Shown here piece after piece: positions 1 through 64,000 of a stretch of DNA of 64,000 bases (positions are counted from its first letter, which is position 1; every line of letters starts with the position of its first letter). The DNA comes from Gemmatimonadota bacterium (GTDB lineage Bacteria > Gemmatimonadota > Gemmatimonadetes > Gemmatimonadales > GWC2-71-9): NCBI GenBank assembly GCA_039586895.1, contig JBDHJM010000002.1, forward strand, positions 4,473 through 68,472, written 5' to 3'. The position numbers and the translations under genes are program-made. The notes below the pieces were generated by a model. That model saw only the letters and a list, made by a program, of their open reading frames with translations, searched no databases and was not told the origin of the DNA.

Positions 1-437
1 AGTCCATGGTGGCGTTCTTCAAGGGCCGCGGCTGGCTCTCCCTGCTGGGCGCAGTGGTGCTCACCGGCGTCGCGATGGCCAACAAGCTGGTGTCGGGGTA
101 CGTGGTGCTGCGGGCGCTGGGCATCCAGGCCCAGTTCGTCGACGTGGTCCTGCTGCAGACCCTGATCGTGTTCCTACTCTATTTTGCGCCCACTCCCGGC
201 GGTTCGGGACTCGCCGAGGTCCTGTCGGCGGCCGTGATGTCGATTTACGTGCCGCGGGAGCTGACCCCGTCCTACATCCTTCTGTGGCGCCTCATCGTGA
301 GCTACCTGTCCCTGCTGGTGGGTTCCGTGGTGTTCTGGCGCGTGCTCAAGGAGGTCGAGCGGGGGACCGGCAAGGAGCCGGAAGTGGAATCCCTGCCGGA
401 ACTTGACCGAGTTGCACGCCCTGATGTGGGCAACTAG
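1..437 (+). CDS. C-terminal part (5' end off-window) of a flippase-like / lysyl-phosphatidylglycerol-synthase-TM (UPF0104) family membrane protein
   Basis: Several hydrophobic helices plus a PTPGGSGLAEV motif typical of this family. The reading frame is open to the window edge. Confidence 0.5.
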   Translation, partial: SMVAFFKGRGWLSLLGAVVLTGVAMANKLVSGYVVLRALGIQAQFVDVVLLQTLIVFLLYFAPTPGGSGLAEVLSAAVMSIYVPRELTPSYILLWRLIVSYLSLLVGSVVFWRVLKEVERGTGKEPEVESLPELDRVARPDVGN

Positions 438-475
438 TTTTGGCCGATAGCTCGCAATCCTAAGGAAAAGCCCGA

Positions 476-1939
476 ATGTCGTATCTGCAGGTCGGCGGCC
501 AGCGCCACGCGATTCCCGTGGGTGATGTGGCCATCGGCTCCGACTCATCTTCTCATATCACGCTGACCGGCGACGGCGTCGCCGAGTGCCATGCCATCGT
601 GCAGGGACTCGCCAACGGCCAGGTCGCCATTCGGGCGGCCGGCGACGACGTCGAGGTGCGGGTGAACGGCGTTCGGCTGGGCGCCAACCCGCATCCGCTG
701 CTGCATGGAGACAAAGTGGGCATCGCCGGGCAGGAGCTCCTGTTCGTGGACGAGCGCCGCAGCGGTAGCACCCAGTACGTGCAGGCTATGGACCCCGGCG
801 TGATGGCGGCGGCGGCAAAGCCTGCCGCGCAGCGGGTAGCGACCGCCGCCACGGGCGGGCGCCTGGTCTCGCTCACCGATGGGCGCGAGTACCAGATTGC
901 CGGAAGCTCTATTGCGATCGGTCGCGACGCCAGCTGCGAGATCGTCATCACCAGCAAGAACGTGTCACGGCGGCACGCGGAGGTGCTGACATCGCCCAAG
1001 GGCTACCTCGTGGTGGACAGCAGCACCAACGGCACCATCGTCAACGGCAAGCGGATCGAGGGTCAGTACCTGCTGGCCCGGGGCGACGTGATCCAGTGCG
1101 GCGAGCACGAGTTCCGGTTCTACGCCGACACGGCGCCGGAGCCCGCCGCAGCGGAGCCGCCTGCCGGACCTCTTGCGCCCCCCACGCCGGCACCGGGTGC
1201 CGACTTCAGGCTCGCCAATACGCGGCACGGCGTGCCGCGGGTCGAGATGGCCAAGCCGGAAGCGGCGCCGCCCGAGCCGGCCGAACCGCAGGCAGCGGCC
1301 CCGGCAGCCGACCCGGCGGCTGAGTCCGCTGCCCTGGCCAACCTGGTGGTCCGTTCCGGGCCAATGAAGGGACAGCGCTTCCCGATCAGGGTGCCGGTGG
1401 TCAACGTGGGCCGTGCCGAGTACAACGACATCGCGATCGCCGAGGAGAGCGTTTCTACGACGCATGCCAAGCTGCAGCGGCGCGAAGGCATCTGGGTGCT
1501 GGTCGACCTCGAGTCCACGAACGGCACCATGGTGGACGGGGACCGGGTGGAGGGTGAGGTACCCCTGGCCCCGGGAGCACTGATTCGCTTCGGTGACGTT
1601 CAGACCATCTTCGAGCCGGTCGACGACACCGTGGATGCCAAGAAGGGAAGCTCGACGCGCGTGATCGAGGCCATCCAGGAGACGCGAGGAGTCTCCGGAC
1701 CGCGCGACGCCATGCCCGGTGCGGCAGCACCGGCCGCCGCACCGGACCGTCCCACTGACGGGGCTCCCGCGGTCGAGACGCCTGCGGCCGCCAAGGTGGT
1801 GCAGCGGCTGTCGCAGGAGAGACTGTCGCAGCCGCCGCCGACGCCGGCTCCCGCCAAGAAGGAAGGCGGGGTCCCGTGGTGGCTCTTCTTCGTGATCCTG
1901 CTCGCCATCGTCGCGGTGGCCTTCGTGTTCCTGCGGTAA
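476..1939 (+). CDS. Membrane-anchored protein with three FHA domains
   Basis: Three FHA-like cores: IGSDSSSHITL...GDKVGIAGQELLF, IGRDASCEIVI..VSRRHAEV...STNGTIVNGKRI, and VGRAEYNDIAI..VSTTHAKL...STNGTMVDGDRV. Pro/Ala-rich linkers separate them. A C-terminal TM helix is present (VPWWLFFVILLAIVAVAFVFL). An aaggaaaag SD-like motif lies upstream of the ATG. Confidence 0.85.
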   Translation: MSYLQVGGQRHAIPVGDVAIGSDSSSHITLTGDGVAECHAIVQGLANGQVAIRAAGDDVEVRVNGVRLGANPHPLLHGDKVGIAGQELLFVDERRSGSTQYVQAMDPGVMAAAAKPAAQRVATAATGGRLVSLTDGREYQIAGSSIAIGRDASCEIVITSKNVSRRHAEVLTSPKGYLVVDSSTNGTIVNGKRIEGQYLLARGDVIQCGEHEFRFYADTAPEPAAAEPPAGPLAPPTPAPGADFRLANTRHGVPRVEMAKPEAAPPEPAEPQAAAPAADPAAESAALANLVVRSGPMKGQRFPIRVPVVNVGRAEYNDIAIAEESVSTTHAKLQRREGIWVLVDLESTNGTMVDGDRVEGEVPLAPGALIRFGDVQTIFEPVDDTVDAKKGSSTRVIEAIQETRGVSGPRDAMPGAAAPAAAPDRPTDGAPAVETPAAAKVVQRLSQERLSQPPPTPAPAKKEGGVPWWLFFVILLAIVAVAFVFLR

Positions 1940-1940
1940 C

Positions 1941-2708
1941 GTGCCCCACACCGTCCGCTTCACGTGCGCCGGACGCACCGACGTCGGCGTTGTCCGATCG
2001 GGCAACGAGGACGCTTACCTGCTGATCCCCGATCACGGCGTGTTCATCGTGGCCGACGGGATGGGCGGCCATGCCGCGGGCGAGGTGGCGAGCGACATGG
2101 CAGTGCAGATAGTGGGTAAGGCCCTCGAGGGCGTGGCCGGGCGCCCCGATACGGAAGCGGCCGATATCATCAAGCAGTCGATCGTGGAGGCCAACGGCGC
2201 TATCTTCCAGCGCACGCTGGTGGAGCAGGACAAGCGGGGCATGGGCACCACCGCCACCGCCATGGTGATCAACGGTCCGCGTTATCTCATCGGCCAGGTC
2301 GGCGACAGCCGCGCGTACGTGCTGCGCGAACACAAGCTGTTCCAGATCACGAAGGACCATTCCTACGTGCAGGAGCAGGTCGATGCCGGGTACCTGACCC
2401 CCGACCAGGCCCGCACCCATCCCTACAGCAACGTCATCACCCGGTGTGTGGGCGCCAACAGCCACGTGGCGCCCGACATCTACGTGGGGGCACTCAAGTC
2501 CAGCGACATCTACCTGCTCGCGTCGGACGGACTCACCGGGATGCTGGAGGACAGCGAGCTGCTGACGGTCATGGCTTCGGGCCGCTCCCCGGCGGAACTG
2601 GTGGACTCGCTCGTGGCCGAAGCGAACCGGCGGGGCGGTCTCGACAACGTCACCGTGATCATCATCCGGATCGACAGCGTCGAGAACAACGGCGACGCCA
2701 GGGCGTGA
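1941..2708 (+). CDS. PP2C-family Ser/Thr protein phosphatase (Stp/PstP-like)
   Basis: RTDVG..R..NED, ADGMGGHAAGEVAS, LLASDGL and GGLDNVT motifs. The GTG start lies 2 nt after the FHA gene stop. Confidence 0.9.
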   Translation: MPHTVRFTCAGRTDVGVVRSGNEDAYLLIPDHGVFIVADGMGGHAAGEVASDMAVQIVGKALEGVAGRPDTEAADIIKQSIVEANGAIFQRTLVEQDKRGMGTTATAMVINGPRYLIGQVGDSRAYVLREHKLFQITKDHSYVQEQVDAGYLTPDQARTHPYSNVITRCVGANSHVAPDIYVGALKSSDIYLLASDGLTGMLEDSELLTVMASGRSPAELVDSLVAEANRRGGLDNVTVIIIRIDSVENNGDARA

Positions 2709-2902
2709 CGGCAGGTCCCAACCCTGCAGCGCTCGGCCCGCTCGTGGCCGAGCATCTCCCCACGATTCTCTACGCTCTGGAGCTGTGCGCTCTGCAGATG
2801 GAGGGTGACGGCCGCCAGGAAGAGGCCGACTACTACCGCGAGCTCGCGCGCCGCATGTCCGATGCCGGCGGGACTCCCCAGCCGGCCGCGGAGAGTCCTT
2901 AG
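2705..2902 (+). CDS. Hypothetical 65-aa protein, translationally coupled to the PP2C gene
   Basis: The GTG at 2705 overlaps the PP2C TGA (GTGA). It fills an otherwise empty 190-nt gap in a genome with almost no intergenic space. Codons are GC3-rich and the sequence is predicted helical (LPTILYALELCALQMEG...YYRELARRM). I recognise no family. Confidence 0.35.
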   Translation: MTAGPNPAALGPLVAEHLPTILYALELCALQMEGDGRQEEADYYRELARRMSDAGGTPQPAAESP

Positions 2903-4191
2903 CGCTTCTTCAGAAGAGCCGCGCCCGACTCCAGCCCGTCCCGGACTTCCCCCGCGCTGCGCTGTACCAGCGCCAGCACCGCCCGTTCGTCCACCGCCAC
3001 CGGGCGCGCTACGAACACGCGGAGTCGGCGGGCGCTCATGTGCAGTTCTTCCGCCACCTGCTGTATGCCCAGCCAATCGGCACTCTCCACTCCGCCCAGG
3101 GTGGTTGTGCCGCCGTCGCGTCTGAGCAGGGGCAGATCCACGGCTAGCATCTCGGGCTTCGCCGGGAAGTCGAGCAGGATCTCGCCGGACGCCACGCCTA
3201 GCTCGTCGGCGAGGCGGTCCTCGACCCCGGCTGCGAGGTCGGGCTCTCCGGCAATCCAGTCGCCGCGGCCGCGCGGCACCTCGGACGCGCGCACGTCCAG
3301 CGCCCGCTTGTAGAGCTGGCGGCGCTGCAGCCGGGACGCCAGGTCGGTATTGCTCATTCCGCGCACCGCCTCCATCAGTCCCTCGTCGGTACTGTGCGCT
3401 ATCCACAGCGGGTCGAGGTCACCCTGGGCCGTGGCGGACCGCACCAGCCGCTTGAACATGGCGGTGGCGCTCCGTACCGCGTGGTGCCAGTACACGTTGC
3501 GGTACATCTGATACTTGGCGAACAGCAGGGATTCGAGGGCGCTCACGCCCTTTTCGTGCACGCCGACAGTGCGGCCGCCGCCGGGGCCGGCCGTGAGAGT
3601 GAGCGAGTGGATCAGGCGGTCCACGTCGACCGTCCCGTACGGCACGCCGCACATCCGTGCGTCGCGGTTGAGGTATTCGATCTTGTCGAGATCCAGCGAT
3701 CCCGACACTAGGCCCTGCAGCGGGTTGTCGCTGCGACCGCGTATCAGCTCCTCGATACGCCGCTCGACCTCCGGAACGCCGAAGGCATCGAGTGCCGCCG
3801 CCAGTTCGGGCTGGCGCAGGCGCTCGGCCGCGATGCTCTCGTGCGAGGGCAGCCCCGCCTCCTCGAGGGCGTGCGAGAAGGGATAGTGCCCGATGTCATG
3901 CAGCAGCGCAGCAAGCCGCACCAGCGAGATGGACTGATCGGGCAACTCGTCCAGCTCGCCGCGCTCCCCAAGCATGGCGAGCGCGCGGCGCGTCAGGTGG
4001 TAAGTGCCGAGGGCGTGCTCGAAGCGGGAGTGCGTGGCGCCCGGGTACACGAGGTACGCGTGCCCGAGCTGCCGCACATAGCGCAGCCGCTGGAAAGGCG
4101 CGCTGTCCACGACGGCGAGCGCGGCAGCGTCGACCCTGATGTTGTTCCAGAGAGGGTCCCGGATGACCTCGAAGTTACCCGTGACCGCCAT
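2899..4191 (-). CDS. HD-domain phosphohydrolase of the SAMHD1/EF1143-like (COG1078) dNTP triphosphohydrolase type
   Basis: Motifs: FQRLRYVRQLG, THSRFEHALGTYHL, LLHDIGHYPFSH, DLDKIEYLNRD. Confidence 0.8.
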   Translation of the reverse strand: MAVTGNFEVIRDPLWNNIRVDAAALAVVDSAPFQRLRYVRQLGHAYLVYPGATHSRFEHALGTYHLTRRALAMLGERGELDELPDQSISLVRLAALLHDIGHYPFSHALEEAGLPSHESIAAERLRQPELAAALDAFGVPEVERRIEELIRGRSDNPLQGLVSGSLDLDKIEYLNRDARMCGVPYGTVDVDRLIHSLTLTAGPGGGRTVGVHEKGVSALESLLFAKYQMYRNVYWHHAVRSATAMFKRLVRSATAQGDLDPLWIAHSTDEGLMEAVRGMSNTDLASRLQRRQLYKRALDVRASEVPRGRGDWIAGEPDLAAGVEDRLADELGVASGEILLDFPAKPEMLAVDLPLLRRDGGTTTLGGVESADWLGIQQVAEELHMSARRLRVFVARPVAVDERAVLALVQRSAGEVRDGLESGAALLKKR

Positions 4192-4203
4192 GGATGGACC
4201 CGA

Positions 4204-5790
<1,587 letters not shown>

Positions 5791-5812
5791 GGGGCCGGAG
5801 AATGTAACACCC

Positions 5813-6460
5813 TTACGGGCGGTAGGGCAGGATGTCGGATACCGAGTGGTACAGCAGCTGGGCCGTGGAGCGGTCGGAGCGGCTCGGCTCGCGCGCCACG
5901 ACGGGAATCGCCATCAAGTCGCCGGCGTTGGGGCTGTGGGCGAATATCCCCAGCGCGTGCCCGATCTCGTGCGCCACGACCCGCTGGAGGCAGTTGGCGA
6001 TGTCGGTGGGGTCCGCCGAAAACCAGCGCACACTGATCGTTATGGGTTCGGGGAAGCGGAGCCTGCCTTCGACATCCCTCTGGGGCAGCGGTATCGTGGT
6101 CGTGCCGGTGCAAACCTGCTGGGGCGGGTCGTCGGTGAGGGGCGCGTCCGGCGGGGCTTCGTCCAGGTAGCTGACCAGTATGTCGGCCGCGAGCGAGTCC
6201 GACACCAGCTCGCCCCAGAACTCGCCGTACAGGAACTGGCGGGCCCATGAGACCATCCCGGTCGTCACGTACTCCGGCAGGGCGCCGGAGGGCTCGACCC
6301 AGAACCGCACCGGCAGATCGTCGCTGGGCCAGCGGAACACCGGGTCTGCGGGTGAGAGCCTGAATTCGTACGGCTGCGCCCGGCTCGGCACCTCCGGATC
6401 CTGGCAACCCGCCAGGGCGCCCAGGAGCAGGACCGCCGCCACGACGTTAGGGCTTCGCAT
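5813..6460 (-). CDS. Metzincin (matrixin-like) zinc metalloprotease lipoprotein
   Basis: Lipobox [21 protein letters not shown] matches HExxHxxGxxH and is followed by a DLM Met-turn candidate. The start overlaps the upstream OMP gene by 14 nt. Confidence 0.75.
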
Positions 6461-7070
6461 TGCTCCACCTCAGGACTGCGGCGAGTGAAACGCGGTGGGC
6501 GATGCGGGTCTCGAAGCCTTCTTCGCTCAGCGCCTGTGTCGAGAACCCGTGCATGCTCCACCCCAGATCGAGCCCGACCCTCAGGCTGCCGCTAAGAGGG
6601 TACTCGGCCCGGGCGCCGAGGGCGACCGCGGGCCGCAGCGGCTGGTCGTCACGAAACATCGTGGACTCGCGTCCCTCCTCGGAGGGGTCGTACTTCAGAG
6701 CGCCGATTCCCGCCTGAACCAGTGCGTGCCCGTGCAGGCGCCAACGCAGTGTGATGAACCCGGTCCAAACCGTGAGCGGGATTATCGTGCGGCTGGAGTC
6801 GGCCTGCTTCATCTTGAGGTCGCTGCGGGCCCAGCGCACGTCCAGCGCCACTTCGTACTTGGGTCCCAGGGGGGTGCCCAGCGCCAGGCCCAGAGACGGC
6901 GCGATTGCAGGCTGGGCCGTGAACTCGTCCACGATGAGGTCGCTCACCAGCACGGAGCTCCAGTCGGCTCCGATGCGGAACTCGGCAAGCACCTGGGCCC
7001 GGCACGGTGCAGCCGCAGTGAGCGCCGCAAGCGAAGCCGCCAGGATCAGCGTGCGCCGCCCTGCGCTCAC
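6447..7070 (-). CDS. Small outer-membrane beta-barrel protein (OmpW/OMP_b-brl-like)
   Basis: The GTG at 7070 lies 1 nt after the permease stop. Signal peptide RRTLILAASLAALTAAAPCRAQ. Alternating amphipathic strands rich in G/R/W/Y. The longer ORF in the track would overlap the permease gene. Confidence 0.5.
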   Translation of the reverse strand: MSAGRRTLILAASLAALTAAAPCRAQVLAEFRIGADWSSVLVSDLIVDEFTAQPAIAPSLGLALGTPLGPKYEVALDVRWARSDLKMKQADSSRTIIPLTVWTGFITLRWRLHGHALVQAGIGALKYDPSEEGRESTMFRDDQPLRPAVALGARAEYPLSGSLRVGLDLGWSMHGFSTQALSEEGFETRIAHRVSLAAVLRWSNAKP

Positions 7071-7071
7071 G

Positions 7072-7971
7072 CTATGCCTCCCCTTCCGGCTTTGGCATGC
7101 GCTGGTCCCAGGTCTCGCTGGTCCGGTCCGCATGCAGCCGCGGCTGCAGCACCCGGCGCAGCCCGAACGCGACGAGCAGTGCCACCGCAAAGGCGCACAC
7201 GACCATAGGTCCCGTGGGCATGTCGGTGACGTACGACGCGTACAGGCCCGCGACCGTGGCGAGCGTGCCGGAAGACCAGGCGATCGCCAGCAGGCCACTC
7301 GTCTTGTATGTGAAGAGGAAAGCGATCACGGCCGGGATCACCAGAAAGCTGAACACGACGAGGACGCCCGCGATGGCCACGGACGAGGTGACGACGACTC
7401 CGAACAGAGCGTAGAACAGGAAATCCCACTTCCGCACGGACCACCCCTTCGCCACGGCATCCTGCGGCCGCAGTGAAATGGTCAGGAACCGGTCGCGCAG
7501 CATCCAGTGCACCGCCCCCAAAAGCACGTAGATAACCGCCGTCTTCAGGATCTCGGGCCACGTCACCCAGAGCAGGCTGCCGGTGAGCAGGTCCTCGACG
7601 TGCTCGGAACCGCGCGGCGCCTGCGCTGCGAGCAGTATCGTGCCTGCCGTCGCCACGACGTACACGATGCCGATGATGGCTTCCTGGGGAACGTATGCAT
7701 GCTCCATGCGGGAGACGCTGAACAGAGCGGCCGCCACGAGAGTCGCCGCGAGACCGATCAGGTAGCCCGCCGTCATTTCCGAAATCCCCAGGATGCCGCC
7801 CAGCTCGTGCCCCAGCCCGAGGCCGGCCGCCGCCCAGCCCATCGCGGCCACCTGTGCGAGCGCGAGGTCCACGAAGATGACTCCCCGCGCGATGATGTGG
7901 ATCCCCAGGTAGCCGTGGATACCTACGAGAATCAGGGCGGCCACCAGGGCCGGCAGCATCAGTTCGAGCAT
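7072..7971 (-). CDS. Metal (Zn/Mn/Fe) ABC importer permease, ABC-3/ZnuB family
   Basis: Polytopic membrane protein with the typical ABC-3 N-terminus MLELMLPALVAALILVGIHGYLGIHII.RG..F..LALAQ. ATGA overlap with the binding-protein gene. Confidence 0.85.
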   Translation of the reverse strand: MLELMLPALVAALILVGIHGYLGIHIIARGVIFVDLALAQVAAMGWAAAGLGLGHELGGILGISEMTAGYLIGLAATLVAAALFSVSRMEHAYVPQEAIIGIVYVVATAGTILLAAQAPRGSEHVEDLLTGSLLWVTWPEILKTAVIYVLLGAVHWMLRDRFLTISLRPQDAVAKGWSVRKWDFLFYALFGVVVTSSVAIAGVLVVFSFLVIPAVIAFLFTYKTSGLLAIAWSSGTLATVAGLYASYVTDMPTGPMVVCAFAVALLVAFGLRRVLQPRLHADRTSETWDQRMPKPEGEA

Positions 7972-9044
7972 CAGGGATGTGCGCTCCGCTCCGCGAACGC
8001 ACGGGCCAGCCGTTCCACCCAGGTGTCTACGAGCGCGAAGTAGTCGTTGACGCCTTCCTCCCCGTCCACGTGCTCCGGCACCATGAGCGCGGTCGCTCCG
8101 GTACGTGAGGCCACCCTCTCGACCTGGCGCCGGCTGAAGTAGTTGGCTGCAAACAGCACCGAAATGTTCTCTCTGTCAATGAATTCGATGACAGCGTTCA
8201 CGTGGTTTGGAGACGGTGGAATGCCCGGGCGCGGCTCCACGTACATGGCGCATTCGATCTGAAACCGGTCGCTGAAGTAGGCCCAGTTGCGATGGTAGCA
8301 TACCATGCGCCGGTTGCGGAACGGTGCGCCTTGCTCGAGCCATCCGCCTATGTACTCCTCGAGGAGCCTGCCCTGGTAGCTCTGGGACGTGACGAATTCC
8401 CAGAACGTGCCGGCACGCGCCATGTTGACGAGGGCGTCGGTGCCGAGCATGTCGACCAGCTGATCGCCGAACAGGCGCCGAGCCACCCGCTCCTCGAACG
8501 AGCGGAGGTTGGAGTCGTACTCGGCGGCGCGCTCCGGGTCGACCCGTTTGAGCCCCGCTGCGATGTTGCGCGCGATGGCGATGCCGTTCACGGGGTCCGT
8601 GTGGATGTGCGGGTTGCCGAACACGTGCACGTCGCCCCCGGCTCGCGACACGTCCTCGGGAACCTGGAGCAGCTGGATGCCCGCGTAGGCGGCCACCTGT
8701 CCCGGGGCACCGTCCACCACCCGGGGGTTGCTCGCCCTGTCCAGGATGGCCGGCACCCACAGCTCGAGGTCGAGCCCCGTGAGCACGAACAGGTCGGCCT
8801 GCTGCACCGCCGCCGCGAAGCTCGGACGGGGGTTCACGAAATGGGGATCCTGATCGCCGCGTGCGATGGCCTGCACCTCGGCGAACTCGCCCGCAACCTC
8901 TCGGGCGATCGCGGCATAGGTCGGCAGCGTGGTCACGACCTTGAGCCGCTCCTGAGCCGTGCCCGGCACTGCGCAAAGCACGAGTGCGGCGAGGGCCGCA
9001 ATACCGCGGAGCGGCACGTGGTGATTCCTGCCGGTATGCCTCAT
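7971..9044 (-). CDS. Metal ABC importer substrate-binding protein (ZnuA/TroA cluster-9 family)
   Basis: The ATG at 9044 gives a signal peptide (GIAALAALVLCAVPGTAQE). Motifs: KVVTTLPTY, DLELW, HVFGNPHIHTDP. The upstream part of the listed ORF has no family signal. Confidence 0.85.
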   Translation of the reverse strand: MRHTGRNHHVPLRGIAALAALVLCAVPGTAQERLKVVTTLPTYAAIAREVAGEFAEVQAIARGDQDPHFVNPRPSFAAAVQQADLFVLTGLDLELWVPAILDRASNPRVVDGAPGQVAAYAGIQLLQVPEDVSRAGGDVHVFGNPHIHTDPVNGIAIARNIAAGLKRVDPERAAEYDSNLRSFEERVARRLFGDQLVDMLGTDALVNMARAGTFWEFVTSQSYQGRLLEEYIGGWLEQGAPFRNRRMVCYHRNWAYFSDRFQIECAMYVEPRPGIPPSPNHVNAVIEFIDRENISVLFAANYFSRRQVERVASRTGATALMVPEHVDGEEGVNDYFALVDTWVERLARAFAERSAHP

Positions 9045-9064
9045 CGGGTAATCCCTCGTCACGC

Positions 9065-10366
9065 TCAGTAGTTTTCGTGCCGGTGCGGCCCGATGGCCCA
9101 CACGAACTGCAGCATGAGTGTGTGGTTGCCCCCTGCGCTCGCCGGCTTGAGATAGTTGTACTGCAGACGCAGCCGTACCCACTCGCTCTGCCACCAGCTG
9201 ATGGTAGGCACGAGCTGCACGTAGTAGGGGCTTTCCTCCACGCCGTCGAGGTAATCTGCCCGCAGGCCGAACACCCAGCGGCGCCCGGCCCGGTAGTTGG
9301 CCTGGGCCCATCCGCCCCGCTGCCACGGCCCGATGCCGCTCAATGTCTGCTTCTTCCAGTACCACTCACCCCTCAGCTGGAAGTCCTGGTACAGCAGGCG
9401 CCCCGGCGGCGCCCAGCGGAACGTGAAATCGAGTTCCCACAGCGTGGTCTCGAGCGTGTCCGCGCCGCTCTGGCCGTACACTCCGGTACCCCCGATCTGC
9501 AGGTAAGTGCTTGGACTCAGGTCCCAGAAGCTGGTGACCCGACCCAGGAAGCTCGGCTCGCCGCTGCCCGCGAACAGTGCGTCGTTGGTCCCGGCGGTCA
9601 GCTCGAAGAAGGCCGTGTTGGTGGTGGGACCCACGCGCAGGGCAGGGGATACGAGGTTGAGCCCGGTCTGGATCAGGCCGTCTTCCCCCAGCAGCACAAC
9701 CGAAGGCAGGGGCCGGTCCACCTCGAACAGGGCGTGCGTGTGCCACCGATTGAAGTTGCCGAGTTCCTGCCGGAACTTGCCGACCTTGAGGCCGACGTTG
9801 GCCGGCAGGCCCACCCAGTAGAGGTAGCCCTCCTCCAGACCGAAGCCGCCGTGACCGTCCTCCTCCCCCTCCTCCTCCTCGGGGAAACCCGCAATGGGGA
9901 TTTCCTCCTCGTAGGTCACGAAGACCTTGGTACGGGTGTACGGATCGACGGCGGCCTGGAACGAGAACTCGAACTCGCGCGGCACGGCGCCGAACGTCCC
10001 GTCCGCACCCTCGGGGGCCGCGTAGTAGCCGACCACGTCGCCGGTCACGCTGAGTTCCGGGTTGAGGATGCTCAGGTCGCGGCTGCGGCTCTGCTGGGCG
10101 GTGGTGTCCTGCTCGCCGCCTGCACCGGCCGCCTGAGCCGCGGCGCGCAGCGCGGCCAGCTCGTCGGACACCTCGGTGGTGTCCTGGCCCTGGCGGACGA
10201 GCCGCTCCAGCACGGCCTGCAGTGAGTCGAGCCGCGCCTTGAGGCGCTCGATCTCCTTCTCCAGCGAGTCGGCTTTGGCGGGCTCCTGCGCCGAGAGCGG
10301 AGCGGGAGCGGCTGCCGCTGTGGCAAGGCACAGCGCGACGATGGAAAGCAGGCGGGTTGGTTGCAT
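9065..10366 (-). CDS. Outer-membrane beta-barrel protein (putative porin) with N-terminal coiled coil
   Basis: The ATG at 10366 gives signal peptide MQPTRLLSIVALCLATAAAAPAPLSAQ. Next comes a heptad-like segment LEKEIERLKARLDSLQAVLERL, then about 350 aa of alternating beta-strand pattern. The protein ends in an aromatic residue (..HENY). Confidence 0.55.
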   Translation of the reverse strand: MQPTRLLSIVALCLATAAAAPAPLSAQEPAKADSLEKEIERLKARLDSLQAVLERLVRQGQDTTEVSDELAALRAAAQAAGAGGEQDTTAQQSRSRDLSILNPELSVTGDVVGYYAAPEGADGTFGAVPREFEFSFQAAVDPYTRTKVFVTYEEEIPIAGFPEEEEGEEDGHGGFGLEEGYLYWVGLPANVGLKVGKFRQELGNFNRWHTHALFEVDRPLPSVVLLGEDGLIQTGLNLVSPALRVGPTTNTAFFELTAGTNDALFAGSGEPSFLGRVTSFWDLSPSTYLQIGGTGVYGQSGADTLETTLWELDFTFRWAPPGRLLYQDFQLRGEWYWKKQTLSGIGPWQRGGWAQANYRAGRRWVFGLRADYLDGVEESPYYVQLVPTISWWQSEWVRLRLQYNYLKPASAGGNHTLMLQFVWAIGPHRHENY

Positions 10367-10406
10367 GCGCCGGGAATTATAACACTCAGCGGTGCAAAGG
10401 GTTCCG

Positions 10407-11489
10407 TTACCGGTCAATGGCTTCCATCAGCAGCTCGCCGACCCGGCTGTTGGGGATAATGCCTCCGAACTGGTCGGCCCCCGGGCCCCCCGCGAAGACC
10501 GGCAGCATGGCCGCGGTGTGTCCCGTGGTGGTGTAGCGCGCTTCGGGGCGGCCGTCTCGGCCGGTTACGATTGACAGCCCGCCCGTCTCGTGGTCGCCCA
10601 GCACCACAATGAGTGTCTCGGGATGGCGCCGCTGGTATTCGAGGCCGATCCGTACGGCGTCATCGAAGGCCCGCAACTCGCGGGCCAACACCTCGAACGG
10701 CTCGTTGTCGTGCGCCTGCGTGTCGGTCTCCTCGCTCTCGACCATCAGGAAGAAGCCCCGAGGGTTCCGGTCGAGGATGGCCAGTGCGGTCTCGGTCATG
10801 GCTGCCAGAGTGGGGGCGCGCTCCGGGGCGAGCGCCATGTCCCTGTCCGCGAACAGCCCCACGAGATTGCTTAAGGTGTCGGAATCCAGGTCCCGAAACG
10901 CGCTGTCGGTCTCGACGTAGGCGTAATCCGCCTGCAGCCGCTGCAGCAGCCGCGTGGAGTCTTCGTCCATCACGCGCCAGAACCATGCGCGGCCGCCGCC
11001 CATGAGCACGGTCACACCGGCCGCGGCCATCTGCTTGGCCACCTCGGCATGGTTGCGGCTGTCGTAGTGAGCGCAAAAGGCCGCCGGGGTGGCGTCCGTG
11101 AGCCGAGTGGTAGTGATCAGGCCGGTAGAGCGCCCCAGCTCGGCGGCCAGCTCGAGCACGGTGCGGCGCGGCATCGAGTCGGGGCCGAGCGAGATCATGT
11201 GCTCCTGCGTCCGTACGCCCGTGGCGTAGGCCGAGGCCGATGCCGCACTCTCGGTAACGGTGTGGTCCGAGCCCCGCGTGTCGATGAGTCCCACCGTGGG
11301 CAGGCGAACGAATGCCGGATCCTCGATCGTGAGCCGGGCCGCGGTCCAGTGGCCGGCCCCCGCTCCATCGGCCACGAACAGGATGACGCGAGCCGCTCCC
11401 TCCTGAGCGCCTGCGGAACATGCGGAACTCAGGGGAACCGTCAGGAACACCGCCAGCCGAACCGCGTATCGCAACATGCCGGGTCGCAT
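10407..11489 (-). CDS. Secreted alkaline phosphatase (PhoA family)
   Basis: Signal peptide MRPGMLRYAVRLAVFLTVPLSSACSAGAQ. Nucleophile region TVTESAASASAYATG (compare DSAASATA of PhoA). Also VESEETDTQAH and GDHETGG motifs. The start at 11489 is chosen from the signal peptide; 11477 or 11534 are also possible. Confidence 0.85.
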   Translation of the reverse strand: MRPGMLRYAVRLAVFLTVPLSSACSAGAQEGAARVILFVADGAGAGHWTAARLTIEDPAFVRLPTVGLIDTRGSDHTVTESAASASAYATGVRTQEHMISLGPDSMPRRTVLELAAELGRSTGLITTTRLTDATPAAFCAHYDSRNHAEVAKQMAAAGVTVLMGGGRAWFWRVMDEDSTRLLQRLQADYAYVETDSAFRDLDSDTLSNLVGLFADRDMALAPERAPTLAAMTETALAILDRNPRGFFLMVESEETDTQAHDNEPFEVLARELRAFDDAVRIGLEYQRRHPETLIVVLGDHETGGLSIVTGRDGRPEARYTTTGHTAAMLPVFAGGPGADQFGGIIPNSRVGELLMEAIDR

Positions 11490-11591
11490 GCTCACCAGGT
11501 TGCCCCCAAGTGCAGAATCGGCATCTTGTGACATCGAGTTCGAGTGCGCACCATTTTTCCCCGGCAGAAGCTTAACGCGGGAAGGTCTACA

Positions 11592-12455
11592 ATGCGACGA
11601 GCCCTCGCAGCCATCATCCTGGCAGCAGCTCCCTGCGCGGTGAGCGCGCAGGAGGTGCCCGAACGTCCGTTCAGGATTCTCATCACCAACGACGACGGCT
11701 ACAATTCCCCGGGCATGCGGGTGCTGGTGGACTCGCTCGCGTCGCTGGGCGAGGTGACCGTTGCGGCGCCGGCGGAGCAGCAGAGCGGTGTGTCGCACAG
11801 CATTCGACTCAAGAACCCGATCGAGGTGGATGAGTTCGCCAACCCGCACGGCATAAAGTGGTACGCGGTGGACGCGCGCCCCTCCACCACGATTCGCCTC
11901 GCGCTAAATGCGCTTCTCGATACGCTGCCCGATCTCGTGGTGTCGGGCATCAACGTCGGGGACAACGTAGGGCTCACGTCCTGGCTCTCGGGCACCGTGG
12001 CCGGCGCCCGGGAGGCGGCGTTCCACGGCGTGCCCGCCATGGCCGTCTCGATGGGTTCGGGTGCCTTGGATGACTACCGTGCGGCGGCGGGGATCGTGCG
12101 GGAGCTGGTGCTGCGGCTGCGCGACGGGGGGATGCTGGAGCCGGGCCTGCTGCTCAACGTGAACCTGCTGGCCCCGAGCTCGATGCCCATGAAGGGTGTG
12201 CGCGTGGCGCGCCAGAGCACGGCACCCAACACTGCAAACTACGAGCCGCGCACTTCCCCGCGGGGACAGCTCTATTTCTGGGACATGTGGCAGCCGGCAT
12301 TCGATGACGTCGAGGGCACGGACCTGTTCGGCTTCAACCGCGGCTATGTCGTCATCACGCCGTTCAGGATCGATCAGACGGACGAGCGTCTGATGGAACG
12401 GCTGCGGTCGCGCCTGGAAGTGGACTTCGAGGTGCCCGAGGAGCCGGGGGGCTGA
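11592..12455 (+). CDS. surE: 5'/3'-nucleotidase SurE homolog carrying an N-terminal signal-peptide-like extension
   Basis: ILITNDDGYNSPGMRVL and SGINVGDN motifs. These are preceded by MRRALAAIILAAAPCAVSAQE. The alternative upstream ATG at 11544 would only lengthen the extension. Confidence 0.85.
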   Translation: MRRALAAIILAAAPCAVSAQEVPERPFRILITNDDGYNSPGMRVLVDSLASLGEVTVAAPAEQQSGVSHSIRLKNPIEVDEFANPHGIKWYAVDARPSTTIRLALNALLDTLPDLVVSGINVGDNVGLTSWLSGTVAGAREAAFHGVPAMAVSMGSGALDDYRAAAGIVRELVLRLRDGGMLEPGLLLNVNLLAPSSMPMKGVRVARQSTAPNTANYEPRTSPRGQLYFWDMWQPAFDDVEGTDLFGFNRGYVVITPFRIDQTDERLMERLRSRLEVDFEVPEEPGG

Positions 12456-12461
12456 GCGGGT

Positions 12462-13376
12462 TCAGCGCGCGGCCTTCGCGCTCCGATACGCCCTGAGCCG
12501 CCGCAGCATGCGGCGGTCGGTGGCTCCGGCATCGTCGCCCTTCGGGGTCTCGATGATCTTGATAACCCCCCCGAAGCGCGGATCCCGCATCGCCCGCCGA
12601 AACGGTGCGGGACCCATGGTGCCCTCGCCGATCAGGGCGTGACGGTCGCGCCGCGAGCCGAACGCGGCAACCGAGTCGTTGAGGTGCAGGCACTTGAGGT
12701 GCTCGAGCCCTACGGTCTCGTCCCACGCGCGCCACACCCCGTCCCAATCGTTGACCAGATCGTAACCGGCCGCATGCAGGTGGCACGTGTCGGCACAGAA
12801 CCCGATGCGCTCCTGCAGCTCGGGCCGCACCCGGTCGCGCAGGGCGGCCAGCTCCTCGAAAGTGGCTCCCAGTGCGGTGCCGGCCCCCGCGGTCGTCTCG
12901 ATCAGGATGACCGGTCCGGCCACCGCAGCGAGGCACTGTTCATATGCCGCCGCGTTGCGGACCAGCCCGGTCGCGCGCTCGTCCATGTAGTTGCCCGGGT
13001 GGGTCACCACGTAGGGCACGCCGAGAGCGCGGCACCGCGTGAGCTCGCTCTTGAAGCTGTTGATGGAGCGCGCCCTGAGCGCCGGCACCGGTGACGCGAG
13101 GTTGATGAGATAGGAGTCGTGTGACACCACCACGCGGATGCGCGTGGCGGAGAGCGCCGCCTGGAATCGGCCCGCCTCCTCTCTGCCCATCTTGGGCTCG
13201 CGCCACTGGTTCGGCGTCTTGGTGAAGATCTGGATTGCGGTGGCGCCGATCTCGGCGCCGCGCGCCGGAGCGGCGTCCACCCCGCCCGCGGTGGATACGT
13301 GAGCGCCCAGCAGGTCGGCCGCGCTCAGGAGGGGGCCTCGAACGCTTCCTGCGAGAGCAGGGGCACGAAGCGGCAT
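12462..13376 (-). CDS. nfo: Endonuclease IV (AP endonuclease, Nfo family)
   Basis: LLGAHVSTAGG, IQIFTKTPNQW, VVSHDSYLINLAS, VTHPG and CADTCHLHAAGYD motifs. The start is uncertain: the first in-frame ATG (13376) overlaps the pcm 3' end by 52 nt. Confidence 0.85.
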   Translation of the reverse strand: MPLRAPALAGSVRGPLLSAADLLGAHVSTAGGVDAAPARGAEIGATAIQIFTKTPNQWREPKMGREEAGRFQAALSATRIRVVVSHDSYLINLASPVPALRARSINSFKSELTRCRALGVPYVVTHPGNYMDERATGLVRNAAAYEQCLAAVAGPVILIETTAGAGTALGATFEELAALRDRVRPELQERIGFCADTCHLHAAGYDLVNDWDGVWRAWDETVGLEHLKCLHLNDSVAAFGSRRDRHALIGEGTMGPAPFRRAMRDPRFGGVIKIIETPKGDDAGATDRRMLRRLRAYRSAKAAR

Positions 13377-13978
13377 CCCCCGGCCGAGTGGTGCCGGAAC
13401 CCGTCCGCCCGGCGCTCGACGATCGTCAGGTCCTGCAGCGCGCGGTCGCCCAGCGGGATCACCAGGCGGCCTCCCAGAGCCAGCTGGTCCAGCAATGGCG
13501 CCGGAGGGCGGGGCGCCGCCGCCGCCACCACGATGGCGTCGTAGGGAGCCGCCTCGGGGTGTCCCAGCGCCCCGTCGCCCACGACGGTCGTGACATTGCA
13601 GAATCCCAGGTCCGCGAGCCGCCGCTCGGCGCTGCGGGCCAGCGGCTCCAGCCGCTCGACGGTCCATACGTGGTGGGCCAGCTTGGCCAGAATGGCGGCC
13701 TGATACCCGGTGCCGGTGCCTACGTCGAGCACGACGGAACGCCGGCCCACCCGTGCCGCCTGCGTCATCAGCGCAACGATGTAGGGCTGCGAAATCGTCT
13801 GGTCGTAGCCTACGGGCAGCGGCGAGTCGGCATAGGCCTGGTCCCGCAGCCCCGGCGGCACGAACTCGGCCCGCGGCACGGCGGCCATCGCTGCCAGCAC
13901 CCGGCGGTCTGTGATGTCACGCGCCGCGAGCTGGCGGCGCACCATGTCATGAATCCGGGGATCTTTGGGGCGCGCCAC
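13325..13978 (-). CDS. pcm: Protein-L-isoaspartate O-methyltransferase
   Basis: Motifs: QTISQPYIVALM, VLDVGTGTGYQAAILA, GGRLVIPLG. Confidence 0.93.
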   Translation of the reverse strand: MARPKDPRIHDMVRRQLAARDITDRRVLAAMAAVPRAEFVPPGLRDQAYADSPLPVGYDQTISQPYIVALMTQAARVGRRSVVLDVGTGTGYQAAILAKLAHHVWTVERLEPLARSAERRLADLGFCNVTTVVGDGALGHPEAAPYDAIVVAAAAPRPPAPLLDQLALGGRLVIPLGDRALQDLTIVERRADGFRHHSAGGCRFVPLLSQEAFEAPS

Positions 13979-13996
13979 TGAATGCCGCAGCGGCGG

Positions 13997-14740
13997 TTAA
14001 GCGTCGCCGCCGTCGCCGGGCTCCTTGGGGCGGAAGCGCCCGAACACGGAGTTGCGCCGCTTCGACCCCTCGCCGTTCTCCAGCTGCGATTCGGCCTCAG
14101 CGGCGCGGCGCTCGATATCCAGCTTGGATTTGCGGAGCCGCTCCACCAGCTCGCGCTCGTGGGTGAGCTCGGTGCGCAGCGATTCCAGCTCCCGCTCGAG
14201 CGCGGTGGTGTCGAACGCTGGCGGGGGCGGAGGTGCCGCGGGCGGCGCGGGGGCCGGCGCCGGCTCCTGAGCCGGGGGCAGCGTACGGTTGGCCTGTTCG
14301 GCCAGCTTCTCGCTCAACTCGCCCAGCATGACTTGGGTCCGCTCGACGGCCTCCCCGACGCGCATCAGCTCGCGGGCCATCTGCCACATCGCGTCGCGCT
14401 GCTCCCGCTCGCTCTTGAGCAGGGTCGCCACGGTGTCGTCGGCCGGTTTGTCACCGGGCTCGGGCTGGGCTTGGGGCCGGGCCCGCGCCGGTGCGGGGCC
14501 GCCGAACAGGTTGGCCTCGACCTCTTCGTGGGTGCGGCCCTGTGCGTATCCCTCGGCGATGGCACGCAATGTGGCCACCGCCTCCTCCGGGTAACGCCGC
14601 CTCCGTCCCATCCCCACGGTGGCTATGTGGGCCGCGAACGCGTCCCGGTAGTAGCGCACCGTCGACTCGGGCAGGTTGAGCTCGCGGGCGATCTGGCGCA
14701 GGGTATAGAGCGGGGTGTCGCTCATAGGGATCCAGGACAA
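13997..14740 (-). CDS. MerR-family HTH regulator with Pro/Ala-rich linker and C-terminal coiled coil
   Basis: MerR-type HTH YTLRQIARELNLPESTVRYYRD. The C-terminal part contains PAPAPAPPAAPPPPP followed by a heptad-like segment LERELESLRTELTHERELVERLRKSKLDIERR. Confidence 0.7.
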   Translation of the reverse strand: MSWIPMSDTPLYTLRQIARELNLPESTVRYYRDAFAAHIATVGMGRRRRYPEEAVATLRAIAEGYAQGRTHEEVEANLFGGPAPARARPQAQPEPGDKPADDTVATLLKSEREQRDAMWQMARELMRVGEAVERTQVMLGELSEKLAEQANRTLPPAQEPAPAPAPPAAPPPPPAFDTTALERELESLRTELTHERELVERLRKSKLDIERRAAEAESQLENGEGSKRRNSVFGRFRPKEPGDGGDA

Positions 14741-14858
14741 GTCGTTAACAAGATAAAGGATTGTGGCCGGCGGGCCACCGCGGACGCGGATCGGTGCAAC
14801 CCGCCGGTCGCACCGTGGGTATACTTATCGCTTACTCCCCCGTGCGGAGGGACCTCCC

Positions 14859-17800
14859 GTGAAGTTGTCGGACACCGCCATCCGCCGGCCGGTGCTCACC
14901 AGCATGGTGAGTACGGCCCTCGTGCTCTTCGGGGCCATCGGGTTCCTGCGGCTCCCGGTCCGCGAGTACCCGGATGTGGACTCCCCGGTCGTTTCCGTCT
15001 CCACCTTCCTGCGCGGCGCCAACCCGCGGGTGATCGAGTCGACCGTGACCGACATCCTGGAGGAGGAGCTCAGCACGATCCCCGGATTGCGCACGCTGAC
15101 GAGCTCGAGCGTCGAACAGTTCAGCAACATCACCCTGGAGTTCACGCTGGACCGCGACCTCGAAGAGGCAGCGCAGGATGTCCGCGACAAGGTCTCACGC
15201 GTCAGGGGCCGGATGCCCCAGGACATCGAGGAGCCGGTCGTCACGAAACAGGACGCCGACGCCCAGCCCTTCTTCTGGCTGGCTCTGTCGGGCCACAACT
15301 ACGACCTGCTCCAGCTGTCCGACATCGCCGACCGCGAGGTGAAGACGCGGCTGCAGACCCTGACGGGCGTAGGCCGAGCGCAGGTGTTCGGAGAGCGCCG
15401 CTATTCGATGCGGATCTGGCTGTCGCCGAGCCGGCTCGCCGCCCAGGGTCTCACCGTGCAGGACGTCCAGAGCGCGGTGCAGAGCCGCAACGTGGAGATC
15501 CCGGCGGGCCGCATCGAATCGGAGCGGCGCGAGTTCACGGTGCGCTCGCTCGGGGAGCTGAAGACTCCCGACGAGTTCGGCGACATGACCGTGGCCAACC
15601 AAAACGGCCAGCTCGTGAAGCTCGATGACGTTGCCAGGGTGGAGCTCGGTCCGGAGAACGACCGCGCGGTGCTGCGCTTTCGCGGTGCCTCGGCGGTGGC
15701 CATCGGCGTGGTGCGGCAGTCCAAATCCAACCTGATCGAGGTGTCGGACGGCATCCGCTCCGAGCTGCCCAATATCCAGGAAGCGCTGCCGCCGGGCGTG
15801 AACATAGACATCGCATTCGACGGTGCGGTCTTTGTGCGGCGCTCCATCCAGGAGGCCGAGGACACCCTGCTCATCGCGGGCGTGCTCGTGGTGATCATCA
15901 TCTTCATGTTCCTGCGCAACCCGCGCGCGACCGTGATACCGGGTCTCGCCATCCCGGTGTCCATCGTGGCGGCCTTCGGCGTGATGTACTTCCTGGGCTT
16001 CACCATCAACAACTTCACGCTGCTGGCACTGATCCTCGCGATCGGCATCGTGGTGGACGACGCGATCATCGTGATGGAGAACGCCTACCGGCATCAGGAG
16101 GAATTGGGAGAAACTCCGGCCGACGCGGCGCGCAAGGGAACCAGCGAGATCGCGTTCGCGGTGATCGCCACGACCGTGGCGCTCGTGGCGGTGTTCTCAC
16201 CGCTCGCGTTCCTCCAGGGGACGACGGGGCGCCTGTTCAACGAGTTCGGCATCACGCTTGCCGTCGCCGTGGTCATCTCGAGCTGGATCGCGCTCACGCT
16301 GTCGCCCATGCTGTGCGCCAAGGTTCTCAAGGTCCCCAAGAGACACGGCCGCGTCTTCGAGTTCTTCGAGCGCTCGTTCCTGGGCGTGGCGAACGTGTAC
16401 GGGGTCGCTTTGAACTGGGCGCTGCGCCACCGCGTAGTCGTGATCGGGGGCGCCGTCGCAGCCGTAGTCGTCGCGGTGGGCGTGTTCCGGACGCTGGAAC
16501 GCGAGTTCGTGCCGCCCGAGGACCGGGGCTGGTTCATGACGATCACGGTGGCGCCCGAGGGAGCTTCGCTGGGCTACACCGACGGCTACCAGCAGCAGAT
16601 CGAAGCCATCCTCGGCAACACAGAGGACATCGAGGCCTACTTCAGCATCATCGGATGGGGCGGCCGGGTGAACAGCGGCGTTGCCTTCGTGCGGCTTGCC
16701 GACTGGGAGGAGCGCGACCGCAGCGTGCAGGAGATCATCGGGGAAGTGCAGCCCCAGTTCTTTGGACTGCCGGGCGTGTTCGCTTTCGCCAACCAGCCGC
16801 CGGCCTTCGGGTGGGGCCAGCCCGTCCAGTTCGTGGTGCGGCACCCCGACTTCGATTCTCTGGGTGCGGGAATGGCCCGGCTGGTCCCGCGGGCCCGGCA
16901 GATTACCGGGCTGGTGAACGTGGACACCGATCTGCGGGTGAACAAGCCGGAGCTCGTGGTGCGCTACGACCGTGACCGCGCGGAGGACCTGGGCGTGCCG
17001 ATCCGCGACGCGTCCTCGACGCTGCAGACCATGCTCGGCGGCCAGCGCATCAGCACCTTCACGCGCGCCAACAAGCTGTACGACGTGATCGCCCAGCTCG
17101 AGCCCGACGAGCGCGCCACCCCCAGCGACATGACCGGGCTGTACGTGCGTGGCCGCGACGGCGCACTGGTGCAGCTCGACCAGGTCGCCACGGTATCCGA
17201 GGGCGTCGGGCCACGGCAGCTGAATCACTTCAACCGGGTGCGGTCGTTCACCCTGAGCGGAAACCTCGCGCCCGGATTCACTTTGGGCGAAGCTCTCGAT
17301 TCGCTCGGCGCGGCGGCGCGGGAGGTGCTGCCTCGGGGCAGCAGTGTTGCGCTGGCCGGCGAGTCGCGCGAGATGGAGGAGAGCGGCTCGGCGCTGTACT
17401 TCGCCTTCCTGTTGGCGCTGGTGGCCGTCTACATGGTGCTGGCGGCTCAGTTCGAATCAATGGTGCACCCGTTCACCGTGCTGCTGTCGGTGCCGCTGGC
17501 GGTGACCGGGGCGCTGGTGACGCTGCTGCTCACTGGGTCCACGCTCAACCTGTTCAGCCAGATCGGCATGATCCTGCTCATAGGCATAGTGACCAAGAAC
17601 TCGATCCTGCTGGTGGAGTATGCCAACCAGCTGAAGGCGAGGGGAATGAGCGCGGCGGAGGCCATGGTCGAGGCGGGGCGCATCCGGCTGCGGCCCATCG
17701 TGATGACGTCGATGGCCACCATCATGGCGACTATGCCGATCGCGCTGGGGCTGGGCGCCGGGGCTGCGAGCCGCCGGCCGCTGGGCTACGCCATCGTAGG

Positions 17801-17924
17801 CGGCCTGCTGTTCTCCACGATGCTCACCATCTTCCTGGTGCCGGTCGTGTACGTGGTGCTGGACGGGATGAGGCTCCGGGTTCGGCGCCGCGCCCCGGAG
17901 CTGGCCCCGGCGGAGGCGCAATGA
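14859..17924 (+). CDS. RND efflux transporter permease (AcrB/HAE1-like)
   Basis: GTG at 14859 with ggagg 9 nt upstream. N-terminus LSDTAIRRPVLTSMV is typical of AcrB-family proteins. About 1020 aa with two 6-TM bundles and large periplasmic loops. Confidence 0.93.
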   Translation: MKLSDTAIRRPVLTSMVSTALVLFGAIGFLRLPVREYPDVDSPVVSVSTFLRGANPRVIESTVTDILEEELSTIPGLRTLTSSSVEQFSNITLEFTLDRDLEEAAQDVRDKVSRVRGRMPQDIEEPVVTKQDADAQPFFWLALSGHNYDLLQLSDIADREVKTRLQTLTGVGRAQVFGERRYSMRIWLSPSRLAAQGLTVQDVQSAVQSRNVEIPAGRIESERREFTVRSLGELKTPDEFGDMTVANQNGQLVKLDDVARVELGPENDRAVLRFRGASAVAIGVVRQSKSNLIEVSDGIRSELPNIQEALPPGVNIDIAFDGAVFVRRSIQEAEDTLLIAGVLVVIIIFMFLRNPRATVIPGLAIPVSIVAAFGVMYFLGFTINNFTLLALILAIGIVVDDAIIVMENAYRHQEELGETPADAARKGTSEIAFAVIATTVALVAVFSPLAFLQGTTGRLFNEFGITLAVAVVISSWIALTLSPMLCAKVLKVPKRHGRVFEFFERSFLGVANVYGVALNWALRHRVVVIGGAVAAVVVAVGVFRTLEREFVPPEDRGWFMTITVAPEGASLGYTDGYQQQIEAILGNTEDIEAYFSIIGWGGRVNSGVAFVRLADWEERDRSVQEIIGEVQPQFFGLPGVFAFANQPPAFGWGQPVQFVVRHPDFDSLGAGMARLVPRARQITGLVNVDTDLRVNKPELVVRYDRDRAEDLGVPIRDASSTLQTMLGGQRISTFTRANKLYDVIAQLEPDERATPSDMTGLYVRGRDGALVQLDQVATVSEGVGPRQLNHFNRVRSFTLSGNLAPGFTLGEALDSLGAAAREVLPRGSSVALAGESREMEESGSALYFAFLLALVAVYMVLAAQFESMVHPFTVLLSVPLAVTGALVTLLLTGSTLNLFSQIGMILLIGIVTKNSILLVEYANQLKARGMSAAEAMVEAGRIRLRPIVMTSMATIMATMPIALGLGAGAASRRPLGYAIVGGLLFSTMLTIFLVPVVYVVLDGMRLRVRRRAPELAPAEAQ

Positions 17925-19231
17925 TAGCGACACTGCTGGCCGCGCTGCAGCTCGCCCTGCCTGCCGCTCAGGGTGCAGTGCCCGCCGCGCAGCAGGCTCA
18001 GGATTCGGTGATGGTCGTGACGCTCGCCGACGCCCTGCAGCGTGCGGCCAACGTGGATCCCAACTACGTGGCCGCTCTGCGGAACATCGTGGACGCCAAG
18101 TGGCAGCAGCGCGCTGCCTACGCGGCGTTCATCATCCCCGCGACCACCTTGTCGGCCACCCAGACGCGGTCCAACCGGGAGGTGTTCAACTTCGGCACGG
18201 GTGAGTTCGCGAACCGGCTGACGCAGGCCCAGGTCGACATGCGGCTCAACCTGTTCCGCGGGCTGAGCAAGTTCTTCGAGGCGGGGCAGGCCGGCGCCAC
18301 GGTGGCGCAGGCCGACGCGAACGAGCTGGCGGCCCGGTTCGAGACCGCCCTGCTCACCGAGTCGGACTACTACGACGTGCTGGCGCAGCGGGAGCTGACG
18401 CGAGTGGTCGAGGAGCGGGTGCGACGGGCCGAGGAGCAGCTCGCCATAGCCCGGGCCCGGGTGACCGCCGGCGCCGCAGTGCAGACCGATTCGCTCCAGC
18501 TGCTGCTCGAGCTGACACGCGCACGAGTTGAACTCCTCAGGCAGCGGGCCACGCTGCGGGTGGCGCGTATCCAGCTGGGCCGGCGCATTGGCGTCCCCGG
18601 GCCGGTGGACGCAGCCCCTCTGGACACGCTGCCTTCGGGGCCGCTGCCGATCACGGAACAGGAGGCGGTGCAGGAGGCGTTGCAGGAAGGACCGAACTAC
18701 CGGGCCGCGGCGGCCGGCGCGCGCGCGGCCGAGCGGGCGTACAGCGCGGCGATGGGTGGGTACCTGCCGCGCATAGACCTGTTCGCGACCTATCAGACGT
18801 TCGGCGACGAGTTCCTGCTGCCCGACGATTCGAGGCGGTGGATCTACGGTTTCTCGATCAACTTCCCGATCTGGAACAACGCGCAGCGGGAGATCCAGCT
18901 GTCCCAGGCGAAATCCAATCGTGAAGTGGCCCGTTCGGTGCGCGACGACACCGAGCGCGAAGTGCGGCGCGACGTGATCGCGGCCTACGAGGTCTTCGAG
19001 ACCGCGCGCGCCAGCGCGGACCTGGCCGAGGATGCAGTGGTCGTCGCGCGCGAGAACCTTCGGGTCAACCAGGAGCGGTACCGTGTGGGCTCGACTACCA
19101 TCCTAGACTTGCTCACGTCTCAGGTGTCGATGGTCGAAGCGGAGGCAGCCTTGGTGCAGGCGCTTCAGGCAGAGCGCCTCGCTCTGGCGGGGCTGGAGGC
19201 CCTGCTCGGAAGAAGGATCTACGGGATATGA
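17921..19231 (+). CDS. TolC-family outer-membrane efflux protein
   Basis: ATGA overlap with the RND gene. Two OEP-type repeats with long helical segments. Signal-like N-terminus. Confidence 0.85.
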   Translation: MIATLLAALQLALPAAQGAVPAAQQAQDSVMVVTLADALQRAANVDPNYVAALRNIVDAKWQQRAAYAAFIIPATTLSATQTRSNREVFNFGTGEFANRLTQAQVDMRLNLFRGLSKFFEAGQAGATVAQADANELAARFETALLTESDYYDVLAQRELTRVVEERVRRAEEQLAIARARVTAGAAVQTDSLQLLLELTRARVELLRQRATLRVARIQLGRRIGVPGPVDAAPLDTLPSGPLPITEQEAVQEALQEGPNYRAAAAGARAAERAYSAAMGGYLPRIDLFATYQTFGDEFLLPDDSRRWIYGFSINFPIWNNAQREIQLSQAKSNREVARSVRDDTEREVRRDVIAAYEVFETARASADLAEDAVVVARENLRVNQERYRVGSTTILDLLTSQVSMVEAEAALVQALQAERLALAGLEALLGRRIYGI

Positions 19232-20298
19232 CCAGCATGTGTGTGAAACCGACGTGGGCCGCGGCGCTGTCATTGGTGGCGCTGGCCGGCTGCAGCAAGG
19301 CGGAGTCGTCCAACGACGGGATGGGCGGAGGGATGCCGCCGATGCCGGTGGAGGTGGCCGCGGCGTTCTCCGATACCATCGTGGACGCGATCCACGCCAC
19401 TGGCGAGATCGAGGCGGTGCAGTCGATCTCGGTGCAGCCGGAGATCACCGGCCGTCTGGTGGACATCCTCGCGCGCGAGGGTTCCGAGGTCGCCGCCGGC
19501 ACGCCGCTCTTCAAGGTGGACGACGCCGAGCTCAAAGCCGAGGTGGCGCAGCTCGAAGCCGAGCGCGACCTGGCGGAGCAGGCGCTCACCCGCACCCGGG
19601 AGCTCATCGATCAGAACGCCTCGTCAACCGCCGATCTGGAGCGGGCAGAGGCCAACGCACGCAGCGCGGCGGCCCGGCTCGAGCTGCAGCAGGTGCGCCT
19701 GCAGCGCACCGTCGTGCGCGCACCGTTCGCCGGCGTGGTGGGCCAGCGCTACGTGAGCCTGGGGGACTACGTCACCACGTCGACCCGTCTCACCACACTG
19801 CAGACCGTGGATCCGCAGCGTGCGGTGTTCCGCGTGCCCGAGCGCCATGCGCAGCGGCTCCAGAGGGGTCAGGAGATCACTTTCAACGTGGCGGCGGTGG
19901 AGGAGCGCCGGTTCGTGGGGCGCGTCGAGTTCATCGACCCGATCGTCGAGCTGCCAGCGCGCACCATCACGGTCAAGGCCAGAGTCTCCAACCGGCGCCG
20001 CGCACTCAAGCCGGGCATGTTCATCGAGGTCCGGCTGACCACCGAAGTGCGGCCCGAAGCAGTAGTGGTGCCAGAGGATGCGATCCTGCCCTTGCAGGGA
20101 GCTGACTACGTGTGGGTGATTGCCGACGATGCGGCGACACGGCGCGAAGTCGAGCTGGGCGTACGCGTTCCGGGCTTCGTGGAGATCCTGGACGGGGTCG
20201 AGGCGGGCGATCTGGTGGTGGTCGGCGGACTGGAACGGCTGGTGGAGGGGGCTCCGGTCATGGCGATCCCCGTGGAGCGGACGCGGACCCCGGGCTGA
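19228..20298 (+). CDS. RND efflux periplasmic adaptor (membrane fusion protein) lipoprotein
   Basis: ATGA overlap with the OMF gene. Lipobox LVALAGC. Biotinyl/lipoyl-like hairpin: V.A.G.IEAVQSI.V.PEI.G.L..I..REG..V..G..L. Coiled-coil hairpin. Confidence 0.9.
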   Translation: MTSMCVKPTWAAALSLVALAGCSKAESSNDGMGGGMPPMPVEVAAAFSDTIVDAIHATGEIEAVQSISVQPEITGRLVDILAREGSEVAAGTPLFKVDDAELKAEVAQLEAERDLAEQALTRTRELIDQNASSTADLERAEANARSAAARLELQQVRLQRTVVRAPFAGVVGQRYVSLGDYVTTSTRLTTLQTVDPQRAVFRVPERHAQRLQRGQEITFNVAAVEERRFVGRVEFIDPIVELPARTITVKARVSNRRRALKPGMFIEVRLTTEVRPEAVVVPEDAILPLQGADYVWVIADDAATRREVELGVRVPGFVEILDGVEAGDLVVVGGLERLVEGAPVMAIPVERTRTPG

Positions 20299-20299
20299 G

Positions 20300-21427
20300 C
20301 TAGCGCCCCACCGTCTTCGGGAACCGCGCGATCGCGAGCCACAGCACACCCGCTGCCATCAGGGCCAGCGCCAGGTATTGCGGCCACAGCGTGACGATGC
20401 CCTCACCCTTCAGGAAGATCACCCGCAGGATCTCCAGGAAGTGGCGCACGGGGTTCAGCAGCGTCACCCACTGGAACACCTCGGGCATACTGCTTATCGG
20501 GTAGAAGAAGCCCGACAGGATGATCGCCGGCTGGAAGAACAGGAACATCGTCATGAACGCTTCCTGCTGCGTCCGCGAGATCGTGGAAATCAGCAGTCCC
20601 ACGGCGAGGCCCGACAGGATGTAGAGGAGGGCGGCCAGCAGGAGCGCCGGCGGCGAGCCGCGGATCGGTATGTCGAACCACAGCACGGCGATCGCCGAGA
20701 TCAGCACCAGGTCCACCACTGCAACCGCCGCCACCGGCAGGGTCTTGCTCAGCATCAGCTCGCCGGGGGTTAGCGGGCTCACCATGAGCTGGTCCAGCGT
20801 GCCCAGCTCGCGCTCCCGCACCACCGCCAGCGCGGTGAGCAGGAGGCACATCAGCATTATCAGCACTCCCACCACGGCCGGCACGTTGTAGACCCGGCTC
20901 TCGAGAGTGGAGTTGTACCAGGCCCGCACACGGAGCTCGACGCCCCCGGTCGGGAGCACACCCTGCGCGGCGGCGGCGTCGAGCGCGAACCGCTGCACGA
21001 TACCCTGCGCATAGCCCAGAGCGACGGTAGCGCTGTTGGATTCAGAACCGTCCACCAGCACCTGGACAGTGGCGCCCCGCCCAGCCGCGAGGTCGCGGGA
21101 GAAGCCGCGCGGGATCTCGATTCCCACCAGTGCATTGCCCCCATCTAGAGCGCGCACCAGGTCCCGCGACCGCCCTGACTGGCCCACCACATCGAAGTAG
21201 CCGGTGGAGCGAAAGGCGTCGATCAGGCGGCGGGACTCGGCGGTCTGGTCGTAGTCGACCACGAAGGTGGCGGTGTGGCGTATGTCGGTGTTCACGGCGT
21301 AGCCGAACATCAGCAGCTGGATGATCGGTGCGACGAAGATGACGCCCCGGGTGCGCGGATCCCGCAGCAGCTGCCGCAGCTCCTTCTTCACCATCTCCCG
21401 CAGGCGCGGCACCGAGATCGGGCTCAT
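20300..21427 (-). CDS. ABC-2 type exporter permease (YbhR/YbhS-like), second of two
   Basis: The ATG at 21427 overlaps the upstream stop (ATGA). N-terminus KKELRQLLRDPRTRG, a large extracytoplasmic loop, then 5 C-terminal TMs. The upstream part of the listed 581-aa ORF is out-of-family Arg/Ala-rich sequence that overlaps the neighbouring gene. Confidence 0.88.
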   Translation of the reverse strand: MSPISVPRLREMVKKELRQLLRDPRTRGVIFVAPIIQLLMFGYAVNTDIRHTATFVVDYDQTAESRRLIDAFRSTGYFDVVGQSGRSRDLVRALDGGNALVGIEIPRGFSRDLAAGRGATVQVLVDGSESNSATVALGYAQGIVQRFALDAAAAQGVLPTGGVELRVRAWYNSTLESRVYNVPAVVGVLIMLMCLLLTALAVVRERELGTLDQLMVSPLTPGELMLSKTLPVAAVAVVDLVLISAIAVLWFDIPIRGSPPALLLAALLYILSGLAVGLLISTISRTQQEAFMTMFLFFQPAIILSGFFYPISSMPEVFQWVTLLNPVRHFLEILRVIFLKGEGIVTLWPQYLALALMAAGVLWLAIARFPKTVGR

Positions 21428-22539
21428 GCGATCTCCTTGCGGAACGCCTTGATCGCCAGCGCCAGGCCCACGACCGCGAACACGATCATCGCCACACCGC
21501 TGGGCCACAGCACGTCGATGCCGACGCCCTTGAGGAAGATCCCTTTGGTGACGGACACGTAGTAGCGGGCCGGCACCACGTAGCTGATCGCGCGCAGCAC
21601 GAACGGCATGGTGGCGATGGGGAAGATGAACCCGGAGAGCAGCAGTGCCGGGAGGAACGTGGCCATCATCGCCACCTGCGTGGCCAGCATCTGCGAACGC
21701 AGCGCAGCGGAGATGAATATCCCCAGCCCCAGCGCTCCGATCACGAACAGAAGCGTGAACACTCCCAGCAGCAGCAGGCTGCCGCGCAGCGGCACGGAGA
21801 AGATCAGGACACCTGCCACGCACGCAACTGCCACGTCGAACAGCCCGATCCCCACGTACGGAATCAGCTTGCCGAGCACTACTTCGAGTCGGTGCACCGG
21901 CGTCGCCGCAAGCTGCTCCATGGTGCCGCGCTCCCACTCGCGAGCGATAGTGAGCGCAGTGAGCATGGACGCGATGATGGACATGACGACCGCTACCAGG
22001 CCCGGGACGATCATGTTGCGGCTCTCGAGGGTCTCGTTGTACCACACGCGCGCCTCGAGCGCCGCCGGGAGCTGTAATTGGCGGCCTTCCAGCATGACGT
22101 CCGACGAGTGGCGCAGCACGATGACGTCGGCGTAGTTCTGCGCGATGGTGGCGGTGTTGGCGTCGCTGCCGTCCAGCAGCAGCTGCACCTCGGCGGGACG
22201 TCCCGACGCCAGATCGCGCGCGTAGCTGGGGGGGATTGCCAGTACGAGCCGGGCGCGGCCGCGGCTCAGCACCCCCTCGACCTCAGCGGCGCGGTCCAGA
22301 CGGGCGACTACCGTGAAGTATCCCGATCCCTCGAAGGCCTCCACCAGCTGCCGGCTCTGCTGCGTGCGGCTCTGGTCCAGCACGGCCAGCTCGATGTTGC
22401 GGATGTCGAACGAGATGGCGTAGCCGAACAGCAGCAGCAGCAGCACCGGCAGGATGAACGCGAGGTAGAGGCTGCGAGGATCCCGGCGGATCTGCAGCAG
22501 CTCCTTGCGGGCGATTGCCCACAGCCGTGCGGCGCTCAT
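21424..22539 (-). CDS. ABC-2 type exporter permease (YbhS/YbhR-like), first of two
   Basis: RKELLQIRRDPRSLY N-terminus and the same architecture as its paralog downstream. ATGA overlap with the ATPase gene. Confidence 0.88.
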   Translation of the reverse strand: MSAARLWAIARKELLQIRRDPRSLYLAFILPVLLLLLFGYAISFDIRNIELAVLDQSRTQQSRQLVEAFEGSGYFTVVARLDRAAEVEGVLSRGRARLVLAIPPSYARDLASGRPAEVQLLLDGSDANTATIAQNYADVIVLRHSSDVMLEGRQLQLPAALEARVWYNETLESRNMIVPGLVAVVMSIIASMLTALTIAREWERGTMEQLAATPVHRLEVVLGKLIPYVGIGLFDVAVACVAGVLIFSVPLRGSLLLLGVFTLLFVIGALGLGIFISAALRSQMLATQVAMMATFLPALLLSGFIFPIATMPFVLRAISYVVPARYYVSVTKGIFLKGVGIDVLWPSGVAMIVFAVVGLALAIKAFRKEIA

Positions 22540-23474
22540 CCCTCGACCGCTCCGCCCTCTCGCAGCACGAGTGCCACGAACACATCCTCGAGGGACGGCT
22601 CCACCACTGCGAGCGACTCACAGGTGCGGCCGGCACCCTCCAGCAGCGGCGGCAGCTCGTTGAGTGCGGCCGCTGCGTCCTCTGCCATCACGTGTACCGA
22701 CCGTCCGAACATGGCCGCGGTGAGGACGCCAGGCGAACCGGTCAGGGCTTCGACGGCGCGGGCCGGATCGTCCGTCTGCAGCTCGAGCAGCGGCTGGTGC
22801 AGCTCTTCCCTCAGTTTGGCCGGTCGGCCCAGCGCGATGAGCCGCCCGCGGTTCATCAGCGCCAGGCGGTTGCAGTACTCGGCTTCCTCCATGTAGTGCG
22901 TGGTCACGAACACGGTCGTGCCGCCCTCGGCCAGCTCGTAGATCAGGTCCCAGAAGCTGCGGCGCGACACGGGGTCGACGCCGGACGTCGGCTCGTCGAG
23001 GAACAGGATCGGCGGCTCGTGCAGCACGGCGCAGCCCAATGCGAGGCGCTGCTTCCAGCCCAGCGCGAGTTCGGCAGTGGGGCGCTTCCGTGCGTCGGCG
23101 AGCCCCGCCATCTGCAGCACCCACTCCTGCCTCTCGGCCAGGCGTGCGCCGGCCACTCCGTACAGTCCCCCGAACAGCTGGATGTTCTCCTCCACCGTGA
23201 GGTCGCCGTAGAGCGAGAAGAGCTGTGACATGTACCCGATGCGCCGCTTCACCTCGGCGGACTGACGCGCCACGTCGAACCCGGCCACGCTGGCCTCTCC
23301 CCCGGTCGGCAGCAGCAGGCCGTTGAGCATCTTGATCGTGGTCGTCTTGCCGGCGCCGTTGGGGCCCAGGAAGCCGAAGATCTCTCCGGTCGCGACGTCG
23401 AAGCTGACCCGGTCGACCGCGGTGAAATCGCCGAACGTGCGGCTCAGGTCGCGCACGCGGACAGCCTCAGCCAT
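22536..23474 (-). CDS. ABC transporter ATP-binding protein (second ATPase, degenerate signature motif)
   Basis: Walker A GPNGAGKTT and Walker B ILFLDEPTSGVD. The signature position reads LALGWKQRL instead of LSGG. Confidence 0.9.
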   Translation of the reverse strand: MAEAVRVRDLSRTFGDFTAVDRVSFDVATGEIFGFLGPNGAGKTTTIKMLNGLLLPTGGEASVAGFDVARQSAEVKRRIGYMSQLFSLYGDLTVEENIQLFGGLYGVAGARLAERQEWVLQMAGLADARKRPTAELALGWKQRLALGCAVLHEPPILFLDEPTSGVDPVSRRSFWDLIYELAEGGTTVFVTTHYMEEAEYCNRLALMNRGRLIALGRPAKLREELHQPLLELQTDDPARAVEALTGSPGVLTAAMFGRSVHVMAEDAAAALNELPPLLEGAGRTCESLAVVEPSLEDVFVALVLREGGAVEG

Positions 23475-24405
23475 GCGCCGCTCCGCCGTCCTGCACCAGG
23501 TGGATGAACACGTCTTCGAGTGAGGCTTCGGCCTCGCCTTCGCCCAGCACCTGCAGTCCCGCCGCCTCGAGAGCGGCGCGGGCCGCAGGCCAGTCGCGAG
23601 CCCGGTCGTCGAGGTTCACGTGCAGCACGTCGCCGAACAGGGTGGCTTGGCGCACGCCCGTACGGGAGCGCAGCAGGTCGCGTGCGCGGCGCGGGTCGTC
23701 GGCCCGCACCCAGTGGATGTGACCCGCGAGCAGCAGCTGCAGCGCGGCCGGAGTGTCGAGGGCCACCAGCCTGCCCTCGTGCAGCAGGGCGACGCGATCG
23801 CAGCGCTCGGCTTCGTCGAGGTAGGCGGTGGCCACGAGAACGGTCACTCCCCGTGCCACCATCTCGTGCACGATGAGCCACAGGTCGCGGCGGGAGATGG
23901 GGTCCACCCCGAATGTGGGCTCGTCGAGCAGCATGATCTCGGGTTCGTGCACCAAGGCACAGGTCAGCCCGAGCTTCTGCTTCATGCCGCCCGAGAGCTG
24001 CCCGGCGAGCCGGTCCTGGAACGGTTCCAGGCCCGAGAACCGGTACAGGCGCTCGACCCGCCTCGAGCGCTCTTCCCGCGGTACGCGGAACAGGTCGGCG
24101 TAGAACTCGATGTTCTCGCGTACGGTGAGGTCGCTGTAGAGGCCGAAGCGCTGCGACATGTAGGCGATGCGGTGCTTCACGCCCTCGGGATCGCGGGCCA
24201 CGCTGATGTCGCGCACCCGGGCGTCGCCCGCGCTGGGCGCCAGCACGCCGGCGAGCATGCGCATGGTGGTGGTCTTGCCGGCGCCGTCCGGCCCCACGAT
24301 GCCGAACAGCTCGCCCCGCGCCACCTCCAGCGACACGCCCTCGACCGCGCGCACGGCGCCGAACCGGCGCGTGAGGCCGTCGAGAGTGACTGCGGCTTCC
24401 ATCAA
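23467..24405 (-). CDS. ABC transporter ATP-binding protein (first ATPase, canonical motifs)
   Basis: Walker A GPDGAGKTT, signature LSGGMKQKL and Walker B IMLLDEPTFGVD. Confidence 0.92.
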   Translation of the reverse strand: MMEAAVTLDGLTRRFGAVRAVEGVSLEVARGELFGIVGPDGAGKTTTMRMLAGVLAPSAGDARVRDISVARDPEGVKHRIAYMSQRFGLYSDLTVRENIEFYADLFRVPREERSRRVERLYRFSGLEPFQDRLAGQLSGGMKQKLGLTCALVHEPEIMLLDEPTFGVDPISRRDLWLIVHEMVARGVTVLVATAYLDEAERCDRVALLHEGRLVALDTPAALQLLLAGHIHWVRADDPRRARDLLRSRTGVRQATLFGDVLHVNLDDRARDWPAARAALEAAGLQVLGEGEAEASLEDVFIHLVQDGGAAHG

Positions 24406-24409
24406 GGTC

Positions 24410-25408
24410 TCAGCGCTGGGAAGTGTCGAGCCTGACGTCGGCCGGGAGGCCGGGCTTCAGATCGAACCCGTCGTCTCCCGTCACCCGCACCTTCACGCGG
24501 TAGACCAGCTTCACCCGCTCCGCCGTGGTCTGCACGTTGCGCGGGGTAAACTCGGCCTCGCTGGCGATGAAGGTGACCTCGCCGGCGTAGGTGCGGTCGG
24601 GGTAGGCGTCGGCCGCGATCGTCGCGGCCAGCCCCACGGCGAGCCGCCCCACTTCGTCACCGAGCACGTAGATGCGGACCCAGCGGTCGACGGGGTTCAT
24701 GACGGTCAGCACCGGAACCCCGGCACCCACCACTTCGCCAGGCTCGCGGTGGCGCACGGTGACCACCCCGGCGAACGGAGCGCGCACGACGGCGTTCTCG
24801 AGGGTCGCTTCCAGCTGGGCCACCGCGGCCCGCGCCTGGTCGAGGACGGCCCGCTGTGCCGCGATCTGCTCGGTGCGGGGTCCGCGCTCGAGGATGTCGA
24901 GCTGCTCGCTGGCACGGTCCCTCTCGGCCTCCGCGATGGTCACGGCGGTCGCGGCATTGTCGAGCTGCTGCCTGCTAACGGCGCCGCCCTCGTACAGCCG
25001 CCGGGTGCGCTCCAGGTCTCGCTGCGCATCGGCGAGCCGCTGCTCGGCTGCGCGCGCGGCGGCTCGGCCCTGCGCCACTTCCTCGTCGCGAAAGCCGCTC
25101 TCCAGCTCCGTGAGGCGCGCGCGCGCGGTCGCGACCTGCGCCACTGCCTGACGCCGGCGGGCGGCGAGCTCGGTGCGGTCGAGCCAGGCCAGCTCGCTGC
25201 CGGCGGCCACACGGTCGCCCTCCCGGACGGCGATGCTGTCGATGCGGCCGGGTACCTGGAATCCGAGGTCGGCTTCGGTGGCTTCCACGGTGCCGGATGC
25301 CTGGATCAGGTCGGCACCCGCCGCGCTGCGCCATACGGTGGCGACCACTATGACGGCGGCGACCACGAGTGCCGCGGCCGCGATCGCTATTCGCTGCTGC
25401 TTCTTCAT
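24410..25408 (-). CDS. HlyD/YbhG-like periplasmic adaptor
   Basis: The ATG at 25408 (MKKQQRIAIAAAALVVAAVIVV, a TM anchor) overlaps the TolC stop (ATGA). Lipoyl-like and coiled-coil hairpin segments follow. Confidence 0.88.
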   Translation of the reverse strand: MKKQQRIAIAAAALVVAAVIVVATVWRSAAGADLIQASGTVEATEADLGFQVPGRIDSIAVREGDRVAAGSELAWLDRTELAARRRQAVAQVATARARLTELESGFRDEEVAQGRAAARAAEQRLADAQRDLERTRRLYEGGAVSRQQLDNAATAVTIAEAERDRASEQLDILERGPRTEQIAAQRAVLDQARAAVAQLEATLENAVVRAPFAGVVTVRHREPGEVVGAGVPVLTVMNPVDRWVRIYVLGDEVGRLAVGLAATIAADAYPDRTYAGEVTFIASEAEFTPRNVQTTAERVKLVYRVKVRVTGDDGFDLKPGLPADVRLDTSQR

Positions 25409-26787
25409 GAGACGGTCTCCAGCATCGCGGCGAGCCAGTGCGGCGACAGGTCGCCCACCACACGGGCCAGCTCCACGCGGGCTGCGATCTCGGCGTGACG
25501 CGCCTGTACCACGGCCGCGCGGGCGCGCCGCAGCGATGCCTCGGCTCTGAGATAGTCGGTCTGGATGCCGCGGCCCGCGTCGAGCGCGAGCTGTTCGATC
25601 CGGGCAACCTCGGCGAGGTGCTCCGCCGCGCGTGCCAGCGCGTCGACCCGGGCGCTCTGCTCCTGCACGCGCGACAGGGCGCGGTCCACGGCGTCGTGGC
25701 CGTGCAGCCGGGCCAGCTCGAGCTGCTCCACGGCCTCTGCTGCCTGGGCGCCCGCCGCGGACACCGCGTTGGAGCGGGCGCCCCCGGTGAACAGCGGGTA
25801 CGAGAGGCGCACCCCGATCTGCCACAGGTCCTGGACCTCGAAGGCTGGGCTGGTGAACAGCTGGTAGGACCCTGCCACGTCGAACCGCGGCCACCACGTG
25901 GCGGTGGCGGCACCGTGCGCGCGCTCCGCGGCGTCTCGCAGGCTGCGGGCCGCCGCGAGGTCGGGGTTGGCGGCTTCGAAGCGATCTATCAGGGCAGTGC
26001 GGTCCTCAGTGGCGATCCCGGCCAACCTGACGGGCACCAGCCGGTCTGCCCGCACCGTGCCGGCCCGGAGGCCGAGCATCCGGGCCAGGGCGCGCTCGGC
26101 GGTGTCCAACGCGCGCTCCGCGGCGATGCGCTCCGCCTCCGCCTCAGCGTATGCGGCCTCGACACGCAGGCGCTCCACCTCGGCTGCCTGCCCCTGCTCC
26201 AGCAGGTGCCCCACCCGCTCCCGCTCGGCCGCCAGTGCCGCGAGGCTCTGCTGCTGGGCCTCGAGGATGCCGTGGGCCGAGAGCACCTCCAGGTACGTGA
26301 TCGAGACATCCGCCAGGAGCGCCGCCTCGCTCGACTCCACTCTGGATTCGGCAGCCTGCTGCTGCGCGCGGGCTCCCTTCGCCCGCGAGCTGCGGCCGAA
26401 GCCGTCGAACAGGGTCCACCCCAGCTGGAGCCCGCCCTGGATCAGGGTGCGGTCGAACACGAAAGCGTCCGGCGAGAGCTCGTGGATCGGGAAGACGAGC
26501 ATGTCCTTCTGGTACTGGAACAGGGAGCCGTCCGCCTGGAGCGAGGGCCACCACTCGGAGCTGGCTCCCCCCGCCCGCGCCGCCGCGCCGCGCTCGGCCG
26601 CGCGCGCCGCCCGGACCGACGGGTGGTAATCCAGGGCCAACTCGACTGCCCGGTCCAGGGTGAGCCGCCCGGGGGGATCTGCCTGCTGAGCCGGCGCTGC
26701 CGGAGCGGCGGCGAGCCAGCCGACGCAGACTGCGGCCGCCAGGCCCAGCCCACGGCCCGCACCCGGTCCGTGCGCGGGGGCCGTCAT
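25405..26787 (-). CDS. TolC-family outer-membrane protein
   Basis: Signal-like N-terminus (GLGLAAAVCVGWLAAAPAAPAQQ). Two OEP repeats with LTLDRAVELAL...HPSVRAA-type opening. Confidence 0.85.
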   Translation of the reverse strand: MTAPAHGPGAGRGLGLAAAVCVGWLAAAPAAPAQQADPPGRLTLDRAVELALDYHPSVRAARAAERGAAARAGGASSEWWPSLQADGSLFQYQKDMLVFPIHELSPDAFVFDRTLIQGGLQLGWTLFDGFGRSSRAKGARAQQQAAESRVESSEAALLADVSITYLEVLSAHGILEAQQQSLAALAAERERVGHLLEQGQAAEVERLRVEAAYAEAEAERIAAERALDTAERALARMLGLRAGTVRADRLVPVRLAGIATEDRTALIDRFEAANPDLAAARSLRDAAERAHGAATATWWPRFDVAGSYQLFTSPAFEVQDLWQIGVRLSYPLFTGGARSNAVSAAGAQAAEAVEQLELARLHGHDAVDRALSRVQEQSARVDALARAAEHLAEVARIEQLALDAGRGIQTDYLRAEASLRRARAAVVQARHAEIAARVELARVVGDLSPHWLAAMLETVS

Positions 26788-27401
26788 GGTGCCTCCCCGG
26801 GGGCGGCCTCCAGGCCGGCTCGAACGAAGCTCACCACGCTGTTCACCAGCTCGGACCGGGTGGCCGGGTCCCGCTGATTCACCCCCAGGGCCTGCTCCAG
26901 GAAGCGCCGCACCACGGAGAGCCAGATGGGCTGCGCCGCCACCGAGAGGGCCATGAGGCGCGGATCGCCCGGGCGGATCGAGCCGTCGGCCTGACCTTCG
27001 CCAATGAGTCCCGCAAACAGGGCGTGATTGCCCTCGAGCACCCGGGCCACCGCTTCGGGGAGCGGGCCCTGGCTCGCCAGATGCTGCACCATGAAGGAGG
27101 GCAGCTCCGGGTGCTCGGCCAGGTGGTCGAACGCCGCCCGCACCAGCAGCTCGATGCGCTGCAGCGGTGTGCCCGGCTGGCTGGCCACGGACGCAAGATG
27201 CTGGCGCAGCGGCTCGGCCACCGAAGCCATGGCGCTCTCGTACAGCGCTTCCTTGGAGCCGAAGTGGTAGGTGACCGCGCCGAGGTTGGCCCCGGCGTGC
27301 CGGGTGATGGCCCGGACGGATGCTCCTCTGTAGCCGTCGCTGGCGAAGAGCTCACGCGCGGCGGCGAGCAGGGCGCTGGCTGTATCGGGTGTCTGATTCA
27401 T
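26784..27401 (-). CDS. TetR/AcrR-family transcriptional regulator (CecR/YbiH-like position)
   Basis: The ATG at 27401 places the HTH (ELFASDGYRGASVRAITRHAGANLGAVTYHFGSKEALY) at the usual distance from the N-terminus. It overlaps the TolC start by 4 nt. Confidence 0.88.
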   Translation of the reverse strand: MNQTPDTASALLAAARELFASDGYRGASVRAITRHAGANLGAVTYHFGSKEALYESAMASVAEPLRQHLASVASQPGTPLQRIELLVRAAFDHLAEHPELPSFMVQHLASQGPLPEAVARVLEGNHALFAGLIGEGQADGSIRPGDPRLMALSVAAQPIWLSVVRRFLEQALGVNQRDPATRSELVNSVVSFVRAGLEAAPGEAP

Positions 27402-27434
27402 ACGTATGATTTGATACGGACGTATGTATGATAC
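27398..27434. promoter_or_regulatory. Cluster of ATAC/GTAT inverted repeats, candidate TetR operator
   Basis: Perfect 12-bp palindrome tcatacgtatga (27398-27409) spans the TetR ATG. atacg-ga-cgtat lies at 27414-27425 and gtat-g-atac at 27426-27434. This is the most AT-rich patch in the neighbourhood. Confidence 0.45.
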
Positions 27435-27496
27435 AGTCACCCTACCGGCTGTCAAGCTTGGTGTCGCGTGCTGTCAGGATGGTGTATCGATGGTGT

Positions 27497-28693
27497 CTAT
27501 CGGGGCCGAGCCGCGAGCCAGCTCTCGGGATCCAGCGCGATCCCGCCCTGGCCTCGGATCTGGAACTCGATGTGGGGGCCTTCCTCGGAGCCGGTCCCGC
27601 CGGACTCGCCGATGACCTCGCCCGGATCGACCCACTGGCCCGCCTGCACCGTGAACCGGTTGAGGTAGAGGTAGAGGGTGTAGAATCCGCCGCCGTGGTC
27701 TATCAGCACGGACGGCCCGTAGGTGCTCATCAGGTTGGCGTACTCGACTGTGCCTCCCGCCACTGCCCGGACCGGGGTCCCGATGGGCACGGCGATACCC
27801 ACCCCGTGCCGCCTGATCCGGGTATCGTCGGGTCCGGCGGCGATCCCGAACCGGTAGATGACCCGGCCGGAGTCCACCGGCCACTCCAGGGCCCCCAGGT
27901 CTTCCTCGCCGATCGTGGCTGCCCCGGGCGCGCCCCGGGCCACGGCGCGGCGCCGCGCTTCCTCCAGCGTGGCGATGATGTCCACCAGGCGCTCTTCGTC
28001 CCGAGCCAGCGAGTCGAGCCGAGTGGCCGCCACCTGCTCGGAGGCCCGCGTGTCGCGCAGCGCGCGCTGGCGCCTCTGCTCCAGCGCCACGAAGCGGTTC
28101 AGCTCGTCCCCGCGCTCGTCGCGCCGCACCGACAGCTCGCTGTGGATCGCAACCAGGTGGGAGCGCTGCTCGCCCACGCGGTCGCGCAGCACCTCGACCT
28201 CGCCCACCAGGGCCCGGTCCTGGCGGCTCACCAGGTAGAGGTACTTGTAGCGGCTCACCAGGTCGCCGAAGCTCTCGGCGGCCAGCAGCACCTCGAAAAT
28301 CCACAGCGAGCCCCGTTTGTAGATCTCGACCAGCCGGGCGTCGAGCACCGCGCGCGTCTCGGCCAGTGCGTCCTGCGCCAGCATGAGGTCCAGGGTAACG
28401 GTGTCGAGCTGCGCGCTGAGCCCGACGATCTGGCGGTCCAGCTCGTTCACGATGCGCGAGGTGACGCTCTTCTGGCGCTCGATGTTGTCCAGCTCGCCCT
28501 CGATGGAGTGCATCCGCCCCCTGAGGCTCTGCAGCTGGGACTCAAGCTGCAGGCGCTCCTGCCGGATGCCCTCCAGCCGGTCCTGGTTCTCGCGGATCTG
28601 TCGGGTGATGTTGGGGCGCTGCTGTGCCGGGGCGGCGCGCCCCGCGGCGAGCAGCAGGAGGGTGAGGGTCAGCGCAGCGGGTACGGTCCTCAT
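27497..28693 (-). CDS. envC: EnvC-like murein hydrolase activator (coiled coil plus degenerate M23/LytM domain)
   Basis: The ATG at 28693 gives signal peptide MRTVPAALTLTLLLLAAGRAAPAQ. A long coiled coil follows. The C-terminal LytM domain has degraded metal ligands: HGVGIAV instead of HxxxD, and PHIEFQI instead of HxH. ATGA overlap with ftsX. Confidence 0.85.
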   Translation of the reverse strand: MRTVPAALTLTLLLLAAGRAAPAQQRPNITRQIRENQDRLEGIRQERLQLESQLQSLRGRMHSIEGELDNIERQKSVTSRIVNELDRQIVGLSAQLDTVTLDLMLAQDALAETRAVLDARLVEIYKRGSLWIFEVLLAAESFGDLVSRYKYLYLVSRQDRALVGEVEVLRDRVGEQRSHLVAIHSELSVRRDERGDELNRFVALEQRRQRALRDTRASEQVAATRLDSLARDEERLVDIIATLEEARRRAVARGAPGAATIGEEDLGALEWPVDSGRVIYRFGIAAGPDDTRIRRHGVGIAVPIGTPVRAVAGGTVEYANLMSTYGPSVLIDHGGGFYTLYLYLNRFTVQAGQWVDPGEVIGESGGTGSEEGPHIEFQIRGQGGIALDPESWLAARPR

Positions 28694-29547
28694 ACCCGGG
28701 GCAAGTGCCGGTTCACGCTCAGCGCGCTCGCCGCAAACCCCAGCACGGTGCCGAGCAATAAGAACAGCAGCGTCTGCTCGGCCGTGAAGAACGATGCCCG
28801 GAACAGCCCGCGGCTCACCAGGACGTAGGCCCCGTAGCACAGCGCCACGGCGAGCATACCCCCCATGGCTCCCTTGAGGGCTCCGTCTAGCAGGAACGGC
28901 CGCCGGATGAAGCCGTCGGTGGCTCCCACGAGGCGCATGATGTGGATCTCGCGGCTGCGCGCCAGCACGGTCATGCGGATCGTGGTGGCAATGATCATCA
29001 GGGCGGCCGCCGCGAAGCCGGCGCCTATCACCAGCCCCACGACACCCGCGATGTCCCGCAGGCGGTCCAGCTTCTCCACCCAGTCCCGGCCGTAGCGCAC
29101 GTCCTCCACGAAGCGGAATCCGCTGAGCCGCTCGGCCACCGCCCGCGCGCTGCGGCTGTCGCGGTGGCCCTCCCGCAGGCGGATCTCCAGGGATGCGGGG
29201 AGCGGGTTGGCCGTCAGGTCCTCGTATACGCCCTGGAACTCCACCAGCTCCCGGCGGGCGCGCTCCAGGGCCTGGTCCTCGGTCACGTAGTCGACCAGCT
29301 CCACCTCGGGGAAGGCCTGGATGTCGCCGATGGCCACCGTGACGACCTCCACCGGTGTGCCGCGCGTCAGGTACATCACGATCTCGACGCGTTCCTCGAT
29401 CTCGCCCAGAGTGCTGCGAAGGTTGACGGCCACCAGCCCGAACAGGCCGAACACGAACAGCGCGAAGCCAATGGTCGTGACGGCCAGCGCCGACAGAACC
29501 GGGGCCCGGCGGAACGAAAGCAGCGCTTCCCTCACTGTGAGGCGCAT
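28690..29547 (-). CDS. ftsX: Cell-division ABC transporter permease FtsX
   Basis: The ATG at 29547 lies 1 nt after the ftsE stop. Four TMs with a large first periplasmic loop. MRLVGAT.GFIR.PF motif. Confidence 0.9.
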   Translation of the reverse strand: MRLTVREALLSFRRAPVLSALAVTTIGFALFVFGLFGLVAVNLRSTLGEIEERVEIVMYLTRGTPVEVVTVAIGDIQAFPEVELVDYVTEDQALERARRELVEFQGVYEDLTANPLPASLEIRLREGHRDSRSARAVAERLSGFRFVEDVRYGRDWVEKLDRLRDIAGVVGLVIGAGFAAAALMIIATTIRMTVLARSREIHIMRLVGATDGFIRRPFLLDGALKGAMGGMLAVALCYGAYVLVSRGLFRASFFTAEQTLLFLLLGTVLGFAASALSVNRHLPRV

Positions 29548-29548
29548 G

Positions 29549-30241
29549 TCAGGCGGGCTCCCGGGCGGCGGGTTGGTCGTCCTTCGAATCGTAGACCACG
29601 GCGCCCTCCTGGAGCTCGACGGTGCGGCAGCTGGCCTGGCGCACCAGGTCGAGGTCGTGAGTGGCAAGCAGCACCGCCGTGCCCGTGGCGTTGATGTCCT
29701 TCAGCAGCTGGTACACGCCGCGCGTGGCGCGCTCGTCGAGGTTCCCGGTCGGCTCGTCCGCCAGCAGCACCAGCGGGTCGTTGACCAGGGCGCGCGCAAT
29801 CGCGACGCGCTGCTGCTCGCCGCCCGACAGCTCGTGCGGGTACGCGTTGGCCTTGGTGGCGAGGCCTACCTGGGTCAGCACGCGCATCACCTTGGGTCCT
29901 ATCACCGAGCGGCGGGTTCCGGTCACCTCCAGGGCGAAGGCCACGTTCTCCTCTGCGGTCCGGTCCTCCAGCAGCCGGAAGTCCTGGAACACGATCCCCA
30001 GGCGCCGCCGCAGCCGCGGGATGTCGCGCCGCTTGAGGCTCGCGGTGGAGAAGCCCGAGACCCGCACGGTGCCGGAAGTCGGCAGGTCGTCGGCGTAGAT
30101 CAGGCGCAGCACGGTGGACTTGCCGGCGCCGGAGTGTCCGGTCAGAAAGACGAACTCTCCCTTGGCGACGTGGAGGGAGACGTCCTTCAGGGCCATCGAC
30201 CCCTTGGGGAATGCCTTGAAGACCTTGTTGAGGCGGATCAC
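29549..30241 (-). CDS. ftsE: Cell-division ATP-binding protein FtsE
   Basis: Motifs: GHSGAGKST, LSGGEQQRVAIARAL, LLADEPTGNLD. Confidence 0.93.
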   Translation of the reverse strand: MIRLNKVFKAFPKGSMALKDVSLHVAKGEFVFLTGHSGAGKSTVLRLIYADDLPTSGTVRVSGFSTASLKRRDIPRLRRRLGIVFQDFRLLEDRTAEENVAFALEVTGTRRSVIGPKVMRVLTQVGLATKANAYPHELSGGEQQRVAIARALVNDPLVLLADEPTGNLDERATRGVYQLLKDINATGTAVLLATHDLDLVRQASCRTVELQEGAVVYDSKDDQPAAREPA

Positions 30242-30243
30242 GG

Positions 30244-31401
30244 CTATAGCGTGCTGAAGGCTTCCTCGAAGTCGGCGATGATGTCCTCGACGTCCTCGAT
30301 GCCCAGGCTAACGCGGATGAATCCGTCGGGGATGCCCTGTGCGGCCCGCTCGCCCGGGCCGACCGCAGCGTGCGACGTGAAGCGGGGCTCCGACACCAGT
30401 GTCTCCACGCCTCCCAGGCTGGGGGCGTGAGTCGCCAGGCGGAGGCGCCGCAGCACCACGTCAGCGGCCGCCGCTCCGCCGTCCAGTACGAGGCCCACCA
30501 TCCCGCCGTAGCCGCCCAGCGTGCGGGTCGCGATCTCGTGGTCGGGGTGCGACTCGAGTCCCGGGTAGTGCACCTTGGTCACCGCCGCGTGACCGTCCGC
30601 CCACCGCGCGAAGGCGATGCCATTCTCGTTGTGGCGTGCGATCCGAACCGCGAGCGTCTTGATGCCGCGCTCGACCAGCCACGTGGCATGCGGATCGGGC
30701 GACTGCCCCCACACCTGCATGAGACGGCGCACCTCTTCGATTACCGGCTCGCTACCCGCCACCACGCCGCCGATGACGTCATCGTGGCCGTTTAGGTACT
30801 TGGTGGCGCTGTGGATCACCAGGTCGACCCCGTGCTCCAGCGGCCGGATGTTCACGGGCGACGCAAAGGTCGAATCCACGATCAGAGCGATGCCGCGGTC
30901 ACGGCAGAACTGGGCCATGGGCTGCAGGTCCAGCACCCGCATGAGCGGGTTGGTGGGGCTCTCCACGAAGATCGCGCGAGTGGTGTTGCGCACGTTGTGG
31001 CGCCAGTTGCGCTGGTTGTCGGGCGGGATCGCGGTGACCTCGATCCCCAGTTTGCCGAACTCTTCGGCGAACAGGCGCTGCGTGCCGCCGTAGATCCAGC
31101 TGCTGGCCAGCAGGTGGTCCCCGGGCCGCAGCATGGCTAGGTGGGCGAGCGCGGTCGCCCCCATTCCGCTGGCCAGGAAGATCGCAGCCTCGGCGCCCTC
31201 CAGGGCCGCCAGCTTCTCGGCCAGCCGCACCTGGTTGGGGTTGTTGCCGTAGCGCGTGTAGCGCACCTCCTCATCCGATCCCACCGGGTGAACGAAGGTG
31301 CTGCTCTGGTATATCGGCGTAGAGACCGGCTCGCGGTCGCCCGGAGTGTGGGGCGTTCCGTGGATGGCCCGCGTCGAGGGTCCGCCGGTGTAATCCGCCA
31401 T
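30244..31401 (-). CDS. PLP-dependent Cys/Met-metabolism enzyme (cystathionine gamma-synthase / beta-lyase / methionine gamma-lyase family)
   Basis: Family-wide pattern including the PLP-lysine motif HSATKYLNGHDDVIGG. The exact subfamily is not resolvable by eye. Confidence 0.88.
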   Translation of the reverse strand: MADYTGGPSTRAIHGTPHTPGDREPVSTPIYQSSTFVHPVGSDEEVRYTRYGNNPNQVRLAEKLAALEGAEAAIFLASGMGATALAHLAMLRPGDHLLASSWIYGGTQRLFAEEFGKLGIEVTAIPPDNQRNWRHNVRNTTRAIFVESPTNPLMRVLDLQPMAQFCRDRGIALIVDSTFASPVNIRPLEHGVDLVIHSATKYLNGHDDVIGGVVAGSEPVIEEVRRLMQVWGQSPDPHATWLVERGIKTLAVRIARHNENGIAFARWADGHAAVTKVHYPGLESHPDHEIATRTLGGYGGMVGLVLDGGAAAADVVLRRLRLATHAPSLGGVETLVSEPRFTSHAAVGPGERAAQGIPDGFIRVSLGIEDVEDIIADFEEAFSTL

Positions 31402-31940
31402 CAGGCGGTCACTGCCATGTAGCGGTTCGCGGCGTGGTGCACCAGCCGCTGCAGGCGCAGCGTCTCGAGCGCCGCCTGCGCCCGGTCGGGCGGCAGGGAC
31501 AGCTCGTCGGCCACCTCGTCGGTGCCGGCGGGCCCCCGCGCAGACAGCACCGTGAAGGCCCTGCGCGCCGTGTCGTCGACCGGGCCTAGGACCGTGATCT
31601 TGCCCTGCCGGTCGCGGGCCGCCACGGCGAGCCGGTGCCGCTCCAGCACGTGCTCGATGGCGTCACAATGGGAAGCCGTCACGCCCTGCAGCAGGAAGTA
31701 GCGGGCCTGGCCGTGGTGCAGCAGCAGCTTGCCCACGATCTCATCGGCGCAGGAAATGTCGAGGCAGCGCACCGCGCCGAAGTCGATCACCGCGGTGTGC
31801 CCTCCGTCCAGGTCGGCCAGCTCCCGCTCGATGCCGCCCCTCACGGCCTTGCCGGTAGGACGGGTCACGAGGTCTCCGTAGCCGCCGGAGACCGTGTCCT
31901 GGAGGATCACCTTCAGGTCGATGCGTCGCATACCCGTCAC
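31401..31940 (-). CDS. STAS-like (DUF4325-type) domain protein with C-terminal winged-helix DNA-binding-like domain
   Basis: N-terminal GDLVTRPTGKAVRGGIE....AVIDFGAVRCLDISCADEIVGKLL resembles the DUF4325/STAS-like fold signature. The C-terminal 60 aa (TDEVADELSLPPDRAQAALETLRLQRLV) looks like a wHTH. GTG at 31940 (GTGA overlap with upstream stop) or ATG at 31931. Confidence 0.6.
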   Translation of the reverse strand: MTGMRRIDLKVILQDTVSGGYGDLVTRPTGKAVRGGIERELADLDGGHTAVIDFGAVRCLDISCADEIVGKLLLHHGQARYFLLQGVTASHCDAIEHVLERHRLAVAARDRQGKITVLGPVDDTARRAFTVLSARGPAGTDEVADELSLPPDRAQAALETLRLQRLVHHAANRYMAVTA

Positions 31941-32830
31941 TCAGCCTGTTGCGCTGGTATGATCATGAGCAATTGGCTGCCGGGAAAGGCAGGCAGACCA
32001 TCGGTGAGCGGGTTGTCGTCGTCCCACGGCGGCACGATGGTGATGCGCGCGGTACCGCTGCGCATGCTCAGCTTGCCCTGCCACCGGTTGACGTACCGTG
32101 CGATTCCGCCCAATCCCTGCCCCCGTCCAGGATCCCGGAACCGGCTCGCGCCCTGGAACAGCGCCGCCTCCAATGCGGTGGCGTCATTCCAGCGGTCTCC
32201 GAACCGACTTGCCTGCGTGGCCTCCAGAGAGCGCCGGAATCCGACCCCCGCATCGGCCACCGCGATCACCACGACCCGCCGTCCGAGCCGCTTGCGCCAG
32301 TGGTATGCCTGGACCGCGACCCAGCCGGAGGTGCCGGCGTGCTCTACAATATTTTGACAGGCCTCTGAAAGCGCCATAGCGAAGCCCATCGTGGCCGTCG
32401 CCTCGAGGCCCAGCTCTCCCGAGAGAATCGCCGCCGAGCGCTCCTGAATCGTCTCCACCACGCTGTGCACGTCGTCGGTGCCGTGCACCGGAGTGATTTC
32501 CAGCAGCACGTCGGACGAATGGCTGGCGGCCACCCGCGGCACCTTGCCGTGCAGCTCGAACCACTCCTGAGCGTACTGGAAGAAGCCCGCCCGACCCCAG
32601 TAATGGGCCACGTCGCGGTCGGCCGGCACCGTGAGCAGCGGCCGCTCGGGCCCCCGCTCCAGGGCGGCCTGGCCGGCCGCCAGGAGGCCGAGCAGCCCGT
32701 AGGGCGAGGCCCACTGGGCGGCGTGCGCATCGAACAGGAGGCGCTTGTCGTCCGGCTCGCCGTATGCCCTGGCGAACTGGTCGAACGAGCGGTCGTCGAA
32801 GTGGGCCGGAACCTCGACCACACGAGTCAT
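31937..32830 (-). CDS. GHKL-superfamily (histidine-kinase-like / SpoIIAB-RsbW-like) ATPase with an N-terminal STAS-like extension
   Basis: The ATG at 32830 overlaps the PfkB stop (ATGA). N-box EACQNIVEHAG, G1 box VADAGVGF and G2 box GRGQGLGG. The N-terminal 100 aa (LLFDAHAAQWASPYGLLGLLAAG) are reminiscent of a STAS-type fold. The 290 aa listed upstream in the track ORF are antisense or Arg-rich shadow. Confidence 0.7.
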   Translation of the reverse strand: MTRVVEVPAHFDDRSFDQFARAYGEPDDKRLLFDAHAAQWASPYGLLGLLAAGQAALERGPERPLLTVPADRDVAHYWGRAGFFQYAQEWFELHGKVPRVAASHSSDVLLEITPVHGTDDVHSVVETIQERSAAILSGELGLEATATMGFAMALSEACQNIVEHAGTSGWVAVQAYHWRKRLGRRVVVIAVADAGVGFRRSLEATQASRFGDRWNDATALEAALFQGASRFRDPGRGQGLGGIARYVNRWQGKLSMRSGTARITIVPPWDDDNPLTDGLPAFPGSQLLMIIPAQQAE

Positions 32831-33777
32831 CGCGGCACGATCTCCCCGCGCAGGTGATAGTGCAAGTTCGTGGCGCCCCGGTACTGCACGTTGCGGGCGG
32901 CGGCGGAGCCCGCTGCGCGTACTGCCTGCTCCACTTCCGCACCCCTGACCAGCTGGGCGACAAGCGCGCCGCCGAACACGTCGCCGCATCCCGTCGGATC
33001 CAGCGCCTCGACCGCGTCGGCATCGATGCGGGCGGTGCGGATCGGCCTGGCGGCCGGCGGCCCCTGCGAGGGCCGCTCGAGAAAATCGAACGGCGGCACC
33101 GTAAAGTACACCGCCCCACGCTCGCCCAGGGTCACGACCAGCAGCCGGACTCCCAGCTCGAAGGCACGCGCCGCAACCGCGAGCGGGTCGCCTCCCAGTA
33201 GACCGAGCTCGTCCTCGTTGAGCTGTACTACGTCGAAGCACTCGAGCCACTCGCCCACGTCGGCCAGCTCCTCCGGCACGCGGCGGCCGTCGCCGGCGAC
33301 CCCGAGAAACAGGCTGTGCAGGTCGGCGAATATCGGCCCGCCGAAGCCGCGCCGCAGGTGCTGCACGGTGGCGAGGTCGGCCTCGAATCCCGAGATGAAG
33401 TTGAGGTACAGCGCATCGAGGTCCCGCACCATGGGTCCCAACTCGGGCCACTGCCACGCAGGCACACCGCCGCTCAGGTGCTCGGCCGTCCGCTTGAGGC
33501 CCTCGTAGCGCAGCGTCACTCTGTTGTTTGGCTCGGGCACCTCGATGAAGCGGGCCGCCGAGGAGCGCCGGGTCAGCGACTCGAGGAAGTGATTGGCCCG
33601 CGGCGCCAGGTCGCGGCCCACCTTGATCAGCGGCACCAGCTCCCAATCCGGCGGCAGGCTCGCCTCCAGGGCGGCCAAGGCGTATGCGATGCCCCCCCAT
33701 TCCTCGATTGGCGCGGGATCTGCGTCACGGTAGATCGTGTCCCACACCATCGTTCCGACGACGCCGAGACGCTTCAC
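32827..33777 (-). CDS. PfkB/ribokinase-family carbohydrate (or nucleoside) kinase
   Basis: The GTG at 33777 overlaps the ROK stop (GTGA). N-terminal GVVGTMVWDTI and C-terminal DPTGCGDVFGGA (the DTxGAGD equivalent). The ATG at 33750 is an alternative start. Confidence 0.78.
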   Translation of the reverse strand: MKRLGVVGTMVWDTIYRDADPAPIEEWGGIAYALAALEASLPPDWELVPLIKVGRDLAPRANHFLESLTRRSSAARFIEVPEPNNRVTLRYEGLKRTAEHLSGGVPAWQWPELGPMVRDLDALYLNFISGFEADLATVQHLRRGFGGPIFADLHSLFLGVAGDGRRVPEELADVGEWLECFDVVQLNEDELGLLGGDPLAVAARAFELGVRLLVVTLGERGAVYFTVPPFDFLERPSQGPPAARPIRTARIDADAVEALDPTGCGDVFGGALVAQLVRGAEVEQAVRAAGSAAARNVQYRGATNLHYHLRGEIVPR

Positions 33778-34766
33778 GCATCGCCCCAGGTCTGGACCTT
33801 GAACGACGCCACCGAGCCGTAGACGCCGGCGGTGCCCGTGAGCTCGCCGGGCACCACGCGGCACAGCTCGACGGCAGGCCGGAACGCCCGCAGCCGGACC
33901 TCCTTGCGCAGCGGGACGAACAGCCTGTCGCCCGCCGCTGTCACGCCGCCGCAGATCACCACTATCTCGGGATTGAAGATGTTGATGAGGTTCGCGATGC
34001 CGGTGCCCAGGAACCGGGCGGTGTCCTTGATGACCTCGAGAGCGTACTCGTCTCCGTGCGCCGCGGCGTCGTACACGGTCTGGGCCGTTATGTCGTCCAG
34101 CCGGCCGTTCACGAGGGCAGGCAGCTCGCTCTCGGAGTTGAGGCCGATTCCCTCCACGGCCCGCTCCGCGATTGCGCTTCCCGAAGCGTACGCCTCGAGG
34201 CAGCCGTAGTTGCCGCAGCGGCAGCGCCGCCCCGTGGAATCGATGCTCATGTGGCCCAGTTCACCGGCGATGTCGCCTGCACCGTGGAAGATCTCCCCGT
34301 CGAGGATGACTCCGCCGCCGATTCCCGTGCCGATCGTGAGCCCCACGGCCACCGAAGTGCCGCGCGCCGCCCCGCGCCACCACTCGCCGAACACGGCGCA
34401 GTTGGCATCGTTGTCGAGCGTTGCCGGGAGCTCCACCGCTTCGCTCACGCGCTCGCGCAGGGGATAATCCTCCCAGCCCAGGTTCGGGGTCATCAGCACA
34501 ACGCCGCGCTTGGTGTCGAGCGGTCCCGGCGAGCCGACGCCCACTCCCACCACTTCGAGGTCGTCCTCGGCGAGCGCTGCCGCGGTCTCCTCCAGGGAGC
34601 GCTCCACCATGGTCTTGATCTGGCCTACGACTGCGTCCGCTCCCTCGGCGACGAGGGTGCGCTGCTTCTGCAGCCCGTAGAGTGTGCTGCCGTCCTCAGG
34701 CACGGTCCCCACCACCACGTTCGTGCCGCCCACGTCCACGCCGACTATCAAGCGCCTGGTCGTCAT
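33774..34766 (-). CDS. ROK-family glucokinase
   Basis: Motifs: IVGVDVGGTNV, GIGGGVILDG, GHMSID..GR.C.CGN.GCLE.YAS. Confidence 0.9.
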   Translation of the reverse strand: MTTRRLIVGVDVGGTNVVVGTVPEDGSTLYGLQKQRTLVAEGADAVVGQIKTMVERSLEETAAALAEDDLEVVGVGVGSPGPLDTKRGVVLMTPNLGWEDYPLRERVSEAVELPATLDNDANCAVFGEWWRGAARGTSVAVGLTIGTGIGGGVILDGEIFHGAGDIAGELGHMSIDSTGRRCRCGNYGCLEAYASGSAIAERAVEGIGLNSESELPALVNGRLDDITAQTVYDAAAHGDEYALEVIKDTARFLGTGIANLINIFNPEIVVICGGVTAAGDRLFVPLRKEVRLRAFRPAVELCRVVPGELTGTAGVYGSVASFKVQTWGDA

Positions 34767-34770
34767 CGGA

Positions 34771-36570
34771 CTACTCCACGCGCAGCACGGCGAGGAAGGC
34801 CTCCTGCGGGATCTCCACGGTCCCCACCTGCTTCATGCGCTTCTTTCCTTCCTTCTGTTTCTCCAGCAGCTTGCGCTTCCGTGTCACGTCTCCGCCGTAG
34901 CACTTGGCGGTGACGTTCTTGCGCAGCGGACGCACCGTCTCCCGCGATATGACGCGGCTCCCGACCGAAGCCTGGATTATCACCTCGAACAGCTGGCGCG
35001 GGATCAGCTCCTTGAGCTTCTTCGCCACCTTACGGCCCCAGGCATATGCCTCGTCGGTGTGGATCACCACACTGAACGCGTCCACCGGGTCGCCGTTGAT
35101 GAGCATGTCCAGCTTGACCAGTTGGTTTGGCCGGTAGCCCAGGACCTCGTAGTCCATCGTCCCGTAGCCGCGGGTCACCGTCTTGAGGCGGTCGTAGAAG
35201 TCGAGGATTATCTCGGCGAGGGGGAACTCCCAGTCCAGCTCCACCCGGGTCGGATCCAGGTACTGCATCCCGAGGTACTCGCCGCGGCGCTCCTGGCCCA
35301 GCTGCATGATGGCTCCGATGTAGTCGGTCGGAGTCGTGATCCGGGCCTTGATGTAAGGCTCCTCCACGCGGTCCACCTTGGCACCCGTGGGCATCTTGGA
35401 CGGGTTCTCGACCACAGCCATCGAGCCGTCGGTGAAGTGCACGTGGTACTCCACGTTGGGCACCGTGGTGATCAGGTCGAGGTCCGACTCGCGCTCCAGC
35501 CGCTCCCGCACGATGTCCATGTGGAGCAGGCCGAGGAAGCCACAGCGGAACCCGAAGCCCAGCGCGACTGAGGTCTCCGGCTCGTAGTGCAGGGAACCGT
35601 CGTTGAGCTGCAGCTTCTCCAGCGCGTCCCTCAGCTCCTCGTACTGGTTCGCGTCCGTGGGGTAGAGCCCCGCGAACACCATCGAGTGGATGTCGCGGTA
35701 GCCCGGGAGCATCTCGCCGGCGGGGCGGCTCGCGTCCAGTACGGTGTCGCCGACGCGGGTCTCCTGCACGCCGCGGATGTTCGCCACCACGTAGCCCACC
35801 TCACCGGCCTCCAGGGCATCGGTGCGACGCTGGTCCAGCTGGAGGTACCCCACCTCGGCCACGTCGTAGTGGTCCTGCGGGTGGGAGCCGAAGGCGAGCT
35901 CCATGCCCGGCTCGATGCGGCCGTCCACCACCCGCACGCTGGGTATCGCTCCGCGGTAGCGGTCGTAGTAGGAGTCGAAGATCAGCGCACGCAGCGGCGC
36001 CTCGGGATCGCCGGAGGGCGGCGGCACCCGCTCCAGTATCGCTTCTAGCAGCTCGTGCACCCCCCGGCCTTCCTTGGCCGAGATCCGCAGGATCTCGTCC
36101 GGGTCGGTTCCCATCAGCTCCGCCAGCTCTGCGGCGCGGCGGTCGGGCTCCGCGGCGGGGAGGTCGGTCTTGTTGAGCACGGGGATGATCTCGAGGTTGG
36201 CGTCGAGCGCGAGCAGCAGGTTGCTCACGGTCTGGGCCTGCACGCCCTGGCTCGCGTCCACCACCAGGATCGCTCCCTCGCAGGCGTTCAGCGAGCGCGA
36301 CACCTCGTAAGTGAAGTCCACGTGCCCCGGCGTGTCGATCAGGTTGAGCTCGTAGGAGTCCTCTCCGTCGCGCACGTACTGCATGCGGACGGCATTCAGC
36401 TTGATCGTGATTCCGCGCTCGCGCTCGAGATCCATGGTGTCCAGGACCTGGGAGCGCATGCGGCGCTTCTCGAGCGTGCCGGTGGCCTCGATCAGGCGGT
36501 CGGCCAGCGTCGATTTGCCGTGGTCGATGTGTGCGACGATGCAGAAGTTGCGGATGTGGTCCTGGCGCAT
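34771..36570 (-). CDS. lepA: Elongation factor 4 (LepA)
   Basis: The ATG at 36570 gives [21 protein letters not shown]. The DTPGHVDF and NKTDL G-motifs are present. The C-terminus is LepA-specific ([23 protein letters not shown]). Confidence 0.97.
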
Positions 36571-36683
36571 CGGCCAAATATACACGGGGGTGCGCCTCTC
36601 TCCCCGGTGCCTCGCCGCCCCACGCGTCACGCTCTATGTTTGGCGCTCGTCGACCACCAACCGGCTAACAGCTGCGAGCGATC

Positions 36684-38495
36684 ATGACCATTTCCGAGGC
36701 CGCCGTTCCGCGCCGCGCGCTAACCGTCGCCGCTCTTGCCCTCGCCGCCGCCGCCGCGACATCTCGGGCCGGCGCGCAGACCGTTCCCCGCCCCGAGCAG
36801 AGGGTGGTGGCCCGCCACGGTGCCGTCGCGGCGGCACACCCGGCCGCCGCCGCCGCCGGGGTGGCCATGCTCGAGGCCGGCGGGAACGCGATCGACGCCG
36901 CCGTTGCCACGGCCTTCGCGCTCGGAGTGGTGGAGCCGATGATGGGCGGGATCGGGGGTGGGGGCGCCATGACGCTGTGGCTCGCGCCCGGGAGGGAGGC
37001 GTGGCACTTGGAGTTCTACGCCTCCGCGCCGGGGCGGCCCGACCACGCTCTGGACGGCCTCGACGCGGCCACCGCGGTGGGCGACTCGATGACGACGCCC
37101 GAGCAGTGGTCCGCGGTGCCCGGCATGGTCGCCGGGCTGCTGGCTGCGCACGAGCGCTACGGGCGCCTGCCGCGGGAGCGTGTGATGGCACCCGCGGTCG
37201 GCCTCGCACGCGACGGCTTCCCGGTTCACCCCTTCCTCGCGCAGGTGATCGGCGAGAGCCGAAAGAAGCTGACGCATCACCCGGCCTCCGCCGCGCTGTT
37301 CTACCCGGACGGGGAAGCCCTCGGCGCGGGCGACCTCCTGGTGCAGCCGGAGCTGGGCCGTACACTGGAGCGCATCGCGCGGGAGGGGAGGGACGGCTAC
37401 TACGCCGGGCGCGTAGCCGAGGAGGCAGTGCGCGTGCTGCAGGCCGGCGGCAACCCGATCACCCTCGAGGACCTGGCCCGGTTCGAGCCGCGCTGGAGGC
37501 GGCCGCTGTGCGGCACCTATCGAGCCTACACGGTGCTCACCGCCCCTCCGCCGCTGGCGGGGGTGCAGGTGCTTGAGGGCCTCAACCTGCTGGAGCGGGT
37601 GGAGCTGGCCTCACTTGGACTGCCCACGCAGGACCCGCAGGCGCTGGGAGCGCTGGTGGATGCCATCCGCGTGGCGCGGGCCGACTACGGTGCCTGGATC
37701 GGCGATCCGCGGGACGCCGGCGTGCCGGCGGTGGGACTGGTGAGCAAGACCTATGCGCACAAGCGTGGCGAGCTGGTGGGGCTGGATCCGGTGCAGGACT
37801 CGCTGCTGCCCGGCGACCCGTGGCCCGACGAGCATCTGCGGATCGCCCCGGCCTGTCCCGCGCTGGATCACTTCCCGCCGAGTGCGCACCCGAGGCCCGT
37901 CGAAGACGCTCAGCAGGAGCCCGGTGGTGGCGACGAGGCCGAGACCACCCACCTGTCGGTGCTGGACGGCGACGGGAACGCAGTCTCTCTCACGTTTACC
38001 CTGGGCGCCTTCTTCGGCTACGGCGCCTGGGCCGCCGGCGCCTTCTTCAACGACGCCAACGAGAATTTCGGCGGGCCGTGGGCCAACCGGCGCGGCCCCT
38101 ACCGCGCGCCGCGCACAATGACCACACCTACGCTGGTGCTGGAGGGGGAGCCCGGGTCCGAGCGCGTGAAGCTCGTGGTGGGATCGCCCGGCGGGGGCCG
38201 CATCGCGCCGGCCATAATCCAGGCGATCGTGTACACGCTGGACTTCGGGCTGGATCCGTGGACCGCGGTGCACATGCCGCGCGTGTACCCGTTCTTCGAC
38301 GAGCCGGTCGTGCGCATCGAGGTGGGAGTCGCGCCCGCGGCGGTGGCCGGCCTGCGCGCCCGCGGATACGAAGTGCAGGTCTACCTGCCCTACGACCTCT
38401 ACTTCGGTGGGGTGCACCTCCTGCTGGCCGCGCCCGACGGCACGATCATCGGGGCCGCCGACCCGCGCCGGGGCGGGGCCGCCCTGGGGTACTGA
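36684..38495 (+). CDS. ggt: Gamma-glutamyltransferase
   Basis: Signal/Tat-like N-terminus. Autoprocessing site ETTHLSVLDGDGNAVSLT (catalytic Thr). GSPGG motif. Confidence 0.92.
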   Translation: MTISEAAVPRRALTVAALALAAAAATSRAGAQTVPRPEQRVVARHGAVAAAHPAAAAAGVAMLEAGGNAIDAAVATAFALGVVEPMMGGIGGGGAMTLWLAPGREAWHLEFYASAPGRPDHALDGLDAATAVGDSMTTPEQWSAVPGMVAGLLAAHERYGRLPRERVMAPAVGLARDGFPVHPFLAQVIGESRKKLTHHPASAALFYPDGEALGAGDLLVQPELGRTLERIAREGRDGYYAGRVAEEAVRVLQAGGNPITLEDLARFEPRWRRPLCGTYRAYTVLTAPPPLAGVQVLEGLNLLERVELASLGLPTQDPQALGALVDAIRVARADYGAWIGDPRDAGVPAVGLVSKTYAHKRGELVGLDPVQDSLLPGDPWPDEHLRIAPACPALDHFPPSAHPRPVEDAQQEPGGGDEAETTHLSVLDGDGNAVSLTFTLGAFFGYGAWAAGAFFNDANENFGGPWANRRGPYRAPRTMTTPTLVLEGEPGSERVKLVVGSPGGGRIAPAIIQAIVYTLDFGLDPWTAVHMPRVYPFFDEPVVRIEVGVAPAAVAGLRARGYEVQVYLPYDLYFGGVHLLLAAPDGTIIGAADPRRGGAALGY

Positions 38496-40043
38496 CTAGT
38501 CGGTGCCGCCCGGCCGCACGATCTCCGCGTAGCTCTCAGGATTCCACTGCGGCTTCTCATCGGCGTTCGCGACTTCGAGGCCGACGTAGAACATCAGCTT
38601 CACGATGCGGGCCTCTTTCTCGGCGTCGATCTTGTCGGGCTCGTCGCCGGGACGGTGGTAGTCCTGGTGCGTGCCGTTGAAGAAGAACAGGACCGGCACG
38701 CCGCGCCGCGCGAAGTTGAAGTGGTCCGAGCGCCGGTAGAAGTTCTCGTTGGGCCACTGATCGTCCACCGGCACCATGTCGAGCTCGGGATGCTCGTCCG
38801 CCACCCGGTGCAGCGTCTCGCCCAGGTCCGAGTGCTCCTTGCCGATCACCGAGATCGTGTCGGTCCAGTTGCGCCCTATCATGTCGGCGTTGAAGTTCGC
38901 GACCAGCTGCTCGACCGGCACCGGGGGATTCTCCGCGAAGTGTGCGCTGCCCCAGAGTCCCTTCTCCTCGCCGCTCACGGTCACGAAGATCATCGAGCGC
39001 CGCGGCCGCGGCTCCAGCATCGCAAAGGCCTCGGCCAGCTCCACGATGGCCACCGTCCCCGACGCGTCGTCGTCGGCGCCGTTGCAGATGGCGTCTCCGG
39101 CGACCGCGGTGCAGCCGCCGGCCTGGTCGCCGGCGGTGCCCACGTGGTCCATGTGGGCGCTGAACACGATGTACTCGTTCTTGAGTTGCGGGTCGCTGCC
39201 CTCGAGGATGCCCACCGTGTTGGGCGCCGACTGTTCGTCGATCACCCGCTCGGGCATCGAGACGGTGATCTCGAGGCCGGGCAGCTCGGCTGCCGTGACC
39301 GGCGCCGCTGCCCCCAGTGCGTCACCCAGCTCGAAGCCGTGCTGTGCCAGCACCGGCGCGGCGGTCGCTCCCTGGATCATCAGCAGCGGTGACCGTGTTG
39401 GTGCTGGCGACCCGACCTGCATCCGGGCCCGCACACCGCCCCGGAGCTGCCGCTGCCACATGCGGTCGGCCGTGCTAACGACGGCGATCACCGCCGCGGG
39501 GTCCATCTGCCACGCCGTGAAGATCATGCGCTGGAATTCCCGCAGGCCAGCCTGGCCGTCCTGCGGCGGGACCATGAACACGACCTTCCCCTCCAGGGGA
39601 AGGCTCGCGACGGCGTCGGCACCTCCCTCGGCTCCATGCACCACCACGGCGGATCCGGAGCTCCCTGCTTCAGTTGTCGCGCCGCCGCGCCGCGCGAAGT
39701 CCGACCCCAGCCGCCAGCTGGGTCCGCCCTCTACGGCGATCATCGAGTGGGCCGTGTCGACCTGCATCCACAGCAGGGGGTAGCGCTGCAGGTAACTCCC
39801 GTCGTCGCCTCCGGGTGCCAGTCCGAAGCGCTCGAACTCGTCCGCCACCCACTGGGCCGTGAGATCCAGGCCCGGGCTGGGCGTGTTGCGGCCGCCCATA
39901 GAGTCGTGGGCTATGACGCCCACCCGGTGGGCGACGTCGGCTTCGGTGATCGAGTTGACGGCACCGGCGACTGACTGCTCGGACTGCGCGGCGAGCGCGG
40001 CCGGAGCCACCAGCGCGAGCGACAGCAGGCGAAGAGCGCGCAT
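38496..40043 (-). CDS. Secreted M28-family aminopeptidase with PA domain
   Basis: Signal peptide MRALRLLSLALVAPAALAAQ. Motifs: SAHMDHVG, NGADDDASGTVAIVELA, SGEEKGLWGS, DYHRPGD. Confidence 0.88.
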   Translation of the reverse strand: MRALRLLSLALVAPAALAAQSEQSVAGAVNSITEADVAHRVGVIAHDSMGGRNTPSPGLDLTAQWVADEFERFGLAPGGDDGSYLQRYPLLWMQVDTAHSMIAVEGGPSWRLGSDFARRGGATTEAGSSGSAVVVHGAEGGADAVASLPLEGKVVFMVPPQDGQAGLREFQRMIFTAWQMDPAAVIAVVSTADRMWQRQLRGGVRARMQVGSPAPTRSPLLMIQGATAAPVLAQHGFELGDALGAAAPVTAAELPGLEITVSMPERVIDEQSAPNTVGILEGSDPQLKNEYIVFSAHMDHVGTAGDQAGGCTAVAGDAICNGADDDASGTVAIVELAEAFAMLEPRPRRSMIFVTVSGEEKGLWGSAHFAENPPVPVEQLVANFNADMIGRNWTDTISVIGKEHSDLGETLHRVADEHPELDMVPVDDQWPNENFYRRSDHFNFARRGVPVLFFFNGTHQDYHRPGDEPDKIDAEKEARIVKLMFYVGLEVANADEKPQWNPESYAEIVRPGGTD

Positions 40044-40143
40044 GACGTGTTGCTCCTGACTTCGGATTTGTTGTGGCTGGAACCTTAACTAGTAACCCCG
40101 CTGGGGCGCGAGGCGTTGCATTGGCTGGACGCGCTGGCGGTCG

Positions 40144-41103
40144 CTAGAACAGTCCGTGCACTGTGTAGCGCCGGCCAGTCCGGGGTCGCCGCGCCGGACG
40201 CGCCCGGGCGGTTCCGCGCTTGGCCTTCCCTCCCTCGTCGGCCAGCACTCTGGCCAGCGTCTCGGCCATGGCGGGGGCAGTCGCCGCCGGGCGGCTGCGG
40301 CCCGTAGCGTGTGTGCCGCGCACGGCGCTGGGGTGCGGCGCCCCGCGCCGCCCGTTCGCCTGCGGTGTCCCTCTGCGGCCGACCGCGCGCTCCGAGCCCC
40401 GCCCCGGTGCCGCGGCACGCAGGCTCGTCAGCGGTACGCCGGCAGCGGAGTATCCCGGCAGGATGTACGACGTGATCGGAGAGATCACGTAGGTGGTGGG
40501 GTCGTAGATGACCGGGGTCGGCCCGTCGTAGCTCACCAGGAACGTCCCGCACCAGTCGCGGTACGGGTTGTACACCCGCGCTGTGGGGTCCACGAGGTAA
40601 GGCACGATGTCGAACGCGAACGCGGAGTAGCCGCGCGGCATCATGTGCTCGATCAGCTCCGTGAGTGCCACGTAGGGGTCGCCGCGCATGCGCCGTCCGC
40701 CTCCCACGGCGGCCGCATTCCAGCGGCCGTTCAGCTCCCACGCGCCCCAGTCCACGCGGTCCAGCGTCACGACGGCGAACAGGTAGCCCACGCCGGGGTA
40801 GTCATCCACCACGAAGGAGCCCCGCTCGCCGATGGTGTAAGGGCGCCCGGCCCGCACGAAGTGCTCATCGCCCGGCTGCTGCGGGAACAGCACCTGGAAG
40901 CGCCCGTCGGTGTCCACGCGGAACACGGTCACGTACCCGTCGGTGACGGAGCGGAACCGCACGCTCACGACGTCGCCCCTGCGCAGCAGATCGCGGCCGC
41001 CGACCCGGAGCTCGACTGACGGCTCCGCTTCGGACTGGGGCGGCGGCGCTGTCGCCCCGGTCGGGCTCAGCGAGATGAGTGCTGCCAGGACGGTCACGAG
41101 CAT
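40144..41103 (-). CDS. Secreted DUF4384-like protein with Arg-rich C-terminal tail
   Basis: The ATG at 41103 gives a signal-like MLVTVLAALISLSPTGA. The segment GDVVSVRFRSVTDGYVTVFRVDTDGRFQVLFP resembles DUF4384. The last ~100 aa are Arg/Gly/Ala-rich low complexity. Confidence 0.45.
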   Translation of the reverse strand: MLVTVLAALISLSPTGATAPPPQSEAEPSVELRVGGRDLLRRGDVVSVRFRSVTDGYVTVFRVDTDGRFQVLFPQQPGDEHFVRAGRPYTIGERGSFVVDDYPGVGYLFAVVTLDRVDWGAWELNGRWNAAAVGGGRRMRGDPYVALTELIEHMMPRGYSAFAFDIVPYLVDPTARVYNPYRDWCGTFLVSYDGPTPVIYDPTTYVISPITSYILPGYSAAGVPLTSLRAAAPGRGSERAVGRRGTPQANGRRGAPHPSAVRGTHATGRSRPAATAPAMAETLARVLADEGGKAKRGTARARPARRPRTGRRYTVHGLF

Positions 41104-41292
41104 GGCCGGCTCCGTGGTTGGCGCCATCCAATACAGCACGGGGCGTGCCACCGGGGAGCACAGCCGTATGTCGCTATGTCACAATGCTTTACGCGGTAAC
41201 GCGGCAGTTCCGGAAGCGGGTCTCCGTCCCCCTGCGGTGACACCCGGCAGGCGGTTTGACCGCCGGCGGGCCGCCGGGTACGATGCAGTGGA

Positions 41293-42207
41293 ATGACGCC
41301 GCACGTCTCGACACGCCGTCTCGATCTGCTGAACCCGTACGAGGTCGCCCAGCTGGGCGGCATCGAGCTGGTGGCCCGGGGCGTGGTGGAGGGCTTCCTG
41401 GCGGGCCTGCACCGCTCTCCGTTCCGCGGCTTCTCGGTGGAGTTTGCCGAGCACCGGCCGTACCAGCCCGGCGACGAGCTGCGCTACCTGGACTGGCGCA
41501 TCATGGCGCGCGCCGACCGCCTGTTCGTGAAGCAGTACGAAGAGGAGACCAACCTGCGCTCCATGATCGTGCTCGACGCCAGCCGGTCGATGGACTGGTC
41601 CGGCGGGGAGCGGCGCCTCACAAAGCTGGAATACGCCAAGCGGCTGGTGGCTGCGCTCTCTCTGGTGCTGCTGCGGCAGCGCGATGCCACGGGACTCATA
41701 GGCTTCGACGAGGAGGTGCGCACGGTGGTGCGTGCCCGGGCGCGACACCGGCACTGGTGGCAGCTGCTGGCGGCGCTCTCCCAGCTGCAGGCGGGGCGCG
41801 GCACCGTGGCCGAGCCGGCGCTGCGCCGCGTGACCGACCTGCTGCGACGCCGCGGGCTCGTGGTCTTCGTGTCGGACCTGCTGCTGGAGCGCGACCTGGC
41901 CCTGCTGACTCTGCAGTACCTGCGCCACCGCGGACACCAGGTGGTGGTGTTCCACGTGATGGACCCGGCCGAGCTCTCCCTGGAGGGGCCACCCGAGGCA
42001 CGTTTCGAGGACCCCGAGACGGGTAGCGCCATGGTGGCACGCCCGCGTGAGCTGCGCGCGGTTTACGAGGAGACGGTGCGCCGCACGATCGACGAGTGGC
42101 GTGCGGCCTGCCGCAGCGGGGGGATCGATTACCATCACGTGCTCACCGATACGCCCTTCGGCTACGTGCTGCGCCGCGCGGCCGCGAGCCGCTCCCGACT
42201 CGGGTGA
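41293..42207 (+). CDS. DUF58 family protein (vWA-like, MoxR-system associated)
   Basis: Motifs: GIELVARGVVEGFLAGLHRSPFRGFSVEFAEHRPYQPGDELRYLDWR, VLDASRSM, VVFVSDL. Confidence 0.85.
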   Translation: MTPHVSTRRLDLLNPYEVAQLGGIELVARGVVEGFLAGLHRSPFRGFSVEFAEHRPYQPGDELRYLDWRIMARADRLFVKQYEEETNLRSMIVLDASRSMDWSGGERRLTKLEYAKRLVAALSLVLLRQRDATGLIGFDEEVRTVVRARARHRHWWQLLAALSQLQAGRGTVAEPALRRVTDLLRRRGLVVFVSDLLLERDLALLTLQYLRHRGHQVVVFHVMDPAELSLEGPPEARFEDPETGSAMVARPRELRAVYEETVRRTIDEWRAACRSGGIDYHHVLTDTPFGYVLRRAAASRSRLG

Positions 42208-44000
42208 TCGGCTTCCTCCAGCCCCTGGCCCTGCTCGGGCTGGCGGCGGTGGCGATCCCGCCCCTGCTGCACCTGATCGGGCGCCGCCTGCCTCCCACCG
42301 TCGTCTTTCCGGCGGTGCGCTATCTGACGGCCACCGAGCGCGAGCACAGCAGGAAGCTCAAGCTGCGCAACCTGCTGCTGCTGCTGCTGCGGATGGCGGT
42401 GATACTGCTGGTCGTGCTCGCGGCGGCCCGGCCGGTTGCCCGTGTGGGGTCGGGCGGCGGGCACGCGGCGACGGCGCTCGCGCTGGTGCTGGACAACTCG
42501 CTCTCGTCCGGCGCGGTGCTGGAAGGACAGCGCGTGCTGGACGTGCTGGTCGAGCGGGCCCGGGCGGTGCTGGCGCGCACCGGCCCCGACGACCGCATCT
42601 GGCTGGTGACGGCCGACGGCAGACCGCGCCGGATGGGCCGCTCCGACGCTATGTCCGCGCTCGACAGCCTCGCGCCGCTGCCCGTGCGGCTCGACCTGGC
42701 GGAAGCGGCCCGCACCGCAGCACGGGCGGTGAGCCGCGAGGACGTTGCTGCAGCAGAGGTGGTGGTGCTGAGCGACCTCCAAGCCACCGCGCTCTCGGCG
42801 GGCGAGCCCGCGGCGGCCCCGGTGCTGCTGCGGGAGCCGCCCGACCCGCCGCCCAACCGCAGTGTGGACTCCGCGCGGGCGGAGCCCGCGCTGTGGTCGC
42901 CGACGGGAGAGGTCGTCGTGCAGCTGGGCGGCACGTTCGCCGAGCCCGCGGCACTGCGGCTGGAGGCCCAAGGTCGCACCCTGGCCGGGGCGGTTGCCGG
43001 AACCGACGACCTGGTGATCCTGGCCGCCACCGCACCGCGCCGCGGCTGGCTCGCAGCGCGCGTGGCTCTCGACCCCGACGAGCTTCGAGCGGACGACGAG
43101 TGGTGGCTGGCCCTGCGCGCGGCTGACCCGGCCCCAGCCCGGGTGGTGGGAGAGCTGGGCCGTTTCGTGCCCGATGCGATCGCCGTGCTGCGCGACGGCG
43201 GTCGCCTCGCCGAGGGGGATGGTGTCTCCCTGGCCGATCGGGTGATGCCGGGCACGACGGTGCTGCTTCCGCCTGCCGATCCGGCTCTGGTTGGAGCCCT
43301 CAACCGCACGCTTGCCGCCCGGGGGGTTCCGTGGCGCCTGGCAGAGCGTCTGGAGGGAGAGTGGCGGCTGCCGGCCGAGCTGGGGGCGGCTGCAGGCTCG
43401 GCGGTGTACCGGCGGCACCGCCTGCTGGGCGACGGGCCGGTGGTCGCGCGCGTTGCCGGTGAGCCGTGGCTGGTGCGCTTCGGCGACGTGGTGATCGTCG
43501 CAAGCCGCATGGAGCCGGACTGGACGGAGCTGCCGGTGAGCGCAGCGTTCGTTCCGCTGCTCGACTTCCTGATCAACCGGGTAGCTGCGGGTGAGGCCTG
43601 GACCGTGCGTGCTGCGCCCGGCCAGGCGGTGCGCCTGCCGGACGCCGCGCGGGCCGTTTGGGGGCCGCACGGGACTGCTCCGGTTGGCGCCGACGGACGT
43701 GCAGCCGCGCCCCTGGAGGAAGGTGTCTTCTACTTGAGCGGCGCCGGCGGTGACACGGTAGGAGCGCTGGAGGTGAACCACGACCGGCGCGAGTCTCGCC
43801 TCACCCCCGCAACGCGGGCGGAGGTCCGCGCCACGCTGGGTGACGAGGCGCGAGTGCTCGACGACCGCGCACTCGACCGCGAGCTGTTCGGGGGAGAGCG
43901 GCGCGCCGATCTGTCGGGCATGCTGCTTGCGGCGGCGATCATCGCGGCGTTGGCCGAGCTCGGCCTCGCAACAGCCGGCGGGGGACGAAGCCGGGCGTGA
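42204..44000 (+). CDS. BatA-N (aerotolerance-regulator N-terminal) domain membrane protein
   Basis: The GTG at 42204 overlaps the DUF58 stop (GTGA). N-terminus F..PLALLGLAAVAIPPLLHLI.RR is typical of BatA_N. There is a second TM and a C-terminal TM (LLAAAIIAALAELGLA). Confidence 0.7.
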   Translation: MIGFLQPLALLGLAAVAIPPLLHLIGRRLPPTVVFPAVRYLTATEREHSRKLKLRNLLLLLLRMAVILLVVLAAARPVARVGSGGGHAATALALVLDNSLSSGAVLEGQRVLDVLVERARAVLARTGPDDRIWLVTADGRPRRMGRSDAMSALDSLAPLPVRLDLAEAARTAARAVSREDVAAAEVVVLSDLQATALSAGEPAAAPVLLREPPDPPPNRSVDSARAEPALWSPTGEVVVQLGGTFAEPAALRLEAQGRTLAGAVAGTDDLVILAATAPRRGWLAARVALDPDELRADDEWWLALRAADPAPARVVGELGRFVPDAIAVLRDGGRLAEGDGVSLADRVMPGTTVLLPPADPALVGALNRTLAARGVPWRLAERLEGEWRLPAELGAAAGSAVYRRHRLLGDGPVVARVAGEPWLVRFGDVVIVASRMEPDWTELPVSAAFVPLLDFLINRVAAGEAWTVRAAPGQAVRLPDAARAVWGPHGTAPVGADGRAAAPLEEGVFYLSGAGGDTVGALEVNHDRRESRLTPATRAEVRATLGDEARVLDDRALDRELFGGERRADLSGMLLAAAIIAALAELGLATAGGGRSRA

Positions 44001-47000
44001 AGCTCCCGCGACTGCTCGACGCCTTCGCCGGCCTGGCTCCGTGGCGCGCCCTGCGCGACGGGTTGCCGGCCCGGGGGCAGCGAGTCGGAGTTGGCGGACT
44101 GCCGGGTTCGAGCGGGTCGGTCCTGGTGGCGGCGCTGGCGCGATCCCACCCACAGCGCGTGCTCCTGGTCGTCGCGCCCAACCCGCCCGCGGCGGAGCGA
44201 TGGCTGGCGGACCTGGAAGTGCTGCTTGGCGAGGCCGTGCGGCTCTATCCCCAGCGCGAGGCTCTGGGCGAGGAGGAGCCCCACTTCGAGATCGCGGGTG
44301 AGCGGGTCGAGACCTGCGCCGCCGTCCTCGGCGGGAGGGCGCGTGTGGTGGTCACGACGCTGCCGGCGACGGCGGAGCTCACGCGCATGCCGCAGGCCGT
44401 GCGGCGGCACCGTGTGGAGTGGCGCCGGGGCGAAACCGTGGCACCAGGTGCGGTCGTCGGGAGGCTCGAGGCCATGGGCTACGAGCGGCGGCCTTCGGTG
44501 CAGGACGTGGCGCAGTTCGCGGTGCGGGGCGGGATCATCGACGTTTACGGCTACGGCATGGCGCTGCCCACCCGCCTGGAGTGGTGGGGCGACGAGCTGA
44601 GCTCCATCCGCACCTTCGACCTCGACTCGCAGCGCTCCAGCAACGAAGTCGATTCGGTGACGGTGCTTCCGGTGGCCGCCGGGGCGGTAACCCAGGTGCC
44701 GGACGAAGCAGAGACTGCTACTCGCCAGAGCCTGCTCGATCTGCTTCCCGCCGACACGCTGGTGGTGCTGGACTCCGAAGCGGACGAGGCGGAGGTGCGG
44801 CGCGTGTGGGTGGATGCAGCGCACCACATCGAGGTAGCGCGCCGCCGGGGGGAGGACGTGCCGGGGCGCGACGCGGTGTTCCAATCGCCGGGGGACTGGG
44901 CCGCCCGGTGGGCCGCCTTCGCGCGGCTGGAGCTAGAGCGCGGCACGGTGGACCACGACTTCCGCCTGCAACCTCCGCCTGCCATCGAGCGCCGCATCGG
45001 GCGCCTGGGCGAGGTGGTGCGGGCCGGCCCCACTCTCATTCTGTGTGACAATGAAGGCCAGCTCGAGCGGCTGGAAGAGCTGCTGGGGGGTGATCAGCCG
45101 GGCGTGACGGCGCTCCCACCTACGGTGACCCTGGCACTGGGTTCACTGGGCGGTGGATTCCAGATGCGCGACCTCACGGTGCTCACGGACCACGAGATCT
45201 TCCGCCGCGCGCGGCGGGTGCGCCGTGCGAGACGCTACCGCCAGGCCCTGGCCATCACGACCGCCCTCAAACCCGGCGACTTCGTGGTGCACCTGGAGCA
45301 CGGCATCGGGCTGTATCGCGGGATCGAGACCATCACCGTTGGAGAGGGTGCGACCATCGAGGTTGCCATCCTCGAATACGAGGGCGGCGACCGCCTCAAC
45401 GTGCCGCTGTACCGTCTCGACCAGCTGGAGCCTTACCGCTCGGTGGCCGACGGGGAGGACCGCGCGGTGCCCAGGTTGCACCGGCTCGGCGGCAAGCGGT
45501 GGCAGCGGCTGCGTTCCAAGACGGAAGCGGCCATCCACCAGATGGCTGCCGAGCTGCTGGAGCTGTACGCGCGGCGCTCGGTCGCGGGCGGGTACGAGTT
45601 CCCGTCCGACACGCGCTGGCAGCGCGAACTCGAGTCGGCGTTCCTCTACGAAGACACACCCGACCAGCGCACGGCCACAGAAGAGACGAAGCTCGACATG
45701 GAACGGCCGCGTCCCATGGACCGGCTCATTGTGGGCGACGTAGGCTACGGCAAGACGGAAGTCGCCGTGCGGGCCGCATTCAAGGCGGTGCAGGCCGACA
45801 AGCAGGTGGCCGTGCTCGTGCCCACTACCATTCTGGCGGAGCAGCACGGCCGCACCTTCGTGGAGCGGATGGCCGATTTCCCGGTGAACGTGGAGGTGCT
45901 GTCGCGGTTCCGCACGGCAGCCGAACAACGGCAGGTGACTGAGCGGCTGGGCTCGGGCGCCGTCGACGTCGTGGTCGGCACCCACCGGCTGCTCTCCAAG
46001 GACGTGACGTTCCACGACCTGGGGCTGCTGGTGGTGGACGAGGAGCACCGCTTCGGCGTGCGGCACAAGGAGCGGCTCAAGGCGCTGAGGCTGGAAGTGG
46101 ACGTGCTTACGCTCACCGCCACGCCGATCCCGCGCACGCTGCACCAGGCACTCGCGGGCCTGCGCGATCTCACCATGATCACCACGCCGCCGCGCGACCG
46201 GTCGCCCGTGCTGACATTCATCGAGCCGTGGGACGACGAGCTGCTGCAGGAAGCCATGTCCCGCGAGCTGGACCGCGGTGGCCAGGTGTTCTTCGTCCAC
46301 AACCGCATAGAGACCATTGCCGCCATAGCGCAGCGGGTGGAGCGGCTTCTGCCTCGCGCCCGAGTGGGGGTGGCGCACGGCAAGATGCGGGAGAGCGATC
46401 TCGACCTCGTCATGCGCCGCTTCGTCGCGGCCGAGGTGGACGTGCTCGTGTCGACGATGATCGTGGAAACCGGTCTCGACGTTCCCAACGCCAACACGAT
46501 GATCGTACACAATGCCCACCAGTTCGGACTGGCCCAGCTGTACCAGCTGCGTGGCCGGGTGGGGCGGGGACACCGGAGGGCGTACTGCTACCTGCTGGTG
46601 CCCGACGCGGTCGACGACGAGGCCGAGCAGCGGCTCAAGGTCCTGGAGCACCACACGGAGCTCGGGTCCGGCTACAGGATCGCCCTGCGCGACCTGGAGC
46701 TGCGCGGGGCGGGGAACCTGCTGGGTGCGGAGCAGTCGGGCCACGCCCACGCCGTGGGCGTGGACCTCTACCTGCGCTGGCTGGGCGACACCGTGCGCGC
46801 GCTGCAGGCAGACGGGACCCAGGAGCAGAGGCAGCCACCCGAGGTCACGCTGGATGGACCCGCCCACTTCCCCGACGTGTATGTGTCGGATGAGGATGCG
46901 AAGCTGGACCTGTACCGGCGGCTGGCGCGGGCAGAGGAACTTGGCGAGATTGCGGCGCTGCGGGAGGAACTGCGCGACCGTTTCGGGCCCTTGCCGCCCG

Positions 47001-47275
47001 AGGCCGACCGCCTGCTGGTGGTTTCGGAGCTCCGCGCGCTCGGCGCCCGACTCGGACTGCAGTCCGTCCTGGTGCGGGGCGACGACGCGCGGCTCAAGTT
47101 TCGGACGGATGCGGCACCGAAGCTGTTGCGCTTGAATGCGGCGTTGGAGGAAGTGCAGTTCGCCGCCGACGTGCGGCAGGCGGTACCGCTTGCAATGAGA
47201 CTACGTCGTCTCGGTGGAATGGCGATGGGCCCCGGACTGGTCAGGGCTCTCGCGACCGCCGCGGGCGAGGAGTGA
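43997..47275 (+). CDS. mfd: Transcription-repair coupling factor
   Basis: GTGA overlap with the upstream gene. Motifs: GDFVVH..HGIG.Y (CarD/RID region), GDVGYGKTEVA, LVVDEEHRFGV, LTLTATPIPRT, QLRGRVGR. TRCF C-terminal domain. Confidence 0.97.
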   Translation: MKLPRLLDAFAGLAPWRALRDGLPARGQRVGVGGLPGSSGSVLVAALARSHPQRVLLVVAPNPPAAERWLADLEVLLGEAVRLYPQREALGEEEPHFEIAGERVETCAAVLGGRARVVVTTLPATAELTRMPQAVRRHRVEWRRGETVAPGAVVGRLEAMGYERRPSVQDVAQFAVRGGIIDVYGYGMALPTRLEWWGDELSSIRTFDLDSQRSSNEVDSVTVLPVAAGAVTQVPDEAETATRQSLLDLLPADTLVVLDSEADEAEVRRVWVDAAHHIEVARRRGEDVPGRDAVFQSPGDWAARWAAFARLELERGTVDHDFRLQPPPAIERRIGRLGEVVRAGPTLILCDNEGQLERLEELLGGDQPGVTALPPTVTLALGSLGGGFQMRDLTVLTDHEIFRRARRVRRARRYRQALAITTALKPGDFVVHLEHGIGLYRGIETITVGEGATIEVAILEYEGGDRLNVPLYRLDQLEPYRSVADGEDRAVPRLHRLGGKRWQRLRSKTEAAIHQMAAELLELYARRSVAGGYEFPSDTRWQRELESAFLYEDTPDQRTATEETKLDMERPRPMDRLIVGDVGYGKTEVAVRAAFKAVQADKQVAVLVPTTILAEQHGRTFVERMADFPVNVEVLSRFRTAAEQRQVTERLGSGAVDVVVGTHRLLSKDVTFHDLGLLVVDEEHRFGVRHKERLKALRLEVDVLTLTATPIPRTLHQALAGLRDLTMITTPPRDRSPVLTFIEPWDDELLQEAMSRELDRGGQVFFVHNRIETIAAIAQRVERLLPRARVGVAHGKMRESDLDLVMRRFVAAEVDVLVSTMIVETGLDVPNANTMIVHNAHQFGLAQLYQLRGRVGRGHRRAYCYLLVPDAVDDEAEQRLKVLEHHTELGSGYRIALRDLELRGAGNLLGAEQSGHAHAVGVDLYLRWLGDTVRALQADGTQEQRQPPEVTLDGPAHFPDVYVSDEDAKLDLYRRLARAEELGEIAALREELRDRFGPLPPEADRLLVVSELRALGARLGLQSVLVRGDDARLKFRTDAAPKLLRLNAALEEVQFAADVRQAVPLAMRLRRLGGMAMGPGLVRALATAAGEE

Positions 47276-47279
47276 CGAG

Positions 47280-48710
47280 ATGAAGCACACGAGAACGTTG
47301 TTTATGGCGGGTCTCGCGGCCCTGGTTGTGGGGTCGCTGGCGGCCTGCGGCGAGTCCGGGAGGACCGACGTCGCGGCCGTCGCCGACCATAACGAACTGG
47401 AGACGCCCGAGCTCGCGGCCTGGATGGCGGCCGTGGAGCGGCTTCAGATCCGGCGGGAAGTGGCCGAGCAGGCCGCGCACCGCTGGGTGGAGTTCACCCT
47501 GTTTGCCGACCGGGTGGCGGCGGGCGACTCGATGCTCGATCGCGAGACCGTGCTGTTCGCGATGTGGCCCAACGTGTACCAGGATCTGGTCGACATCTAT
47601 CACGGCGACCTGATCGACGAGCAGCTCGCCGGACTGGACTCTGCGGCGGTCGACAGCGCGTACGCCGCGGGGGAGCAGCGGCTGATCGACCACATACTGG
47701 TGCGCACCACGCCGACAATGGCGCCGCCGGAGAAGGCGGCGGCACGGCAGACTGCGGAGACGCTCCGCGAGGGGCTCGCGCAGGGCGGATCTTGGGCCGA
47801 GGCCAACGAGCAGAACGACGATCCCGGAGCCCGCGAGCGAGGCGGGAGCCTGGGCGTGATCACGCGCGGCGAGACGGTGGGGGCGTTCGAGGAAGCGGCC
47901 TTCGGGCTGGAGCCGGGCGAACTCTCCGGCGTGGTCGAAACCTCGTTCGGGTTCCACATCATCCGGCGGCCCCCTCTCGGAGAGGTATACGACCGGTACC
48001 GCATCGCCATCGAGGACCAGATCATCGCGGCCATGGACACAGTGCTGCTCGACGACGTCGTGCAGCGCTGGCGCTTGGACGTGCGGGGCAACGCGCCCGC
48101 AGTGCTGCGTGAGGCTGCCGAAGCGCCGTTTCGATCGCTCGGGTCCGATCGGGTGGTCGGTACCTATCGGGACGGGCGCTTCACGGTGGCGGATTTCGTG
48201 CGCTGGATGTCGGCGCTGCCGCCCCAGATGTACTCGCAGATCGGCGTCGCCAGCGACGAGCAGCTGACGGAGCTCACGCGATCGCTGATGCGCAACGAGG
48301 TGCTCGTGCTGGAGGCGCGACAGGCGGGAGCGGAGATCAGCGACGAGACCGTGGAGGACTACCGCCAGCAGCTGGGCAGCGAGATTCAGAACGTACGCAA
48401 CGCTCTGGGGCTGGATTCGGCGCTTGCCGAGGCTTCCTCCGACGCCGAAAGGGAACAGGCGAGCCGGGATGCGGTGACGGGCTACATGCTCTCGATCTTG
48501 GGGAGCCGGCAGCCCACCGTCGTAGTGGTGCCCGCGTTCCTCGCGCAGCTGCTGCGCCAGGAGGCGGACTGGGAGGTGTATTCAGCGGGTCTTGACGCGG
48601 TGGTGGAGCAGGCTCGCCGCATAAGGATGGAGCGCCGCCTCCCGCCCACCGATGCGACGGCCCCGGGTGCTCCTGACATGCCCGACACCGCAGGTGGAGA
48701 TGCGCAGTAG
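47280..48710 (+). CDS. PpiC-type peptidyl-prolyl isomerase lipoprotein (SurA/PrsA-like paralog)
   Basis: Lipobox LVVGSLAAC. Parvulin core GGSLGVITRGETVGAFEEAAFGLEPGELSGVVETSFGFHIIRR. Confidence 0.8.
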   Translation: MKHTRTLFMAGLAALVVGSLAACGESGRTDVAAVADHNELETPELAAWMAAVERLQIRREVAEQAAHRWVEFTLFADRVAAGDSMLDRETVLFAMWPNVYQDLVDIYHGDLIDEQLAGLDSAAVDSAYAAGEQRLIDHILVRTTPTMAPPEKAAARQTAETLREGLAQGGSWAEANEQNDDPGARERGGSLGVITRGETVGAFEEAAFGLEPGELSGVVETSFGFHIIRRPPLGEVYDRYRIAIEDQIIAAMDTVLLDDVVQRWRLDVRGNAPAVLREAAEAPFRSLGSDRVVGTYRDGRFTVADFVRWMSALPPQMYSQIGVASDEQLTELTRSLMRNEVLVLEARQAGAEISDETVEDYRQQLGSEIQNVRNALGLDSALAEASSDAEREQASRDAVTGYMLSILGSRQPTVVVVPAFLAQLLRQEADWEVYSAGLDAVVEQARRIRMERRLPPTDATAPGAPDMPDTAGGDAQ

Positions 48711-50031
48711 GCACCTGCTTGCCGCTGTGCTCGCCGTGGCGAGCACCGTGCCGGCGCCCCTGCTGGCGCAGGGCACGGACACCACGTTCGCGCTCGTCGA
48801 CCGGATCGCGGCGGTGGTCGGTAACAGCGTGATTCCCTACTCCCGCGTGGAGGAGGAGCTCAACGTGTTCCGGCAGCAGGGCGGGCAGGTACCGGAAGAT
48901 CCGGCCGGCCAGCGGCAGCTGCAGCTGGATATCCTGCAGCAGCTGATCGACCAGGAGCTGCTGCTCCAGGCCGCTGCCGGGGATACCAACGTGGTGGTGA
49001 GCGAGCAGGAGGTGCAGCAGGAGGTCGACCGCGTCGTGCGGCAGGTGCGCGCGCAGTTCGGCTCGGAGTTCGAGTTCACACAGCAGCTGCAGCTGGCCGG
49101 CTTCGGCTCGGCCGACGAGTACCGCCGCTGGCTCAGCGAGCAGACAAGGCGTGACATGACGCGGCGCGGCTACCTGGATCAGCTGCGGCAGCAGGGCGAA
49201 CTGGTGCCGCTGCCTCCCACCGAAGCCGAGCTGCGCGAGTTCTACGAGGCTACTAGAGACCAGCAGCCGCGCCGGCCGGCGACCGTCTCGTTCCGGCAGG
49301 TCGTGGTGCGCTCCGAGGCGGACAGCGCGGAGACCGAGGCCGCGAGGCTGACCGCAGACTCTCTCGTCTACCTGCTGCGGGAAGAGGACGTGGATTTCGG
49401 TTCCCTGGCACGGGCACACTCCGATGATCCGGGCTCCGCAGAGCAGGGTGGTGAGCTGGGGTGGGTGCGCCGGGGCCGCCTGGTGCCCGAGTTCGAGCGG
49501 GTCGCCTTCACGATCGAGGTGGGGAAGATCTCGGATCCGGTGAAGACCGTGTTCGGGTTCCACGTCATCCAGGTCGCGAGGCGCCAGCCTTCCGAAGTGA
49601 TGGTGCGCCACATCCTGATCGCGCCGGAGGTTACCGAGGCCGATCGCGACCGAGCCTTCGAGACGGCACAGGAGGTGGGAGCCGCCCTGCGGGCGGGAGC
49701 CTCGATCGACTCGCTCGTCCGCCTGTATCACGACCGGGCCGGCCAGGAGCAGTCCCTCGTTGAGGACTTTCCCCAGGGCGAGCTGCCGGACGAGTACCAG
49801 AGCCGCCTGAACTTCGCTCAGCCGGGCGACGTGCTCGGACCGATCACGTTGGAACGGGGCGACAACCGTCCCAAGTTCGCGGTGATGATCCTCGACGAGA
49901 AGCGGGCGGAGGGTCAGTTCAGCTTCGAAGACCTGCGCGACCAGATGCGGATACGCCTGAGCGAGCAGAATGCCATGGAGCGGTTGCTCCGAACCCTGAG
50001 GGAATCGACTTACGTCGAGATCCGACTGTAG
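48700..50031 (+). CDS. surA: Periplasmic chaperone / PPIase SurA
   Basis: The ATG at 48700 gives signal peptide MRSRHLLAAVLAVASTVPAPLLAQ. SurA_N-like start VDRIAAVVGNSVI. Parvulin core GGELGWVRRGRLVPEFERVAF....ISDPVKTVFGFHVIQV. Followed by pdxA, as in the enterobacterial surA-pdxA arrangement. Confidence 0.85.
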   Translation: MRSRHLLAAVLAVASTVPAPLLAQGTDTTFALVDRIAAVVGNSVIPYSRVEEELNVFRQQGGQVPEDPAGQRQLQLDILQQLIDQELLLQAAAGDTNVVVSEQEVQQEVDRVVRQVRAQFGSEFEFTQQLQLAGFGSADEYRRWLSEQTRRDMTRRGYLDQLRQQGELVPLPPTEAELREFYEATRDQQPRRPATVSFRQVVVRSEADSAETEAARLTADSLVYLLREEDVDFGSLARAHSDDPGSAEQGGELGWVRRGRLVPEFERVAFTIEVGKISDPVKTVFGFHVIQVARRQPSEVMVRHILIAPEVTEADRDRAFETAQEVGAALRAGASIDSLVRLYHDRAGQEQSLVEDFPQGELPDEYQSRLNFAQPGDVLGPITLERGDNRPKFAVMILDEKRAEGQFSFEDLRDQMRIRLSEQNAMERLLRTLRESTYVEIRL

Positions 50032-50037
50032 CAGGAC

Positions 50038-50943
50038 ATGCGGCCCCGCGTCGCAATAACCCTGGGGGATCCCCGGGGCATAGGGCCGGAAGTGGTCGAG
50101 CGGGCTCTGGCCGACCCCCCCAAAGACGCGCGCTACATCGCCATCGGGGCCGAGGAGCAGATCGGGTCCCTGCCGTGCGATAAGATCTCCGTTGGGTCCC
50201 TTGGCGCAGATAGCACGTCACTCACACCCGAAGCCGGCGGGCGCATCGCCGGCCTTTCCATTCTCAAGGCTGCTGAGCTCGCCCTCGCGGGTGAAGTGGA
50301 CGCCATCGTGACCGGCCCCGCCGATAAAAGGGCGCTGCACACGGCCGGCTATCACTTTCGGGGCCACACCGAGTGGCTGGCCGAGCTAGCCGGTGGGGTG
50401 GACGTGGCCATGATGCTGGTCGCCGGCTCCCTGCGCGTCGTGCTCGTCACCACCCACATGCCGCTGCGCGAGGTGCCAGCGGCGGTGACCATCGAGCGTG
50501 TGCTCACCACGGGCAGCATTACGCGCTCGGCGCTGGAGTGCTGGTGGGGCATCGAAGACCCCCGGCTCGCCGTATGCGCACTCAACCCGCACGCCGGCGA
50601 GGGCGGCCTGTTCGGGGACGAGGACGAGCTCGTACTGGAGCCCGCGGCGCGCGAGCTGAACGCCTCGGGGCCGTTGCCTGCCGACACGGTGTTCGTGCGA
50701 GCGCTCAGGGGCGAGTTCGACGCGGTGCTCACGCCGTCGCACGACGTTGGGATGACCGCGGTGAAGGTGGCCGGGTTCGGGACGGGGGTGAACGTGACGC
50801 TGGGGCTGCCATTTGTGCGCACGGCGCCGGACCACGGTACTGCGCTCGACATCGCGGGTCAGGGAGTGGCGGATCCGGGCTCGATGCGCGAGGCGGTGGC
50901 TCTCGCGGTGCGGCTGGCGGGCGGTAGGGTGAGAGGTACCTAG
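50038..50943 (+). CDS. pdxA: 4-hydroxythreonine-4-phosphate dehydrogenase
   Basis: Motifs: ITLGDPRGIGPE, GHTEWLAE, LNPHAGEGG, HD.GMTA.K, GLPFVRTAPDHGTA.DIAG. Confidence 0.92.
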   Translation: MRPRVAITLGDPRGIGPEVVERALADPPKDARYIAIGAEEQIGSLPCDKISVGSLGADSTSLTPEAGGRIAGLSILKAAELALAGEVDAIVTGPADKRALHTAGYHFRGHTEWLAELAGGVDVAMMLVAGSLRVVLVTTHMPLREVPAAVTIERVLTTGSITRSALECWWGIEDPRLAVCALNPHAGEGGLFGDEDELVLEPAARELNASGPLPADTVFVRALRGEFDAVLTPSHDVGMTAVKVAGFGTGVNVTLGLPFVRTAPDHGTALDIAGQGVADPGSMREAVALAVRLAGGRVRGT

Positions 50944-52271
50944 CCCTCCCCTTCGGGAACGGGCTGCCGCACCATCTCCAGCTTCCCCACGCGGCGTCCG
51001 TCCATCTCGAGTACCTCGAAGCGCGCACCCTTCACGGAGACCTTGTCTCCGGCGCGGGGCAGGCGGCCCAGCTGGCCGAACACGTAGCCGCCCACGGTCT
51101 GGTAATCCTCGTCGCTGATCTCCAGGCTGTAGGCCTGGTTCACGTCCTCGATCTCCGTGTCGCCGGGCAGCGTGACCGTATCTCCCGCCTCCTGCGGCAC
51201 GGGCTCGGCTTCGTCGTACTCGTCGTAGATCTCTCCCACGATCTCCTCGAGCAGGTCCTCCATGGTGACGATGCCGTCGGTGCCGCCGTATTCATCCAGC
51301 ACGACGGCCATTTGCGTCTTGAGGCGCTTCATGTCGGCCAGCACGTCTTCCACTTCGCGCGTGCCGGGTACGAACATCGGCTCGCGCACGATGGCCGTGA
51401 CCGGCTCTCCGCCGCGCTTGGGCAGAGCGGCCAGGATCTGCTTCACATGAACGACTCCCACGATATCGTCCAGTGATTCGGTGTAGACCGGGTAGCGCGA
51501 ACGGCCCACCTGGCTGATGGTCTCTGCCGCCTCTGCGATCGTGAGGTTCGCGGGAAGGGCCACCACCTCGGTGCGCGGGGTCATCACGTCTTGGGTGTTC
51601 TTCTCGGTGAACTCGAACACCCCCTCTATCATCTCCACATCTTCCGAGTCGAAGTGCCCCGACTTCTGGCTCTGCCGCACGATCATCAGCACTTCATCGG
51701 GCGAGTGCACCGCCTCGAGCTCGTCTGCGGTGGCCTTGATGCCGACCAGGCGAAGCAGCAGGTTGGCGCTCCAGTTGAGCGCGTCAGTGAGAGGGCGTGT
51801 GATCCAGGAGAAGAACAGCATCGGCCGCGCGATCCAGCGCGCCGTGGGCTCGGGGAACGTTATGGCCCAGTTCTTGGGTGCCAGCTCGCCCACTACTACG
51901 TGCAGGAACGAAACCACGCTCACCGCAACGAACGATGCCACGGCGGCGCGCCCGAGGAACGACACCGCGGCAGGCAGCCGCTGTACCCAATCGTGGAACA
52001 GCACGGCGACGGAGTCTTCCGCCACGTAACCCAGGAGAATGGACGCCAGGGTGATGCCGAGCTGGCAGGCCGACAGCTGGCGCTGCAAGTCTTGCTGCGC
52101 CGCCTTGACCGCCTTAGCCTTCCGATCACCCTTGCGTATCAGGGCTTCGACGCGGGATCGCCGCGCGGCGACGAGGCTGAACTCGGACGCGACGAAGAAC
52201 CCGTTCGCCACCACCAGGAATACGACGGCGGCGAAGCGCCAGAGAAGGGATCCTAGGGAGATTTCTTCCAT
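50940..52271 (-). CDS. CNNM/TlyC-family membrane protein (DUF21, CBS pair, CorC_HlyC)
   Basis: N-terminal DUF21 with NGFFVASEFSLV, a CBS pair region, and C-terminal TVGGYVFGQLGRLPRAGD. Confidence 0.88.
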   Translation of the reverse strand: MEEISLGSLLWRFAAVVFLVVANGFFVASEFSLVAARRSRVEALIRKGDRKAKAVKAAQQDLQRQLSACQLGITLASILLGYVAEDSVAVLFHDWVQRLPAAVSFLGRAAVASFVAVSVVSFLHVVVGELAPKNWAITFPEPTARWIARPMLFFSWITRPLTDALNWSANLLLRLVGIKATADELEAVHSPDEVLMIVRQSQKSGHFDSEDVEMIEGVFEFTEKNTQDVMTPRTEVVALPANLTIAEAAETISQVGRSRYPVYTESLDDIVGVVHVKQILAALPKRGGEPVTAIVREPMFVPGTREVEDVLADMKRLKTQMAVVLDEYGGTDGIVTMEDLLEEIVGEIYDEYDEAEPVPQEAGDTVTLPGDTEIEDVNQAYSLEISDEDYQTVGGYVFGQLGRLPRAGDKVSVKGARFEVLEMDGRRVGKLEMVRQPVPEGEG

Positions 52272-52317
52272 GCGGCTGTATGTCTAAGGTAAATCGTCGG
52301 GTCCGGGGCGCCAATCG

Positions 52318-53292
52318 GTGATGAACCCACGGGACGCGGCGCTGCCGCCCACCGACCGCTCGCTCGAGTGTGCCCACCGCGTGCCGGAACGCAGGCACGG
52401 CCGGGCGCTCAAGGTCGTCCTGGTCATCACGGCCAGCTTCATGGTGGTCGAGTTCGTGGCGGGCTGGCTGGCGAACTCCCTCGCGCTGCTGGCGGACGCG
52501 GGCCACATGCTGACCGACGTGGCCGCCCTCGCGCTGGCGCTGTTCGCCGGGTGGATCGCCCAGCGGCCCGCCACTCCGGACAAGACCTTCGGCTACCTCA
52601 GGCTCGAGATCCTGGCCGCGCTCGTGAACGGTGCGGCCCTGTTCGTCGTGGCCGCGATGATCGTGTGGGACGCATTCGGGCGCCTGGCCGATCCCCCGGC
52701 CGTCGAGCCCCGCATCCTGTTCGTCGTGGCCACGGCCGGTCTGGTGGTGAACATCATCGGGGCCTGGTTGCTGCACGGCGGGCGGGGCGAGTCGCTCAAC
52801 ATTCGCGGGGCGTACCTCCACGTGCTGGGGGACCTGCTGGGCTCGGTGGGCGCCATGGCCGCCGGCGCGATCATCCTGCTCACGGGCTGGATGCTGGCCG
52901 ACCCCATCATCTCGGTGGGCATCGCCCTGCTGATTCTAATCGGTGCCTGGCGCCTGGTGCGCGAGAGCGTGGACGTGCTGCTCGAGGCCACGCCGCGCCA
53001 CATAGCGCTGGGCGAGGTGGAGCGGCTGATCACCGCGGTCCCCGGAGTGCGCGACGTGCACGACCTCCACGTCTGGACCCTCACCTCGGGGGTAGTGGCC
53101 ATGAGCGGCCACGCCATCGTAACGGACCCGGCCCTGGGACAGCGTGTGCTCGAGGAAGTGCAGGAGCGCATGGCGGACCTCGGAGTGCACCACGTGACGA
53201 TGCAGATCGAGCGCAGCCATCTCGAGCCCTGCGGCCCCGGGAACCGCACGGATTCGGGGGGGGTTGAGAGGGGCGAGGCCGTCACCGACTGA
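52318..53292 (+). CDS. Cation diffusion facilitator (CzcD/ZitB-like) metal efflux transporter
   Basis: Motifs: SLALLADAGHMLTD, FGY.RLEILAAL.N, HV.GDLLGS, VHDLHVWTLTSG. GTG at 52318 or ATG at 52321. Confidence 0.9.
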   Translation: MMNPRDAALPPTDRSLECAHRVPERRHGRALKVVLVITASFMVVEFVAGWLANSLALLADAGHMLTDVAALALALFAGWIAQRPATPDKTFGYLRLEILAALVNGAALFVVAAMIVWDAFGRLADPPAVEPRILFVVATAGLVVNIIGAWLLHGGRGESLNIRGAYLHVLGDLLGSVGAMAAGAIILLTGWMLADPIISVGIALLILIGAWRLVRESVDVLLEATPRHIALGEVERLITAVPGVRDVHDLHVWTLTSGVVAMSGHAIVTDPALGQRVLEEVQERMADLGVHHVTMQIERSHLEPCGPGNRTDSGGVERGEAVTD

Positions 53293-53353
53293 CGCCTTGC
53301 GCGGCGTCCCAGGCCCCGCTAAACTGCCGCCCGCCGAGACGCAGGGGACACGT

Positions 53354-55237
53354 TTGGAAATCCGTAACATCGCGATCATCGCGCACGTAGATCACGGCAA
53401 GACGACGCTCGTGGACCAAGTGCTGCGCCAGGCGGGCGTGTTCCGCTCGGGGCAGCAGGTGGCCGAGCGCGTGCTCGACTCCAACCCGCTGGAGCGGGAG
53501 CGCGGGATCACGATTCTGTCCAAGAACGCCTCCGTTCGCTGGCGCGACGTGAAGGTGAACCTGGTGGACACCCCCGGTCACGCCGACTTCGGGGGCGAGG
53601 TTGAGCGCATCCTGCGGATGGTGGACGGCGTGCTGCTGCTGGTCGACGCGGCCGAGGGGCCCATGCCTCAGACCCGGTTCGTGACCCGCAAGGCGCTCGC
53701 GCTGGGACTCCATCCCGTGGTCGTGATAAACAAGGTGGACCGGGCCGATGCCCGCCCCGCCGAGGTGCACGACGAGGTGCTGGAGTTGTTCCTCGAGCTG
53801 GAGGCCTCCAACGAGCAACTCGACGCGCCGTTCATCTATGCGTCGGCGCGCGGCGGAGTGGCCTCCACAGAGCTCACGGACGTGGCGCGGTTGGGCGCCG
53901 GCGACGCGGGCCATTTGGGCTTCGACCTGAAGCCCCTGTTCGAGGCCATCTTGAGCCACGTGCCGGCGCCCTCGGGCGACCGCGCGGGCCCGTTCCAGAT
54001 GCTGATCTCCACCCTGGACCACTCCTCTTACCTGGGGCGCCTCGGCATCGGCCGCATCGAGCGCGGCGCCGTGCGGGTGGGCGACGAGGTGCGCCTGCTC
54101 CCGCTGGGCGAGGCGGGACCCGTGCCGGAAGGTGAAGCGGAGCAGGCGCGGGTGGCCCAGCTCTACGGCTTCGAGGGTCTGGAGCGCGTGGAGCTGGAGA
54201 GCGCGGCGGCCGGCGACATCGTGGCGCTGGCCGGCGTGGCGGGCGTGGAGATCGGAACTACCGTCACCGCACCCGAGCGACCCGAGCGGCTGCGCGGGAT
54301 CGCCGTGGAGGAGCCCACCATCTCGGTGGACTTCATGGTGAACAACTCTCCGTTCTCCGGCAGGGCCGGGAAGTACGTCACCTCGCGCCAGGTGCGCGAG
54401 CGGCTGTACCGGGAGCTGGAGCGCAACGTCGCGCTGGGGGTGGAGGATACCGATCAGACCGATGCCTGGACCGTTTCTGGGCGCGGCGAGCTCCACCTGG
54501 CCATCCTGATGGAGACCATGCGGCGTGAAGGCTACGAGTTCCAGGTGAGCCGGCCCCGGGTCATCCCGCGGGAGGGCCCAGGGGGTGAGCGGCTGGAGCC
54601 CTACGAGGAGCTGGTGGTGGACGCCCCGGAGGACATCCTGGGCGCGGTGATGGAGACGCTGGGGCCCCGCCGGGGCGAGCTGGTGGACATGAAGAACCCG
54701 GGCCGCGGCCGGGTCCGCATGCAGTTCCGCGTGCCGGCCCGGGGCCTGTTCGGCTACCGCTCCGAGTTCCTCTCCGAGACCCGCGGAGAGGGAATCATGC
54801 ATCACCGCTTTCTCGAGTACGGACCCTGGGCCGGCCCGGTGGCGGGCCGCTCCCGCGGAGTCCTGGTGGCGGATCGGGAGGGTTTGGCTGTCGCGTACGC
54901 TTTGTGGAACCTGGCCGAGCGGTCGACCATGTTCGTCGAGCCGGGGGACGCGGTGTACGAGGGGATGGTGGTCGGGGAGCACGTCCGGGCCGGAGACCTT
55001 GACGTGAACGTGACGAAGGGTAAAAAACTAACGAACATGCGGACCACCGCGTCCGACGAGAACGTACAGCTGGAGCCGCCGCGGGAGATCACCCTCGAGC
55101 TGGCTCTGGAGTACATCGAGGACGACGAGCTGATCGAAGTCACGCCGGACGCCGTCCGGCTGCGGAAGCGCGACCTGGCCGCGATCGAACGCAAGAAAGC
55201 GGCGCGCCGGGCGCGTGCGGCAAACGAGTCACCCTGA
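53354..55237 (+). CDS. typA: Translational GTPase TypA/BipA
   Basis: TTG at 53354 with agggga 6-11 nt upstream gives [19 protein letters not shown]. The [14 protein letters not shown] and NKVDR motifs are present. BipA C-terminal domain. No ATG or GTG lies between the ATG at 53264 that opens the listed ORF and this TTG. Confidence 0.93.
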
Positions 55238-55276
55238 TGTGACGGAACCCACGAGAAGGAGCTCAGGAGGCGAGCC

Positions 55277-55492
55277 ATGTTGCCCCGGGACCCCCTCGCG
55301 CGTCGAGTGCCGGCCGCCTATGGCGACGACGAGGACGAGGAAGAAGCCAGCTACGACGACTTCGAAGAGGACGACGAGTTCGACGACGACGACGATGACC
55401 TCGACGAGGAGTATGAGGAGTACGAGGAGGAGTTCGACGACGTCGAAGAGGAAAAGCACCACCCCCACCGCCGGCGCGAGGACTGGGAATAG
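55277..55492 (+). CDS. Hyper-acidic 71-aa protein of unknown function
   Basis: aggagg at 55265-55270 sits 6 nt before the ATG. 37 of 71 residues are D/E. The core (residues 17-59) is 33/43 D/E with regularly interspersed F/Y/L/V. The tail is basic/His-rich (KHHPHRRREDWE). Confidence 0.55.
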   Translation: MLPRDPLARRVPAAYGDDEDEEEASYDDFEEDDEFDDDDDDLDEEYEEYEEEFDDVEEEKHHPHRRREDWE

Positions 55493-55526
55493 CGGCTGCG
55501 ACCCTCTAGATTGTGAGGCCCCGCAG

Positions 55527-55600
<74 letters not shown>

Positions 55601-55630
55601 TAGGCGTAAGGTGAGAGCCCGTAGTCGGTT

Positions 55631-55648
55631 AACCCGGCTGCGGGTTTT
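55631..55648 (+). terminator. Weak hairpin plus T-tract downstream of tRNA-Ile
   Basis: aacccg-gctg-cgggtt followed by tt. The stem is only 6 bp. Confidence 0.3.
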
Positions 55649-55684
55649 GCGTTGGCGGCCTACCGAGCAGGCAGCACGTTTCAC

Positions 55685-56074
55685 TCAGCTCGCCGACCCT
55701 CGCACGGCGAAGTTCAGGGCGAGTGATGAAGTGACGCTTCCGAATCCCCCCGGGCGGGTCTGCAGCGCGCCGGCTTTGACGCGCACGAAGGAGCAGCGCT
55801 CGTCCGAGTGGTACTCTCGCGCGTAATGGACGAACGGCTCCGACGGATCGCATCCCACGACCGAGGCTGGGTCCGCCATTCTGCAGATGGCGTCGGTGAG
55901 TGCACCGGTGCCGCAGCCAACGTCCAGCCAGTGAACACCGGCTGGACCATTTGGTAGGCCTCGTCGCGCCCGCCGACTCGCGGTGGAAAGATTGCAACTT
56001 GTCTGCCCGAGAATGGTCAGTCTAGCGGGGTCCCGTTGTGGGGATTCGGTTGTGCTGATAGAATCACTTGCCAA
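55685..56074 (-). pseudogene. Truncated class I SAM-dependent methyltransferase (C-terminal part missing)
   Basis: Motif I WLDVGCGTG and post-I VVGCDPSE are present. The ORF stops after ..SSLALNF AVRGSAS at 129 aa, only 85 nt from the tRNA. By my estimate a complete enzyme of this class would continue for roughly another 70-100 aa. Confidence 0.5.
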
Positions 56075-56125
56075 CGCCGGTATCCCGAATAGATTGCTCG
56101 CACTTCCGGAACAGAGGTCGTTTCA

Positions 56126-57403
56126 ATGAAACGCAGTCTGATGTTCGCCTTCGTTGCAGGCGTCGCCTCGACGGTCGCACTCGTTGCGGCAGCCGTGCTG
56201 GCCACTGCTCCGCAGGAAGCCCAGGCGACCGCGTGGCCCCCCGAGATCGCCAACGACTCGCTGGTGTACTTCGCAGGTGGGCCGGTGATGTCCGACCGGG
56301 ACATGTACTTCCCCGGCACCGAGAAGCTGGGAGCCGACGAGATGCGGATCATCGCGTGCGGCACCGGTATGCCGAACCAGCGGCCCAAGCAGGCGGCTGC
56401 CTGCTGGCTCGTCGAGCTGGGCAACGGTGACAAGTTCCTGTTCGACATCGGTACCGGCTCCTCCGAGCGCATCTCTGCCCTGCGGATCCCCTACGACTCC
56501 CTGGACAAGGTGTTCGTGGGCCACCTGCACTCGGACCACTTCGGCGACATGGACGCCCTGTGGATCGGCGGCGTGGTGGCGGGCCGCATCAACAAGCTCC
56601 GCGTCTGGGGGCCCGACGCGCCCCGCGAGGAGTGGAGCACAGGCTACGCCTTGGACCTGCTGCAGAAGATGTACCAGTGGGATCTGGCGACCCGCTCGGG
56701 CGTGATCGACGGGCGCGGCCTCGAGATGGAGGTCAACGAGTTCGACCGCCTCGCTATAAACGAGATCATCTACGAAGAGAACGGTGTGGTGATCCGCAGC
56801 ATCCCGGCGATCCACGGCACGGACGGGCCCGTGAGCTTCATCCTGGAGTGGAACGGCCTCAAGTTCGCGTTCTCGAGCGACACCTATCCCAACAAGTGGT
56901 GGATCGAGCACACCCAGGGTTCGGACCTGGCGATTCACGAGTGCTTCCTGCCGCCCAACATCCTGGTCGAGCGGTTTGGGTTCGCGCCCATCGAGGCGCT
57001 CCAGGTGGGCACGCAAGGGCACACCTCTCCGGGCCAGTTCGCGAAGGTGATGGCACTGACGGAGCCCCGTATGGCCGTCGGGTACCATTTCTTCAACGAT
57101 TTCGATACAACTCCGGAGATCCTCAGGCAGATCCGGATGGTCTACGAGGGCCCGCTCGCCCTGGCCGAGGACTACATGGTCTTCAACGTGACCAAGGACG
57201 ACATCCGTGTGCGCATGGCCGTGGTGGACGAGGCCGCCTGGCCCCCGGGAGCGATCCAGGAGAAGCAGCCGCCCGACTTCACGCAGGCTGTGCCGCCGTC
57301 GGACTTCCTGAGGTCCGGTGCCGAGCCGTTCCCCGAGATCGTGCAGAAGTACTACGACGCGATCAACCGGGTGTACGGGACGGACTTCAAGCCCGGGTAC
57401 TGA
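56126..57403 (+). CDS. Secreted metallo-beta-lactamase-fold hydrolase
   Basis: Signal peptide MKRSLMFAFVAGVASTVALVAAAVLATAPQEAQA. HxHxDH motif (GHLHSDHFGD). agagg SD upstream. Confidence 0.8.
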   Translation: MKRSLMFAFVAGVASTVALVAAAVLATAPQEAQATAWPPEIANDSLVYFAGGPVMSDRDMYFPGTEKLGADEMRIIACGTGMPNQRPKQAAACWLVELGNGDKFLFDIGTGSSERISALRIPYDSLDKVFVGHLHSDHFGDMDALWIGGVVAGRINKLRVWGPDAPREEWSTGYALDLLQKMYQWDLATRSGVIDGRGLEMEVNEFDRLAINEIIYEENGVVIRSIPAIHGTDGPVSFILEWNGLKFAFSSDTYPNKWWIEHTQGSDLAIHECFLPPNILVERFGFAPIEALQVGTQGHTSPGQFAKVMALTEPRMAVGYHFFNDFDTTPEILRQIRMVYEGPLALAEDYMVFNVTKDDIRVRMAVVDEAAWPPGAIQEKQPPDFTQAVPPSDFLRSGAEPFPEIVQKYYDAINRVYGTDFKPGY

Positions 57404-57440
57404 TCGGGTTCAGAAGGCAGTCGCGGCCGTTCGATAACAA

Positions 57441-57473
57441 GCCCCGCACCGAAACGACTCGGTGCGGGGCTTT
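57441..57473. terminator. Bidirectional Rho-independent terminator between convergent genes
   Basis: Perfect 12-bp stem gccccgcaccga / tcggtgcggggc with a 6-nt loop. Flanked by aacaa on one side and ttt on the other. Confidence 0.8.
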
Positions 57474-57509
57474 GCATATCCGGCTGCCTGAGGACTCCGC
57501 GGAGACGTC

Positions 57510-58163
57510 CTAGCTTCCCTCCTGGCTGCTCTTCTGTGCTTCCTTCCACGCCTCGTACTTCTGCTGCTGCTCGGGCGTTAGGATCCCGTTGATGCCCGCC
57601 TGTGTCTCCGCCGCTATGCTCTTGAGCTTGTTGGCCATCTGGAGCTTGATCCTCGGTCCCATGCGACGGTCGGCGTATTCGAAGATCACGCCGACCAATC
57701 CGCGGATGCCGGACCCCATCACGGGTTTGAGTGCGGTGGCCTGATCGTCGCTCAGGTCGAGCGCATATCTCATGTCTGTGATGCGCAGCTCCGCGATGGA
57801 CTCGAAAATCTCCTGCATGACCTCATCCATGAGCTGCTCGTAGGCGGCATACTGCTCGTCGCTCAAAGTGCCCTTCATGCTCTGCTGGAAGTCGGAGCGC
57901 GCCGCCTTCAAAGCCGAGATCATCTGCGCGCCGTCCGCTTCCTCGTTCTCGGCCTTTGCGCTCGCCTCGTCCATCGCCATGCCGAAGGCCTGAAGGTGCC
58001 CTGTCACTTCCTGAGCTTGCTCGTCACTCAGCTCCAGGGCTTCCGTCAGCTCCTCGACGATCATCTCGACGTCCATCTCGGGTTCTTGGGCCCAAGCTGA
58101 GGGCGTTGCTATCACGGTGGTCGCGACGCAAGCGGTCACCGCCAAAGCTCGCTTCAAGATCAT
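57510..58163 (-). CDS. Periplasmic Spy/CpxP/ZraP-like protein with LTxxQ-type repeats
   Basis: Signal peptide MILKRALAVTACVATTVIATPSAWAQ. All-helical and acidic. Four LTxxQ-like motifs: LSDEQAQ, LSDEQYA, LSDDQAT, LTPEQQQ. Confidence 0.6.
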   Translation of the reverse strand: MILKRALAVTACVATTVIATPSAWAQEPEMDVEMIVEELTEALELSDEQAQEVTGHLQAFGMAMDEASAKAENEEADGAQMISALKAARSDFQQSMKGTLSDEQYAAYEQLMDEVMQEIFESIAELRITDMRYALDLSDDQATALKPVMGSGIRGLVGVIFEYADRRMGPRIKLQMANKLKSIAAETQAGINGILTPEQQQKYEAWKEAQKSSQEGS

Positions 58164-58237
58164 GTCTTTTCCCTTCCCGCTGTGGAAGTTCGGGTGAGCG
58201 TTTTCACTGGCCAGATGTGGACTTGCCGCTGCCCGAC

Positions 58238-59422
58238 CTATCCCGTCTCCAGCTCCACCACGTCAGACCCGTCCGGGCTGTCCACCACCTCGTAGAACGG
58301 GTTGCCGTTCTCGTCCTCGACCTCCTCGAAGAAGACCATGTCGAACTGGTAATAGGTGCGACCTTCCTCTTCGATGGTCGTGACGCCTTCCGGCAGCTCG
58401 TCGAGCTGGGCCCCGATCTCGGGCTCTCCGTTCACGTAACCCGTCTGGCCGTTCTCCTCGAACTCGACGTACAGGTTGAAGTTGACGTAGTAGTAGGTTT
58501 CGCCGTCGGCCACGAACGAGGGCGAGCCCTCGGGTATCTCGTCGAGCTCCTCATCGGGCGGCTGCGGCTCGACGAGGTAAACCTCCTGGCCGGCATCATT
58601 GGTGGTCTTGGTGAAGTAGAGACTGTCGAACTGGTACAGGGTCACGTCGCCCTCCTCGTGGGCGACCGCCTCCTCCGGAATGGCGCTCACCTCCGCTCCC
58701 GCTGGCGGTTCGACAACGACGTACCCACCTCCCGTGGCAGTCTGGAAGAAGGACCAGTCCGCCCAGTAGTGGGTCGCGCCGTCCACTTCGATCGTCTCCG
58801 CCCCGTTGGGAAGTGTCTCCGTCTCCCAGCCCACGGGAGCCGTAGTGAGCACATACACCTCCTCGCCCTCGTACAGGGCCTTGCGATACCACGGGTTCAC
58901 GCGGACGTAGGTCGTTCCGTAGACCACGTAGGTCGTGCTGTTGGACGAGTTCGCGATCGCAATGAACGCCGCCGTAGTGATCAGGACCCTGCCCACCCAG
59001 AATCCGCGGTACCAGCGACGGTGACGCCAGTAACGGTGGTGCCGCCAACGCCCATGCCGGTACCGGTGGGAGCGGTGGACTCGCCGCGAGCGGTGCCGGC
59101 TCCGGGCTCGGGCGCTGCTGCTCCCGTGTCGGGTCGAGGTCCGCCGAGCACTGGACCGCGTGCCGCTCCGCTGGGCCGAGGAGCGATTGGACCGGCTCTG
59201 TGTCGACGAGCGGCTGGGGCTGCTCGACCGGCTGGAGGAGCGGTTCGTGGATCCAGAGCGCGACGGGCTCGAGCGGTTGACGCTGGAACTGGATCTGGCC
59301 GAACGCCCTCCTCCCCGTCCGCCGCCCCGGCGCTGCGCCTCGGCGATCGTGGCGAGCTCGATGCTGACCAACTGAAGCAGCAGCAGCACGAACGCGATCA
59401 TCCGCATGCGATATCGTCTCAT
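58238..59422 (-). CDS. Membrane protein with Arg/Ser- and His/Arg/Trp-rich region and four C-terminal acidic repeats (DUF6515-like)
   Basis: ATG at 59422 with gaggag 7 nt upstream. Hydrophobic N-terminus MIAFVLLLLQLV, about 110 aa of R/S/G/H/W/Y low complexity, TM VLITTAAFIAIA, then repeats of the form [LI]P-x-G..(D/E)G.T.Y(Y)....(F/Y)(F/Y). Confidence 0.7.
   Translation of the reverse strand: MRRYRMRMIAFVLLLLQLVSIELATIAEAQRRGGGRGGGRSARSSSSVNRSSPSRSGSTNRSSSRSSSPSRSSTQSRSNRSSAQRSGTRSSARRTSTRHGSSSARARSRHRSRRVHRSHRYRHGRWRHHRYWRHRRWYRGFWVGRVLITTAAFIAIANSSNSTTYVVYGTTYVRVNPWYRKALYEGEEVYVLTTAPVGWETETLPNGAETIEVDGATHYWADWSFFQTATGGGYVVVEPPAGAEVSAIPEEAVAHEEGDVTLYQFDSLYFTKTTNDAGQEVYLVEPQPPDEELDEIPEGSPSFVADGETYYYVNFNLYVEFEENGQTGYVNGEPEIGAQLDELPEGVTTIEEEGRTYYQFDMVFFEEVEDENGNPFYEVVDSPDGSDVVELETG
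58271..58903 (-). repeat. Four tandem ~45-50-aa coding repeats inside the 58238-59422 gene
   Basis: The four units are LPNGAETIEVDGATHYWADWSFFQ, IPEEAVAHEEGDVTLYQFDSLYFTK, IPEGSPSFVADGETYYYVNFNLYVE and LPEGVTTIEEEGRTYYQFDMVFFEE. Each is followed by a G..Y.V..P-type segment. Confidence 0.7.
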
Positions 59423-59444
59423 CGGTATCTCCTCGCGTCCGCGA

Positions 59445-60251
59445 TCAACGTTCACTTACAGGCGTTACCTCTACCCGCTCGGCGTCCGTTGGGGGGGTGA
59501 AAGTGAACTGACTAACCGCATCGGGAACGGTCGTCGACCAGCGGCGGAAGCGGGCCACGTAGGTCGGCCGGCCCTCCTCCTCCGTATAGGTGATCGCCAT
59601 CTTGGCGGGGAACGGCTCGTCGCCCTTCCTCACCCAGAGCTCGAGGTCTATGCCGGGCTTCCGCAGCGCGACGTGGTTGGTCCAGAAGCCCTCGACCCAG
59701 GCTTCGCCCACCCACCACAGCGACGTCACATCGTCTCCGATGAGCGGGTTCTCCGGATCCCGCGCGAGGATGGCTTCGAACGGCACGTCCAGGTCGTACT
59801 CTTCGACCAGCCGGAACAGCATCTCCGTGACCGTGGCGGGACCGCTGATCTGACCCCAGATGTTGGCCGGCTGTTTGAGCAGCGAGAACTTACCGCCCGA
59901 GACCCAGGCGGAATCCACCGAGCCGTCGTCGTTCAGGGTGACCCAGAACAGCTTGTCCGGTTTGTGCATGGCCACCCGCTGCAGCATATCGAAGTGCAGG
60001 TTCTGACCGTTCTCCTGCAGCGCCTCGTAGGACGCGAGTGCCTCCACGGCCACTTCCTGCTGCGCGTCCATGAAGGTGAGCATCTGCCGGATGACTTCCT
60101 CGCCGTCCGGCTCCTGCCAGTCCTCGTCGGTGAGAGCGGGCGGAGACCAATACGCGGCGTCCTGGCCTTCCGGCCGCTCACATCCGGCGGCAGCCACTGT
60201 GGCGCCCGCTAAGAGGGCAAGTGTTGCTCTGTGTGATCCGTTCGTTACCAT
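59445..60251 (-). CDS. DUF2092-like (LolA-fold) periplasmic lipoprotein
   Basis: Lipobox LLAGATVAAAGC. About 240 aa of mostly beta sequence. The resemblance to the DUF2092 family is by eye only. Confidence 0.5.
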   Translation of the reverse strand: MVTNGSHRATLALLAGATVAAAGCERPEGQDAAYWSPPALTDEDWQEPDGEEVIRQMLTFMDAQQEVAVEALASYEALQENGQNLHFDMLQRVAMHKPDKLFWVTLNDDGSVDSAWVSGGKFSLLKQPANIWGQISGPATVTEMLFRLVEEYDLDVPFEAILARDPENPLIGDDVTSLWWVGEAWVEGFWTNHVALRKPGIDLELWVRKGDEPFPAKMAITYTEEEGRPTYVARFRRWSTTVPDAVSQFTFTPPTDAERVEVTPVSER

Positions 60252-60409
60252 TGTCGCTTCCTCTCAGCGAGCGCCAAGGTGACGACCGCCACTAGTTCGG
60301 AACGGCAAGTATCACCGCGAGTCTGAACCCGGTCAAGGTCGCAGTCGAGCACCGAGACGCACCCTCGGCAAACTGGCGCACGCCAGGACCGCCTATCAGT
60401 TTCCTGACC

Positions 60410-61306
60410 ATGCCGACCCTCAAAGCTTTGGCGGGCGTCGCCCGCGTCCCGTTCCTGCTCCTGCCCGTCACGCTGGTGGCCTCCGGAGCCGCAGCCGCTG
60501 CGTACGACGGCCATTTCAGCTGGCTGCACACGGTCCTCGCACTGATCGGACTGGTGTCGCTTCACGTCGCGGTGAATGTGCTGAACGAGTGGAGCGACAT
60601 GCGGACGGGGATCGATTTGAAGACGGAGCGTACTCCGTTCTCGGGCGGCAGCGGCACGCTGCCGGCAGGTGCCATCACGTCACGGGCCACCTTGGTATTC
60701 GGCCTCGCCGCGGCGTCGGTAGGACTGGGAATTGGAGTCTGGTTCCTGGGATGGATCGGGCGGCCGCTCATCCCGATCATGGTGCTCGGCGCGATCTGTG
60801 TGCTCGGATACACCGATCTGCTGGCGCGCCTTGGGCTGGGAGAAGTGGCGGCGGGCCTGGGCCTGGGTGGACTCCCCGTGATCGGTACCGCGCTGGTGCA
60901 GGCCGGTGTGTTCAGCCAGGCGGCCATCGCTGCGGGCATTCCAGCCACGCTCATGACGCTCAATCTGCTCCTGCTCAACGAATTCCCCGACGAGCAGGCT
61001 GACCGTGCGGGCGGGCGGCGCAACCTGGTTACCCTGCTGGGCCGGCGCCCGGCGGCGTTCGTGTATGCGGCTGCGGCCCTGTGCACACCCGTGTCCATCG
61101 TGGTCGCTGCGGTGATCGGAATGCTGCCCCTCGTGTCCCTCGCGGCCGTGCTGCCGTCGCTGCTCCTGGCGCAGCCCCTGCGCTGGGCGCTCGGCAACAC
61201 CTCGCGGCCGGTGCCGATTCCCGCGCTGGGCGCCAACGTGACGTGGAACCTGGCGACGAATACCGTGCTGGCGCTTTCCCTGGTAGCGGCACTTCTGTTC
61301 TTGTAG
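60410..61306 (+). CDS. UbiA-superfamily prenyltransferase
   Basis: About 8-9 TMs. First Asp-rich motif NEWSDMRTGID and second motif NEFPDEQADRAGG. Confidence 0.8.
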   Translation: MPTLKALAGVARVPFLLLPVTLVASGAAAAAYDGHFSWLHTVLALIGLVSLHVAVNVLNEWSDMRTGIDLKTERTPFSGGSGTLPAGAITSRATLVFGLAAASVGLGIGVWFLGWIGRPLIPIMVLGAICVLGYTDLLARLGLGEVAAGLGLGGLPVIGTALVQAGVFSQAAIAAGIPATLMTLNLLLLNEFPDEQADRAGGRRNLVTLLGRRPAAFVYAAAALCTPVSIVVAAVIGMLPLVSLAAVLPSLLLAQPLRWALGNTSRPVPIPALGANVTWNLATNTVLALSLVAALLFL

Positions 61307-61433
61307 CTCAGAGGGCGTTCGGCGACGCTTGCCAGCCGGGCTCCGGCTCCGTGGCCTGGTCCGGCTAGTGGCCCAAAGACGCATCGCCGCCTACTTTTCC
61401 GCCCAGACGATCCGCCAGAATCGGAGGCTCGGT

Positions 61434-62531
61434 ATGCGGTTGGCAGCGGTTTCACTGTGCGCCCTGATGCTCGCTGCCCCGGCAGGGGCGGCCGCTCAGC
61501 AGACACTCACACTCACCAACGGCGACCAGCTCAGTGGTGCCTTGGTGCGCATCACCGACGGCACCTGGATCTTCGAGTACGCCGGCAAGAAGCTGGAGAT
61601 CGCGGCCACCGACATCGAGTCGTTCACGGCTCCCGATCCTGTCGGCTTCCGCCTGGCGGACGGAACCCTGCTGGCCGCGTCCGTGACGCCGGCGCCTGGA
61701 GGCCTCAGGCTCCAGGCCGCAGACGGTACGAGTCGTACGGTGCCGCTATCCGACCTCGTTGCAACTGGTGCACCGGACGATCTCGACGGCCTGCGTGAGG
61801 TGCACGTCAAGCTGCTGAGCCCGTTCTTCAAGTTCTGGGACGTCACCGCGAGTCTGGGATTCTCCGTCCGGAACGGCAACACCAATCTCCGAGGGGGCTC
61901 CTTCTATCTGGACATGGCGCGCGCCACTCACCTGGACCGACTGAGCCTGATCCTCTCTGCCACTCAGAACTACGATCGCGTCACCTCGTCAGGCGCGCCG
62001 GACTCCGGACAGATCGTGCAGATAGCGGGCAACTACCTTGGGGCGCTGCGCTACGACATATACGTGGGAAGCAGGTTCTTCGCCTTCGGCGCAACGAGGC
62101 AGTCGCGGGACCGATTCAAGAACGTCGACTTGCGCTCTTTCTACACGGGCGGCTTGGGATACCAGTTCATCCAGCAAGCCAAGCTGGACCTGCGCAGCTC
62201 GGTGGGGGCCGGACTTCGCTACGAGAAGTTCTGGGACAGCGTGACCGAGTCCTCGGACAGCTCCAACAGCGTGCCGACCGGTTCGCTCGACGGGGCGTTC
62301 CGCGCCGCACTGGGCCCGTTCGACTACGACCTGCGCGTGGTCTATTCTCCCAACCTGGAGCAGTTCAGCGACTACCAGGTCCTGGCCCTCACGGGTCTCA
62401 CGGCCAAGGTCATCGCTGGACTGGGGTTCCGGATCCAGCTGCTGTGGGAGTACGACAACACTCCGGTCGGTCTCGCTGAAAAGAGCGATACGGAGCTGAT
62501 GACGGCCCTGACATACACGCTTGGAAGCTGA
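61434..62531 (+). CDS. DUF481 (YdiY-like) outer-membrane beta-barrel protein
   Basis: ATG at 61434 with ggagg 7 nt upstream. Signal peptide MRLAAVSLCALMLAAPAGAAAQ. TLTNGDQLSG N-terminal motif and a C-terminal barrel pattern. Confidence 0.6.
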   Translation: MRLAAVSLCALMLAAPAGAAAQQTLTLTNGDQLSGALVRITDGTWIFEYAGKKLEIAATDIESFTAPDPVGFRLADGTLLAASVTPAPGGLRLQAADGTSRTVPLSDLVATGAPDDLDGLREVHVKLLSPFFKFWDVTASLGFSVRNGNTNLRGGSFYLDMARATHLDRLSLILSATQNYDRVTSSGAPDSGQIVQIAGNYLGALRYDIYVGSRFFAFGATRQSRDRFKNVDLRSFYTGGLGYQFIQQAKLDLRSSVGAGLRYEKFWDSVTESSDSSNSVPTGSLDGAFRAALGPFDYDLRVVYSPNLEQFSDYQVLALTGLTAKVIAGLGFRIQLLWEYDNTPVGLAEKSDTELMTALTYTLGS

Positions 62532-62565
62532 CCGGCGAGCAGCGGCGACTTGGAAGACTGAGAGC

Positions 62566-64000
62566 ATGAAGATGATGCAACGCACCATCGGTACATACAG
62601 CCATATCCTTGCCTGCATCGGCCTGGCGCTGTGCTTCGCGATGGCCTTCCCGGGAGCGGGCCTCGCCCAGGATCAGCAGGCACAGGAGTCCGCGCAGGAC
62701 ACGGCCGCCGCGCCAACCGGCCCCACGGCCATCCCGGCTTCCGAGATCGCAGTACAGGGCGAACAGGCCAGCGTGGCGCTGCGGGACATTCATGCGCGGC
62801 TGGCAGCGGACCCGAGAATCGAGGAGATCGACTCCCTGCTGCCGATCTTCTCCGATTCCCTCAGCATACTCCTCGCCGACTCACTGGATCTGGCCGACCT
62901 GAGGATTCACGAGCTCGAGGCGCAGGAGACTCGGTGGCGCGCAATCGACGAGCAGCTCCGCGCCGGGCTGAGCATACTCGAGGGGCGCTCGGGGGAGTTG
63001 GAGTCGGAGCGCGACAGCCTGGCGAGGATCAGGGATGTCTGGCAGGCGACGCTGGAATCGGCTGAGGCCCAGGACTTGCCAGAGGCATCCTTGCTGCGGG
63101 TGGAGCAAGTGCTGACCGGGGTCGATTCCGCCGACACCCGCCTGCGCGAACGGCGCGACCTGGTGCTCACGCTGCAGGCGAGCCTCGCCAGCGAGGGCGT
63201 GCTGATCACGACCCGGCTCGAGCGGCTCCAGGAGGCAAAGCGGCAAGCCCAGCTTCGCATTCTGGCTGCCGACAGCCCGCCGCTGTGGAATGCATTCGCG
63301 GGCAGTGGCGGACCGCGTGCCGTGGCGGCGACCGTCCGCGAAGGTTGGCGGCAGCGGCTATCGACCGTTCAGCAGTTTGTGAGCGCGAGCGGCGACAGGG
63401 TCCGCATTCACGCCATCGTGTTCGTGCTGCTGCTCGCGGTTATTCTGGACCTGCGCCGCCGCAGCCGTCACTGGGACCTGGACGAGGAGACGTTCGGCGC
63501 CGCGTCGTATGTCATGAGCCGGCCGGTTTCCGCCGCGTTCCTGGTCTCGTTGATGTTCAGCGGCGAGTACTACCCCATAGCTCCGTCCATCTGGGGCGAC
63601 GTGATACGCATCTCGGCGCTCGCTCCGGTGCTCAGGCTCTCGCCCGGATTGGTGCCGCAGAGTCTGCGGAGGCCGCTGTTCCACATCGTAATCGTGTTCT
63701 TCCTGTACGAAGCGATGGCTCTCCTGCTCGACCCGTCTCCCCTCAGGCGGTTTGCAGAGTTCGGTCTGGCCGCCACGGCGGTGTGGTTCCTGGCACGGGA
63801 CCTACGGAGTGGGTCGGCTCTCCGGACGGCAAGCGAGAGCAACTGGTGGCACGCGGCACTGCGCGCCGCACCGTTGGCCGCGCTCGTGTTCGGGGTAGCG
63901 CTGCTCGCGAACCTGATCGGATTCGTCTATCTGTCCGAGTTGCTCACAGGTGCCACGATCAAGAGCGCGTTCGTAGGCGTGGCGATCTTCCTGGCCGTGG
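62566..64000 (+). CDS. N-terminal 478 codons of a large membrane protein (MscK/KefA-type mechanosensitive-channel-like); 3' end off-window
   Basis: Not in the ORF track because no stop is reached. I translated it by hand: the ATG at 62566 gives MKMMQRTIGTYSHILACIGLALCFAMAFPGAGLAQ (signal). About 230 aa of coiled-coil-like periplasmic sequence follow, then several TM helices (IHAIVFVLLLAVIL, PLFHIVIVFFLY, LAALVFGVALLANLIGF). Confidence 0.55.
   Translation, partial: MKMMQRTIGTYSHILACIGLALCFAMAFPGAGLAQDQQAQESAQDTAAAPTGPTAIPASEIAVQGEQASVALRDIHARLAADPRIEEIDSLLPIFSDSLSILLADSLDLADLRIHELEAQETRWRAIDEQLRAGLSILEGRSGELESERDSLARIRDVWQATLESAEAQDLPEASLLRVEQVLTGVDSADTRLRERRDLVLTLQASLASEGVLITTRLERLQEAKRQAQLRILAADSPPLWNAFAGSGGPRAVAATVREGWRQRLSTVQQFVSASGDRVRIHAIVFVLLLAVILDLRRRSRHWDLDEETFGAASYVMSRPVSAAFLVSLMFSGEYYPIAPSIWGDVIRISALAPVLRLSPGLVPQSLRRPLFHIVIVFFLYEAMALLLDPSPLRRFAEFGLAATAVWFLARDLRSGSALRTASESNWWHAALRAAPLAALVFGVALLANLIGFVYLSELLTGATIKSAFVGVAIFLAV

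What the first reader, a model, noticed from the sequence alone, without database searches (positions are those of the whole stretch)
31401..32830. Embedded GHKL-ATPase plus STAS-like/winged-helix pair: a possible uncharacterised partner-switching switch
Two co-oriented genes are joined by a GTGA stop/start overlap. They are also welded to their neighbours, by ATGA upstream and TGATG downstream.

The first gene encodes a protein with all three GHKL ATP-binding boxes: EACQNIVEHAG, VADAGVGF and GRGQGLGG. It has no histidine-kinase dimerisation/phospho-acceptor domain. In its place is a ~100-aa N-terminal region that looks STAS-like (LLFDAHAAQWASPYGLLGLL).

The second gene encodes a DUF4325/STAS-like domain (AVIDFGAVRCLDISCADEIVGKLL) fused to a probable winged-helix domain.

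In established partner-switching systems (SpoIIAB/SpoIIAA, RsbW/RsbV) a GHKL Ser-kinase phosphorylates a STAS protein and sequesters a sigma factor. Here no sigma factor, PP2C partner or other regulatory gene is adjacent. The STAS-like protein itself carries the putative DNA-binding output. I do not recognise this architecture as a described system.

The context is a PfkB kinase and a ROK glucokinase upstream and a Cys/Met PLP enzyme downstream. This suggests an ATP- or metabolite-gated transcriptional switch, but a conflict/defence role cannot be excluded.
Basis: partly seen in the sequence, partly recalled or inferred. Interest (0 to 1): 0.7.

Follow-up and report, generated by a model that had tools for sequence, protein, structure and literature searches.

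The report
Core-genome CapK/CapS-like kinase–STAS switch
The two genes are distant relatives of the CapK kinase and its substrate CapS, a DNA-damage switch described in 2026 as a regulator of anti-phage operons. Here the pair is a conserved housekeeping pair in Gemmatimonadota, sitting between sugar-kinase and cell-division genes.

Summary
On the minus strand, a 297-aa protein (32830..31937) has an N-terminal STAS domain and a complete SpoIIAB/RsbW-type GHKL domain. It is followed by a 176-aa protein (31931..31401) with a STAS-like domain and a winged helix. The genes are tightly packed with their neighbours.

The architecture is no longer undescribed. Profiles of both proteins match CapK and CapS (Chambers et al., EMBO J 2026):
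- Kinase family vs CapK: hhalign probability 98%, E 1.5e-13.
- Partner family vs CapS: probability 97.5%, E 8.5e-12; vs CapS structure 9Z71, E 2.5e-9.
- The invariant Ser60 (LDISCADE) aligns with the CapS phospho-acceptor Ser54.
- Asn160 aligns with the CapK catalytic Asn218.

The differences matter:
- The kinase has no N-terminal HTH.
- There is no immune operon and no plasmid or phage homologue.
- PfkB–kinase–partner–(CGS)–FtsEX–M23 synteny holds across the 80 Gemmatimonadota species genomes inspected.
- The kinase is about as conserved as LepA and FtsE.

In Bacillota-labelled MAGs the same pair sits directly upstream of recA.

Most likely this is a Ser-phosphorylation switch acting on the STAS partner. 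Its signal and output are unknown. The Gemmatimonadota winged helix is acidic and variable, so DNA binding is doubtful. I class it as a new variant of a known kind, of moderate interest.

The parts
31937..32830 (-). CapK-like STAS-GHKL protein (297 aa), a putative Ser kinase. The ATG at 32830 overlaps the PfkB stop (ATGA).
   Evidence: hhalign of the family vs CapK gives probability 98.0 and E 1.5e-13 over CapK residues 67-362. hmmsearch gives E 1.8e-11 at PDB-sized Z.
32531..32830 (-). N-terminal STAS domain of the kinase (about residues 1-100). The canonical phospho-Ser position is occupied by Pro (ASPYG here, xDPYG in relatives), so it is not itself a canonical substrate.
   Evidence: Profile hit to STAS structure 4hyl at E 1.3e-5. 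STAS_2 is found in 12 of 25 members. Block-mean pLDDT is 70-90. RsbV and TM1442 are among the Foldseek hits.
32339..32365 (-). N box E156-H164 (EACQNIVEH). Asn160 aligns with the CapK catalytic Asn218.
   Evidence: Most of the box is invariant in 28 homologues. hhalign column mapping is. The N218A phenotype is reported in PMC13373217.
32240..32254 (-). G1 box D193-G197 (DAGVG).
   Evidence: D193, G195 and G197 are invariant in 28 homologues. G195 is also invariant across the diverse family.
32105..32134 (-). G2 box / ATP lid, D233-G242 (DPGRGQGLGG).
   Evidence: Invariant block. G237 and G239 are nearly invariant.
32276..32305 (-). Basic loop Y176-R185 (YHWRKRLGRR). It aligns with the CapK K237/K239 loop that lines the ssDNA-binding groove.
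   Evidence: hhalign mapping. W178 and R184 are invariant and R179 and R180 nearly invariant. The CapK ssDNA data are in PMC13373217.
31401..31931 (-). CapS-like partner (176 aa from the ATG; 179 aa if the GTG at 31940 is used): STAS-like domain plus winged helix. Its stop overlaps the CGS start (TGATG).
   Evidence: The profile hits the CapS crystal structures 9Z71 (E 2.5e-9) and 9Z72 (E 4e-4). hhalign vs CapS gives probability 97.5 and E 8.5e-12.
31752..31754 (-). Codon of Ser60 in the invariant D58-x-S60-x-A-D-E motif at the N-terminus of helix 59-73. It is the predicted phospho-acceptor, equivalent to CapS Ser54.
   Evidence: Invariant across Gemmatimonadota and the MAGs labelled Bacillota and Deltaproteobacteria. 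It aligns to the second Ser of CapS TDSSFPRE. The numbering was verified on the native CapS sequence.
31404..31583 (-). Winged-helix domain of the partner (about residues 117-176). The fold is confident, but the net charge is about -1 and the recognition helix is variable (P148-L160).
   Evidence: fold. (charge, missing CapS-like N-[TA]-[AS]-S-x-R-L motif, missing wing tail).
32827..33864 (-). Divergent PfkB/ribokinase-family kinase, the upstream neighbour in every Gemmatimonadota locus that includes that flank. The likely true start is near 33780.
   Evidence: Pfam PfkB at 3.6e-17. Best PDB relative is ribokinase at E 9e-7. Adjacent in 70 of 70 loci that include the flank, with a gap of -1 to 14 nt.
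30244..31401 (-). Cys/Met-metabolism PLP enzyme, a variable downstream neighbour that is absent in many related loci.
   Evidence: Pfam at 1.9e-121.
27497..30241 (-). ftsE-ftsX-M23 peptidase genes (EnvC-like is my reading of the M23 ORF). They are the conserved downstream neighbours of the pair throughout Gemmatimonadota.
   Evidence: ORFs. Synteny in 80 loci is. These genes were assigned from their translations and conserved order, not by a family scan.

Best explanation
The two genes encode a chromosomal, vertically inherited relative of the CapK/CapS kinase-substrate pair.

Proposed mechanism:
1. Gene 1 (STAS + SpoIIAB/RsbW-type GHKL domain) binds ATP.
2. When a ligand occupies the basic groove between its STAS and GHKL domains, it phosphorylates the invariant Ser60 at the start of helix alpha-2 in the STAS-like domain of gene 2.
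3. As in CapS, and in VapS, SpoIIAA and RsbV, the phosphate changes what the STAS surface can bind. For CapS this is its own dimer partner and therefore DNA. This switches the partner's output.

Basis of each step:
- Shown here: homology of both proteins to CapK and CapS, conserved catalytic and acceptor residues, conserved gene order, and phylum-wide synteny.
- Inferred by homology: kinase activity, Ser60 as the acceptor, and a switch in oligomer or partner binding.
- Unknown: the signal (ssDNA by analogy with CapK; a PfkB-linked metabolite is the alternative) and the output (transcription, possibly of the surrounding lepA...ftsEX-M23 gene string, or direct binding of a protein).
For: **Domain architecture**
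- STAS+GHKL and STAS+wHTH are confirmed.

**Homology to the characterised system**
- The partner-family profile hits CapS crystal structures 9Z71 (E 2.5e-9, nearly full length) and 9Z72 (E 4e-4).
- hhalign of the partner family vs CapS gives probability 97.5 and E 8.5e-12.
- hhalign of the kinase family vs CapK gives probability 98.0 and E 1.5e-13 over 265 columns covering STAS+GHKL.
- At equal database size, CapK scores E 1.8e-11. RsbW scores 0.14, and the best solved GHKL domains score about 0.01.
- CapK and this family hit the same region of one PADLOC model.

**Residue-level agreement**
- Ser60 aligns with CapS Ser54, and Asn160 with CapK Asn218. The basic loop 176-185 aligns with CapK K237/K239.
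- The experimental roles of these CapK and CapS residues are given in PMC13373217.

**Conservation and co-occurrence**
- The gene order is kinase then substrate, as in capK-capS.
- The pair is adjacent in 76 of 80 Gemmatimonadota loci. The other four are contig ends or a partial duplicate.
- The pair is also adjacent in six loci from Bacillota-labelled MAGs and lies 4.5 kb apart in a Deltaproteobacteria-labelled MAG.
- Purifying selection is strong. The kinase averages 79.7% identity, against 81.5% for LepA and 81.6% for FtsE.
Against: - No biochemistry exists for this family, and no complex model could be made.
- The CapK ssDNA-stacking Trp68 aligns with a variable position (His10). The neighbouring Phe11 is conserved only within the close Gemmatimonadales homologues.
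- The kinase lacks the CapK N-terminal HTH.
- There is no intergenic promoter or operator between or after the two genes in this window (0-5 nt spacers). No conserved palindrome was found upstream of the operon.
- The Gemmatimonadota winged helix is neutral to acidic (net -6 to +2) and is the least conserved part of the protein.
- It lacks the recognition-helix motif N-[TA]-[AS]-S-x-R-L and the C-terminal wing tail. CapS and the Bacillota- and Deltaproteobacteria-labelled partners share both. A repressor role for this particular protein is therefore uncertain.
- The AlphaFold model of the GHKL half is of low confidence (block-mean pLDDT about 42-68).
- Some STAS-GHKL family members have no CapS-like partner nearby.
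Confidence: 0.6

Rival explanations
1. Phospho-regulated protein inhibitor, following VapS-like logic. The kinase still phosphorylates Ser60. The partner, however, acts by binding and controlling a protein rather than DNA. Candidates are the translationally coupled PfkB-family kinase or the FtsEX/M23 division machinery. The winged helix would serve as a protein-interaction module.
For: - The winged helix is acidic or neutral, variable, and lacks the CapS-type recognition motif and wing tail.
- There is no room for an operator around the genes.
- PfkB-kinase-partner coupling holds in 70 of 70 loci, with stop/start overlaps.
- VapK/VapS in the same paper shows that this kinase-STAS module can gate a protein target.
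Against: - The winged-helix fold is intact and modelled with high confidence (block-mean pLDDT 90-98).
- The closest characterised homologue, CapS, is a DNA-binding repressor.
- Relatives in other phyla keep a basic, CapS-like recognition helix.
- No interaction data exist.
- PfkB is not linked to the pair outside Gemmatimonadota.
Confidence: 0.2
2. Metabolite-gated variant. The architecture is the same as in the best explanation. The kinase would be activated or inhibited by a phosphorylated sugar or nucleoside made by the adjacent PfkB and ROK kinases, or by the ATP/ADP ratio, rather than by ssDNA.
For: - ROK-PfkB-kinase-partner order is conserved across the phylum, with PfkB/kinase stop-start overlap.
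- The CapK ssDNA-stacking aromatic residue is not conserved.
- The basic groove could equally hold a phosphorylated small molecule.
Against: - Outside Gemmatimonadota the pair sits next to ligT/recA, mutS2 or priA instead of sugar kinases.
- The groove loop is polybasic (five Arg/Lys in ten residues), which fits a polyanion better than a sugar phosphate.
- The PfkB substrate is unknown.
Confidence: 0.15
3. Classical partner-switching anti-sigma module. The GHKL protein sequesters a sigma factor encoded elsewhere. The STAS partner is its antagonist, and a distant PP2C phosphatase resets the system.
For: - JGI annotates homologues as 'anti-sigma regulatory factor (Ser/Thr protein kinase)'.
- There are weak NCBIfam hits to RsbA (9e-4) and RsbW (0.016).
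- Foldseek hits include UsfX, RsbW and SpoIIAB complexes.
Against: - No sigma factor or PP2C phosphatase lies next to the pair in any of four independent genomic contexts.
- The kinase carries its own STAS domain, and the antagonist carries a winged helix. Neither feature occurs in RsbW/RsbV or SpoIIAB/SpoIIAA.
- The profile match to CapK is about ten orders of magnitude better than the match to RsbW.
Confidence: 0.05
4. A bona fide CapKS-type regulator of an anti-phage or stress island, that is, a conflict-system component.
For: - The published CapKS and VapKSC systems are mostly associated with immune operons.
- One distant family member lies next to an HD + PRTase-CE gene.
- There is a PADLOC DrmA-model hit.
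Against: - There are no defence genes around the pair in the window or in 80 related loci.
- Synteny with lepA, ftsEX and other housekeeping genes holds across a phylum.
- tblastn finds no hit for the kinase in 72,556 plasmids or 50,697 phage records, and none for the partner in the plasmids.
- The PADLOC hit covers only the shared STAS/GHKL region.
- No Gemmatimonadota entry appears in the supplementary files of the CapKS paper.
Confidence: 0.03

Closest known systems
CapK/CapS (Chambers, Rani, Min, Villa, Corbett; EMBO J 2026, PMC13373217; CapS structures 9Z71-9Z73)
   Same: - A two-gene module in the same order.
- The kinase has STAS + GHKL domains, and the substrate has STAS + winged helix.
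- Both proteins are profile-level homologues.
- The phospho-acceptor Ser on STAS helix alpha-2 and the catalytic Asn are conserved.
- The basic loop at the CapK ssDNA groove is retained.
   Different: - About 20% identity.
- The kinase has no N-terminal HTH.
- Trp68 is not conserved.
- The pair does not head an immune operon. It sits inside a long housekeeping gene string, with overlapping stop and start codons and no capS-type intergenic promoter.
- It is vertically conserved across a phylum and absent from the plasmid and phage records searched.
- The Gemmatimonadota winged helix is acidic or variable, and it lacks the CapS recognition motif and wing tail.
VapK/VapS/VapC (same paper)
   Same: - The kinase is STAS + GHKL without an HTH, as here.
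- The logic is the same: phosphorylation of a STAS Ser/Thr releases a bound target.
   Different: - VapS has only a short C-terminal helix rather than a winged helix.
- A VapC PIN toxin gene is a defining member of that system and is absent here.
- VapS (9Z7O) was not detected by the partner profile at E<=10.
SpoIIAB/SpoIIAA and RsbW/RsbV partner-switching modules
   Same: - A GHKL Ser kinase of the HATPase_c_2 type phosphorylates a Ser at the start of STAS helix alpha-2.
- The structural similarity is seen in Foldseek.
   Different: - Those systems have single-domain kinases and single-domain STAS proteins, a sigma-factor target and PP2C phosphatases. None of these is found here.
- Sequence similarity is only marginal (RsbW E 0.14 with the family profile).
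Pfam DUF4325 (STAS-like domain of unknown function)
   Same: - The partner's N-terminal domain matches the DUF4325 profile in 10 of 11 diverse members over the motif region.
   Different: - All matches are below Pfam's gathering score (best 19.5 bits vs 23; best E 7e-4).
- CapS itself gives no DUF4325 hit.
Csa3 (CARF + winged-helix CRISPR-associated regulator)
   Same: - It is the best whole-chain Foldseek hit of the partner model: a small alpha/beta sensor domain followed by a winged helix.
   Different: - TM-score is only about 0.3 with rmsd 12 Å, so the resemblance is one of domain order only.
- The N-terminal domain here is STAS-like, not CARF.

Membership tests
CapK/CapS | The kinase contains a STAS domain followed by a GHKL kinase domain. 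| tested here: met
   hhalign vs CapK residues 67-362 gives probability 98.0 and E 1.5e-13.
CapK/CapS | N-terminal HTH domain on the kinase. | tested here: not met
   The protein starts directly with the STAS domain, and the alignment to CapK begins at CapK residue 67. The paper reports that deleting the HTH had no effect on CapK function. VapK also lacks it.
CapK/CapS | The substrate is STAS + winged helix and is encoded immediately downstream of the kinase. | tested here: met
   Model with pLDDT 90.6. Foldseek hits to RsbS and MarR/ArsR. Profile hits to 9Z71 and 9Z72. hhalign probability 97.5. Adjacency is shown.
CapK/CapS | Absolutely conserved Ser on STAS helix alpha-2 (CapS Ser54). | tested here: met
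   Ser60 is invariant across Gemmatimonadota and the two MAG lineages. It aligns to CapS Ser54 and lies at the start of helix 59-73.
CapK/CapS | Catalytic Asn of the GHKL N box (CapK Asn218). | tested here: met
   Asn160 is invariant and aligned to Asn218.
CapK/CapS | ssDNA-sensing groove: aromatic Trp68 (Phe54 in VapK) plus Lys237 and Lys239. | tested here: inconclusive
   Trp68 aligns with the variable His10. The adjacent Phe11 is nearly invariant only among the 28 close homologues and is Leu elsewhere. The K237/K239 loop aligns with the conserved polybasic loop YHWRKRLGRR.
CapK/CapS | Located upstream of, and regulating, an immune or stress operon, with CapS operators in the capK-capS and capS-downstream intergenic regions. 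| tested here: not met
   There are no intergenic regions. The downstream genes are a Cys/Met PLP enzyme and ftsEX-M23. No defence-gene match was found apart from the shared-domain hit to the DrmA model.
CapK/CapS | DNA-binding recognition helix of CapS (QNASTRL region, Asn145). | tested here: not met
   The Gemmatimonadota partners have a variable, acidic or neutral helix (LPPDRAQAALETL...) and no wing tail. The Bacillota- and Deltaproteobacteria-labelled partners keep N-[TA]-[AS]-S-x-R-L and the GGxxFxY tail.
CapK/CapS | ATP- and ssDNA-dependent phosphorylation, dimer dissociation, and loss of DNA binding. | not testable with these tools
   This is biochemistry. The complex-prediction quota was also exhausted.
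RsbW/RsbV and SpoIIAB/SpoIIAA partner switch | Anti-sigma kinase of the HATPase_c_2 family. | tested here: inconclusive
   HATPase_c_2 scores 26.5 bits against a cut-off of 27.4. RsbW NCBIfam scores 14.6 bits against a cut-off of 145.
RsbW/RsbV and SpoIIAB/SpoIIAA partner switch | Cognate sigma factor and PP2C phosphatase in the module. | tested here: not met
   Neither is present within about 5 kb in the window or in any related locus.
VapKSC | VapC PIN-domain toxin gene following the STAS gene. | tested here: not met
   The downstream gene is a Cys/Met PLP enzyme or ftsE.
Pfam DUF4325 | Score at or above Pfam's gathering threshold (23 bits). | tested here: not met
   14.2 bits for the window protein. 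The best family member scores 19.5 bits.

The most novel reading that the evidence does not exclude
CapK/CapS-type modules may not only be accessory regulators of immune islands. They may also be ancient core-genome sensors of DNA damage (ssDNA). In Bacillota-labelled MAGs the pair would drive recA-recX from a partner-controlled promoter, giving a LexA-independent SOS-like circuit. In Gemmatimonadota a derived version would couple the same signal to the ftsEX-M23 division genes or to a PfkB-type kinase, giving a division or metabolic checkpoint.
Probability: 0.15. Interest if true: 0.8.

Novelty: new variant of a known kind. Interest (0 to 1): 0.55.

Why it matters
CapK/CapS was described in 2026 as a mobile regulator of anti-phage operons. 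This result shows that distant homologues of both proteins are single-copy, strongly conserved chromosomal genes across Gemmatimonadota. They also sit directly upstream of recA in Bacillota-labelled MAGs.

- It widens the known range of the kinase-STAS module from immune regulation to core physiology.
- It gives a testable function, with a candidate acceptor Ser60 and catalytic Asn160, to a gene pair annotated only as 'anti-sigma regulatory factor' and 'hypothetical protein' in hundreds of genomes.
- It suggests where to look for non-LexA DNA-damage circuits.
- It also shows a derived form whose winged helix may no longer bind DNA. That would illustrate how the output of this module gets rewired.

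Tried and rejected
- **Direct sequence searches of PDB** with either single protein found nothing. Only family profiles reached CapS.
- **Foldseek of the partner against PDB** did not list CapS. The library stops at April 2026, so structural superposition on 9Z71 could not be done.
- **The AlphaFold model of the kinase** is weak in the GHKL half, probably because the alignment was too shallow (75-89% identity). Its Foldseek hits are only suggestive.
- **Defence hypothesis.** PADLOC gives only a DrmA model hit, which CapK shares and which covers just the STAS/GHKL region. There are no plasmid or phage homologues. Rejected for this locus.
- **Operator search.**
  - No sigma-70-like promoter or convincing terminator lies inside the gene string.
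  - The lepA upstream regions of 8 genomes share only a TATATT box, with no palindrome.
  - The partner-CGS gaps of Gemmatimonadaceae show no shared inverted repeat. They contain at least one small ORF in L033.
- **PfkB as a universal partner** is rejected. It is absent from the loci outside Gemmatimonadota.
- **The 210-aa gene after the kinase homologue in L088** is a Zn-ribbon/TM protein, not a partner.
- **Literature searches** for DUF4325 and for STAS-like + GHKL gave nothing relevant.

Full report
**1. What is in the sequence**

The window has about 69% G+C. Its closest database matches are Gemmatimonadales metagenome genomes.

On the minus strand there is an uninterrupted co-directional gene string:
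- lepA (36630..34771)
- a ROK kinase (34766..33774)
- a divergent PfkB-family kinase (33864..32827)
- gene 1 (32830..31937)
- gene 2 (31931..31401)
- a Cys/Met-metabolism PLP enzyme (31401..30244)
- ftsE, ftsX and an M23 peptidase (30241..27497)

- ATGA joins PfkB and gene 1.
- TGATG joins gene 2 and the PLP enzyme.
- A GTG at 31940 overlaps the gene 1 stop as GTGA. However, the identical database protein and most homologues start at the ATG five nt after the stop.

**2. Domains**

Gene 1 (297 aa):
- It has an intact N box (EACQNIVEH), G1 box (DAGVG) and G2 box (DPGRGQGLGG). These are essentially invariant in 28 homologues.
- It reaches Pfam HATPase_c (1.6e-6) and nearly HATPase_c_2. It has no HisKA domain.
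- Its first ~100 residues are a genuine STAS domain. A profile of 25 diverse family members hits the STAS structure 4hyl (E 1.3e-5), and 12 of 25 members hit Pfam STAS_2.
- This part of the AlphaFold model has block-mean pLDDT 70-90. RsbV and TM1442 are among the whole-model Foldseek hits.
- At the canonical STAS phospho-Ser position this domain has Pro (ASPYG here, xDPYG in relatives), so it is not itself a standard substrate.

Gene 2 (176 aa):
- It models with pLDDT 90.6 as a STAS-like alpha/beta domain joined to a winged helix.
- The STAS-like domain matches RsbS 6jhk at probability 1.0. The winged helix matches MarR, ArsR and Z-alpha folds at rmsd 1-3 Å.
- DUF4325 is matched below threshold, but in 10 of 11 diverse members.

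**3. Distribution and context**

The best 80 are all Gemmatimonadota, including Gemmatimonas aurantiaca.

In those 80 loci:
- The kinase lies directly upstream of the partner in 76. The other four are contig ends or a partial duplicate.
- PfkB precedes the kinase in all 70 loci with enough flank, with a gap of -1 to 14 nt.
- The whole order lepA-(x)-ROK-PfkB-kinase-partner-(PLP enzyme, optional)-ftsE-ftsX-M23 is kept.

Within the Gemmatimonadales group the kinase averages 79.7% identity to the window protein. That is close to LepA (81.5%) and FtsE (81.6%), and above PfkB (67.7%) and the partner (62.3%).

tblastn found no hit for the kinase in 72,556 plasmids or 50,697 phage records, and none for the partner in the plasmids. 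This is the signature of a core gene, not of a mobile defence element.

An exhaustive profile search found 1675 representative proteins at E<=1e-3 and 126 at E<=1e-30. These include full-length STAS-GHKL proteins from MAGs labelled Bacillota and Deltaproteobacteria. Their contexts are as follows.
- **Six loci from Bacillota-labelled MAGs:** cinA-(DEAD helicase)-ligT-kinase-partner-recA-recX, followed by RNase Y where the contig extends that far. In most, an FtsH-type protease gene lies further upstream.
- **A Deltaproteobacteria-labelled MAG:** mutS2-DUF554-B3_4-kinase, with the partner 4.5 kb downstream.
- **Kinase homologues with no partner nearby:** next to a two-component system and priA, next to DUF4432, or next to an HD + PRTase-CE gene.

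The pair therefore co-occurs in Gemmatimonadota and in these two MAG lineages, while the flanking genes change. PfkB is a lineage-specific neighbour.

**4. Closest known system**

A literature search found Chambers et al., EMBO J 2026 (PMC13373217). The paper reports the following.
- CapK (HTH-STAS-GHKL) and CapS (STAS-wHTH) are encoded upstream of Bub, CBASS, Thoeris and other immune operons.
- CapS is a dimeric repressor.
- ssDNA-activated CapK phosphorylates CapS Ser54 on STAS helix alpha-2. This dissociates the dimer and de-represses transcription.
- A related VapK (STAS-GHKL without HTH) phosphorylates VapS to release a VapC toxin.

I tested homology rather than assuming it.
- The partner-family profile hits the CapS crystal sequences 9Z71 (E 2.5e-9, residues 23-170 of 184) and 9Z72 (E 4e-4). 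These rank ahead of all other PDB chains.
- I recovered native capK and capS from an Enterobacter roggenkampii plasmid, where they precede a Bub operon.
- hhalign gives probability 97.5 and E 8.5e-12 for partner vs CapS. It gives probability 98.0 and E 1.5e-13 for kinase family vs CapK, over 265 columns spanning CapK residues 67-362.
- At the same database size, CapK scores E 1.8e-11 against the kinase profile. RsbW scores 0.14, and the best solved GHKL domains score about 0.01.
- CapK and all tested family members also hit the same region of one PADLOC DrmA model.

Residue mapping:
- The invariant Ser60 of D-x-S-x-A-D-E aligns with the second Ser of CapS T-D-S-S-F-P-R-E. That residue is Ser54 in native numbering. 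The PDB index is offset by +2, which I checked on the native sequence and against Asn145.
- Asn160 aligns with the catalytic Asn218.
- The CapK K237/K239 loop of the ssDNA groove aligns with the conserved polybasic loop Y176-HWRKRLGR-R185.
- Trp68 aligns with the variable His10. Phe11 next to it is conserved only among the close Gemmatimonadales homologues.

**5. Mechanism: what is shown and what is inferred**

- **Shown:** architecture, homology of both proteins to CapK and CapS, conserved catalytic and acceptor residues, conserved gene order, strong purifying selection, and housekeeping synteny.
- **Inferred from the characterised homologues:** gene 1 is a Ser kinase, Ser60 is the acceptor, and phosphorylation changes what the STAS face of the partner binds.
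- **Not known:** the signal and the output.

Two things favour a nucleic-acid or other polyanionic signal. One is the polybasic groove loop. The other is the recurrent neighbourhood of recA, recX, mutS2 and priA in other lineages. The missing stacking aromatic residue and the PfkB/ROK coupling argue for caution.

**6. A caveat specific to this window**

The winged helix of the Gemmatimonadota partner differs from that of CapS and of the Bacillota- and Deltaproteobacteria-labelled partners. Those share a basic recognition helix with N-[TA]-[AS]-S-x-R-L, a GGxxFxY wing tail, and a net charge of +1 to +7.

The Gemmatimonadota domain has these properties:
- It is neutral to acidic (net -6 to +2; -1 in the window).
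- Its helix is variable (LPPDRAQAALETLRLQR).
- It ends without the wing tail.
- It is the least conserved part of the protein (57% vs 75% column identity).

In addition, the genes have no intergenic space for a capS-type promoter or operator. I found no conserved palindrome upstream of the operon.

The switch may therefore act on a protein here, following VapS-like logic. PfkB or the FtsEX/M23 machinery are obvious candidates. This is my main rival explanation.

**7. Other rivals**

- **A classical anti-sigma partner switch** is unlikely. No sigma factor or PP2C phosphatase is adjacent in four independent contexts, both proteins carry extra domains, and similarity to RsbW is far weaker than to CapK.
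- **A defence role** for this locus is very unlikely (section 3). The broader family does include at least one conflict-like context.

**8. Novelty**

The published CapKS and VapKSC censuses were BLAST-based and centred on immune operons. None of the 69 supplementary files mentions Gemmatimonadota.

The locus is therefore a new, divergent, core-genome variant of a very recently described kind. Its structural reading and its candidate Ser were correct.

The most novel reading still open is that such modules are ancestral DNA-damage sensors controlling recA or cell division independently of LexA.
- The Bacillota-type loci give a concrete lead. They have a 95-190 nt kinase-partner spacer.
- In three related genomes this spacer holds a 13-bp palindrome overlapping a -35-like TTGTCA/17/TAAGCT promoter.
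- recA follows 19-165 nt after the partner.
- None of the six loci contains an exact GAAC-N4-GTTC LexA box.

These are leads, not evidence of regulation.

Noticed in passing
L081:3806-3837, L092:5944-5975, L093:5913-5944 (loci from Bacillota-labelled MAGs): In loci with the order ligT-kinase-partner-recA-recX, the kinase-partner spacer holds a conserved 13-bp inverted repeat, ACAAGCCTCTTCC-N6-GGAAGRGGCTTGT. Its 3' arm overlaps a -35-like TTGTCA, with TAAGCT 17 nt downstream. It could be a partner operator, as at the capS promoter, or a terminator. recA starts 19-165 nt after the partner. No exact GAAC-N4-GTTC LexA box occurs in any of the six loci.
   Followed up: partly
window 36569-36590 (minus strand) and the equivalent sites in L001, L005, L008, L012, L013 and L031: A conserved TATATT box lies only 7-8 nt upstream of the lepA ATG (CCGTTATATTCTCCCCGATG in relatives, GTGTATATTTGGCCGATG in the window). 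It is positioned as a -10 element for a leaderless or near-leaderless transcript of the long lepA...M23 gene string.
   Followed up: no
PADLOC model PDLC02567 ('DrmA'), profile positions about 67-249: The window kinase, three distant family members and CapK itself all match the same N-terminal stretch of this 1750-position DISARM DrmA model (E from 8.5e-5 to 2.8e-12). Some DrmA helicases may therefore carry a CapK-like STAS-GHKL sensor module at their N-terminus.
   Followed up: partly
L007 (CP070716.1 1116246-1128767), 5719-7118: The same MAG chromosome that carries a complete locus (L004) has a second, partial copy. It comprises the last ~18 codons of the kinase, a full partner gene (69% identity) and the first half of the PLP enzyme. 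It is either a segmental duplication or an assembly artefact.
   Followed up: partly
L097:1888-6138 and L098:543-4793: A distant STAS-GHKL family member (P0255) has no CapS-like partner. It is followed by a 134-aa protein with no family hit and an 888-aa HD + PRTase-CE protein. I read this as a conflict-system-like context, which suggests the kinase module is reused with other outputs.
   Followed up: partly
window 30244-31401 and related loci (for example L015, L017, L024, L025, L036): The Cys/Met PLP enzyme between the partner and ftsE is present in the window but missing in many Gemmatimonadota loci, where the partner abuts ftsE. In Gemmatimonadaceae a gap of about 350-400 nt follows the partner. 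In L033 this gap encodes a small ORF of about 75 aa, MIWMRGDDAAHRMLVDGELVWVYGP....
   Followed up: partly
window 32827-33864: The PfkB-family kinase is very divergent. Only its C-terminal half aligns to ribokinases (best PDB E 9e-7; all NCBIfam scores are far below their cut-offs). It keeps the DPTGCGD anion-hole motif. Its ORF extends about 90 nt into the ROK gene, so the true start is probably near 33780 (VKRLGVVG...). Its substrate is unknown.
   Followed up: partly
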